NCBI GenBank assembly: GCA_965285935.1
Contig: OZ260661.1
Location: 60,698,001-60,762,000, forward strand
Length of the DNA: 64,000 bases
Origin: Ophelia neglecta
Lineage: Eukaryota
Direction of reading: 5' to 3'
The position numbers and the translations under genes are program-made. Below, piece after piece: positions 1-64,000 of the stretch. The notes under the pieces are model-generated. The model worked only from the letters and a program-made list of their open reading frames with translations. It had not been told where the DNA came from and did not search any database. Within the stretch, counting starts at the first letter, position 1, and the number at the start of each line of letters is the position of its first letter.

Positions 1-3000
1 TAATCACATGCAAATGAGTGAGCATTAATGCACCCTCCATTTTCTAGATCTTCACATCTCTGAAAACATGGGATGTAGCCTATAAACCTAAATGGCTAAA
101 TTTGAGAAAGACGTAATTTAAAGTTTATGGTGGAGAGTTCTGGGATACAATATTGCTAACTAAATATAATGCATTAAATTTCTCTCTTTTTCTATCTCAT
201 CACATTCCACGCGAAAATAAATGCACACTTTAATAGGTGCCCTGGTTAACTTGGTTTAACACAAGCTATAGGCAAGCTTATCGCCTGGACATTACAAGCT
301 CCACCCAGCACACGCATGTCACGTGGTTAAGTGACGTGTGTATATCTAGGGCCTTGGCCCATATATTTGCATGATCCTATAAACTCGCGCGAAAGCAAAA
401 TTTAATTGTTTTTCGAGCATCATATATTAACAAGTATTACAAGTTTAAGCATGAGGAGATTGAGCAGGTGCTGATAAAACAACATAATTTAGCAGGATCT
501 ATTTTTTTGCTATTTATTTGTCTAATTACTCGCATGAAAGTAGATCAGTCTGGTTGCGCAAAAACGCCGAAAATATAGGCCAAATATAAGTTAATAAATA
601 AAGATGTTTATGGTGAATTATAAGTTGTATGGAGATATGGTTGTTTCTTAAATCTTTCTTTAGTTCTTTGATGTTACAATAACCTTTCAGTTGATAATTC
701 GAGCTTATAATATAGTAACCCGCCTGAAAGTTTGGAGAATGTATCAGAATGTAATACGTTCACTTTTCTCTTTCATTGATGATGCTGACCAAATGTGGTT
801 CTTTATGACACATTAATGAAAACATGACTTTGGGCAAAGTGCTACACTTTGTCCGTTTCGGACAATTTTTCTTACGTTCAGGTCACACCCGATTGGCAAC
901 ATGGAACTATGGCTACCCAAATCATAAAGGCGGATCTTTTAAATTTCCACCAGTAATATAAACTTTACCGCTTGTCGTTTAAAATTCAGGTTCCTTCGAG
1001 TAGTTATAGTCAGGTGTGACCACAGAATATGCAAATGTTTCACAAACATGGCATCATTTATTTCATGTCTTTAACAGAAAAATAGAAGAAACCATTCTGC
1101 CGTGTTACAGAATTTTGACATGACTTTGAAATATTACCTTATTGGTGCATAACCAGTCGACAAGTAGCTGAGCGCACATTTCAATTGAATTAACCGAGTG
1201 TGCAACATTGTCTAACTTTCCTCATAAAAGAGATATCATAAGCTGATTACACGGTCCAAGTCGATTGACAGCAGATAGAGCTAAGTGAGATCAAGTGAAA
1301 TAGTTTTGAAATACTTCAATGTGCCATTTATCTTGGTGAATAGAATGTATTCCAATCAAAGAGAAATAAAAATCAATCCCAGTAAATTTCAATAGCAATT
1401 TAATTCTCAGGGTGGTATAATTCAAAGGAAAACATATTAATGCATACTTTTCGTCAAAATATGACAGAAGGATTTTCACAAGCCGATTTAATTATTTGTC
1501 TCACTTAGCAACCCAGGAGCCCGCAATGAGAGTTTGTGTTCCATAGAGAATGCGTATATAATTTGGGACTTTTACTGTTTGCTATGCAATGCTTAGCACC
1601 TGTTTTTCCCTCATGGGCAAATACCATCATCACCTTCATTCTTCAACGCAAGCCTACTGTTACAAAAACCTGTATTTGTAACTAACGTAAAAAAAACGTT
1701 GGCCTGTTTTATGGCTGTGTATCACGTAGTTGATGTAAGGGCGGAGGAGTGGGTGTTCGGGGGTTCGGGTGGGCCGTTGGGGTGCGTGTATGTGGGGGTG
1801 GGGGAGACTAAACATGGACAGGAGGAAGGAGAACAAGTTTGATACAATTGACATTGACTGTAGTTTATTAAAGCATAAGGTTTTAGCTTTGACCATAGGA
1901 GAGTCATCGAGCGAAAAATACAACACGGACCCAAGCATCCGAACAAATATCTTTCTAAATTTTTGTTTTTGTGTTTCTCCATAAAAAGAAAGACAGATAA
2001 AGTAAGGGGAATATCAGGCTTACTTTGGCGAAGCGACTTTCAAACTATTTTCTATCAATCGAAAAAAAAAGTAAAATTAAATTAAAATATTTGTCGAAAA
2101 AATTGTATCCCATTTCCACCTGCACATACAATTATTTCCATCAAGAAGGAAGATGCGCCTACATTTTAGTCCCACTTTGCCGCTTGCCATGGACCATATT
2201 GCCCCTCAACCTGGGCTTTTTTCACCAAAGAAACATACTTTGCAGTCGGTAGCTTATATATATTTCATGTCTTGGGTAACTTTGTCATTTTAGCAGTAAA
2301 AAGTCAATATCTCTCTTAGAACCTCGGCCCCACATTCCTGAGAATGGCATAGCACCGAGATGAAATTTCTTTCTGAATTTCTCTTCTTCAAAAAATCCAC
2401 TTAATAAAGATAGAATGGACCTCTGTCGTCTGGGTATGCATCATGACCCAGAAAATCGTGTTTTGCCCGGCATGCATGCGAATTGCTTGCTCACTGGCAT
2501 GGCTACACAGATAAAGTGACAAAATGTTCAGCTAGGACTTCTTAAAAACGGCTTATTTTTCTTTCTCCAATGTCATCCACGTTTTGTGAAATATTGCCTG
2601 TTTCATTAAAGGAAATTGAATGTCAAGCTTGAAATAGATCAATATAGGCGTTTTATGAATAAATACCTACTGAAGAATATTGAACAGCACAGTGCCAAAA
2701 TAGGGCTCTGTAATAGGCCCAGAGCAGGCCATAAACAAATATTAAGTGTTTAAAAAAGTACGGCTAATCAGAAATAAAAGCACAGAGAGGTAAAAGAGTA
2801 ACCGCCAATCCTTAAAGTGCTCAAAAAAAAAGAAAAATCACGCTTTTTCGTCGAGCGCAAAGTTTGTTTTAATCATCCAGAGTAGCGAGTCAGGGACATT
2901 TCACCGAGGGCGCTGTTGTCTAAAGTAAGGAAAGGCAAGTGCTCTTTCGGGTGACCAGCGGGCAACAGGCGCAAAATCGTATTTATTCCTTATTTAGTAA

Positions 3001-6000
3001 AATTGTATTTCATGATTGATCTGTGTGGATAATTTGATATTTAGATGTCGCCTCGAAGGAAAATTGTGACGCTTTTGTAATCAGCTCCAAGACTTTCAAT
3101 CTCCTCCTGTCACTTGAAATTCCTGCCGGAAAATTGCCGAAATCGCCTACTGCTGACCTATTTCAGGGAACTGTTAACTGCCAAGCATGTTTATCTCCAA
3201 TTACCAAAGGACTACCTGCAGTTCCGTGCTTTTATACCGCATCTCGCGAGCTTATGAAATATAAATGCGAACTGGCTAATCCACAATTATATTGCTTTTA
3301 TCCCTAGTCCTATTCCGGTTAGCTTTCCATTAAGCTTGACTGGGTAAATGTGTATTTTAATTTGTCTTTGCCAGAATTTGACGGCCCTCCACTATTCCAT
3401 AATTGCTTTCCCTGGTGAAACTTCGGTCTTCCCAACACTGCAGCAAGGATTATCTCTCCACGTCTAGTCACTTCCGACTTTAAATTTTTATCATCAGAGA
3501 AGTGGTGGTAGATAGGACTTTAAGAGGGCTAAAACTATAAAGCAAATACAACAGCTGAGAACTCATAAACATTCAAAGGGGATCAGCGGTGTCGAGCTTT
3601 CAGTGAAACAAAAAAACAGAAGTGCAACTAAGAGCATGCATGCACTTATCCATGAATGCATCACATCAGGCAGTCCTCAGGCCTAGCACTCAATTCACAT
3701 ATAGTTAAAAACAAATAAAAAACATTGAACACAATTATCACAATTAACAAGGCTAAACGATAAAGGGAGAAAATACACCGAAATAAAAAATACCTATAGA
3801 TGCAAAGTGTTACTTTTGATTGTGTGATATAATCGAATTTCATTTGTTTAATTGCATTTCATTGAGTGGTATGAGGTTCTTTAACGAGCATGTGTACCTG
3901 ATAAACGTGATGAGATAATTCAGGGAAGTGTTTCTATTGAGACTGTGCTTCATTAGTATTGGTGGCAGATTCAGGAGTTCAGTTAGGCTGGAAGCCTTTT
4001 TCCTGGGAGAGGGAGAGAGCGGGACGTCGAGGGAATAGGGCCCATGTCGGCCGAGGGCCGCCACGCAGTCAACAGGCCAGGGCAAATCTCCTCATAGACC
4101 GGCCCTCAGCCATCGCCGACTGAGGCAAAACTAGCCTGGCTCGGAAATCGTGTCTGCCAATCTGCAGCTCTGCCGAGCGACCCGAGGGACCTGCGCTGAC
4201 AGGCACAGCGAGAACTGGAATTGGAAAAGCAACCCATCACGAAATGCCGGGGAATTGAGGGAATTGCCGTCTTTGTAACGCCAGCGGATTTTAATACGGG
4301 TTTGTCTCTACGGGGCAAACAAGACGGCGGGCCTATCGACCTCCTATAACTTGACTAACACGGCACAGCGAGACCCGATGAATGGCGAACAGAAAACCAC
4401 CAAATGAAATGCCAAACCGGCCCATATCGGGGCTGACGTATCTACACAAACTCTAAACCACCGTCCGTCAAATATTTGAAAAAGAGAAAGATGGGTTGTC
4501 CATGTAGGAATTGCGTTATTAAACAGGGTATCAGAGTCCTGATCTTCTCCATTTGCTTATTGAGTAAATATATGCAGTGGTAATTTCACCAACACTATCA
4601 CAAGGGATGAGACACAAATTGGAACTGTAAATCAAATGACAACCGGTGTTACTGTTGAGCCGAGTTGGATAAGTGCGGTTGAGGGTTGAGATTAATCATT
4701 TATGGTATTGGAAAATTGGAAAATTATCTCACCGCAAATATATATTAAGTTGAAATGCATCGGGCATTGCCACACATTCTGGAGTATTACCAAAACGGAC
4801 AAGATAAACTGGTAGTTGATTGCTAGAATGTTTATACCGTGTTTGTGAACAGTTTGATTAACTGACTCTAATGGGGTAATGTATCAGGGAAGGGCCCTGA
4901 ATAAGGACAAAAACAGGACATTAATTTTCAATGACGCTTCTTATTTGCACAGAAGAAGGGCATATAAAATGCGTTTCATATATTAAAAAAATATGAACTT
5001 AATCTGTGACCTGCATATGGTTCATAGAACCTAGCTTATATGTTTATAATAAACATCATCGCGATATTCAACTAGGTGAGACAAGGGACATCAAAATCTC
5101 TCAATACAACACGCCTGCACCGTATAATAATATCAAAAGTAATGGTAGCAAAACACTGAAACATCGATAAATAAGCAACTATAGAAATTATCCACTACAA
5201 CTGGAGTGCTATGCAGGATAGAAGTGAGGAGCGTTTAGTGCCGCCTTATGTAAACTTATCATCTTAACAAAACTCAATAAGCACCTCGCGCCAATCAAAT
5301 GGCGATAAAAAATGTATTACTTCGATCGTTAAAATTTATGACAAATACTTGCAAGTCGCTTTAGCCTGATGTGTATTTAAACAAAATATTATGTCATGAT
5401 AATAGATGAGTGTATGCTTTATAAAATTTCTGATTGGCGTCTATATGACTCTCACATTTCTTTACAAAAAGACTTGATTAAATTGGATACACCAGTTTCT
5501 TTATTCGAATATCTTGTATCTAGGAACCCGCTATATCTACAACAAAATTGATGGCGCCACAATAGGAATATAATCTTCACCATGCCTGTCTATCGAACGA
5601 AATTAATGTAGATAAAAATATATCAAGAATGCAAAATCATTAGACATGGTGGTTATTATCAGGGAGATATGGCGTTTTTTTGTAAGTAAATATCTCCATC
5701 AGTCATTGTAGAAACGAATATCTCTCCGAGACAGACATCTCAGGGATACTCTGTTATTTACAAAACTTAATGGCGGAAACTTTTCGATGATAAGTGCTCC
5801 AAAAACGAAAAATTAATGTTCAATTGGAGCATGTAGCATTAATCATTTCTCTAAAATATGAAACGTATCGGTCCTTCATTAATCAATGAAAAACAAATGC
5901 GAAGACAGTTTAATTAAGACGTTTCTAATAAGGAAAAATAGAGGTTGTATTCGTGATGTTTTCTCGTGCCCGGGAAACGGAACAACATAAATCAAAATAG

Positions 6001-9000
6001 GGATCAGGACGGCAAACGAGAAGGAAAGAGAGGAGAAGGATATGGCCAGTCACCCCGGCGGTCGACAGAGGCCTGGTCAAACCGACATCGATGTCCCATT
6101 TATCATAACAACATTGACTCGTTTCCTGGTAATACGAAAGCTCATGTATTCGTGTCTTGCGTCTGACAAGTGAAACTGGTCGTCGCAAGATGGATAATTT
6201 GGTAGGGGTCCGCTAGATCAATCAGACGGGCCTCCCAGCCGCCGCTTGCCGAGGGGACATCGCCTCTCTCATGTCGCAAGATGGCGAAAGACAAAAATTA
6301 TTATCGAGTTTGTACGTATGAAGGTCGTATGATGGATCGGGCGTTGGAAATTTCAAATCACGACCTGTCAATTCGCTTCATTAAAGGGCGGTGTTGGATG
6401 ACGGATGAGGCAGCGAATTTCATTAAGTTTTCCTAACATACAAGATGTGTTTATTTCATCTCCAACATGCCTTGTTCCTCTATTGATTCTCGACAAAATT
6501 GACTAGAATTTCCGCTGCCAATTGCGCTGAAAAGCTTTCTACTCACGCCCGAAATCCCAGCCCCTCTGACGCGGCTACTTGTTAGCCGCCCTTGTCCTGG
6601 TTTTAAATGTGAACTATTCTCACCTAGCAGTGTGCAAAAATATGGAAATGATGATTCAAATTTGGTCTTTTTTCTAAAGCAATCTATCCAAGATAGAGTG
6701 GCTTGTCGATGGAATCAGCTCCAATTTGACGCACAATTCCACTAGACTTATTGATCGAAAAAGCCACCAAATATGAACTATTCGGATGACGAAAAAAAAG
6801 AGAGAAAAATCAAATTTGACGAAGCCAAGGAAATCTACTCTGGTATTGAAGCTTTTAAGGAATTCGTGCAGAAGAAATTCTTTTCGTTTTTCTTATTGCA
6901 ACTGTTAGTTGAGTATTCATGTCTCCGAATTCATTCCGCAGAATTTAGTTTGGGATGTAAGGCATGGAACACGGGTAGTGGCTTTTGTTGTATGTAATTT
7001 AGAAGATGAAAAGTCACCACTCCAGCGATTTCCTAATAATCTTACGATAGTCTCCTCGTCGAACCATTTACCAGAAAAGCCTGATTCGAATTCTCCATTA
7101 ACAAATACAAAAAGACGAAGCCCCGTCAGTCCGTGATCGAAGGCAGGACGATGAAAATTCCAATATTTTAACTGAGATCCCTGCAAGGACACCAGATACA
7201 AGCTAGTCTCAAAGGGGGTTTCCTTAATATCGCCAAGAACTCTCAGAACAAAGACAGGCTCGCTGCGTTTTATAAGAAATTGAGTCCATAGCGGAATTGA
7301 AATGTCAGGTTGGGGGTCGGTCGACGTTGATAAGGACCGAAAAATCGTTTGAGCGTTCATTTATCAAACGAAAATCCTCAGCCGTTTCGATCTAAAAAAG
7401 CGTAGGTTACTCTCAAAAGTGATGCATAACATTGGCTATCGTAACAGAACCTTGTAATGGCAGATATAGTCACACGGAAAATCCGTCACAATCTGATATT
7501 TCTCGACCAAACGATGCTCCCATGTGACATACTCACCAGGGACAACATCCAACTAAATTGGAAAAATAAATAGGGCAACTCGATATTTTAGGGAAGGGTT
7601 ATTTTCTCAACGAAATAAGGTTTCAAGATATGAACCACGAGGGAATTGGATTGGAGATGGAAACATTTTTTGCCTCTACCCATAAATCAACGGGCGACAG
7701 AATCGATGACACTCTATTGCTATGCTGGCTAAGCTATCATTGGTTTTTAATTGCCTATTCATAGGACACAGGATAACACACACAATGTTCACTCGGCAAT
7801 CGATTCTCATTTCAGCCTTGAAATTGGAAAGATATCACAACGGAACAAATATCAAAATAAATAAATCGAAGCAAGGAAACAAATATTTATAGCAATTTGT
7901 ACGAATAAATATCATTTGCATTTATCATGCCATTTAGGTTTCTTAATATTACTGATTACGGATGAATAATTATAAAGGACAGTCTCTGTATCCCATCCGG
8001 AGAAACACCGCGCAGGCATCCGGGTAATATTTTATAGATCTATATACTCAAGACTTGCCCGAAACAACATAATCCCCAGCTGCTTTGTAGGGAAAATAAA
8101 CGGCAAATAAAATATCAGTTGGAATTTAAGGGGCCCAAGTCACAGGCTGAAATAGATTTTACCATGCATGTATTATATGATAAGTTGAGTAGCAAGATCA
8201 TTGGATTTTGTCTAAATTAGTAGACTCATCGCCATCTTTGTTTTTCTTTCAGACAGACGAACGGATGAAGCCTTACCTCCGACAGCTCTGTAAAATCTGG
8301 GATGTATTCCATCTTCGAAGCGACTGAGCACTTCATTTTGTCCCCACCCTCACGACTCCTACTGTAACTCCTTACTAATGTATGAACATTACTGAGCTTT
8401 CCGAGGATACCTAACCCGTTATCAACTACTGCCTTAGAAAAAAGGACTTTAGTATCAGCAAGTTGACCTCGCGACAAGAACCGAGGGGTTAACGTAAATT
8501 TTCCACGCCATGTTGGCTACAGCAGACGACAAGTCGAGACTGTTGTTTATTATTATAACGAACTAAAATATCGAGGCACATTATTGTAAATATGTCATTT
8601 CGGAATAAACATACAGTTAAAAAGAATAAAGAGTTTTTATTTGTAAAATAGCCTGCAGAAGGGACAAATAAATAAGGAATATATGGAAGTGTATGCGGCC
8701 AAGTTTCCATCGAAATTTCTTTATCGGTGGCAGTATTCGTTATGAAAAAGATATGTTTGGCAACATAAAAGAATGCACAATCATACCAGTTGGTCATTTA
8801 TGCGCATAATTGTAGAGATAAGAGCCTATATTCCAATTTAATAACTGAAACATGCCCGAATCCAAGATGGCGCCGAAATCAAACATGGCGGAATTCGAAT
8901 GCCACTTTGAGGGTGATTTGTGGGAAGCCGGCTGCAACCCCAACCTGACCCCGGCGGGATTTTTTATGCAAAACAGAAAGAATGAGTAACGGGGAATTCA

Positions 9001-11240
9001 GTGATGGAGGCTACATCTGGTGAATGAAATGACATTTTAGTTTGAAGTTTTAATTTTCAATAATGGGAAGTTTTAAAACGCTACAAGCCCGGATATTAAT
9101 AAGAGAAAATGCGGATCAGAGCAATGTCCCCCCGGTTGAAAATAAAAGCGTATTTAACAGTACAAAGCAAATATGTGTTCCAATGAACCAATAATTATAA
9201 AGCTTAACATTTTTGTGTTTAACATTAAACATTTAAAATAAGGCCAAATGTAGACAAGGATTACATTGACATTTAAACATTTGGCGTGATATGCCAATTA
9301 GATACTTCATATTCCAAATATATATAATTATATATATTGCTCAAATATATTACGTTATTCGGGCCCTAGTTCTTAAATCAATCATTATTAAAATAAACAT
9401 GCTAACGTTTTGAATCTAAATATACAGTATGACCTTTATCATGTACTACACGTAGTTGCATAGGACATTGTATATGTTTCTCCATAAAACTAGAGCACTG
9501 TCCTAAGCCATAGGCGAAAACTTTTAAATATGATAAGCTTTGCATAGGTCTATACTGGTATCAGAGCCACATTTAATTCATTCAATAATGATTTCAATGT
9601 TTCATGAAAACATTTCAACAAGATAAAGTTGTGTAATTTCAAATTGGTATAGGCAAACCAGTGATAGGAAAGTTTTTCATGATTCCGTCCTCTTTTACAA
9701 GTGTCTCCACAGAAATTCTCAGTTTTTTTCATTAGTGTAAATGGTATGATATAATTTAACAGTTGATAGTTTACAAAAAAGGTGACGAATGATAGGATAC
9801 ATATTTCAAGTAAATATTTAAAGCCACGTTCCCTTTGGAATAAAATTAAGATAGAAAAACGAATCCTTAGCTGAATGAATATCAATAGCAGCAACGATTA
9901 TGAGTATATGATTGCTGCATAGATATGAATAATAAACTCAGTACCTTCAAGTCTCTGATTTGAACTTGCTAATCAAATTATGTATATATGTATGTTATCA
10001 TGCTCATGTAGGCCTAAGGTTAAGAAGACGACTACAAGGCATACATATTCTCTTGTGCAAGCCAAACGACAAATACTACCCAAAGAAATGTCACCTAAAT
10101 CGAATCAATAACTACAATCGAAAATAAAGCGTCTGCTCTCGTCTGCTATACATACATAAATACACATCGATGAATCGAAGACGAGGCGCGAGAGAGAGAC
10201 TGGCACGCTACCTAGCTGCGGTTATATGAAATGCGTGAGCAGTTGCGTAACAGGATATTGTTACACTGGTTGTTCAATGGAGGGCTCCACTAACACCCTG
10301 CTCGCCGTGTTTCGACTCACAGTCGGCGAGAAACCTTGAGCACAAATTCCCAGCATAGTTTCATGCCAGTAACACACCGACATATGAAGCGCCTTGTTAG
10401 CAAAGGAGAATATTGCACAATTATATCTGTGGCAAGTATGCAAAATAAAGAAAATTATAAATAATATCGACTGCTGGGGTATTGATGACTGACGGAGAGT
10501 CATAAGTACAAACACCAGAAGTGAACCAGTAGTTTTAATATTCTGACCTTTACACTGACCGGTGGCCGCCATTACTAAGAATTTATTATTGAAGAAACAA
10601 TCGACCTCGATTGATTTGGGCATCATCCCCAAAAGGTCGAACATTCATGGAAATAAAATGCAGTGTGAGTGAAAAATTTTACAAGCCTATACCAAATATG
10701 AAAATAAGAAAACCCAACCTACCTCTTCGACATAAATTGTAAAGGTCGCGACTTTTCGGACGCTATCTCATTCGAATATTCTGGCCAATCACATTGCGTC
10801 CTTCACAATGTGTACTTATTCCTTCTTAAGTCACTTTGTCTGAGCGAGCACTACAAATTTTCACATAGTTTAAACTGTTCAACAAAACCGCATCGTTCCC
10901 ACATCAACTTTTGTTCGCCATCTTTGCTTTCTGATACCATCCGTTGCAATCTGTAAAATAACCATAGCAACCGCCCTGTGGTTACGTTTCAGTTCACTGA
11001 CGACAGAGGGGCTTTCTCCTCCTTTAAGCGTCCCAAAACCTCTAGGGATAATCCACTTAGAGGTGAAAAGGAGAGCAAAATCAAGTCAAAGACGACACTA
11101 GAAATTACCCGAGGTCTCTTACGCCTGTTCTCTATAACTGACACTGCAAGCTTATCCAAGCCTGTTCACCAAGAGCAATTATTTTATGATTTAGTACGCC
11201 ATAATGTCCGCCATGAGCCGTAATTTTTTGCACTTTCTGT

Positions 11241-11262
11241 CACGTGAGAGTCGGGAGCCAAT
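11241..11262 (-). promoter_or_regulatory. Orphan E-box and CCAAT module, same geometry as the two Hox 5' modules
   Basis: GTCACGTGAGAGTCGGGAGCCAAT: CACGTG at 11241-11246, 11-nt spacer, CCAAT at 11258-11262. Confidence 0.45.
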
Positions 11263-14200
11263 GGTGGCGCTCTTTTCAAAACCATAAAACTCAATCATTG
11301 TGAAATAGTGTCTCGATTTTTCCATTTTGGAACGAATTTGGGCCAGAAAGTGGGAGGAAAGGATTAAGGTAGAACTTTACTGTTGGAGATGTGGTTGGAC
11401 TTTTGTCTGGACTTTTTATCCAAACAAGACATCAAAAAGAGAATGTTGAAGATGGTAAACAGCAGTCGACATCTGCGTCGCATGTCGACAATAAGGGGCA
11501 GTCATGCCTCTCAAGTGAGTATGTTCTTCCTAATAAATTATTCAGTCGTTCTATTCAAGACGCCGCGGCTTTTTTCACCGTCAGTGTCTAGTTTCACAGT
11601 GTACATTGTTGACTAGATACCGCTGATGACTTCTAACTCGTCGTTGGCCTGGGTCATGATTGTAAATGGTAAAAGTAGCAGAACAAATAACATTGTAAAC
11701 CTCTTCAGTGTGACCTATAGAGAGAAGTTTACCAGTCCTTGCCGGACTATAGAATATAAGGCAGGAAAATGTTGATTTCGAGTCCTCGGACTTTTACAAT
11801 CAACGTGTACGTGCAGGCGCACACTGATGTCTGAAATCAGTACATGATCAATAGTGTGTTGACTTTTTAGTAGTTGTTGGTTTGGGCGGAGCTCATCCAG
11901 TGGGACGAGATCAATATTAGCATGATGTCTATTCCCTTCTGAACATTATGTCGGGATTGCTCTTCCAGTAGCATTTCATCGGCCATTTAGTGTTGTACTA
12001 GCTCTAGAAGTTAATGATGGCCACTTGCACGTGTTGTAACCCTTCACCCTGCTAAACTATAAGAGTCGTTTCATTCATTTTTATTCTTGTAGTGAGCCTT
12101 CATTCAAATCGGGCTGAACGGATAGTTACCTCCGATTTATGGTCAAACACCTGGCAATACTTAACAGCTACTTTTATCAAAAAATATGGTCCTGTTATCG
12201 TAGAAAAAATACTGCTTTATGAACGAAACGAGATAAATATGCACTTGAGACTTCGTATCGTCAACGGCTAGACCGAAACGCTCTCTTTGAAATATCATAA
12301 CAGTTCTAGAACTTTCTGTAAGAGAAATGGTAGAATTTTGGGGAGACTTTCTTCAGATATATATATGATCTATAATCGATGCACGGGAATGCTATACCAT
12401 GTAGAATTACTATATAGGGCTACCCGAATATGAAGTCAGTGTCCTATAAAGTAATGTAAGTGTTTAAACATTTTTTCCACTTAATACCACGCTTTTCCAC
12501 TTTCGCAATATGATAACAGACGGGCTACTAGTGTAACTTATCGTTTGGTTGGCATGAACGGTAAGCTTATCTCATTTAGCTCGTGCTTATATTAAACATT
12601 GATTATGCACTAATAAGGTTTTTACCTGTTCCTTTTGTCAATTCTCAAAAAACCACTTCATGGATTTAAAAGAAGCATACAAGTAAAACCGGGTATTTTC
12701 ATTCTAAGTAGTATTTTCAACTGGAAACATCTGAAGATGGTAAAATGTAGCCTTAAAACCACTTTAATAATTTTCCCACTTAATAAACAACATTTCCTTT
12801 TAAGAAAGCAATGTGCATAGTCCTATGTACTAGTACAACTGTGTATAATTATCACATTTGGTTGTTCAATTCTCGACCAAGTCGACAAAGGCCAGTACAG
12901 CATGCTATCATAAGTTCAAATAAAACACAAACCAGACATTTTATTAATACGATTGAGATAGGCCCAGAGGACCAGACAATTTATGACTTTGCGGCAAACT
13001 AGAATCTTTTTATCAGAACTGTATTAACCGATTTCGATAAAAGCAAGGCTACGTTGTCATAAATATATCAGAGGAAGGTGTGCTTTTTTATTGACACATC
13101 ACGCAGAGCTAAACCATGTCTCAGTGTGGTTTATATCGTATAAATTCAATTCACGGGGAGTCCCTTATTGATCGATGTCCAGATGTTATGAAAGACTCGC
13201 TCTAGCAGAAGGCCCTATATATGATAGAAGTACAGAACACTTTCCGCCAGTAAAGTTTAGTAATTGAAAACAGGTCCCAAGACGTGTTTTATTTCCAATA
13301 ATTCTGTTTGAGGCCATTATACCATGCCTGCCAAGGCCGGCGGTTGACAGCTCTAGGTCGACTTGCCAGTGGTTTGTACAGGTCGAGGCCAGAGGCCGAG
13401 CGGGCTGATCGAGGCCATTGGGCCGGCCGGGATGCCTCGTAGGCCAGTGGCACGGCCAGGGTCCCGGGTCAGCCGACATCTGACCGCCACATGGCCTTGC
13501 CACCAATCCAGAGCTAATGCCACATGAACGTCAGATCGATAGCCACACCATGGATATGACAAAGCTGGCTGTCATGGCCATGACTCCGAGATTTAAGGGG
13601 ATTATTCTCGTCCAAGATCAATATAGGACGTGAATCACATATTCATGTTAAGCCTGGTCTAAACCAAGTGCTGAGAAGTATATAATAAGAAAGCAAAATA
13701 AGCACACAGATGGCGGAATTAGTAACCTGGGTTAGTTTACTGTCCCAAACAAACATATCTGTATATTACGACCCACTTTTAAACAAGTTAATAATCTTTT
13801 CCCTCGATTCTTTTTCCTTGTCAAAAAAATTCAACGAGAGACATTTTCCAACAGAGTTAAGCAGTTTCTGAAGTTCTTTTACAGGATTGACACTTCTACA
13901 TTTGTTAATATAAAAATTAATGAAACCCAACCCCTCCACTTCATTTGTATTTTAGAATACTAATGCTCATTAAAAAAAGCAACCAACCATTATTAAAGAG
14001 GATGCTGTCATGTCGGATTCCTTTACATTGACCCAAACCTGGTCAAACTATGTCTGATATATATTTATAAATACTGTAAAACAAAACAGTGAAAAGTAGC
14101 GATATTTGTTAATGGCCATGTTTTTGCCATAATCATTTGCTGGGAATTTTTTTTCTTTAAATTGTTGTTTGATATCAGACTTTCATGGCTCTTTTTAAAA

Positions 14201-17200
14201 AATAATACTTTGAAATCCCTTTTTTCAGGAGTATTAAACGGTGTTCTTGTCTTAAAATTCGTTTCCGAAATAAGGATTGGTCGATTTTTTTAAAGTTTTC
14301 ATACGAGAACAAGATCAAAACAATAAATAACTATTTGAAATGAACAAAACTGTTTTAATTAATTAAAAAACCAACAGTCATGATTACGATCTTTTAAATG
14401 TTTTAGAAATACAAATGTTGCATCTAGTATAGGCCCTAGACCAAATAAAGGTACTCAAATTCACAGGAACAATAGAAATAATGTAATTAATCATAGAAGC
14501 GGCAGATCACATTTTAAACAGCGATTTTTTTCAAACAGATTGCATGAAACTTAGTTAATCACCCGTAAAACCTGCTTCTATATTTTCAACAAAAACTGTT
14601 ATATACTGAAACCCATATTTTCATATAGGGTATATGCTAGAAGCTTTTGCCAATTTTTGGTATAAATAGACTTTATTTGTTTGAATGGCGGTATGCCAAC
14701 AGAACACGGATAGTCATTGACTAGGCAGTTATACCATTTGGCTGGTGACAACACATAACAAAAAAGATCCTGAATGTTATAAATGAGTCTTATTAATGGA
14801 CTTGTCATTATTTCAGATGTAATGGGCTTGATATGGGCAACGAAAATTGATTTAAGCTTGTTTCATGCCGCTTGGTAACATTAGTTACAGCTAAGTATCC
14901 AAGTAGCTCTCTTGTCGACGCACACTGTTAAAACGGATGAAATAATCATTTGATATAATGTAGCATAATGGCAGCTTGCACCTGTAAACGCTCTGTCATG
15001 ACTGGCTTGTTGTTTATTCTGTCTGAAACTGTTACTTGATTCTTATAGGCATGTTGTATTTAATATGGGATATACTATGTATGGATGTAGGTAAAATGAC
15101 GGGGAAAGCTCTAGGCAGATAACCTTTGCCCCCCTGAGTTTGGAAGTAGTCGTAGTGGGTTTTACCCAGCAATCAAAAGAAATTATAGTATCAAATACCA
15201 GTATTCAACACAAACATAACTATTCATGAATTTATCTAGAATCAGGAAAAAGTAAGTGGATTTCTGGTTTTTGTTATCACATTCCCACGTCTTCCCCGGG
15301 CTATTTAGTCCCAATTTTGCTTCATAAACACTGCACGTTTTCTATCTTTCAATTTGTACGGAATTAATTGCACGTATTTCATGTGCTTTCGTGACAGATA
15401 TTTGCCTGATAAAAGTATTTCTCAACCTATTCCTAATTTAGTTTCTCTAGGGATGTATTTGAGCGAACAACTAGCCTCGTTCGCGCAGGAAAAGTCGGAT
15501 ATATCGGATTCGCATGTTCTTGTATATGTTGAAGGCAGATTGAGAAATTCTTCCCATTCATCGCCCCAGGGCTCAGCCAGGGTAAGACATAGCATCTATT
15601 TTCAGTATGTTGTTATTTTTGCAACTGCGTCGGACTGAAAAGTACTTGAGATACTCCTGTCCCTTTCCTTGTTCAGATGGCTGGGAATTTGGTCGTCTGC
15701 TTGCAAGCATCTCTGGGAACTTTCCCAAGAACAGGGGAGCCGGGTGTTTTTAATTGTAATAAATATCGATTGACAATAATTCTAACTTAAAGCTGTCACG
15801 GTTTTTATACTCGATCGACAATTATCAGAAATATCGGAATTTTGAACTTCGATTGCGTAGAACGTTTTAAAAGTTGACTTACCCACTGCGTTGGCAGACC
15901 GTTTTGAAATAGATGCAGGGCTACACATATCCACATCCACTATAAAAGAATCACGTTTCAAATAGTACTTGGATGCTAATATCTGGTTTAATGTGCAAGC
16001 CTGAGGTTGTTGAGCCGGGCACATAAACTGTTTAAAGTTACTGACACAATTAAGTTTAAGACACAGGCCTAGATATATGTGATTTCTAAGGCTGTGATTC
16101 GCTAACTCTCTTTTTTAGTATTTTAAATTGCGTTGAGATGCAAATCCACGTGCACCAAAGACAGTCAACTGGTTAGAGTATGTTACTGCAGATGTCATAG
16201 ATCAACGAAGATGAAGAAATTAATGTGCTTGCATACATTAAAAAGCACTTTGAAGGTGTTACTAAAGAAATAATTCTCAATAAAATGGTCTGGGGCTTCA
16301 CCACTGCTATTCAGGCCGCCTCAGTATCTTCCAGGGAGTGAGCTAAGGGCTATTTACAGTAATTTTATCGAAAGAAACGGAGACAAATGTCCCATTGGTG
16401 GACAAAAGATCAATTTTACAAGATGGTGGTGACCCAGCACCTGGCTATACGCTCGATCAGTAACAATGAAGTTATAGCCGGTTCATATCAGCGTTATAGC
16501 CGTGGCCTGGTAATTTATAGAGGCTTGTAGCAAAACATTACGCAGAACATTGCGCATATAAAACAACTTATATGAGACATTTAAACGACATGTCGGCCGA
16601 TTTATTTCCCTTCCAGCGGGTCTCTTCCAACAGGATACTAGATGAAGTCGGTAGTCGTCTGCATGCGCTTGATCGAATATTACTGATAGGGAAAGAGCTG
16701 CTGTGTGTGCGAAACGAATACCGATTCGGATTCGGATTATTTGGCCTTTGGGATACTTTTTCCTCTTGTTTACTTGGATATATGTGATCACGCTATCTGA
16801 CCTGAAAGCCGACAACAATCGGGCTAAAGGTAAACCGTTTAATACTCATAAACCAGACTGTAATAAGGCCTCATAGTGCTTTATATATCGAAATTATTAT
16901 CTAGAATGTTCCTTTCCCTGAAGTCGTTGATATCATTGTAACTAATTCAAACACGACAGAACCAAGGAGTTATTCGATAGATAGTATTGAAAGCTTGCTT
17001 TAAAGTTTCTCGAAAGATCTTAGCTGTTGTATGTTGTGCCTTTTAGCCGCACCGAAAGTTCTGGCGTGGCGTTGAAAAGTCACAATACAAGATGTATACA
17101 AACTTTCGTCTTTAAGTTTGTGTTTTGTGGCATACTGTCTTCCATGATTTACACATTCTTCTATAGTGATTAAAAACCTATCACTACTGGCAAACGGTGG

Positions 17201-20200
17201 TTTTAACAAGTTGTTGAGAGAATGGTCCAATGGTAGAATAAGCAAGCGAGTCGATGTCAGGGGGTGGTGATAGCTGGTGTCGGCTGGGTCGGCACCTTCC
17301 CCTGCCGGGTCAGCAACATGAGTCGTCCGCCATTTGTTCTCTTCAAATTACCTAACCTTCTTTAACTTCCACACATTTCGATGAAAGAATTAGGTCTATA
17401 CTTAATTTGTTACAGTTTGCCACTAAAAACGAGAAATTGGATTGATACTGATTAAAATTATACACAATATGGCATATTACAGCTACAACTAAAGCAGCTA
17501 TTTTGTTAAATTTGTACCCTATTACTTGCTTATTTTCCTACGTCTTTCGTTCAACAGGTCTAAGATATGTTGCGCTAAAATATTGTACATCTATAGCTGT
17601 TTGTTTTCTTCGGTTTATGTCAGTATTTCTTCAATTCTTATGCACCAGCTGCCCAATCAGCGTATAATGATATTGAGACAGAACTGTTTGCCTCTTGGCG
17701 CCCATCGGATGGTGCCCGGGTTTTATAATCAAACACACCAGGGCCGAGTCCGATGTGTCTGTTATAGTGGGCTGAGCTGTAAGTTGGCAGTACATGAAGT
17801 GCGGATGGAGTGCCGTCGTTAGTCAATGTATAAGTAGTGTTGTTTGAGCAGCGTCAGAGGGCTTTCTCTTGTGGCTGAGACTGGATCTTCTACGGGCCAC
17901 CCAGCTTAGTAAAAATCAATACTGTCGTACTCCGCTCCATCAAGTGTAAGCACCGCCGTCCTCACTAAAGTGAGGCAAATTGTACATGTATAAATGAACT
18001 TTTAAACGCCTAACAATATCTGTGGAGCCGAGATATGTAGGCTGTATCTGTGCCCTCATTCCAGTGGAATATAATTTGATAGATCAAATAAATATAATCT
18101 ATACTTTCGCAACTTATAAATCAGTCCACTTATGTTTGTCCAAATTTCAGTATAAGAATATCAACGAAATAGTGGAAGTTATTATAAAAAAGGTGTAAAA
18201 ATCTGACTTCAAACGAACATAACAGATTGACCTATCTGACAATCCCTTCATTAATATTTATCGACCAATTTTACGCTATGGCATGACACAATTAAATTTT
18301 ATTGCTATGCATCAGTTAGATGTTTAATTCGCGTGCACTTCTTCTGTGTTTGATGACAAGAGGTTAACTACACTGTCATATTTTAAACGGTGCAACGAGC
18401 ATATTTTGATTTTTAAACCAGTGTGCGCCGAATATTCATTTGTAAGGCTTTGAAAACTATGTCAAACTTATTACTAATTGGTCACTTTAGAGAGAAATAT
18501 GTTCATCTTTATATCTTTCCTTGTTAGTCCAAACAATGACCATTATAATTTCTTTGTTGATATGTCCCGATTGCATGTGGATTGACATTTGCTGTTGAAT
18601 GGCCATTTTGTACATTCTCCCAGTGTCGAAATAAACACAAAGCTATTGACCACTACTCACGCCAATTTCAAATGCTCACCTTTGGTTTCCGCGTGCTTTT
18701 CGCAGCCTTGCCACAGGTCGTGGTTCATGTGAGATGACTGAGATATTTTTAAAGAATTTAAAAGTTCTTATTTGGGGTATGGGACGCAAAAAACGTATCA
18801 AGATAAATTGAATATACATTTAATCAACGAATCAATAAGTAAAGCAGGTCTCTCATGCGGTAAAAAATATCTTACCACCAACAAATATGATATTTCAATT
18901 GAGTGCCTTTTGTCTTCTTATGATGTATACGGTTTATATATAACTAAGCCATAAATAAGAATTTGTTATTTTCTGCCCCGTGAAGCATTAAGAAAGATTC
19001 GATGGGATTTTTGATGGGTCCACAACTCTCCAATCATGATATGTTTCATTTTTAGATCTGACATAATTTTGGCCTTACTTAAAATGCAGGGTGAAGGAAC
19101 ATAAATTTAAACAATTAAAATTCGATCGATCAGCTGTCGGTGGACACAATTAAGTGTAATCCCGCGAGTGTCTTTGAGACTTTATCAGCCTAGCTCGGCC
19201 CTCCCTAGGAGGCTAGATCCAGCAGGCTCCCCCTAATCACGGAAAACGATAAATCTTTTTTCTCAATTTAACTCGGACAGGTTTCATAGTTGGCTTGGCA
19301 GTTGACTTGTAGTCAATTTACGGCTGAGATTTATGTACCACTGTTTACACTTGAAGGGGATTTACCAATTATCGGATTTGTTAAGGTGTCACTCCTCTTT
19401 TCCAGGCTAAAATGAATTTAATGTCAAACACATAATATCCATATCAGTTCAATTGTTATATCTTTATACGGCCTTTCACGTACACACAGGTGAGAATAAT
19501 TCCGATACATAGGTCCCATCTATGGATTCTGGCTGATATAGAAAGTAACGAATCTATTTCATTCTGGTAAAATTTTGACCGAAAATGTGTGCAAAATCAG
19601 ACTTTCATAAACCCCCATTTATATTATTAAATACAGGCTATATACTTAGAAAATAACGGAGGTTATTAAATATAAGTATATATTTTCGTTGGCATTTTAA
19701 CTTTGCTACAATTTGTTTATAAGTGAGATAAAACAAATTGGAAATTGGTAAGTTAATGACGATGTTGATGAAAATAAATGTCCCCCTCTCAGTTTGATGG
19801 CAAATGTATGTAACATTACCGTTTCCATCAGCGAAAATATAATCTGATAATATCAAATCAGCTTAGATGGGCTTACCACACCGCCCCCTTTAAAGTGAGT
19901 ATTTATTGGACAATATTACACCGGTATCTCCTACCGAGATAATGCGGCCTTCCATTTCCACCCAGTAGGAATTAATTGATGAAAGTCAAACGTATAATCA
20001 GAATTTGGCCTAAATGGCCAAATCAGTTTTTCCGTAAATTGGTGTCATTTGGCAAATCAAACACGTGTCCTGTCATTCTCAGATTAGGAAACACCATAAT
20101 TTCCTTCTCTATGGCAACGCTCCTAGGGAATCACCTAGTTCCTGTTCTACTTGTACGGATTTCTGAAGTAGCCCGGATGGATTTCTGGTAACTCTATACG

Positions 20201-23200
20201 CCTACAGCGTAATTATTTTGTTGTATCTAGTTGCAAAAAAATAACTTGGTGATTCGCCCGTTCAGAAACAATTATCTTTGTAAACAAGCAGCCGCCGCTA
20301 ACATGAAAGAGTGCCTTGTTTAGTGTAACTCTATCCATCTCTTCCCCACTCCATTTATGGCCCTAAATCATGCCGTAGTGGCAGCTCCGCTGCTCTTGTT
20401 TCTTCCGGGGAGAACAGATGATACAGCAGCTTTGTCACAGCCGACCATCTATGACGCTCTGGCGGAAAGCGGCTGAACTATTTGTAGGAAGCGGTATACA
20501 GAATCTGAGCAGCTGCTTCATGTTCGCTCTATTGAGCAAAATACTGCTATCTTCATTCCAACTAAACCAATTTAGGCGAATATGTCCAAGTAAAGTTAAA
20601 GTAATCACGGGGCTATATTTTAGTACAACGATACGAATTGGAACTATTAAGTGTCGCTACTCAGAATAGCGTTTCACTTACAGCAAGCCGAATGTTATAA
20701 GCAGCATTTCGGTTATTTGTGTCTTTTTTTAAAAGTGGGCACAAACAAACCGGAAAGTTTTGAGTAACATATCAATATGTATGCAATTTCGTTCAAAGTT
20801 CTCTCACACTGATTCTGCCGAACAATTGTAACTTGTGATACATTCCTATAAGGCACGACTTCATGGGTTTTATTGATCCGGATGTTTGTAACAAAGTGAC
20901 TGACTTGATTTATTATCGAAGTGTTACATTTTCTTATTATCTGGATATTGCAGTGATGAAAGTAACATATTCTGACAATTTACAAAACTTCCAGGTCTCT
21001 CCCAATTTACAATATGATGGGTATCAACAAATAACGAGAGCTCATGAGCATTGCGATAGATACAATGCGATTTTCTCGGCATACTTACATGTATTAATAT
21101 TAAAATGAAACATTGGCAAGCAAGATGCGCCTGATATAAAACCCTTCCTTCATATCCGGTTCATATGAATCCCAGAATACTTTGATGCAAGTTTTATATA
21201 AAAACAGTGATGGAAAAATCATAAGTTCTGGGTGGCTACGACCGCCCTATATACACCTTGTGTTGCCCCCCAAGAATATCCAGCCGTATCTATTTGACCT
21301 TTGACCGCGGTATGTTTACCCATACATTACAGTCACGTCAAAGCTGTCAGGCGGTTTCACAGGCCGACCCAGCACTGTTGATTACAAGTTTCTCTTTGGC
21401 CAGTATAACTCATCCTTCATTCTTTCTATCGGAACTGTCATTGCAACATAAAGATACGCAGGCCCCTAAAATAGATACAGGTTACCACCTCAGAAACCTG
21501 GGTTGAAATACAATGCACACAAAGCATTTTTTTTGTAATATGCAGAGTCATTTTTTTTCTTCAAAACTGTGAAGGCCTAACTTTTACAGTTTGTACCGCC
21601 CCTAATGATGGGGAGGTCGGAGTGAATGGCACATCATTTGAAAACATATATTTTTCTTTAAAAGCTATAGCAGGGAAGAATTACCCGACATCACTTGCTA
21701 GTTTTTAATTACCATATAGGTCTAGGCTGACTCATACACAACATTCGTTCCCGTCGTCTCATCAATCATTAATATATTAACCTGGGCCTGGATAAATCCC
21801 CCTCCAGAGAGTTGGAGCTGATTACACTTGATGGGGCCTGGTCCATTGACATCCCCTTGATCAGGGAAATTCAGGTTTGCATAGCCACTGACCAAATGGT
21901 ATCTGCTTGTATGTTCTCTATTCAAATCGTCTCAGATTATCGATCTGCTGACCGCTTAGCAAGTAATCGGGGAGCATATAAATGAATTCTGTGGGGCGCT
22001 GTGAAAGAGCTTTCTAATCCACAGTGTGCCTGATCTTTGACAAGCCTTATTAGAAAAGCTAATGCAGTAAATTAGATCATTCGTCCTGGAAAATCCTGAT
22101 AAACAGAGAACTCCTAAATGTACTGGAAAAGGCTGAGTGCGCCCAATCTAAGTAGGTGGTATTACAAGTAAGGTAGAGGCCTAAAACCTGTACCCCAACA
22201 GTGTGCTTTGGTAAAACATGTATCCTATCGTTCATGTATTGCTTTAGAATGGTGACATACGAAAAAGGTTTTTATCGAAGAATGTCTAAACAAGATTGAT
22301 GTGGTTGCCCTTCAGCTCTTTAAGGTTAGTGCCCGCCCATTGATAGGTGCTAGTTGTATAAAAGGTGTTTTTTCGTCTTTAAAAAAAGGAATTGATGAGG
22401 AGTTTTTTTTTGTTTTTGGCAATGTGATGGTATGCAATATTTCCATCTAGCTATAGGTCTAGATGCTATTTTATATTCGAATATAATCAATATATTGACT
22501 GTACATGTGAGGCTGAGGTGCCATGTTGACGGTAAAATACACCCCACAGCTGGTACTCACCGATGAGTTTTCACGAAGTAGGGCGTAGTGTCTTCCTTAT
22601 GCAACAGACGGCGCCCACAACGGCTCCAGCGCTGTACAGCTCAAATACCAAGGCAATGTTCACGCGTACTTCTACCGTTCGGTTTTACTACACGAACGGG
22701 GAAGTTGTATAGGCCAGGCTAACAAGAGTTAAAATACATGTACTTGAAGTCCTATCGTTTATTAGCACCTGGACTGGCTTTATATTACCCCTATTATTAA
22801 TTAACCCGAACGTCTTCTATCTCCTTCAAAGGAAACACAAACGATTTGTGTGATGTAAAATTAACATCGACTATACGGTAACAGGTCTAAACGGAGAAGG
22901 TGAACGCTGCTATAGTTGTTTTAACCCATTTGGTGGGAGTGGGGGTGGGATGGGGAGGGCCTGTTGCATTTTATTTGTGCCTATACGGTCATAGGTCGAC
23001 TCTTGGAAATATTACCAGGCCTTCTCAGGTTTATACATATCATGTCTGTCTAGCTCACTCATCAAACTAGTTTACTAAAATAGGTATCCCCATATCATTT
23101 GATTTTGGGTAGCTCTTGTTAAATTAAACCACGGTAAGCGACTATCTATTTTAGAGGTTTCTAAATCCCATCTTATTTCGTTCTATATGTATATAAAAAA

Positions 23201-23817
23201 ATCATATGTTAAGTCAACGGGGGAAATCTATTCTGCTAAAATAATATGTTTTATATTATTATAAAATTAATGACCTTCGCGTTGGTGAATAAACCTGATT
23301 GTAGAGAGTAAAACATTAAGGTGGGTTGTGCCTGGGAACAACGACCAAGATTACGGAGTTTTTCATTAAAGGTATGCTTCTCAGTTGAAAATATTTAACC
23401 TAAAATATATAATATAAAAGAGATATTGGCCAAAAATCCTTATAGTTAAACATTCACTAAAACATTAATACAAAATAGGAATTTAATTTAAAAAAATAAA
23501 AGAATTTCAGTTGCATTCGTAAGTTTTTAACCTGACCAATTACTTTTTTTCCTCATTGTATGTCTAGAAATCAGAAAAAAAACATTGTATTGTCTACTAA
23601 ATAATCAAAAGATTGTCTAACTTAATTTTTCTAAGGTAACTAGAAATGAAGTATGCTTTAATGTTGACATATGTAGGCCTATTTATAAATGCACACCATC
23701 GACCATTAGGGACTCTAAAACATAAAATAGAACACATAAGGACACTTAATATGCCAACTGAAATGTTTTGTTGTTTCTTTATTCAATATTTGTATACAGT
23801 TTTTCTTAAATTTTACG

Positions 23818-23882
23818 CATATATATTTATGTATATATATATACATAGATATATATTTATATATTTATATATATATATACAC
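23818..23882. repeat. Imperfect (TA)n microsatellite
   Basis: catatatatttatgtatatatatatacatagatatatatttatatatttatatatatatatac. Confidence 0.9.
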
Positions 23883-24009
23883 AGACTACGATACAGGTCA
23901 CTACTCTAACTAGGGCCATTCAGTATATGTCATTATTTATAAATGTTTAGGCTTCAACGATTGCAAGCTATTTGAAAATAATAAAGTAGGTCTATATTAT
24001 AACGCCGCT

Positions 24010-24015
24010 TTTATT
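24010..24015 (-). terminator. Candidate Scr polyadenylation signal AATAAA
   Basis: First canonical AATAAA I found downstream of the Scr stop, implying a 3'UTR of about 2.9 kb. ATTAAA variants occur earlier at about 26867 and 25272. Confidence 0.3.
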
Positions 24016-25671
24016 ATTACAAAAAACTATGCCCATTAAACAGATATGTGTTGTAAGATTGAACATGTACATATTATATGATTTACGTCATATAAGTTAG
24101 AAAAATAAAAATCTTTATGTATTAGGCCATGCTTACTGCAGAATCTAATGTTTGCTGTGCTATCTGAACGAATTTATGTTAAAATCATGAGCGTTTTTCC
24201 TATAAAACAATCATATTTTTTGTTAATATGTGAGCTAACACAAGAGATGGGATATAAAGACCCTTCTCGGAATACAGCCACAAAACAGGAATTTCATACT
24301 CTTTGAGAATAGCCATGCTTATAAAACATTGATAACACAATCAACTTTATAGATATCACTGGGAACAAGCAATGTTTTTTTCCTCATATAAGGCGTATTG
24401 GAACAATTCTCCTTATTGTTCACGGTACGCTAAAATATGACGTTTTACCCTATTATTTGTATCGCTGAGGTATCCTATTCTGGGATTGTAAACTTGATGA
24501 GGAGCACTTGTGGCTTGGGCCTGTGCGGGGGAAGACTAGCATGCACACGGCACATGCAGTGGGTTGAGAGCTACATGTATATACAAGCTATGATAAAACA
24601 TAAGCTAAAATGACTGGCGAAAACTGCCTTAGCCCTTGATAGTTCTTTGATCAAAGGAGTACCTTTGGGTTATTTTTATCTTTAAATAACAGTACACTGT
24701 ATAATCGGTATATTTTTTACAAACGTAATATTGCCTTACATTATTGGTGATATTCCCTGAAAACGTTGCCAAGTTAATTTGAACCAGATGGCGACCAAAT
24801 TGCTTTTGCCTCCAGCTCTGCCAAGGCCGATGCTGTACATAATTATTTGCCTGGGGTGGCTAAAGCTACGCATGCTCCTGCATCTCATTATCTTACATAC
24901 CAGCTCATTTGCATAATTAGCAGGCAGCCAATCCCTTGACCATAACGAGGCGCCATCTAGAATGTGGCCGGTAACAACTATCTCTTTGGTCCGACCACAA
25001 CGCTCTTACCCAGGCAGTAATTTCTCCCAGCTTTGTTGAATACGCTACAGTCAGCCTATCTACAATGCAGACATACCGATCTACATTGGTTCAACAGATA
25101 ACATTGTGTTATTCGCCTCAAAAAAGACATTATAAATGCTTCGAAAGCCATAATTATACAATAATTTAACCAGCTGAAGCCACAAGTTCCCCTTTTCATG
25201 TTTTTGTAGTTTACCCAAGACCGAGACTGCTGCTCTCCTCGATAAAACACTAATATTATCTGTACTATCATTTTAATGTACAAGGTGCGTATAACCAAAC
25301 TGTATGAATATCTATAGCAACGGTAGTTGTCTTGCATTAGGAAACAAAATGTCTTCTCCAATCTACAACGATAGGTTTTATGGTGCCAACATGAAACTCA
25401 ACGCACTATCACTCTCACAATATCTACGCACTATTTTGATTTGAGCTATGTCATATGTTATAGTCAAGTACAAAAAACAATGAATTCAACAGAAATAGCT
25501 CCACTGCGGTATTGGTTTGAACTAGGCCATTAACATCAAGTCACAAGCACGATAACATAACACTGGACTGTCCACGAACATAGCATTACCACTTGTCATT
25601 AGAAATTCATCATAACAATAAATGTGACATATATATATATATAGTAGAAGTATATCATCATATGAACTGAT

Positions 25672-26504
25672 TTACCCTATCAATTAATTACCCTCTTCAA
25701 GAACAAGAAGTATATAATTACCCTCTACACCTCCATTGCTCAAAGTTTACACGGATGATTCACTCAGATTGTTTCAAGAAATATTACCCCATTGACCGCA
25801 TGAATATAGTAATAAAATGGTATAAATACAAATTGAAAACAGTTATTGAAACAGGAAGTGTATATACTCATAAAGTTGCTTCACCAGAATGCGTCTATTA
25901 CCCTGTCGAAAGGAAGGGCTCAAAACGGATCCTTTCATAATTATCAAAATAATGTAAATGTCTAAATGTGGAACTACATCTAATTTAAGCTCAGTGTGAT
26001 GTTGTTTTTTCCGTCCAAATCAGTTCAGAATAACCAGGCCTGATTGTTACATATTTGCGGAGCATTCATTCTTACCCTGGTTGCCATAGCAACTGCACTA
26101 ATCGAGGAAACACTTTTTACCCTGTGCCCTCTTGTCATATTCATTCCGATTCTATCAATTCCCATCATACTCTGCCAATGTTCTACAAAATTATTTGGAA
26201 ACTGCAAGGTTACCCTGGTATAACATTCTCCAAGACACTTTAAAGTCCAGTATAAAAACAAGACTTGCTTATAGTCCCACAACAGCTTGCAAGACTTGTC
26301 TTTTAAGACATTTTTCACATCTGCAGAATTTACTATACTATTTTATAGCTTAGATTATATGTTAACTCTACCTAAGTCCTAGACTTCCATAAAATATTGA
26401 ACCTGACGCGATAAATTTACCCTATTGTTCAGCTAATTACCCTTTTGACCAACGTCATGACAAAGCTTTGCAAGATATGGAGGGCGATAATGATGAATTA
26501 CCCT
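25672..26504 (-). promoter_or_regulatory. Array of 10 AGGGUAA sites (miR-10-family seed matches) in the presumptive Scr 3'UTR
   Basis: Plus-strand TTACCCT at 25672, 25688, 25718, 25898, 26072, 26117, 26210, 26417, 26437 and 26498, all in one orientation, 0.4-1.2 kb past the stop codon. Two extend to the canonical miR-10 8-mer ACAGGGUA. Confidence 0.75.
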
Positions 26505-26892
26505 AAATAATGTTTTCTTTCTGCAGATTTTGAAAATCATGCACAGGATTAATAGCCTCGCCTCCATCTTACGAGTTCCGTTCGGAGAGCGTCAGTCTCC
26601 CAAACGGTACTTGGTCACGTGATTCCGCATGTCATTCTGACGTCATCGCCCAGCCAGCCAAAGGCAGACGACCGAGCCGTCGTGCCCTTCCGCCAAAACA
26701 GAGGTTAGTTATTGTAGCTTTTCATCACATTTCAAATCTCAGTGTTTCTAGAGCACAACACAAATAAAACAACTGTCAAATTTATACAACTTAGAATAAT
26801 AATAATACTTTCTATGGAAATTTGAGTATGAACGGTCTTGCTTTCTTGAACACCAAGATTCAGTCTTTTAATGCAAGTTATTTCTAAGTTGT

Positions 26893-35541
<8,649 letters not shown>

Positions 35542-36163
35542 CGTGTCCGAGATGCATTCGTCTCATCCAGGGGTAGATTTGAGGCTGGGTGGGTGCCGGG
35601 GTCTGTCCATCGGTCGAGTTCCTCTGAGACGAAGAGTTGGTGCTCTGGGGGCTGGAGTTGTTGCCCGAGGCTGATGTCGGACCCGGGGGGGTCGACGGCG
35701 TCTTTGAGGCCTGCTGGGAGGCTCCTGCGGCCCCGGCGGGAGGGGGAGACGAGGTGAGGGAGGCGGACATGTCAGCGTCCGAGTTGCTCGGCTCCTGGCT
35801 ACCGTTGCTGCTGCTGCCCGAACTGTACCTATTGCTGTTGGTATAGTTTGTGTTGGTTGTGGCGGTGTTCGCATGTGGGGAGCCAGAAGATGCCATTACG
35901 GTTGGCGGAGTTGGCGTGGAGTTTTCTCGGTTGAGGGGAGGGTGGCACAGCCTCTGACTGTTCATGCTGTAATAGTCCCTACCATTGTGCCCGGTCGAGC
36001 TGGGACTGGTGCTTTGATACTGGTAGCCGGGGCTGCTCACTCCCGTGTAGCTCCGGTAAGGACTAGTGGACTGCGGATAGTCTCGACCGTTCTCGCCCCC
36101 TCCACCGTCACTAACTCCTTGATTATAACAGGTCGTCAGCGAGTTCACGAAATAGGAACTCAT
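35542..36163 (-). CDS. Scr: Scr/Hox5 gene, coding exon 1
   Basis: ATG at 36163 begins MSSYFVNS (Hox5-type N-terminus). The middle is S/T/P/N-rich and the exon ends PQIYPWMRRMHLGH, followed by a phase-1 donor G|GTAATA at 35542/35541. Confidence 0.95.
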
Positions 36164-36283
36164 TTTACCCCAGTGATTTAATGCCTCCTGGTTGCTGGCT
36201 AAGTCGGAAGTCAACACTTGCTCGATGAATTATGGCTCTGCCGAGCGGCCGAACGCTTTTACAACCCTAAAGAAACATTAACC

Positions 36284-36328
36284 CATATAAGGAGAGTAGC
36301 CCAAGTCACGTGGCCACGGTTACCCAAT
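36284..36328 (-). promoter_or_regulatory. Scr proximal promoter module (CCAAT box, E-box, TATA-like)
   Basis: CACGTG at 36307-36312 and CCAAT at 36324-36328 (11-nt spacer), with minus-strand TTATATG at 36290-36284, about 120-165 nt upstream of the ATG. Confidence 0.6.
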
Positions 36329-37884
36329 GAGAGGTAATCGGGCCAGGATAAGGTCAGACTGCATGAAAACACAGTAAGTTTGCCGCGAGATTCGAGCCTG
36401 TCGTCTGCAAACGCACCACAACGAAGCGCCACTCACACTCCTCCAGACGCTCGCACGCAACTATCTTTTCTGTGCACACTTCGATAACCAAGACACTGAT
36501 ATGGAACCAAACTGTTGCCCAAGATTATCACATGTGTTTGCTCAAGTAGATTTTATATTAGACAGCTTTCTCCGTTTGATATCGCGTGTGAATATTCAAT
36601 ATCCAATCTTTCATTTACAAGACGGGCCAGATGCACTGGTTAATGCGGTTTCTATGGAAACGCAAGCTGATCATATTAAGGATCAAAAGGCCCTAAGCAT
36701 TGACCATTCCCGATCCCAAACATCACTGTACTGCTAAGGGACGCCTCGATTTGCTTTCTAATAGAAAGGCACACTTGGACTTCTAAGCTATGATAATTTG
36801 ATTTTCCTCGTTGCATGACAAGGTTGGCATAATAGTTTTCTCTCTAAATAAGCGAATGTTTCACTCAGAAAAAGATAACCCCCCATTACAGTAACTGCTT
36901 TAAGGGCTGTCTTAATCTCCAGGCCATATCATCCGTCTAGCCGTATTTCTGTCTCACTTGGTGCACCCAATACAATGATCATCATTTCATTCGGCCATTT
37001 CCATAAATATAAAGGGCGCTTAGGGTGGCCATAAAGCTGTCTGGGAGTGCCCTCCTAGCATGGGAATCTCCTAGTAATGCCATCACAGACGTTGAGAAAA
37101 GACACGCTGCGAGGCAGATACCTGCAGAGGAGCGCAAGGACAAAAGAAGGGCCATTAATTTCCCTTTTGTTTCAGAGAGAGTTAATGGTCCTCTATGCCG
37201 TAGCGCCATCACGGGCACAATGAGCAAGGGCACCTCCTTAAGGCATTGACATTTTGGAGGGGGAGGAGGGGGGTTGTATGGATATCCTTGTTTATCTTCC
37301 AATTGTCACCAATCTCATGGTTAGTTTCTTTCCTAAACATTGTCGATTTAATTTAGTGTAATAAAACGCCAACTAGTCCAAACTAATGAGAAGTAGAGAC
37401 GCGGGCCATGGATTGACATGTATTGTCCGGGATGCAGGATGAGGCTGTGTGATAGCCCTTACCCAGGTCAGTGATATACCAGGCCATTATACATGAGGGA
37501 TAATTCTTACTGGAGTGGCAGTATGAGGAATTGAGGAAAAAAATAAATAACCCTTTTGAATGTTTCAGCAGTTATTGCCACCCCCCCACCCCCCCCACCA
37601 TTCAGAAATTCCACATAACTAGCTTTTCTTCCACAGAACCCATAGAAAAGTATTTTATCTAGAAAACTGAAATGAGTGTATCTAGGTGCCATCGCATGAT
37701 ATATGAAATTTTGAGGTTCAGATTATCACATTTCAACTGAAAAAAACATGAAGAGTTGATACTTGGTCCAAATGTTTTAGAGGACTTGAATTCCAACTTG
37801 TTGAACACTGTGAACAGTATATTTAATCAGACATTGAGAGACAAGTTCAAAGTCAGTTTAATTATTCACCCAACTTCAAAAACA

Positions 37885-37950
37885 GACACCCCCTCTCCAC
37901 CCCCACCCCCACCACCCTTCCCAACCCTCCCCAGAAGGCCCCTTCCTCAA
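37885..37950 (-). repeat. C-rich low-complexity tract (G-quadruplex-capable on the minus strand) upstream of Scr
   Basis: cacc ccctctccac ccccaccccc accacccttc ccaaccctcc cc; further C/G runs at about 37578-37598 and 37254-37274. Confidence 0.7.
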
Positions 37951-39272
37951 CCATAACTCAGGACACGGCAACTAATTTACTTGTGTTCAACTTTAACAAA
38001 ATACTATCAAATTAAAACACAAAAAAAAAGATTGCATACAAATTTCGGGCTATCAAAACCACAAATAAACATAAAGATTCAAAATCTGGTTTAGGTCTTC
38101 TCTTTATCATTGAGCTTTAGGGAACACCTTGAATTCTTGGCATTTCTCAGCGTTCCTATGTCACGTGACTTGGCAATCGTATCATGGTATAAGTGATGTA
38201 TATCCAACAAGATATGAACTTCAAGAAGCTCGATGGTACTTACAAATCACAAAAATCTTAAGCCCTATGTGTCAACAGTGGCAAATCTAAACTGAGAGAT
38301 GCTTCGGAGCAATTTCATCGATTTGGCTACATATGAGCCAGCAACCTGTGATCTGGGTTACACCTTTGATAGTGTCAACCATAAATTATTTGCTTGAGCT
38401 ATCTTTGGAAAGATATTTAGTGATAAATTGCGAGAATTGAATATTTCACTGGTGGATGGTCACTAAGTGTGGACGGGCCAGCAGTGCAGAAAGCACAGCT
38501 CTGTCTAAGTCTATAAATAATACATATTCCTCTCTGTTGACAAGGGGCACACGATAATAATTTACCCAATCATTTCGGCACATACTGCCTTTAATACTCG
38601 TTGATTGCCCATTCCTACCCCCCGTGGCTTACCCCTAATGGAGCTGGCTCACACCAAGTAACGCCTTCAATATTACCAGGCAGATTTATTGTTTTTTGTA
38701 TAGTTGGGATAGTTGGCGTATTGAGGTGGCCAATAAACATTTTGAAGCCTAACGGGGAGATACCGCTAGGGAATTACCCAACATGGAAATAGTCGTTGCC
38801 AACTGGAGACTGAAAATATCAGCCCCTTGGGCACGCTGACATTATCATATACAAGCAAGTTCGATCCATCCTATGGTTGTTAAACACTTTATGCATATAT
38901 TAAAAGCAATATATTCATTGTATTTTTCTTTGTCAGCAACTTTGCATGTTTGGCTGAGTCTCGTATTCTCGTGGTATCCAGTTTCTATCCAGCTATACCA
39001 AATCCAGAAGTTTTTACGTGTAGCAACCAGGCCAGCTATTACAGCATGATTCATCAGGCCTGTCCAGTTTTATTGAACACTATTCCATGTTGGCAACATA
39101 ACTGCACGAATGGTGGAATAACTCAAAATGGTGGCCAAAGTTGGATGCCCCAATCGCCAGTTCAATAATTCACAAAGGCTCAGGCCTCTGATGACACCCA
39201 ACTAGCAATTATCGACAGTCAAGACACTGCCATTTCTATCCGCAGCGAATTGGGTGATATTATGTGAAAATA

Positions 39273-39336
39273 TGATTTATGGCTGGCATAAAATTGACAC
39301 GGACAATATTGTTACCCGATTACGCTGGATTAATGG
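39273..39336. promoter_or_regulatory. Pbx-Hox composite sites with Meis-type TGACA, 3 kb upstream of Scr
   Basis: TGATTTATGG at 39273-39282, CATAAAA, TGACA at 39295-39299, GGATTAATGG at 39327-39336. Confidence 0.5.
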
Positions 39337-42300
39337 CAGCCTGGTATATTGACTGAGTCTCAGGGAGACGGATCCCTATGAATGTGGTCGAATTTAACTG
39401 ACTGCATCAAGCTGGACAAAGTTCTTTAGAGCACCAGGCCAAGCTGTAGACTCTGTTCTCATGTCTTGACGACATTGCCAAGGAAACTATGCCTATTTTG
39501 GCTAGCTGGGAGCTGAGGGATTGCTTGATATCGTGCACTTTACCTCGGGCCATGTTTCGGGGAGGGACAGGGCCAGGGGTCCTCTGAACACCCCAGCAGG
39601 TGGACCGTCTGTGGGGATAATCAGTCCCCACCCCCTCCAAACCATGCTCAACATCGCGACTGGACAGCAGACGATACATGTATACTGGGTCACATTTGTT
39701 GAGAAAAAAGTTATCCCACACCAACCGCATGTTTACGCGTGCTGTCCGATTGAATTTTAGCGCTAAGATCGTTGTGATACCGTATCCAACAGATGGACTT
39801 AAAGCAGTGTGTCTTGGTTAACTAAGTATACAATAAAAAAACAATTTAACGTCGTCAAAAACACTCATTTTCTCTATGTTGCTACTATTCCAAAGCACAG
39901 TTGTCAGCTCAGCTGATTCGAATTTCGTTACAATTGCAGAAGCCTACTGCAGACTAGGCTGTCGAGGGCTTGTTGTGGTGGCGTAGATCTATAGCAGACG
40001 ACAGCGACGAATTTTGCGTTAAAAATGAAGCACATATAAAATCATGATCCCCAATTAACTTGTTTCGACTTATATATAGCATTGATGTAGAAATTACGGT
40101 GCTGACATGTATAAAAACTCGAATAACAATGATTTACGAACGACATTTCAGCCAGTTATGTGTTCTCGCGCGACTGACGGCTTTGGGAGTTGGATGAGCG
40201 CAGAAGATTAGCACTTAAAGGGTAATAAACGACAAAATACGGAGTGATTATAAAGTTCACAAATAACTCATATGATTATCTTGTCTCTGGTCTTTAGTTG
40301 GGACGCAGTGACAACTCTAAGAGCTTCAAAATCTTCCAAAAACGCGGAATTTTGGGCTTGACCTCGGACAAACATGGCGGCGATTGTAACACACAGAGCG
40401 AGTCGACACCAGAACACAGGCAAGATATGATATACGATGTACGTCTGATTTATCACCGAGGCTCGCGAAATGCCCGGGAGTTTCTATAAAAATGATACGG
40501 GACGCTGAAATTTCTCAGTGATTATAAATAGAGGACTTACCGATCTTCGGGGACAAACTTGGCGGACTGGTAGAAGATGGTTTACTACTTGGACGGTAGA
40601 AGATAACACCACAAGTGTTCTCCTCGTAAGAATAATGGCTGCCGCTCAACTTGGTGAAATGAATGCAAACTTTTCACACGGGAGATTTCTAGTCCTTTTT
40701 CCAACAGCAGTACATCAAAATATTGGTCCAGGATCCGAGCGGGGCAGCAACTCTTAGCTCGGCTTCCTGAAACGAGTTGTTAGCGTCGAGTGAGCAGTAA
40801 ATATCTCGGTGGCCGATGTCCCGGCGTAACTGTGTATGTAACCTATCGTACAGTTGTGTTTTGTTGTGTGAGTGTGCAACGCTCGTTCTTCAGTAAATAT
40901 TCATTTACGACTGATTGCGATTTGCCCCGACACCTGATTGAGCTACGAGCAGGGCCGAGGGAGGCTGGGTAAAGCTGCGGCAAGCCAAGCCCCTGACGAG
41001 CGGGATTGATGCCATGCAACTGCCAGCCAGCACAATATTGATTACTCCCAATTTTCAAGCGTCCAACTTTGCCGCTACCACCCCAAAGAGGCCCCTCATT
41101 TCACGTGGTCTTCTCGCTAGCAGCTAATGTACATTTTTCGCTCCGTATCGAATCAGAGTCTATTGGAGTACAGTGATAGATGTAGACTGAAGAACACTGT
41201 CTGTCCCTCGCATTAATATTTATGCCCGCTCCGAGTATTGTTTAGTTTAGGGTGTGGGGTAGGAAGCTGCAAGAAACGCCCGTTTCTCCTGCAGTTGCTG
41301 GCAAAGAAGGTAGATGTCGTCTGCCAGTGCTGTCCCGTGCACGTGGTGACTCTGTTTACAATGCCATCCGTCTATTGTTGCTGAGCGGGCGGTGAGTTAG
41401 GGCTGCTGGTTGGCTCAATGGACAGGTGCTGGTCATACATTGAGAGCAGTGCACAACTCAAATTTTATATCTATGAGCGGGCAGGCATCTCTCGTAGTAC
41501 AGAAACGTCAATGGTCTCTTGTATCTTAAATTTATTAGCACTTGCTTTCACTATCTTTGGCCACCATAACACACTTAACGATATAATACAGCACATCATA
41601 TTCGATAAAAAAAAATCAACAAATGAACAACGTGTGAGGAAACAGTAAACGCGATACAGTATAACTAATATTCGACATAAACCTACCTTTAAACGATAAA
41701 TCCTGTGTTAGGACTCTCTTCAGAGTTTTTTTAATTTGCCCCCAATGTGATAACTATACCACCAAACGCAAATACTGTAATAACTTATACGTGGACAAGT
41801 TAACTGCAGATTCCTGCGTGTGGTAGTATGTAGGCCACAACCATCCGTTGCATCCTTTGTATTACAGGAGCCCCTGGGATACGAGTGGTGCCACCAGAAA
41901 TGGTTAATGCTTAAATCTCACATAGAGAAGCATTACGTGCGTGCCAGTGTGCGTGATATATGACATCACGGGCCTATCACATTTGACAATGGCATAGACT
42001 ATAGGCTTGGTTAGCAGCGGGACTCTCTGCTCATCAATCATATCATAGTTCGACCTAATGCCAGCATAAATTATTGTCACATCCCAATTTGTAAATTGCC
42101 GGGTTTCCCCTCGGCTCGGCCGGCTCGGATATAGCCTATAGGTGGGGGTACCCGCTCGGTCAAGGAGAATGTGTCTACATAAAAGCTTTTTATCCATGGT
42201 TGAAAAAGTCAGAATAATTACCTGACATGAACGGTTGGTATGTATATAGCTGTGTCTGTTTTGATGCCATTGTCCGTTGATAAATCATTCTATCATGTGT

Positions 42301-45300
42301 TAGATTTGGAACTTTAAAGAAAACTGCTAAGTTTATTATGGAGTGGTGCTCATATAGGTGCAATGTGAGAATGGCATCTCGATATACTATGTAAAAGGGC
42401 GAGACTAAAGTTACCTGACAACTGTCTGTTAGAGATCGAAGTTGAAGGTAAATGTGTATATTTAGCCGTATATCAAAGGCCATGTAGATCTTATGACTAT
42501 AGCTTACTGCGAACAAAAACTGTTTTTCTTTCTTTTTCTTATTGCTTCTGACCGTCAAGGCTCTATTAAATAGGTTATAGGCTTAATAGATCTAGTTCGC
42601 TTTTCCTCCTATTATCATTTAAATATTAGTTAAGTGGCCAGATCAGTGAAAATGGACAGACGTGCAGCATAGGGCTACTCCATGCAGTTCTCTGAAAGGA
42701 ACTTCCTATATCTATACATAATTATTATCTTTTACTGCTTGACCTAATTGTTGGTTAATGGGGGAGAAGCACCCTATCATATACTTGTTTTTGAAAAATG
42801 GGGAACCATGCACCCAGTTTAACGTTTATATACTAGTTTTGTCTTTTAGTATCGATATATACTTAAAACGATTAATTTATTACATTTGATAATTACAAAT
42901 TAGGCATATATGTGCATCAAATAGGGCCTAAGCTCATAACCTGTTTTTCATTAACATAAAGTTGAAACATTACAATATCCTTGCCTATTTGTTACTCGTA
43001 TTTAAGGCGAAGTATAGGTGGAAAGCGACATGATGTTGTACAGTAATTCTTTTTGTCGCTTTTTGGCAATTTGTTTGAGATAGTAATAACCGATTAAATC
43101 TATCATTTTCTGGTCGGTCTTTATTCCCTTTAATACTTGTTAACTATGGGTAACATTTTCTTATTCCAATATTCTTTTCCCTTCTTTCTCAGTTTTTTAT
43201 ACATTTTCCGATCATATATATTGAAACATAATGAATATTAACACTCAAGTTTCTTAATAACTAATGAATAATCCTACATTCATTATAAAAAATATTCCTG
43301 GTTTAACTTATGAAATGGGTATACACTGCCTTTGGCTGTGGAGAATTGGCTTCCGGAAGTCACCCAATGATTTCATTATAAATGTGAGCCGACCTTCTGC
43401 GCGTGACCCCGAACAAGGTCGAATGTTAATTACCTCATGAATATGGGCCACTAATAATTGCGTGCAGACCCAAGCCTGCGTGCCGTGAAAACTATTTTCA
43501 GCTCATGGGTTGATACTAACCTATGAGTTTTATCGTCAATTCGTAGTTCTTTTCAAGCAAATAGTTTAATAGCAATTGTGAGGAGCCTTAATTGAACCAT
43601 AAAAATGTTCTGAACGTACATTACATTAATGCATAACTAAAACGAAAATAAAATCTTCACATGCAAATGGGTCTCAGCCTGTTTTTTTATTACTTTTCTT
43701 CGCTGAACTGTTAAATTGATATAATGAGATATGGCGGGAGCAAAGGTCTTCACTGCTGAGAAAATCACAAACGGGACCAATTTGATGTTTATCCCCCAAA
43801 TTTCGTCAATTTTGCGAATAGTTACAAGTCAACCATTCGATAGTGATTAAGACGTCAGCTTCGCTTATCTCGTTTGTTTTAGACAGATATTGATATGGGA
43901 AACAGGGTGAGAATGAGGATTTGGCATGCCTGTCACGTGATTATACTACGGGATATCCATCACCCATAGTCTTCTATGTGATAAATGAAAAATTTGAAGC
44001 AAGTGACCACCCCGTAACTAGATTCATTATTATTCCTAGCACAATCCCACAACTTTTCTGTGTGGAGTACTCCGGCCTCGAGACTGATCGTCGTGTACGG
44101 CCATTATTGCTCTCTGAAGAACAAGATATCGCTTGGTGTATTGAAAGGCGAGATTAGCATGCGTACCGCCGAAAGTGCTATGGTTCTCCTATGACCTGAC
44201 CTGCTCCCATTAGGGATTAGAGGTCATGTTATTATTACAATTCTGGACCTTCATTTATGCTGTTATTGATCAGTTATGTGTTTACTGACCAGAATTTCCC
44301 TCCATCTTTCATTTAATATCTAGTTTAATTGACCAGTCAGTTCCACGCTAACATAATTTGGTAGATATACACAAAAACTGATGGAATACATGCATTTAGT
44401 ACAATTTATTGCCGAGCGCGCTCATACCCAACTAATTTAACTTCTTTTTTTGGCAAGTATAAAGCTTTCTGCATCATATCATGTATCTAGAAAGTTAAGT
44501 GCTGTCCTCCACACGCTCGTTTCATTTTAAGTGAAACTTTTCATTGTATAAAAAAATGTATAAAACTTCTTCAGCGAACAAGCGTTCCTTTCATGAAAAA
44601 TGCTGCACGGGTTATTGGGATTGACAGCACTTGTGTTATCGCCTAGAGGGCTTTTACCATGCAAGTATACGAAAACGAATCATTTCATGTTGATATTCCT
44701 CACAAAACATCAGCTAATAGGAGTAACATTTGTTTCAGACAAACACCTGGCTGGTCCGTGTGGCCATAACGTGGACGAGTCTTAAGACATGGCTGATGAG
44801 TCTCTGAGCGGTTTCCCAGCGGAGCGCCCAGCGGGCTGGACGAATATCGAAAGAAGAAGCGATGTTAGTGAGGCACTGCCCAATTGGTGTTTGGTAATTC
44901 GGTTAGCTCAAGTGGTCAGTTTCCACTGTGGCCCATTGTCTCCAATTCTGGGGTTTGCCAATCCCATTAATTCAGGAAAACGCCTTGTGAGGTGGAGCAG
45001 TGCAATGTTTACATGTTTAATTTATACCCTAGTAATAATGTTTATGTATTAAAAGTTTACTGTTGGACTTTGTTGCTATATTAACCAATCCTGCCAAGTA
45101 GTTTTACATCATTATTTTGAAATTTATTCATTTAAGGCTGGTAAAAGCTTCTATTGTTTGTTTTTGAGTTTCATCAACATGAAATAGTTTAAGAATTTAA
45201 ATTCTATGCTGAATGTTATATTGTTGCAATCAGTTGCAAACCCACTTTATCTGCGTTTAGTTAGAACACAACCTTCTTTATGTATTTTAAGTTGGGGTTA

Positions 45301-47344
45301 CTGGGCTTTTCTCAACCAATCAGGTCAGTGCTATTTAAAAGAGGCACTAAGCTAGCCTGCAGTAAATACTATACATAATTGTCATTTGTCCGACCGGTGA
45401 ATGAAATGCCGAGGAAAAGTTAAATTCCTTCTCGCTCCGGTGAATCGTGAAATTAAATGTAAGACGTTATTTGGATTCTGAAAATGTCCAGAAAACACCG
45501 TTTTATCATGGCTAATGTCACAACTTTGTCCTACAAGCTAATTCACCATCAAACACAGGCATACTAAACACTGAATGGCTTTATTGTGATATTTTCCCAC
45601 AGGTTTATCACTTGACGAGTGTGTGTTGTATTCGTCAACAATACATCCATGTTTTACATCCATTGCCGGTCCCTCGTGCTAAAGTTCATTCGGCCCTGAC
45701 CTTTGAGTAATGCAACCAATGTCGGTTTGGTTTGCCATGAAAATATTCTAGTTCATAGCCGGCAATTAACTGGCCACCTCATGAACAAGAGGGCCATCTG
45801 TCTGTCATATGTTTAATATGTTCATATCATCTATCATTCAATACAAAGAAGCAGGGGCTGGCATCAAATAGGTCTGGGTCATTTATAGTCTATTTCTACT
45901 AGCTGATTTGGCCACCTTTCGTCTGAATGGTCACTTCATATCAATCACAAAGAACACTAATATGAGCCATTGGAATATGCTGACAGCAAGTCCATTTTCA
46001 TAATTCGTTATTATTTCCTGAATTTCCTCAGACGATGATAAACTGTGTGGACAATTGTAGAAGAACCAATTTAGTTTTCTTGTCAGAGCTGAGTTTTGCC
46101 CTGTTGACGATTGTGACTCAGCTTTTAAATGATGACCTGTCGGTCGGCTGTCCGTCAGGACAGGACCCCGCTGACAAAATTGCCTCAGACATTTAGTATG
46201 ACTCCAACGGGGATATTATCGTCGGATTTCAATAATAATCTGCCTATTGTTGAAGCAACTACAGTCTACTAGGCCATGGAGTTTGAGTACTAAAAGTCTA
46301 GATATGTCGGGCTCTAATCTGGTCATGCCAGTCCTATGGAAAGGTCCAAATCATCCTGTTTTCTATCACAATCAAAAGTATCTTTGTCTTATTTCCTTTT
46401 AGTTTGTATGTTGTGAATGTACCGCAAGTTTCTAATGCACTGAAAGGTGTTTATACATCGTAGTAAATTAATTGATTGAGAAAATGATGAAATTCTACAA
46501 AAATAAATCATAGATGCTTGTTGATTTTTACAAATAGCCTACTGGCCTACAATATATTGCTTGCAATTTTTAAATGGTTTTTAATACAAATTCTAAATAA
46601 TAAGCGAATTTTAATAAAACGTTATCCAGATTTGTCTCTAGCATTTAAGTCTCCATGTAGCAGTGAACAAAATGATCTGAAATGATAACTGTGGGTTAAC
46701 CTTTGATATAAGTCAATATCTATGTAACTAATAACATTGTCTTGTGCTATGAAATAATTGTTTCTGTTTTTTTTCAAATAGGCCTAATGGCCATGAGTTC
46801 TTCATCACCTGACAATTGTCGGATTTTCACTGAAGCTTGCATTAAGAATAAACTAACATCCACCATCATGGAGTGTGTCTTATTTAAGTTTTTTTGTTCT
46901 TTACATTGAGCGACGGGCATTACCATATTATTAATATGTAGAATTTGGTTATTTCTTATGGATATATTTCTGTGGCCTGAGGGCAAAATCTTGTAGGCCA
47001 TTTTGTTCGTAGCCTCGTAGTACGAGTTTACATAATGGCCTTGGACTGTCAGCACTATATGTGACATAGCCCCAGATGCTTGACTAAACGATTCATTAAC
47101 AATAATGGATCAGAGGTCGATGGTCATTAAATATACCTGAGAAGGAGACCTTATTTACCGTGGAAACTTACAGCTAAAGAATTATTTTGTATTTATATGA
47201 AGGAATACGGAAATGATAAAACAACACCTTTATAATTCCATCCAGGCCTATTAAAAACCGTTAAGCTAACCGGTAAAGGAACAATTTGACGTTTATAATC
47301 AGTTTGTGAAGTTCCAAAGCCATCCTCCTACTGCTTTAACCATA

Positions 47345-47598
47345 CAGTGATACCTGCCTTAAAGACCACCTCTATATTCTATTGTCTGACATCATTACCC
47401 AAAATTTGTTGCCTCGACATAAAATTCTTTGCTGTATTCGATCTTAAAGTTAGGTAAACATACCTGCAAATTCAGACTACTGATGTGAAAAGCTAACTGC
47501 ACATGTTATTGTAAAATAACCTGTCAAAACAGACTGCCTCCATAATCAGACCAGAATTATCCAGTCCCTTGGGTGGTCTCAATTCACAGGTTTCCTTG
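47345..47598. mobile_element. Degenerate non-autonomous DNA transposon (MITE, Tc1/mariner-pogo type)
   Basis: Left end TA|CAGTGATACCTGCCTTAAAGACCACC and right end GGTGGTCTCAATTCACAGGTTTCCTTG|TA form imperfect terminal inverted repeats flanked by TA; about 254 bp, non-coding. Confidence 0.6.
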
Positions 47599-50500
47599 TA
47601 TGACCTAGTTGACCCTATGTTTTATATAATCAATTATATATCAGATTTGTTTATCTATGAGCAAATGTAAAACATATTTTTGAGAAGACACTATATTAGC
47701 CCTGCGCTACTTTGTAAATCACAACAACAAAAATATGCCATAATATATTTCATAACATGCAAGTTAGCCTGTTGCTAAAACCAGAAACGACAGCCCCAGC
47801 AATATAAAAAAGCTTGCTGGTTCTTGCCTGCACGGCTAAAAGCTCTGGAGTTCGTATTTTTATGTATTTCCCTTTGAAGTTAGAGCAGCAGGCATTCACT
47901 AAAACAGAGAGTAGACTATATTGACGCCTCAACTTCCCCCTCGCTTTAGCCACTTCTCAGACACATTCCGCAGTCTGACCGAATCTTTTGAAGGAAGGAA
48001 AGTTTCATTTTCTTTAGCTTAATATAAAATGTCAAATTTATGATGGATCGATAACTGTGAGAGTAAGCAGATGAATAGGGGTCTAGATATATTGTTTGAA
48101 CTAATGAAATTGCATCAGAGTTCTTTGAAAAAATGTCACTCTTTCAATGCTCTTGAACCCTCTCACTAAGCACACTGCACATCTAAGCGAAATCTTCCAG
48201 AAGATTCCTAAAAAGCATTTAAGAAAGTATAATTTATATGGCTAAAGATGAGACGGAAAACGATCACAGTCGTGCAGATTTGGCATCTTTGTCAATGAAA
48301 AGCCATTAAAAGTTTGAATCCGGTCTCCCTGAGCCAATTTATGATGTCTTTAATGTACTCGATAGCTTAGATCATCATCAAATGTTGAAGGGGAGAGTGG
48401 ATCCCTCCCTCCCTAGATTTCTCTCCTAGTGCCACTGTGATTGAATTCAAGGAAATTAGAAATCATGACCTATGTGAAAGTTTCGCTAAGATGCCGACAT
48501 TGCAGTGAAAAGCCATCACAAAGCTGGTATCGATTGATATTTGGTTGGGCAGTTGAGCTTGCATGAGGAGCTCGATTGGCAAACGTGGTCATCACGTTAG
48601 AAATGTGCCAATTCTCTGGGGGAAGGGTGGCCTATCTAGATAATTCAGGGCAGGGTTCAGTGCCACAGTGCCTTCCTCTCCACTTGTGAGGGGTAAGCTG
48701 GATAAGAGAGGGACCGACCCGGCCCAAAAGGCCCATGCTCAAACACTGACCAATGGTTGGCGACTGACATCAATACTATTGCAGATGAATTATTTGCGAA
48801 TGTGTCGCAGGGCGGCGGAGGAAGCCGAAAGGGTATCTGCCTGCAAGAGCCCTGCTGAACGCAAACAAATCGATTTTATGACTGAAGCAATTTCTTCTAT
48901 ATCGATGGAAAGTTAGGAAAGGACAAAAGAATGCGAATATTGACGGGTTAGACGACAATGTTTGTAACAAAACTGGCCTGGGACATGGGCTGGCTTTTGT
49001 CAGGGAGAACAAACCCAAGGACGGAGAGAACCGTGACTTCTTGTTGCAGATGCAATTTATGTTGCTTGGCCATTGTTGGATACAATACCGGTATTTTAGC
49101 GCGAATAAATGTCTTCAATTCTAGCTCACAAAAGCTCTTTCTTTGAAGTTCTCACCGCTGGCTCAAGAGATATAAATGCCAGAATGTTCATACAACTTGG
49201 CCGTGCCATATAAATTCCATATCATAATATCGCTGTAGTTTTTCACACAGCGGTCATATAATTGGCCAATAACATCATGAGAACAAGATTTTCAATTTAG
49301 TATTCGATGAAAAGGTGGAACAATGGCCCAGATCTAGCAATGGTTTGCCACAAAACAGGCGACTGTAAATGATTTTCCTCATGAAACTTGCATTGTTCTG
49401 TCCAATAGGCAACTGTCAATAAGTGCAACTTGACTAAAGGATGCCTTGCTCGTTTGTTTGCAGATGGATTTTCCTCGTGCATTAGTGTGTGTCAGAATAG
49501 CAATATAAATCATGAACAATTTAATGCAAGCTTCAATTATCGTCCGTGACTTTGTTTAAATCAGAGTTACAGTGAAATATCTCAAATACATTTCTCATCG
49601 GCGATTAGCATATTATTAGGATAATTTAAATAAACATTTGTAAGCCATTCATAGCAGACGATCACAGTAATCCTTCTCATTCAAAGACAATGTCCATATA
49701 CTTAGCCAAACAAAAGATGTTCCTTTCCCATTAAATGCTTGGCAAGTTTATTAGAACCAGCCTGTTATTGTGATAAATAGTTAAAGGTGAAATGTGGGCG
49801 AATTTCACCAGTTTTATTATAATTATAGTTTGATATATTGAATTGTGAATGAAATAACAGCAATAAGATATCAAATAGAGTTCATGAATTATTTATTTTA
49901 TTGGGAGGGAAAGTCATACACGTTCTTATACAGGTAATCTATAAAACAAACAAACACTTGTCACAATATACTGAAGCTTCTGTATGTAGCCTGTTTTCAA
50001 ACGTCTTGTGGCCAGTTAGAGATATTTCGGAAACATCAAGCGCTAAAACTATAAGAACTATTGAGAAGAGCAGCATATAAATAGACATAATCAGTGATAC
50101 TTACAACAAAGATATACAGTACAATTAGAACATTTTGCACTGCCAATAAGCTACAGTAACAAGACATATCAATATAAAGATAATCCCTGAAATTTGATAA
50201 ATATCGATGCTGTCCCGAGGTCCCTATTAAAATATATTGCTTATTGCACCTGGCACTTCAAAGGGACCTCACTGCAGAGGTAGTGGGCTAGGCTATAGGC
50301 ATAGTAGAACGAAACACTCAGTTGCACACAGTTGCATCACTTTGGCATAATCATGGCGTAACTCAAGACTCATGGCGAGGCTGGTAAAATGGCGGTGCAT
50401 TTATGGACGGTGATGGAATTCTGAACTCTTTAGTTGATGCTCTGGGTCCATCATGCAAATGGTAGAATTATTTAAGGATTATACATGGCAACTGTGAAAC

Positions 50501-52593
50501 GCTTCATCGTGGTTCAAGAAATACCTTGCTAAACCAATTGCTCTCAATGAAGAGCCTTTTGCTCCTCCAATGCTATTCTTAATATAGCCAAGTCTTATAT
50601 AGATGTCAGACTGCATCAGATTCGTTTTAGTAGACCATGGAAGACTTCAATGCTGCCTTGTTTATCTGGCTACGGGACTTCAATGTGCACAACCCAATTT
50701 TAAATGCCATGGTTGATATCAGATTCAATGTGAATAGCAACCTGTTGCATTCGAATGTGGAAAGCGTCGCATTGGCATATTGTGGAGATTATAGGAACAA
50801 CTTGATCTTCGCAAGGTAATATGCATAATAACCTCGTGGTAGTGTTGTCTCGTGTGTTCGTGTTTTGTAATACAAGCTATTAGATCTGCACTTTATCTAC
50901 ACAATGTAGTATTTACATCATCAACTATAAAAAGTGCATGACCGTGGAAAATCGACAATTTGAATGGTATGAAATGCAGACATATTTATTTCGCATAATA
51001 TTACCATAATTGGTCGGATTCTCTGTGACAATGAATGGACTGGTTAAGCCTAGGAAAACGCGAAAAAATAAATATCACAACACCTGAGGAGTTTGCATTT
51101 CCCGGCTTATCCATATTAACACTATTGTGCGCGCTTTTTCCAAAGGGCAAATGAACCTATCCAATCCATGTATAGCCTTTTACATCTAGACCAACTAAAA
51201 TATGGCCCATAATTATGTCATTTAAACAACGTTTGCATTAATATAATGTGGAAGATGCTTAATTTGGTATATCCCATGCACATTTTATCATTAGGTATAT
51301 AGTTTATAGTTGATAGGGCAAACACACTCACAATATTCAGAATTTTTACAAACGGCCTCGGAAAAAGGCATGACAGAAGGTTTTAACAACACCTAAGTTT
51401 AATTTCATTAAATACATTTCTTCACACATTCGCCCACATTATTCATTCTAACCCCAATCATACAATTATGTATTCACAATATGCTACACCAATGAAAATA
51501 ATTTTCAGATACAACTGATACTAGTTTTTCATAAGGAGGTAATATCATGTTCCTTTGGTAGAGGCTTTCAGACGACTTCCTTTAGCGCATGCGCAAAGAC
51601 TTCTAGTTGAGATTTCATATCACTGATCACCTAACACTGTAATAATTTCTACTAAACAGTCATTAACGCCCTTCACCAGTTAATGATTTCTAAGATTTAC
51701 GTTTCGAATTTAGATCTATGTATTAATGTCTGCAACTTTGGTAAATTATATATAATTATGATCTTTATACCATCCTCGAGAGTTTTGTTACTAAGCTATG
51801 AAAATGTAATGGGTTTGTAATAAGTGGCCCAAGCTTATAACTTTGAACTTAAATTCCATATTTACACAAGTCATTAACTCATCAATATTTCTCTGTTAAG
51901 GTAAAGAAAAAACTTCTCCGACAATAGTCTGTTGTTAGTATAATGATGGAGTATTATTAGTGGTTTTATAATGGTCAGAAATGAGAGGGTGTCTGTCATG
52001 TTGAAGGCGTGGGACGTGTGCCATCTCTCTGCGGGGAGTGTGGGAGCTCAGCCTTAACCCCTCCTCAGGGAAGAGACACACATATCCTACACCCTGTAGG
52101 GGCTGCCTTCTGACACCTGACCCCATACCCACTCCCCCACCCCCCTTCTCCACATCCGCCTGGGCTTTTACTCTCCAGAAAATGCAGATCAGATCAAATG
52201 GGGCACAATACTAATGGCTCTAAGCTACATCTACACAATATTATGCAAGGGAAATAATTGGCTATTAACTTGTACTATACAATTATCATTATTAACGTAT
52301 GCAAATGATCGGACAGACACTGGATAACCTCGCCTTGTATATTGAAAGCATGCTATACACTCGTTTAGATCAAGAATCGGATATTCATAATGCTACTTTT
52401 CACCCTAGATACAAACATAATGACACTCACATATGTGTGTCTATAATTTTCTGCACCAATCAGCGCACGTGTAAGTTATCTTCAAGATGAACAATAGCAA
52501 AAGAAAATTCAAATGACAAACTATAGTATAGATGCAAGTATAAAATTCCGACATAAGATTTTAAGTGTTGGTTTTCAACATGTGCTGGTTAAT

Positions 52594-52621
52594 GAATATA
52601 TATATATATATACACATATAA
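52594..52621. repeat. (AT)n microsatellite
   Basis: gaatatatatatatatatacacatata. Confidence 0.85.
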
Positions 52622-53102
52622 AGACAGATAATGAGATACGGAGATAAGAGAAATGTTGTAGTTTTTTACAACGTATGATGCCCTGAGATTTCTTGAGTCG
52701 ACCGATTTGTTTGACAGTTTTGTGCATTTTATATTATCGATAAAATAAAGGTTATTTTCTGCCCACTTTAACATGCCTTGCGTTTGTATCACCAACTTCA
52801 TATCGGCTGATTACCTGTAGCGTCTCCTGCCACTTAGAGAGCTGTTTGGCGAGGCTGTCCGACACCCTCAAGTCTGTTTCTTCATCCAGGGAAAAAGTCA
52901 TTTGCAGGTTCGGATTTTCCTAAAGTACCTGGTGTTTCATTGGTCACAGAATCTACTTTACGTGAATTCAGCTTTAGAAACTTATTTTTCACATCGTAAA
53001 AGTACTATTTATATTATGCCAAATACTGTCTTACAAAACGGACTTTTTTCACCCACAATTTCTCATGGTGAATTCACAGCAATAGTCTATTTATAAATAT
53101 GT

Positions 53103-53108
53103 TTTATT
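53103..53108 (-). terminator. Candidate proximal Lox5 polyadenylation signal AATAAA
   Basis: AATAAA on the minus strand about 40 nt after the TGA. Confidence 0.3.
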
Positions 53109-53149
53109 TATATTTGGAGCGAACAAGTCTTTTGTTGAGTATCTTTTTA

Positions 53150-53521
<372 letters not shown>

Positions 53522-55146
53522 TTAATCTACAAGCCAAACTCCTGGTTAAAAAGCTACAAATGCTATAATATTAGTTCATTTTAATCATAATACAGCGTCT
53601 TAATCATGTGAACATTAATTATTTATTGTGAACAATATAAGGTATTCGATACGTGCCATTGGGAATATTTTTCATAAAACTCTTTGAACATTCATGAATC
53701 GTTTAAAACTTGGAATATTTGGTTATGCATATTCCGAGACGAATTCATTTCAATATTCAAAACTTTAAATAGAACAAAGTTTGTTTCGGGGTCCTTTTCA
53801 TTCCGGCCTGCTTGTAAACAAATGCCGGGTCGCTTTTAGTTTTAAGTTTATTTTTTCTTCAAATCGGAAGCTTTGCTTATTTGGGCTTAAAGAATTGGCG
53901 CAAAAATTGGTTCAATATCCATTTGTGATGTAAATTGACTCATTTAATGTATCCGTATTTATTTTGTGTTTTTCTTAGCATTAACTTATATTTCTTTCAG
54001 AGTAAAATCATAGTGAAAAAGAACCAACGATGTTGGCTTGAAACTTGGAAGGATTTATTATCATTTCATTGTCTGAGGCGTTTTTAGCAGACGATATCCG
54101 TTTGATCTACTGTTCAGTATATTGGCCCTAGTCCCAGCCCCCTCGATTGAGCACATAGTAGAAAAGCCCTTGACAACGGCCTCGAATGAGCCTGAGGGCC
54201 AGGGTCTGGTATCGCCATAGCCATTAACTATCGATGAACTGAGCCAAGCTTTTACTGGAATTGCCTGTTGTGACAGGCCGCCGCTTGGCATACAAAGACA
54301 TGTAGTGAAATGTGTAAAAGGATAATGTTTATATTCATCAGTGACCATTTTAGACTTCTCTCAGCATGGACCCTCTCCAAGTGGTACACCTCACTGATTT
54401 CTTTCTAATTGAACCTTCCTATCTTTTCTTCGCCAGTCATCGTGATTGTCACCTCTTGTTGTTTTGAGTGCGTTTGGTGCAAATGCTCTGTGATTTTTTT
54501 TAACTTACGATCAAACTCTCTTTAGAAATACAAATATGTATGGTGTTGAATAATTATTATAACAAAAACCTTGTCTAAAGCTTGGCACAGTCACCTAGGC
54601 AATCAAGCAATGGTTTTCTGTATGTATAGCCATATTCTAAAAGCTACTGGCAGTTTAGCAAAAAACTATGTATTGTTAATAACTGTACAGTCTACTTTTC
54701 CTGCATTCTCGATATACTGAACGCAGGCCTAAGCAACACCAACATTCTGACCTTCTCTGACCCCGGCCAATGAATTATGCCAAATGCAACCAGTCATGGT
54801 GAGGAGATGAAATGTTGTACCGACGTGAGGATAATTTAGTGTTGTAGTTGGTACGCTCTATCTCTTCATGGCCTACAGCTAGCCTATCTCAATCTGACCC
54901 CCGAGCAACTCCCAACAGAGCTATTTTTTTATAGGGACGGGGAACTAGGTACCTTTTTGGCGTAGGAAAAAGACTCGCTGGCTAACTTCACTACGGACTG
55001 AATGAGTTCAAATGAAAAACAAAAATGCTGTTTAGCATGGCACAGGTTTGGTATAGAATCGAACCGAGAACTTTCTCGTGCATTCTCTTTGCATTCCAAC
55101 GCGCAGAGCAGAACCGAAGTATTCGATTTCCCATCCTGGTAGTCAA

Positions 55147-55163
55147 TGATTAATGGCAGACGA
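55147..55163. promoter_or_regulatory. Pbx-Hox site abutting a GCAGACGA motif in the Lox5 intron
   Basis: TGATTAATGGCAGACGA. Confidence 0.4.
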
Positions 55164-55507
55164 TCGCCTCCTTGGCTAAACCCAATATTGGTTGGCTTGA
55201 AATGGAAACGCCAAAATGCATTTCATAGGCAAGCAGATCTGATCCACGGTGGCCAATCAATACGACAACTCGCTCACATTGCTAGCGATTCTGATGCCTA
55301 TTATAGACTCAACTTTTGATAGATATTGTCAATCTGTCATAAGAGGGCTTGGAACTGAATGTAAATGAACTTACAAGCCGCGTGAAAACTCTAAAACGCA
55401 CACGAGAGTAGCTAGGTTTTTTTGGCATTCGATCCCAGTGTGCCTCTAATCTATCAATTTCTATCTGCTTAGACACAGAGTTGATTCATCATAAAATTAG
55501 TAAAACA

Positions 55508-55660
55508 CTAGTCAAGCTAGCAGCCTTGACATTGGATTGGCTCCCTGAATTTGAATCCAGGTCAGGCCTGACCCATTCAGAGGCTGACCATAAACATGCC
55601 AGTCCAAAATATAGCCTCTATATATACCATCCTGTTGGGTTAGTAGAGCTGTTGCCTAGC
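55508..55660 (+). mobile_element. Possible decayed tRNA-derived SINE
   Basis: A-box-like TAGTCAAGCTAG and B-box-like GAATTTGAATCC at tRNA-like spacing. Degenerate, single copy, boundaries uncertain. Confidence 0.2.
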
Positions 55661-58600
55661 AACCGAGTATCGAGTTACCATGGCAATGAGCAATGAGCAG
55701 GACCACCATCCGGTTGATCATAGAGAGATGGGCGTAGAGATGGTCGGTAATTTGGGTTATACTAATGATGAGTGGGGCTTGCCTTTCAATCCTATTACAA
55801 AAGCCATACGAAGTGATTGAGTTTGGCTCATCTGCTGGCCTCTGTCCTGTGAGATCTGAACAGCAATGTCAGAGATACAATCGCCAGGTCACAGACGCCA
55901 GCACAGCAAACCAACCAAAGGATCATCCCAATCTCATTAGCACCACTCCCTTTTAGCGTCGACTGCTCGGAGACATTTAATTACCATGGACTATCTAATC
56001 ATCGGTTCGATTATTTCTCTGGAATGGTTAAGATATTGCTGGGCAGGTAGCACGTGTTTTCTGATTATGAAAACCATCCCTTGCAATATTGCTTCGGGCA
56101 CAACTGAGTACAGCATATGACCAATAGGAATCTAGGTCATTGGAGATTAAGCTTCTTTAGGCCAATTGCGGTGAACAAGATATGGATTAGATTGGCTTGG
56201 GGTATGCCATTCATACCTACAGAAAAGGGACACCCACGAGCCATTAATCTTTACAAGTATGGGTCACTACAGCAAAGCAATATACAGGTCATTGCGACTA
56301 AATGATGTATCAATCTTGCACACTGACTGACCCTGCATGGAAGCACAATCAGCTCCATTCTATCCAGATTTGGGGAGGCCATTACATTCAAAGTCGCCCC
56401 TCAACCAGGATGGCTATATGAATTGCATCTGGATTTGTATTCTGCACCAGCTACTAAAGATAATGTTGCGGTCATGCCAGATGGAGCGTGGACCGGGCAG
56501 CAGATTCGGGAAAAGTATCATTACAGTTGATAAACCTACAGCTTAGCAATAGAAGGTTTCGAGTACAAATAGTATAAACGAACCAATCCCTGGAGATAGC
56601 TATCTAAGCCTAAGCAAAGCTCCCAGTACTACAATATAGATGTAAGTCTCCCTTGTCGGGGGTTTGAACACATGGTGTCACCAGGTGCAGACCTAATGGC
56701 TCTTTTTTAACCTTACTATCTTTCTCCGCCATTGTAAAGCGCAGCGGGGGCCTGTCACTGACCATTGACTTTTATGACTTCGGATCAATGCAGGGGTCGT
56801 CCATTTTATGTGCATGTATACTAACTTTGACTCTTAAATGGCATTCACGACAGATTTGTATATATATTTTTCAGTCTTGGGCTATTTATCATTGATTGTT
56901 ACACTGTCCCAAATCTGTTCTAGCGTCTCAAATATATATTTGTCTTTTAATATTCTCTCACATATCTACACGTAGGACTTATTAAGGTTTTATTAAAATA
57001 TTAACCACTGCAGTTATTAAACCAATTTTATGAAATAAATATTCCTATTTTATTTCGTTGGTACTTAAGATACCTGTAGTTTATGTATATTTATATATTT
57101 ATATATATATAATATGTAGTTGACGCTATGAATAGGTTAGAGCCTCGCTTCAGATACAGGATAACAAATATAGATCACCATATATCATGCAGCAAACAGC
57201 TGGCATATTTACAAAAAAGAACAATGATTGCCTTTCTGTCTGGCCGTACTATAAAATGTCAAAACACACAATTAATAATGTCTTGTTGAGAAACTATATG
57301 GATCAAACAATAAGGTATATCGATAGCTCTTGATAGGCCAGAGCTGGTGCAATGCCCATTGTTCTTAATTGAATGCAATGAGAAATTGTTGGTCTTTCTG
57401 TTAGACATTTTAATTGATTTCCTTTCAGTCAGCTACAATTCAAGATATGTTCAATGGAAACAAATGTTTAGGTGCGTGCTAAACGTGTTGCTTTTTTTTC
57501 AAAGCTTGCATGTCCAAGGAAGGTCACACCTGAAAGAATACTGCCGCTTCTCGAATTTTGATGACAATATTTCATTCATGTTGTACAAGTATAGGCCTAT
57601 ATCTATAAAAGGAAAACAAAGTGACCGGTATACCGACGACAGTTTAATTTGAACGTTTCTCATCGACCAAATATTTCTTAAGAATTTCAAATCAATTGAG
57701 TTGACTTTCTTCAAACTTAACTTGTAAAAGAAAGTATGTTTTCATTATAGTCTATCTGATCAAACTAGCTGATAATCTCTCTAGAACATCTTTGGTTTCT
57801 GATTTCAGTTCAATTCACCCTTAGGGTTGTAAATGTGCTAAGATTGTCCGGTTTCTTTGGGCCAGACACTGTGCATGATTGTATCTTAACATCATCGTAT
57901 AACCGACTAGGGGAGGTAAAGAACAACTGCTATGTTTTCAACGAATTTCCCTCAAGTTATTTGGCAAAGTATTACCACACCAACACATTAATCAAACTAC
58001 CGCTGTCTACCTATCACAAATATAAGTTTTTATGAGTCTTTTTTTTCTGATTGAGGTTTGGTACAACTAGTCGAACTCTGCCATGTGTGCAAGTGAACTG
58101 TAGCGGCTGCTAGCCAGACATTTCTCATGTATTAGTTTCCTGGCTATTATGTTCGAAAAAGTTACGCGGGAAAGCTGATTTTTTCACGGTCTGTGCCCGC
58201 TTTAAACATCGCCTCCAGGTATTCAGGGAGGCCACTAGGTAGCTGTTTTAACTTTACCCATTTTATTCGAATTATCCGTTGATCACTTGTGTGCTATACA
58301 CAGTTGGCCACCGAGCTTTACAAATGACAATGTTCGTTACCATCACCGTAATGTAAGTATTCATTGGTAGTCAAAAAGCCATTATTTGTTCTGACCATAA
58401 ATCCATTGAAATACCAGTATTGTCTGAGAGACTGGCAGACGATAGCTGGAGTGACAGCACGTACCATAATGCACGCGGCCAGCCCAAACGAGCCATGTCA
58501 AGCTTGATTCAGGGACAATTGAAAATTCAACTCATATTAGCCAAAGTCATCATTCTAGAGGTTTCCTTTACGACCGTGCAACGTTTGATCGGATTATGAA

Positions 58601-59041
58601 ACCCCCAGCCAAGTGCGCGCAGATGCATGCCTGTGTCGATTTGATATTAATGATTCATTAAGATTCGGCTAAGCTCTTGCTGTAAGATTTAAAACAAATT
58701 GCTGACCCGAAACGAGCTTAGAGCAACTGTCAAGTAATCACCAAATAAGTGAAACTGCCTTGTAGCCACTTCAGATAACCCCTAACGCGCGAACGAATGT
58801 AACAACATGATGTGTAACATTGCATGTGAACATTGTATTCCCTTGTTTTCAGTCTTCATTACCATGTAAATTAAGCACTACCTGTGTGCACAAAAATGTT
58901 GCTTGTGGCCTGCTATAGACTGGTTATAATTATGACAATGTTTTCTCCAACTATCAGGCGACCTTGATAAACCTAACTGGGTTACCTACTACGAATAACG
59001 ACCTCGCGGGGAAGTTGTGAACATATCATTTCTGCCAGGTA

Positions 59042-59059
59042 CCATTAATCAACTTGTCA
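59042..59059. promoter_or_regulatory. Pbx-Hox plus Meis site in the Lox5 intron
   Basis: CCATTAATCA (reverse complement TGATTAATGG) at 59042-59051 with TGTCA at 59055-59059. Confidence 0.45.
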
Positions 59060-60581
59060 AATTTACACGTAACATTAGTCATACTTCTATCTATTTTTGA
59101 ACCAAGACTTTGTGGCCAAAGGTGTCGTCTGACCCAGCATCGGTTGCTTCCCCAGGGTGTTACATACCCATTAGATAAACTTTTTACAACTTTTCGTATG
59201 TAGCACTGTCATATGTTGGCCATTCATCATTTTCTTCGATAAATATTGTCGTGGGCGTTCCTAGTTTTGAACACAGCAGTAAGGTTGTATTCTACTGATA
59301 GTCTAAAACATAAATAAGTCAATTTAGTCTGAAGGTGAAGGCGTGAAGTGGAAGTAGACAGTTTTATTAGTCAAAAAAGCTGAAAGGTTATATAGGCTGA
59401 ACAAATAAGTTGAGTATATTTAGTTAGAAGGTAAGTGGTCACGACGGTAGTAGATTTAAAATGTTGGTGTTTTCATTGGGACATGTTTAGATATATTGAT
59501 GAGTTCGTCTGTTAGGAAACTGGACTAGAATTAGCGGTGACTGGACATGAAGAAGTCAAGATAGGAGCAATAGGGGCCTTGCCCTTGGTAATCATTACTT
59601 CCAGTCAGAGCAGGCGACAAGGTCAGGAATTCAAAGGCAAAGTTGCTTTTGAGTGGAATTATACGGCCGTAAAAGAGTAATGTGTTTAGGTCAGGACCTT
59701 TGTAGGACTTTAGACAATGAAAAATGGTGTCCGAATGCTTAACACATCAACCCCGGCCGAACCGGGTACAGCGGCTACAGAAGTTGAGTGCCGCTGGAGT
59801 TTGGCCTCACCTGTTCCCCCATAAGCTTCAAATTATACCCCAGCAGAAATAGCGGCGAATGGTACCAGAGACCTTAATGTAAATTTGCCATTTAATTTAG
59901 CCACTTTGTCACCTTACATAAAGCCATTAAGAGGCCACAAAGGGCCTCCTTGTATGTTATTGCCATACGGTCCACTCTTGCCTGTAGCCATTTTGCTGGA
60001 CGTTGATCATAAGCCTATCGTTAATGTCATCCTTAGCACTGCTTATGAATTATTAATCAGAAGCATGCAACGATTCATATTGAATACATTTCTTATGTAC
60101 AATAATGATGAATTAACTACACAAATATATCAAGCCCCACAGACTTGTGAGTTACTGTGGTCCAGTCCTAGCCGCAAGAGTAAGGAATGTTTCGTACTAT
60201 TTTGGCATCATACGCAACCAGAGGGCAACTTCAGGAAAGTAGGCCAAAACTACAGAGTGCAACTGCCCATAAACTCTCGAGTTTGCTTAGAAAGAGCTAG
60301 AAAAATTAGGTGAACAAGAAGTGATTAGGCACGATTTAAGAGGCGAGAAGAGGCAAGCTGGTTCGGGCCAACGGCTAATGGTCAGCGGGCCCTGATAGTG
60401 TGTCCACCTAATGGCCAGTTTCACATCTAATTGCCACGGTCGGTGAGCCCGCTGACCACGGCTATCGCCAACCCGCAGCGAGCCTCCCTCCTCCCGTGAT
60501 GGGACGCAGGGGGCGATATTACAAGAACACAGTGACAAAAACATAAACACATGACGTAACCTCAAACAAGGCTGCACTTAC

Positions 60582-61074
60582 CTCCGTTCATAGGCCGCAT
60601 CCAGGGGTAGATGGGTATGTTTTGGGCCTGTGCTGCATGGCCCATACCATTAACCATTCCTCCCAACCCATTGGCGTTGAAGTGAGACACCATTCCACTT
60701 TGGTGATGAGAGTTGCTTAAACTTGCCGGAGAAGACACCATAGAACTTTCCTGCGGCAGTTTACAATTGTTAATGTCATCGGAGTACTGTCCGTTTTGGT
60801 GCGTTGGCAGTGTATAGTTTGGTACTGTTGCACTCTGGTATGAGGTTGTAGTAACATTGAAGCCTGACTTTGAGGTGATGGGGTTGATGTCAATGCGGTC
60901 ATAAGGGGGAAACCTCGGAAATCCGGGGTGCCTCACCTCTCCTTCTCCGTATCCCATGTTTTGCGCACTCGTATAAAAGTTCGAGTCAAATTTCCCTTCC
61001 GAGTTGAGAAAAGTCTCTTGAGTGGCACCGCCCGGCAAGTTGGCCGGTAAAAGGTTCCCGTAGTATGCACTCAT
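60582..61074 (-). CDS. Lox5: Lox5 Hox gene, coding exon 1 (N-terminus to YPWM motif)
   Basis: ATG at 61074 begins MSAYYGN (a Hox SSYF-like N-terminus) and the exon ends ...NIPIYPWMRPMNG. It is followed by a phase-1 donor G|GTAAGT at 60582/60581. The ORF-track start at 61221 is a GTG in the upstream open frame. Confidence 0.95.
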
Positions 61075-61172
61075 AATCTTGTTCAAATGCACTATGATTT
61101 GTTGCAGTGCGTCTACTCTGTGTACAACATGTCGTTCTGAATGACCAAGTAATATCTGGCTGTAATATCGGC

Positions 61173-61372
61173 CACGTGACTCGAGTGACCAATCCCTAGT
61201 AAGGCACTGGTCATATGACACGGAGCAGGCCGAAGTGGTGCGCTGAGAGATGGATGGGCGCGTTGGAAGTTAATTACCAGCGGGCCCACGGCTCGGGTCA
61301 GCGGAGGCGTGTCACTGCTAGCCCGGGCTAATGCGTATCGTGCATAACCTCTGGACCGCGCCGGGTTTTATA
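61173..61372 (-). promoter_or_regulatory. Lox5 promoter/5' region (E-box and CCAAT module, upstream TATA box)
   Basis: CACGTG at 61173-61178 and CCAAT at 61189-61193 (10-nt spacer); minus-strand TATAAAA at 61372-61366 in CpG-rich sequence. Confidence 0.6.
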
Positions 61373-62801
61373 CTAGGAAGTGGTCAGCCGGGGGTGTGCG
61401 CAGCTCAAGCTGCCCACTCGAGTAGTAGGCCCTGGGTCGATTCACCAATCGAAAAGCTCAGCCGCTGCCCAGCTCACGAATCCTGGCCTCTTGCACTGGC
61501 CATGCAATAAATACCACGCAGTTTGATTGACATCTCCAAACTCATTCTTGATGCGTTGAGCTTTGTGTGAATTTCACGGTTCATAAAGTGAGAGCCCGGC
61601 CAACCATCACTGGTCGCACTAACTACAGGCCGGTACATCCCGCCTGGCCATCTACGCGCGCAAACCTGGACAAACTGTCTCCAAACAACTACCACCATCT
61701 CTTATATAAAGTTGAATAGAAAGTTATGGTCAGTGAATCTAAATTAGAAGGGATATTTTATGGCACATTCCTACATGGTACTAGGCGTACACAAAACAAA
61801 AGGAATCTTCAATTTATTTCTTAACTTGGTCCTATGTTCATCAACGGCCCTGGGAAACTTTCACAGGCATGACCAACCAATTATTTTTACTAACTGTTGT
61901 AAAATGAAGACTGACCAGAAGCAATAAAAGGTATTTTGAATACTGTGTAATGTTTCCTAATGCCCAATATTGCAAAAAAGAATGTCCATAGCCCTCAGCA
62001 GTCCCTCTGTCCACTATCTGAACTGACCGCTGCAATTGGACTTAATTTTCTAACTGTCCAAGATCAAAGATGATTAACCCCCTACCGACGACACATTAAA
62101 ACACAGGTATCCAATCCAGACAATTTGAATTTGCAGAGATTTCTTATTTTCTCTGATTCATCCAAAACACGTGTTTTAACATTTGAGTATGCCCAAACCT
62201 GCAGTCTGACTTGTTTACTCATACGTGTTACTCATACCGGAAGTGAATCATACTCTTTTTATTACGTAATGCCTTCATTAAAACACAACTTCTTGTGCTA
62301 GACAGGTATCGATCCGCATGCGAGCATTTGAAACACATCGTGTTTATCTCTCAAACCATCTTAATTGATTTTAAAGAGTATGTTTTTGCCCTTTTTATTG
62401 TTCATAAATGAGCTTTAACGTGAATGTCGACTCGTCAATGATCTCTGTACAGTACAAAAGAACTGTCTGTTTTGTCACAGTAGTCCTCATTACCATCATA
62501 TTATAGACATTAATCTTCGATGAGATCTTCACAACCCTTTCACCTGCATGTACGCACTATTGTCGTTTGTTATTTTGTGAAATATGGAGTTCAATAACTC
62601 TGCAGACAAAGAATGAAAGAAGCGCCTGAAAGAAGCTTTGAGTAGATATACATTTTATTGTTCAGTGTCAGCTGCTCATCAGTATCACAATATTAATTAG
62701 GAAAAAAAGGGCAACAGCCCTTTAGTAAGAATATTTTTCATAGTTATGAAGGATCGTGGGTAATAATGATGTGGCCATGCACTGGCCGATTTAGAAGGGG
62801 T

Positions 62802-62892
62802 GGGTTGGGAGGGGTGGGCTGGCGTAGGGTTGGGAGGGGTGGGCTGACGTAGGGTTGGGAGGGGTGGGCTGACGTAGGGTTGAGTGGGGTGG
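62802..62892 (+). repeat. 25-bp G-rich minisatellite, about 3.6 copies
   Basis: Unit GGGTTGGGAGGGGTGGGCTG(G/A)CGTA at 62802, 62827 and 62852, with a partial degenerate copy at 62877. It is followed by a G10 run and, at about 62986-63002, a poly-C run. Confidence 0.95.
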
Positions 62893-64000
62893 CGTGGGGG
62901 GGGGGTGCGTACGAGCATGCAACACATTTTCTCTGTCTACAAGCTGTTAAGGGCGTGTGATGGGCATCCGTCCCCTCCCACATTACCCCCCCCCCCCCCC
63001 CCGAGATATCCATGGACCGTCCCAAAACCTCTAAATACTAGCAGAGTCCGTTTTTTAAATTTCTAGATCGCTCAGTCAATTACAAGCCCTTATGGCGAGC
63101 AGTTCTGGAATGAGGTAAGCATTCGACATGTGGCGAGGTGCATTGTATCCCTATTAATTTGTCTCCCTTCTTTGGAACTCTCAAAACTATTTCAAATATT
63201 CCACACAACCCATCTCATGATAAAGGTGGCATTGTTTCCTCTATATCAGCGCCCAATAAAAAAAAGAAAATGTTGGATGACTTGGGATCTACCGGAGGGA
63301 ATTAAAATACTATTTTGTTTTTCCTTCATAAAGAAAAAAAATGATTAATTGGCGCCCAATTTGTCTTTATCTATTTCTAGTTGTTTAGCATACTATCATA
63401 ATTTGGTGCGACGCCCTCGGATGTTTCTTCCAGTCTAGAAGGCCTCCTTTTTGTAGCTATGGGAGCGGATTGGATTGGAAATTCTTTGAACCATTTCTAT
63501 CTCACATAAAAATACATTGATTCGAGAAATGTGATGTTTCACAGCAGATAACATTTTGTTTTCTCCTTGTTTTTGACTGATAAGGACCCTCCCCTGATTG
63601 ATCACATCCGGGTCCCTAAAACCATGGAATTCTATTTCTCCATCTATTATAGATAAGTGCGTATTGATAGAAAGAATCCAGAGGAGCAAATGAGTCTAAG
63701 CAGCCTGGTCCTAAATTTCCAATATCCGATCAATATAAATTCACTCCTTTCGGCAGCCATGTCCATTGCCCCTGTATGAGGGAATCATAGACACAATTAT
63801 CACCGTAGGATTCAAAAAGAGGCTGCTGAAGAAGTCAAAGGTCACGAAATTCCGAGCACCCATGGAAAAATCTGTTCGAAGCAGATCCTCCAATATTTTT
63901 AATCTACTTCATTCTTCGGGAAAAAGTAATTGCTCTCGAAATTCAATATATGGAAGCAATCATAAAAGTTTAAAAAAATGGAATTCATATAAATAAAGTT

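Follow-up and report, generated by a model that had tools for sequence, protein, structure and literature searches.

In human HOXB4 the promoter depends on ATTGGCT and CACGTG, both located between -153 and -55 relative to the ATG, and its transcription starts lie at -90 to -65 (PMC2193192). The two boxes, HXRE-1 (ATTGGCT) and HXRE-2 (CACGTG), are attributed to an NF-Y/USF complex, as cited in PMC3675019. The known spacing between CCAAT and CACGTG in NF-Y/USF elements is 10-12 bp (PMC4889920), and enhancers make up 25% of the NF-Y peaks of human cells, USF1 being present at 27% of these enhancers (PMC3730095). CCAAT boxes and E-boxes also figure in pan-bilaterian conserved promoters, where they have long been kept at developmental transcription factor genes (PMC10735318). 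For miR-10, Drosophila uses a dedicated pri-miR-10 promoter that lies 6.8 kb upstream, in the Scr-Dfd interval, and gives a transcript with one intron (PMC3290615), and the mouse Hoxd4 P2/miR-10b promoter is gene-distal, lies upstream of miR-10, and gives a transcript with non-coding exons that runs into Hox4 (PMC3185001).

We analysed a window of 64,000 nt from Ophelia neglecta, meaning the whole stretch of DNA at that length. As the preliminary description had reported, CACGTG followed by CCAAT occurs in one orientation at 11241, 36307 and 61173, with spacers of 11, 11 and 10 nt. Two of the copies precede Hox genes, and the distances to the ATG, given earlier as about 145 nt for Scr and 100 nt for Lox5, proved accurate when counted from the E-box. 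Scr was named from its signature residues and its position next to miR-10, and Lox5 from its parapeptide.

36307 to 36328, plus strand: promoter module of Scr (Hox5), spacer 11 nt, 143 nt upstream of the start codon at 36163.
61173 to 61193, plus strand: promoter module of Lox5, spacer 10 nt, E-box 98 nt before the ATG.
26980 to 27150, minus strand: Scr homeobox.
53312 to 53482, minus strand: Lox5 homeobox.

The proposal that the module marks Hox promoters extends to the other anterior Hox genes. In Hox1, Hox2, Hox3, Dfd (92 nt), Scr and Lox5, CACGTG-(10-12 nt)-CCAAT is found 75-193 nt upstream of the start codon; in Post2 the distance is 763 nt. Among the 10 clustered Hox genes, 7 thus carry it, compared with 0 of 26 other homeobox matches (C1:0-71.5 Mb; Fisher P=1.4e-5). 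The cluster (560 kb) contains 12 copies against 0.98 expected, every spacer being 10-12 nt, and no reversed geometry was found at these spacers in the 560-kb span. Use of both words, ATTGG on the sense strand and an ATG distance comparable at six of the genes liken these promoters to human HOXB4. Unlike that vertebrate Hox4 gene, however, the module here is carried by seven lophotrochozoan paralogues and a gene-less site, and the likeness is one of words, polarity and position. The words and spacing are also those of the human NF-Y/USF module, which occurs at promoters, enhancers and repeats (PMC4889920, PMC3730095); that module was measured by ChIP in human cells, whereas binding at the present one is predicted, and the present one is concentrated in the Hox cluster. 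The pan-bilaterian promoters can be aligned as orthologous segments, and the text considered mentions no Hox gene (PMC10735318), whereas here the sharing is among paralogues, involves two boxes and their spacing alone, and is seen in one genome.

The copy at 11241 has the polarity of all Hox promoter copies. It had been presented as a third, gene-less copy, and it is not the only one of its kind: within the cluster or next to it, seven copies have no Hox ATG directly after them, five in the Hox sense and two reversed. Within the 560 kb, the five copies not directly before a Hox ATG represent an excess (P=0.003). Each of the five gene-less copies in the Hox sense is followed, further downstream within its gap, by a miR-10-family hairpin that is also in the Hox sense (post hoc P=0.036). 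The near-even spacing noticed in the window (25066 and 24866 bp) is correct as measured; the intervals elsewhere in the cluster are 23.6, 16.4, 87.7 and 45.2 kb, and therefore there is no period.

The element at 11241 comprises CACGTG (11241-11246) and CCAAT (11258-11262) in fixed orientation, separated by 11 nt and so within the 10-12 bp range of NF-Y/USF composite elements. The E-box would, by analogy, be a USF/MITF-type site, and AGCCAATGG agrees with the NF-Y consensus, RRCCAATSR. The pair is very probably a real NF-Y/USF module.

11241 to 11246, no strand given: E-box CACGTG in TCACGTGA context, matching the strict pattern (see below).
11256 to 11264, plus strand: CCAAT box AGCCAATGG, which reads ATTGG in the Hox sense and is separated from the E-box by 11 nt.
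11206 to 11214, minus strand: 9-mer ATGGCGGAC, 26 nt past the E-box.
11155 to 11200, minus strand: predicted transcription start zone, from HOXB4 geometry.
11117 to 11122, minus strand: possible 5' splice site GTAAGA (weak evidence).
10783 to 10791, plus strand: second strong CCAAT box GGCCAATCA, oriented as the first, with no E-box partner.

The minus-strand YY1-like words described previously are present, with ATGGCGG starting at 11214 and ATGGCG at 11202. The 9-mer ATGGCGGAC, presumably YY1-like, recurs identically in the Dfd promoter 8 nt past its E-box; it has 8 occurrences in 864 kb, both strands, and is one of 6 shared words of at least 8 nt among 91 module pairs. Other parts of the preliminary description fared less well. 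One CATAAAA site does lie downstream on the minus strand (11188-11182), but the other, at 11283-11289, is a plus-strand site on the upstream side, and such Cdx/Hox-type sites lend no support, as they are not enriched (2 versus 1.1 expected). The donor GTAAGA is indeed at 11122 on the minus strand but carries no weight, given 11 such hexamers on the window's minus strand, and GTAATT at 11108 is an alternative. The Hox3 ATG is just 75 nt past its E-box, which bears on the start zone predicted here. GC and CpG content at 11241 is ordinary (62nd and 37th percentile). Among minus-strand ATG reading frames starting within 400 nt of the module, the longest has 29 aa, and there is no Hox ATG. An Rfam scan of the window gave nothing at gathering score, and a HOTAIR_2 match at 11386-11459 (E=0.26, 23 of 60 bits) was dismissed as noise. 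The 301-nt region around 11241 is single-copy in a search that ignores very common words; this, together with just one weak repeat match in the 27-kb interval (about 1 Mb of DNA compared), leaves a transposon origin unsupported.

Chance accounts for the module to very different degrees depending on how it is defined. Dinucleotide shuffles of the window (300) gave a mean of 0.087 modules and a maximum of 1, with 0 of 300 reaching three; for a single loose copy in the 60.7-kb Scr-Dfd gap, local word counts give P=0.056. The preliminary description had held that its reading would be refuted if the module were common genome-wide away from promoters; the loose form is common genome-wide, with 968 matches versus 655 at control spacing (1.5-fold). 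Control spacing accounts for about two thirds of the loose matches, which are mostly chance. The strict form, TCACGTG-N9-RRCCAATSR, a pattern written after the 11241 copy was known, is strongly enriched: 56 genome-wide (762 Mb), about 29 of them distinct, versus 2 for the reversed pattern and 2 when the spacer is set to 16. The Hox1, Dfd and 11241 copies are members. With a matrix built from Hox promoters (training set 6-7), the 11241 copy scores 14.1-18.4 bits versus 20.1-29.6 for held-out Hox copies, and ranks 21st in 864 kb. Outside Hox there are 20 strict non-repeat copies: 1 immediately precedes an ORF (histone), 4 are promoter-compatible, 5 fall within genes or behind them, 3 have transposon domains nearby and the remaining 7 are uninformative, as classified with a Pfam scan that covered 438 of 439 ORFs of at least 75 aa and is blind to short first exons. 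These 20 copies show neither an excess of sense-strand splice donors (16 versus 17) nor a deficit of AATAAA on the sense strand (10 versus 12).

A miR-10 hairpin had been predicted to the left of the window, and it is there, on the minus strand at C1:60685996-60686064 (z=-5.5). It lies 23.2 kb downstream of 11241 on the shared strand, with no gene in between. No homeobox was found in the 60.7 kb between Scr and Dfd, in line with the earlier statement that no Hox ORF follows 11241, and 11241 is the sole exact module in this gap. Between 11241 and the hairpin there is no other exact module, long ORF or homeobox, nor a better promoter candidate on the Hox-sense strand, the lone strong CCAAT at 10783 aside. 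Of 36 metagenome miR-10 contigs, which reach 0.2-8.5 kb upstream and are too short to weigh either way, none has an upstream module, and against the Scr-Dfd gap the hairpin alone aligns. Rfam reported nothing at gathering score on 30 flanking loci, though a seed-and-fold scan found hairpins there.

A search of sequencing runs listed three with this DNA, none of them RNA, which counts neither for nor against expression. Variation around the element was read from these three runs, which behave as genomic DNA contigs from one sample; the three contained no joints. Run X1 is identical to the window and is perhaps its source.

10717 to 11901: low-variant stretch, holding just one (11253 G>A, within the module's spacer) of the 26 variants over 9900-13900.

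The dip within 500 nt on either side of 11241 has P=0.005, or P=0.06 once clustered variants are merged, and at 250 nt on either side P=0.15-0.39.

The reading we tentatively prefer, at somewhat less than an even chance, is that the 11241 copy starts pri-miR-10, a non-coding transcript on the minus strand. The module would bind NF-Y and a USF-type bHLH-ZIP dimer, transcription would start within the predicted zone, and after a short first exon the transcript would reach the hairpin, where Drosha would process miR-10 out of it. It may be a stand-alone pri-miR-10, as in Drosophila, or may also splice on to Dfd, 45.3 kb from 11241, as at mouse Hoxd4 P2; about a third of our confidence in the pri-miR-10 reading goes to the latter form and the rest to the former. 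An own promoter between Scr and Dfd and a spliced non-coding transcript would match Drosophila, whose start differs in lying at 6.8 kb and using Inr/MTE/DPE elements instead of a CCAAT/E-box module (PMC3290615). In the mouse, 5.2 kb separate P2 from the coding sequence, whereas Dfd is far more distant here and has its own module (PMC3185001). We counted in favour the 9-mer common to Dfd, the 7/10 Hox enrichment, membership of the strict class, the excess of copies in the cluster (gene-less ones included), the hairpin's strand and the variant dip, together with the HOXB4 promoter, the known NF-Y/USF spacing and the Drosophila pri-miR-10 promoter. Counted against were the matrix score, the ordinary GC/CpG, the loose-copy P value and the 1.5-fold loose enrichment, the writing of the strict pattern after this copy was known, a distance over three times that in Drosophila, the location of some strict copies inside genes, the null donor and AATAAA comparison, the share of human NF-Y peaks that are enhancers, the weakening of the variant dip and the six further gene-less copies. 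The earlier reading of 11241 as the start of an unannotated minus-strand unit is partly supported.

The element could instead be an NF-Y/USF enhancer, or a chromatin-opening or boundary element, serving Scr, Dfd or miR-10 without a stable transcript. NF-Y and USF1 do co-occupy enhancers (PMC3730095) and USF1 has been linked to chromatin boundaries (PMC3675019). The seven copies not directly before a Hox ATG, two of them reversed, the lack of promoter-like GC/CpG and the missing directional signal at strict copies fit such a role, but the polarity shared with all Hox promoter copies, the YY1-like 9-mer on the same downstream side as in Dfd, and the lack of a second exact module between Scr and Dfd upstream of miR-10 speak against it, and we regard it as possible but unlikely. 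A lncRNA that ends before the hairpin, with miR-10 starting elsewhere, would suit the 23.2-kb distance and the many non-coding (antisense) transcripts at annelid Hox loci (bioRxiv 10.1101/2021.01.30.428931); it would leave miR-10 with no better Hox-sense promoter candidate than the lone CCAAT box, and seems distinctly improbable.

A functionless chance match draws on the loose-copy statistics, in the gap and genome-wide, and on a matrix score under that of true Hox copies. Against it stand the strict class with its 2 control matches in 762 Mb, the excess of gene-less copies within the cluster, the shared 9-mer and the variant dip, which together make chance an improbable explanation. Finally, the module, its polarity and its nearest likeness, Dfd (through the 9-mer), might point to the relic promoter of a Hox gene lost between Scr and Dfd, or to a relic left there when the 5' region of Dfd was duplicated long ago. 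However, tblastn of the Scr and Dfd homeodomains and the Scr, Dfd and Lox5 first exons against the 60.7-kb gap gave a best E=0.46, and nothing in the other DNA compared matched the 1-kb region with an E below 0.07. A very old loss would be invisible to such searches; even so, we consider a relic very improbable.

The NF-Y/USF module is a known type of element, and flies and mice are already known to have a miR-10 promoter that is independent or distal. In the main texts searched, we found no fixed-geometry module common to most Hox paralogues of one cluster and absent from other homeobox genes, nor a pri-miR-10 start for any lophotrochozoan; the supplement of Frith and Ni and further papers on Hox conserved elements could bear on the novelty of the former. 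The cluster-wide signature, HOXB4-like in polarity and position, is more interesting than the 11241 copy alone. It is conceivable, if unlikely, that CCAAT-(10-12)-CACGTG represents the ancestral Hox promoter, which each tandem duplication copied prior to the bilaterian split and which most paralogues, as well as vertebrate HOXB4, have retained; the gene-less copies would then provide the Hox-embedded miR-10 family with Hox-like transcription units of its own. The 11241 copy provides an exact candidate place for a lophotrochozoan pri-miR-10 start. Should the pattern hold in further spiralians and in deuterostomes and arthropods, the Hox cluster would have a promoter signature of Precambrian age. 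Such a signature would offer one shared point of entry for opening the cluster, and would allow unannotated starts, including those of Hox-embedded microRNAs, to be found from sequence.

The Hox cluster of this 762-Mb genome was analysed in the window and 800 kb around it (864 kb in total). It contains ten homeoboxes, all on the minus strand (Hox1, Hox2, Hox3, Dfd, Scr, Lox5, Antp, Lox4, Lox2 and Post2); Post1 was not found in the 864 kb. Two long stretches are free of homeoboxes, the 172-kb Lox4-Lox2 gap (C1:60882500-61054000; C1 is contig OZ260661.1) and more than 200 kb upstream of Post2 (C1:61093100-61302000). The gene names are those we presume from signature residues and gene order. miR-10, whose place is between Hox5 and Hox4 (PMC3394115), falls where this naming would put it.

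Seven of the ten Hox genes carry an upstream E-box/CCAAT module, which reads ATTGG-N10-12-CACGTG on the minus (Hox-sense) strand.

Modules upstream of Hox genes, with distance from module end to ATG
C1:60536362, outside the window, Hox1, 132 nt
C1:60559932, outside the window, Hox2, 193 nt
C1:60576314, outside the window, Hox3, 75 nt
C1:60664048, outside the window, Dfd, 92 nt
Within the window, minus-strand gene Scr, 143 nt
Within the window, minus-strand gene Lox5, 98 nt
C1:61084470, outside the window, Post2, module 763 nt before the ATG

None of 26 other homeobox matches in C1:0-71.5 Mb has a module within 15 kb upstream, compared with these 7 of 10 Hox genes (Fisher P=1.4e-5), a limit that could miss non-Hox genes with long first introns; the nearest correctly oriented module lies at least 148 kb from the non-Hox homeobox genes. 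At Lox4, a CCAAT box and a YY1-like word are present without the E-box. Nothing of the kind lies within 3 kb of Antp, where a CATGTG variant is found 14 kb upstream (C1:60810551), and Lox2 has a CACATG variant about 1.9 kb upstream (C1:61061130); these variants are candidate distal promoters of two genes that lack the exact module. Local word counts predict 0.98 exact modules across 560 kb; we counted 12, all with spacers of 10-12 nt, and the reversed geometry does not occur there at these spacers. The window has three modules, a number that none of its 300 dinucleotide shuffles reached (mean 0.087, maximum 1). Their near-even spacing, remarked on in the preliminary description, is coincidental, because the remaining intervals span 16-88 kb.

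The motif is of a known type. Human HOXB4 requires ATTGGCT and CACGTG, both located between -153 and -55 relative to its ATG, and is transcribed from starts between -90 and -65 (PMC2193192); an NF-Y/USF complex acts there (cited in PMC3675019), and the known NF-Y/USF spacing is 10-12 bp (PMC4889920). Our literature search, in which subscription journals were thinly covered, found no report of the module as a feature shared by Hox paralogues, or from the Hox cluster of any invertebrate. The closest work deals with developmental genes of other kinds whose CCAAT/E-box promoters are conserved, with no Hox gene named in the sections consulted (PMC10735318), and the available part of an NF-Y review mentions only HoxB4/C4 and C. 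elegans egl-5 (PMC11802806).

One module, at window position 11241 between Scr and Dfd, precedes no Hox gene and had been proposed as a promoter for pri-miR-10, a lncRNA or a long Dfd leader. The motifs described around it are all in place. The donor GTAAGA is unremarkable (11 on the minus strand of the window), and there is no enrichment of Hox/Cdx-type sites. Genome-wide, the loose pattern matches 968 times versus 655 at control spacers 15-17, and most loose matches are therefore due to chance. The strict pattern TCACGTG-N9-RRCCAATSR, designed from consensus words after the 11241 copy was known, matches 56 times (about 29 once repeats are collapsed), including Hox1, Dfd and the 11241 copy; the backward reading and a spacer of 16 each give 2. 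The module is common genome-wide in its loose form; the strict form is strongly enriched over its controls. Just past the E-box, the 11241 copy and the Dfd promoter share the YY1-like word ATGGCGGAC, which occurs 8 times in 864 kb; words of 8-10 nt are also shared by 5 other pairs of the 91 module pairs compared. DNA contigs show 26 variants in 9900-13900, with only 1 (in the spacer) within 500 nt of the module against 6.5 expected (P=0.005; P=0.06 with clusters merged; the deficit loses significance at 250 nt, and the data come from a single sample). Variant density is higher at 14712-16975 (20-25 in 2.3 kb) than at 9817-13926 (12-24 in 4.1 kb). GC and CpG at the copy are ordinary. The 11241 copy is a real motif of known type and probably functional, an assignment that we hold with high confidence.

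Outside the Hox cluster, we surveyed the 20 non-repeat, non-Hox strict matches, leaving out 36 (3 Hox; 33 repeat families, tandem arrays and duplicates). The Pfam scan covered 438 of 439 ORFs of at least 75 aa.

Strict modules at extracted loci
L140, directly before a histone ORF
L128, L131, L132, L135, same-strand coding-like sequence downstream only
L124, L126, L137, inside genes
L123, behind a same-strand exon
L138, facing opposite-strand exons
L129, L133, L141, near transposon domains
In repeats: C129:646-5021; C12:10953778-10954170; 12 dispersed copies of one spacer sequence

Seven of the 20 gave nothing usable, donors and polyA signals showed no asymmetry across the 20, and two to four chance matches are expected among them. 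The module is therefore no sure promoter mark outside Hox. The repeats carrying it comprise a 725-nt tandem array, an array of 46-nt units and dispersed families.

A miR-10 hairpin, predicted in the preliminary description to lie left of the window, is present 23177 nt downstream of the 11241 copy.

C1:60685996-60686064, minus strand, miR-10 hairpin (L003), z=-5.5

It scores below the Rfam gathering score, and its mature arm is identical to that in 36 other animal contigs. The metagenome contigs compared are too short to extend to the position of the module. The Dfd ATG lies 45286 nt downstream of the copy. In between there is no further exact or CATGTG-type module, no ORF of at least 170 aa and no trace of a homeobox (best tblastn E=0.46); ahead of the hairpin, one more strong CCAAT box in Hox sense occurs, at 10783. 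Our best reading, given somewhat less than an even chance, is that the copy is the pri-miR-10 promoter. Its transcript would reach miR-10 and, for about a third of that share, would continue to Dfd. Both the independent, spliced pri-miR-10 of Drosophila (PMC3290615) and the distal promoter shared by miR-10 and Hox4 in mouse (PMC3185001) fit this arrangement.

An enhancer-type element is a less probable, rather unlikely identity for the copy; in human cells, enhancers account for a quarter of NF-Y peaks (PMC3730095). A chance match is improbable, although one loose copy within the Scr-Dfd gap has P=0.056 and the Hox-promoter matrix gives the copy 14.1-18.4 bits (rank 21 in 864 kb) versus 20.1-29.6 for held-out Hox copies. 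The start of a shorter lncRNA is likewise improbable, ranking next. That the copy is left from a lost gene is very improbable; as described earlier, no Hox ORF follows in the remaining 11 kb.

The copy is indeed gene-less, as first described, but has further gene-less counterparts in or beside the cluster, four Hox-sense and two reversed.

Other gene-less modules and miR-10-family hairpins
C1:60957732 and C1:61038806, Hox-sense modules, Lox4-Lox2 gap
C1:61212464 and C1:61220567, Hox-sense modules, upstream of Post2
C1:60527105, reversed module immediately 3' of the Hox1 homeobox; its Hox-matrix score (28.4 bits) exceeds that of most training copies
C1:61060817, reversed module upstream of Lox2
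C1:60625027, plus strand, hairpin (L009)
C1:60666308, plus strand, hairpin (L005)
C1:60686056, minus strand, hairpin (L003)
C1:60781459, minus strand, hairpin (L027)
C1:60893939, minus strand, hairpin (L039)
C1:61102379, minus strand, hairpin (L060)

The reversed modules would drive antisense transcription and are candidate Hox antisense promoters. The six hairpins fold well (z between -3.7 and -6.8). One of them lies antisense at 2.3 kb upstream of the Dfd promoter, and another follows the Antp homeobox by 3 kb. There is also a weak seventh candidate (C1:61019315, plus strand, z=-2.2). A reversed CATGTG variant lies 6.1 kb upstream of an antisense miR-993-like hairpin. Elsewhere, a miR-100-like hairpin sits 0.5 kb from let-7 (L022, C7:13907107-13910178), the usual cluster. 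Each of the five Hox-sense gene-less modules, the 11241 copy included, is followed downstream within its gap by a Hox-sense miR-10-family hairpin (60686056, 60893939, 61102379), at distances of 23-145 kb. Sequence so placed covers 51% of the locus, and the post hoc probability of five out of five is therefore 0.036. We treat this pairing as a lead, not a result. The six hairpins come close to the miR-10-family expansion described in pleistoannelids (PMC12257675), which points to a lophotrochozoan and probably an annelid. In this one genome, the cluster-wide promoter signature is a stronger and more interesting result than the 11241 copy itself.

What the first reader, a model, noticed from the sequence alone, without database searches (positions are those of the whole stretch)
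25672..26504. Scr 3'UTR carries a dense single-strand array of seed sites for seed-shifted miR-10 paralogues: candidate lophotrochozoan Hox-miRNA posterior-prevalence circuit
Seen: ten exact TTACCCT (mRNA-sense AGGGUAA) in 833 nt at 25672, 25688, 25718, 25898, 26072, 26117, 26210, 26417, 26437 and 26498. There is a 6/7 match at 25784 and an 11th site at 24445. I saw none in the opposite orientation in this stretch. Base composition predicts fewer than 0.1 copies in 833 nt, and I saw only a handful elsewhere in the window. Flanks differ, so the heptamer itself is what is retained. Established: canonical miR-10-5p (UACCCUGU...) needs ACAGGGU, which only two sites have (25898, 26117). AGGGUAA is instead the 7mer-A1 site for a miRNA starting UUACCCUG and the 7mer-m8 site for one starting CUUACCCU. 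From memory, these are the starts of lophotrochozoan miR-10 paralogues (miR-10b/c-like, miR-1991); this needs verifying. Inference: Scr mRNA is under unusually heavy repression by lineage-specific miR-10 paralogues, analogous to miR-196 or iab-4/8 acting on more anterior Hox genes. I found no AGGGUAA in the 2 kb downstream of Lox5, so targeting would be gene-selective.
Basis: partly seen in the sequence, partly recalled or inferred. Interest (0 to 1): 0.92.

Follow-up and report, generated by a model that had tools for sequence, protein, structure and literature searches.

The report
miR-10-family site array in Scr 3'UTR
The tail of the messenger RNA of the body-patterning gene Scr (Hox5), in what is most likely an annelid worm, carries eleven copies of one 7-letter word. 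The word matches the targeting end of shifted miR-10-type microRNAs encoded further back in the same Hox cluster, and it recurs in related species, so it points to an undescribed Hox-microRNA control circuit.

Summary
**Observation: confirmed.**
- Ten exact TTACCCT (mRNA sense AGGGUAA) lie on one strand at 25672-26504, with an 11th at 24445 and none on the other strand.
- About 0.05 are expected in 833 nt (P~1e-20).
- The stretch is unique in the genome and is not a tandem repeat.

**Reading: supported.**
- The array starts 389 nt after the Scr stop codon.
- A spliced, polyadenylated Scr mRNA contig from a close relative has a 3147-nt 3'UTR with ten sense sites. Six or seven align exactly with the window's sites, in a UTR that is otherwise about 52% identical.
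- In an unbiased 7-mer scan of seven orthologous Scr downstream regions, AGGGTAA ranks first (32 sense, 0 antisense). Lottia has none.
- This genome's Hox cluster holds two fitting hairpins, both posterior to Scr. One has a 5p arm 23/23 identical to sequenced oyster UUACCCUG... (Mir-10-P5). The other is miR-1991-like (Mir-10-P6).
- Published small-RNA data from oyster and Eisenia confirm the shifted starts.

**Not shown.**
- miRNA expression and repression are untested.

**Verdict.** This is a new member of the known class of Hox-embedded miRNAs that target a Hox 3'UTR. I found no prior report in the paper library.

The parts
35542..36163 (-). Scr/Hox5 exon 1 (ATG at 36163, YPWM at 35575, donor G|GTAATA after 35542)
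   Evidence: Exon-1 peptide best hits are annelid Hox5/Scr-like proteins.
26893..27173 (-). Scr/Hox5 exon 2 coding part (acceptor ttttcag|AC at 27173, homeobox, stop TGA 26895-26893)
   Evidence: The relative's mRNA L064 has the same exon1|exon2 junction...MHLGH|DGVNG.
23750..26892 (-). Predicted Scr 3'UTR (~3.14 kb). The end is inferred from the poly(A) signal homologous to that of the relative's mRNA.
   Evidence: Not mapped with RNA of this species.
23778..23783 (-). AATAAA poly(A) signal at +3110 from the stop. GAATAAAGA...ATTTCAGTT matches the last 30 nt before the A-tail of L064.
26498..26504 (-). Site 1, AGGGUAA (+389). 7mer-A1 for UUACCCUG, 7mer-m8 for N-UUACCCU. Lineage-specific.
26437..26443 (-). 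Site 2, AGGGUAA (+450). Lineage-specific. 20 nt from site 3.
26417..26423 (-). Site 3, AGGGUAAA (+470). A relative's site lies 13 columns away in the alignment.
26210..26216 (-). Site 4, CAGGGUAA (+677). 8mer for UUACCCUG. Aligned with the relative's +772.
26117..26123 (-). Site 5, CACAGGGUAAA (+770). Also an 8mer for canonical miR-10. Pairs to nt 1-11 of the miR-1991-like 5p. Flank GAGGGCACAGGGTAA is conserved in the relative (+870).
26072..26078 (-). Site 6, CAGGGUAA (+815). Aligned with the relative's +917.
25898..25904 (-). Site 7, ACAGGGUAA (+989). Also an 8mer for canonical miR-10. Aligned with the relative's +1088.
25784..25790 (-). 6/7 variant GGGGUAA (+1103), containing GGGUAA at +1104. 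6mer for the N-UUACCCU register only.
25718..25724 (-). Site 8, AGGGUAA (+1169). Aligned with the relative's +1265.
25688..25694 (-). Site 9, AGGGUAA (+1199). Matches the relative's +1297, apart from a 1-nt alignment gap. 30 and 16 nt from its neighbours.
25672..25678 (-). Site 10, AGGGUAAA (+1215). Aligned with the relative's +1314.
24445..24451 (-). Site 11, AGGGUAAA (+2442). Inside the predicted UTR. Lineage-specific.

Best explanation
The array is a set of microRNA seed sites in the 3'UTR of Scr/Hox5 mRNA. It is read by seed-shifted MIR-10 paralogues encoded in the posterior half of the same Hox cluster.

AGGGUAA is the one heptamer that is a canonical site in both shifted registers:
- 7mer-A1 (8mer when preceded by C) for miRNAs starting UUACCCUG, i.e. 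Mir-10-P5 and Eisenia-type Mir-10-P6.
- 7mer-m8 for a miRNA starting N-UUACCCU, i.e. oyster-type miR-1991.

Four of the sites (CAGGGUA) are also canonical miR-10 sites: two 7mer-A1 and two 8mers (ACAGGGUA).

Loaded Argonaute would bind up to eleven sites, three pairs of them at cooperative 16-30-nt spacing. It would destabilise or silence Scr mRNA wherever the posterior miRNAs are expressed, sharpening or clearing Scr posteriorly.

- Shown: the sites, their strand, their position in a mature mRNA of a close relative, their conservation, and the hairpins.
- Inferred: the mature 5' ends in this species, miRNA expression, repression, and the spatial logic.
For: 1. Position. The array begins 389 nt after the Scr stop.
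   - Relative mRNA contig L064 joins exon 1 to exon 2 without the 8.4-kb intron and ends in AATAAA plus an A-run.
   - It has 10 sense and 0 antisense AGGGTAA in its 3147-nt 3'UTR, and none in its 5'UTR or CDS.
2. Conservation.
   - The two UTRs are 52% identical overall, yet 6 of 11 heptamers are identical column for column, or 7 allowing one alignment gap.
   - Background 7-mer conservation is 4.5%, giving P = 3e-6.
   - Two close-spacing pairs are conserved as well.
3. Unbiased discovery.
   - Among all 7-mers in seven orthologous 3.5-kb Scr downstream regions, AGGGTAA ranks first (LLR 76; 32 sense, 0 reverse complement).
   - It is still 21:0 without the window.
   - The UTRs of L056, L057, L059, L060 and Solemya do not align with the window, yet carry 10, 3, 5, 4 and 3 sense sites.
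4. Cognate miRNAs.
   - A hairpin at C1:60893924 (-) has a 5p arm 23/23 identical to sequenced oyster cgi-miR-10a-5p (z = -4.4).
   - A hairpin at C1:61102324-381 (-) has 5p gUUUACCCUGUGAAUAGGGAACGU, 20/22 identical to Eisenia Mir-10-P6 (z = -7.5).
   - Both lie on the Hox strand, posterior to Scr.
5. Site grammar. In the window and in L064, 21 of 21 AGGGUA are followed by A, and no 7mer-m8-only or 6mer-only site exists for the UUACCCUG register.
6. Selectivity. Dfd and Lox5 have 0 sites, Hox1 has 2 and Hox2 has 1.
7. No sites for let-7, miR-100, miR-125, miR-993-3p or miR-10-3p seeds.
Against: - The UTR extent in the window therefore rests on homology.
- Expression and exact 5' ends of the two hairpins' products in this species are unknown.
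- Rfam's mir-10 model does not reach its threshold on any Hox-cluster hairpin. It does not list the two shifted hairpins at E<=1.
- For the register documented in annelids (UUACCCUG), 7 of 11 sites are only 7mer-A1, the weakest canonical type.
- Lottia has both miRNA types according to the literature but no sites.
- In Drosophila, the conserved miR-10:Scr site had no major embryonic effect (PMC3290615).
- ATTAAA at +21 and +1616 could give short isoforms that escape regulation.
Confidence: 0.8

Rival explanations
1. The heptamers are binding sites in the Scr 3'UTR for an RNA-binding protein or a non-miRNA RNA partner, for example an hnRNP A1-like UAGGG reader or U1 snRNP at 5'-splice-site-like decoys. 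They would control stability, localisation or polyadenylation.
For: The strand bias, UTR location and conservation fit any RNA-level reader. AGG|GUAA loosely resembles a 5' splice site.
Against: - True 5'ss-like words are absent from all seven regions: AGGTAAG 0 and CAGGTAA 0.
- Only 8 of 32 sites have U before AGGG, as hnRNP A1 would need.
- The motif boundaries coincide exactly with miRNA seed registers of hairpins in the same cluster.
- The conserved flank of site 5 extends pairing to nt 11 of the miR-1991-like arm.
Confidence: 0.08
2. The array is a DNA-level element, such as a cluster of transcription-factor sites, a Polycomb-type element, or the upstream region of an antisense Hox5 transcript. 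Antisense Hox5 RNAs are known in nereidid annelids.
For: - Half of the sites read (T)AATTACCC, which contains a homeodomain-like AATTA core.
- A GC-rich island with an E-box and a CRE, plus + strand splice-like signals, lies just beside the array at 26526-26705.
- Antisense Hox5 transcripts exist in Alitta and Platynereis (bioRxiv 10.1101/2021.01.30.428931).
Against: - A 32:0 strand bias across seven species is not expected for transcription-factor sites.
- The A preceding TTACCCT on the + strand is not retained: across all loci the mRNA base after AGGGUAA is U in 13 of 32 sites.
- The sites sit inside a mature mRNA in the relative.
- The GC island is not conserved in that mRNA.
Confidence: 0.06
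3. The array is a neutral by-product: a decayed local repeat, a transposon remnant or chance.
For: Two neighbouring sites share about 15-25 nt of flank, which suggests small local duplications. A MITE-like family in this genome has termini starting TTACCCTG.
Against: - P~1e-20 locally.
- No tandem repeat.
- Unique in the genome.
- Flanks do not match the MITE termini.
- Independent enrichment occurs in UTRs that do not align with the window, and sites are positionally conserved against 52% background identity.
Confidence: 0.01

Closest known systems
miR-10-5p : Sex combs reduced 3'UTR site of insects (Brennecke et al. 2005, PMC1043860; Lemons et al. 2012, PMC3290615)
   Same: A MIR-10 family miRNA from the Hox cluster is paired with the 3'UTR of the same Hox gene, Scr/Hox5. 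The site is conserved while the surrounding UTR diverges.
   Different: Insects have one site with a shortened seed and long 3' pairing to canonical miR-10, whose gene lies next to Scr on its anterior side. Here there are 10-11 seed-type sites for registers shifted 1-2 nt 5', and the matching hairpins lie posterior to Scr (between the homeoboxes I take to be Lox4 and Lox2, and beyond the one I take to be Post2).
miR-196 -> Hoxb8/Hoxa7 (vertebrates) and miR-iab-4/iab-8 -> Ubx/abd-A/Antp (Drosophila): the posterior-prevalence type of Hox miRNA circuit (review PMC3394115)
   Same: A miRNA embedded in the posterior part of a Hox cluster has several sites in the 3'UTR of a more anterior Hox gene. 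The Platynereis genome paper notes that one annelid Mir-10-P1 paralogue sits in a similar place to Mir-196 and Iab-4.
   Different: Those are unrelated miRNA families. Here the regulators are duplicates of Mir-10 itself, made distinct by seed shifting. No expression or loss-of-function data exist.
Multi-site developmental 3'UTRs: lin-4:lin-14, let-7:hbl-1 and let-7:HMGA2 (own knowledge)
   Same: About 7-10 sites for one seed family in one UTR, some at cooperative spacing.
   Different: A different family and process. In this array one heptamer serves two or three staggered registers.
Vertebrate miR-10 -> HoxB1a/HoxB3a (Woltering and Durston 2008, own knowledge)
   Same: A MIR-10 member targets anterior Hox genes. 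Here Hox1 (2 sites) and Hox2 (1 site) also carry the word.
   Different: The canonical seed is used, with few sites.

Membership tests
Canonical animal miRNA target-site array in a 3'UTR | Sites lie in the 3'UTR of the mature mRNA | tested here: met
   Met in the spliced, polyadenylated mRNA contig of a close relative (L064). For the window itself it is inferred from aligned blocks and the shared poly(A) signal.
Canonical animal miRNA target-site array in a 3'UTR | Watson-Crick match to nt 2-7/2-8 of a miRNA that exists in the organism | tested here: inconclusive
   Hairpins with the right 5p arms exist in this genome: 23/23 to sequenced oyster miR-10a-5p and 20/22 to Eisenia Mir-10-P6. Their expression and 5' ends in this species were not testable.
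Canonical animal miRNA target-site array in a 3'UTR | Strand specificity (sense only) | tested here: met
   11:0 in the window UTR, 10:0 in L064, and 32:0 over seven orthologous regions.
Canonical animal miRNA target-site array in a 3'UTR | Conservation of the seed match above the UTR background | tested here: met
   6-7 of 11 sites against a 4.5% background, P = 3e-6. AGGGTAA is the top 7-mer across orthologues.
Canonical animal miRNA target-site array in a 3'UTR | miRNA-dependent repression of the mRNA | not testable with these tools
   Needs reporters, AGO-CLIP or mutants.
Hox-embedded miRNA acting on a more anterior Hox gene (miR-196 / iab-4 type) | miRNA gene lies inside the Hox cluster, on the Hox strand, posterior to its target | tested here: met
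   Hox map. Hairpins lie at C1:60893924 and C1:61102324, both on the - strand, and Scr at 60724977.
Hox-embedded miRNA acting on a more anterior Hox gene (miR-196 / iab-4 type) | Complementary or nested expression of miRNA and target | not testable with these tools
   The only related datum is oyster miR-1991 co-varying with Post1 (r = 0.81, PMC4138081).
MIR-10 family (the two shifted hairpins) | Match to the family covariance model (Rfam RF00104, gathering 47.5 bits) | tested here: not met
   The canonical miR-10 hairpin scores 35 bits and miR-993 scores 35.9. The P5-like and P6-like hairpins are not listed at E<=1. Only the miR-100 locus on C7 passes.
MIR-10 family (the two shifted hairpins) | Mature-arm identity to curated members, with a stable hairpin | tested here: met
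   23/23 to cgi-miR-10a-5p and 20/22 to Efe-Mir-10-P6-5p. z-scores are -4.4 and -7.5.

The most novel reading that the evidence does not exclude
Regulation of Hox5/Scr by the MIR-10 family is ancestral to protostomes. Insects keep one canonical site. In annelids, and at least one protobranch bivalve, the interaction was handed to seed-shifted paralogues and amplified into a 10-site array.

The heptamer was fixed because it is the only word read by two or three staggered registers. The invariant A after AGGGUA (21 of 21) would then betray an abundant, not yet annotated product of the -1 register (5'-N-UUACCCU) in annelids. Seed shifting would be a way to stack several posterior miRNAs on one site.
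Probability: 0.3. Interest if true: 0.8.

Novelty: new member of a known kind. Interest (0 to 1): 0.64.

Why it matters
Spiralian Hox clusters are known to hold several Mir-10 duplicates with shifted seeds. The papers I could read describe their sequences and positions but name no target.

This array offers a concrete, conserved, high-multiplicity target. It gives seed shifting a testable function. It also extends the rule that Hox miRNAs repress more anterior Hox genes to a third great bilaterian clade, using duplicates of the oldest Hox miRNA rather than a new family.

It further links to the insect miR-10:Scr site, raising the possibility of a very old MIR-10/Hox5 relationship.

Tried and rejected
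- RNA evidence for this species was not obtained. The look-up of sequencing runs gave three runs of one study, none on record as RNA.
The 3'UTRs of Antp, Lox4, Lox2 and the Post genes were therefore not examined.

**Searches that found nothing useful**
- Rfam found no miRNA in the window.
- A genome-wide search for three sites in a row is swamped by satellites and says nothing about other targets.
- The exon-1-anchored loci L054 and L055 did not reach exon 2.

**Explanations rejected**
- Tandem repeat or transposon.
- Telomere-like repeat: TTACCCT is not TAACCCT.
- miR-993-5p as the reader of the sites: it is the star arm in Eisenia and starts ACCCUG.
- U1 or 5'ss decoys, and hnRNP A1 sites.

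Full report
**Observation**

The ten exact TTACCCT at 25672-26504, the 11th at 24445 and the 6/7 variant at 25784 are all present on the + strand. No copy on the other strand lies within 9 kb.

- Over 262 kb of this Hox cluster the word occurs at 5.6e-5 per nt per strand outside the array. That gives 0.046 expected in 833 nt (P = 1.2e-20) and 0.18 in the whole predicted UTR (P = 1.2e-16).
- The stretch is not a tandem repeat.
- Its internal repeats are 12-25 nt, centred on the heptamer.
- It is unique in the 762-Mb genome.
- Every TACCCT in the stretch is preceded by T.

**Gene context**

The window is C1:60698001-60762000 of its assembly. Two homeoboxes lie on the minus strand.

- One is Scr/Hox5-type, with [26 protein letters not shown].
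- The other is Lox5-type, with the KLTGP tail.

The Scr model has two exons.

- Exon 1 runs 36163-35542 and holds YPWM.
- An 8.4-kb intron follows.
- Exon 2 starts at 27173, with the stop at 26895-26893.

The array therefore begins 389 nt after the stop, in mRNA sense AGGGUAA.

The cluster map has all Hox homeoboxes on the minus strand. By their order I take them to be Hox1, Hox2, Hox3, Dfd, Scr, Lox5, Antp, Lox4, Lox2 and a Post gene.

The exon-1 peptide finds annelid Hox5 proteins as its best named relatives. The miRNA complement includes a paralogue whose Eisenia counterpart is assigned to the Capitella + Clitellata node (see the last section). The genome is therefore most likely an annelid. 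Its species is not given to me.

**Is the array in the mRNA?**

RNA of this species could not be examined.

- No RNA run is on record.

Indirect evidence is nonetheless strong. The 90% protein cluster around the closest exon-2 homologue holds a 304-aa member on a 4627-nt Logan contig. That contig, L064, has these features:

- Exon 1 and exon 2 are joined with no intron (...MHLGH|DGVNG...).
- It has a 565-nt leader and a 3147-nt trailer.
- It ends in AATAAA followed 20 nt later by an A-run that the window's genome lacks at the homologous place.

L064 is therefore a mature Scr mRNA of a close relative. Its 3'UTR has ten AGGGTAA and no TTACCCT. Its 5'UTR and CDS have none.

A global alignment of the two UTRs is 52% identical, with blocks of 79-90%. 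The relative's poly(A) signal corresponds to AATAAA at window 23783. This puts all eleven window sites inside a predicted 3.14-kb UTR.

The window has no AATAAA or ATTAAA between +21 and +1616. The signals at +21 and +1616 could give shorter isoforms.

**Conservation**

- Six of the window's eleven heptamers are identical column for column in the relative. A seventh differs only by an alignment gap, and an eighth has a partner 13 columns away.
- The background rate for 7-mers in this alignment is 4.5%, giving P = 3e-6.
- The close pairs at 30 and 16 nt are kept, at 32 and 17 nt in the relative.

Five further orthologous Scr exon-2 loci whose downstream DNA does not align with the window carry sense sites within 5-6 kb of the stop:

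| Locus | Sense sites | Antisense sites |
|---|---|---|
| L056 | 10 | 0 |
| L057 | 3 | 0 |
| L059 | 5 | 1 |
| L060 | 4 | 0 |
| L061 (bivalve Solemya velum) | 3 | 0 |
| Lottia gigantea | 0 | 1 |

I then counted every 7-mer in the seven 3.5-kb downstream regions against a first-order Markov expectation. AGGGTAA ranks first of all 7-mers, with 32 sense copies against 0 reverse complements. Without the window the count is still 21:0.

**The miRNAs**

- Oyster small-RNA sequencing gives cgi-miR-10a-5p as UUACCCUGUAGAACCGAGCGAGU.
- It gives cgi-miR-1991-5p as CUUACCCUGUAAAUCGGAGAAGT in DNA letters. That locus lies between Post2 and Post1 (PMC4138081).
- Eisenia has Mir-10-P5a/b starting UUACCCUG, and Mir-10-P6 (mir-1991) as AUACCCUGUGAGUAGGGAACGU (PMC6160089 S2).
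- The Platynereis genome paper states that Mir-10-P5 is a lophotrochozoan-specific paralogue cut one nt 5' of the ancestral site (PMC12257675).

In this genome I found these MIR-10-type hairpins in the Hox cluster:

| Hairpin | Position | Strand | 5p arm |
|---|---|---|---|
| Canonical miR-10 | between Dfd and Scr | - | |
| miR-993 | between Hox3 and Dfd | + | |
| Mir-10-P5-like | C1:60893924, between the homeoboxes I take to be Lox4 and Lox2 | - | 23/23 identical to oyster miR-10a-5p |
| miR-1991-like (Mir-10-P6) | C1:61102324-381, 22 kb beyond the last detected posterior homeobox | - | gUUUACCCUGUGAAUAGGGAACGU, 20/22 to Eisenia P6 |

All the hairpins tested on the Hox strand fold far better than shuffles, with z from -4.4 to -7.5. 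miR-993 was folded without a shuffle control. Rfam's mir-10 model is below threshold on canonical miR-10, miR-993 and the Lox5-Antp hairpin, and it does not list the two shifted hairpins. Their family assignment therefore rests on arm identity.

**Site grammar**

Site types in the window UTR, by register:

| Register | 8mer | 7mer-m8 | 7mer-A1 | 6mer |
|---|---|---|---|---|
| UUACCCUG (P5; Eisenia-type P6) | 4 | 0 | 7 | 0 |
| N-UUACCCU (oyster-type miR-1991) | 4 | 7 | 1 | 2 |
| Canonical miR-10 | 2 | 0 | 2 | 0 |

The relative's UTR gives nearly the same table.

In both species together, 21 of 21 AGGGUA are followed by A, while only 8 of 21 are preceded by C. A merely favourable A opposite miRNA nt 1 does not easily explain 21 of 21. 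A paired position would explain it. My inference is that either a product of the -1 register is active, or selection holds the one heptamer that serves both registers.

All three of this genome's hairpins (canonical, P5-like and P6-like) read UUUACCCUG, so -1 isomiRs are possible from each.

Site 5 pairs to nt 1-11 of the miR-1991-like arm, and its flank GAGGGCACAGGGTAA is conserved in the relative.

**Selectivity**

In the 3 kb after each stop codon the counts are: Scr 11, Hox1 2, Hox2 1, and Hox3, Dfd and Lox5 0. Seeds of let-7, miR-100, miR-125, miR-993-3p and miR-10-3p have no site in either UTR.

**Rivals**

- An RNA-binding-protein or U1-decoy reading fits the strand bias but not the word. 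AGGTAAG and CAGGTAA are absent, and U precedes AGGG in only 8 of 32 sites.
- A DNA-level reading (transcription-factor cluster, or the upstream region of an antisense Hox5 RNA of the kind seen in nereidids) is hard to square with two facts. The orientation bias is 32:0, and the sites are present in a mature mRNA.
- Neutral repeat or chance is excluded.

**Comparison with what is known**

The nearest precedent is the insect miR-10-5p:Scr site. It is a single site with a short seed and long 3' pairing, conserved for more than 300 My, and it had no major embryonic effect in Drosophila (PMC3290615; PMC1043860).

In logic the array resembles miR-196 and iab-4/8 circuits (PMC3394115). The differences are the regulators (seed-shifted duplicates of Mir-10), the multiplicity, and the clade.

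Searches of the paper library for miR-1991, Mir-10-P5/P6 and miR-10 with Scr returned no report of such targets in spiralians.

**Verdict**

The array is a new member of a known kind. Still unproven are expression, the exact 5' ends in this species, repression, and the spatial outcome.

The joined two-exon coding sequence was only translated in a local script. No search used the joined model.

**Things seen in passing**

The hairpin between Lox5 and Antp can be read on both strands. One strand resembles Efe-Mir-10-P1f. The other is identical over 22 nt to the start of Efe-Mir-10-P7, a paralogue assigned to the Capitella + Clitellata node. This supports the annelid assignment.

Noticed in passing
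L005 (G000:C1:60781392-60781467), 19.4 kb beyond the window's end, between Lox5 and Antp: This MIR-10-type hairpin can be read on both strands. The minus-strand 5p CACCCUGUAGAACCGAGCUUGU resembles Eisenia Mir-10-P1f. The plus-strand 5p UACACUGUAGAAUAGGCUUGUG is identical over 22 nt to the start of the Eisenia Mir-10-P7 precursor. It may be a sense/antisense miRNA pair like iab-4/iab-8.
   Followed up: partly
L045 (G000:C1:61102324-61102381): The miR-1991-like hairpin folds about equally well on both strands (z -7.5 and -8.3). Both 5p arms start UUUACCCUG.
   Followed up: partly
window 26526-26705: A GC-rich island sits inside the predicted Scr 3'UTR. It holds an E-box (26616-26621), a CRE (26638-26645), a short stem-loop and the word GCAGACGAC (26664-26672), which another finding of this scan flagged as marking homeobox landscapes. 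On the + strand it is framed by an acceptor-like ctgcag| and a donor-like cagag|gttagt. It is not conserved in the relative's mRNA. It could be an antisense exon or promoter.
   Followed up: partly
window 24867-24918: A 52-nt block in the distal Scr 3'UTR is 90% identical to the relative's mRNA, against a 52% background. It contains TTGCATAATTAGCAGGCAGCCAAT. Its function is unknown.
   Followed up: no
whole genome, e.g. G000:C5:50687469-50687535 and G000:C8:72521156-72521199: A dispersed family of short inverted repeats (MITE-like) has termini TTACCCTGCTCACAG...CTGTGAGCAGGGTAA. These hairpin-forming elements begin with the same octamer as the shifted miR-10 paralogues.
   Followed up: no
G000:C1:60526541 and 60526890 (Hox1 3' region); 60547893 (Hox2): Hox1 carries two sense AGGGTAA at +367 and +716 from its stop. 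The one at +367 reads ACAGGGTAAA. Hox2 carries one at +150. Dfd, Hox3 and Lox5 carry none.
   Followed up: partly
L002 (G000:C1:60625019-60625096): The miR-993 hairpin lies on the + strand, opposite to all the Hox genes of this cluster.
   Followed up: no
seven orthologous Scr downstream regions (window, L056-L061): CTGTAGC occurs 8 times in sense and 0 times in antisense, once or twice in six of the seven regions. It may be a second conserved UTR word with an unknown reader.
   Followed up: no
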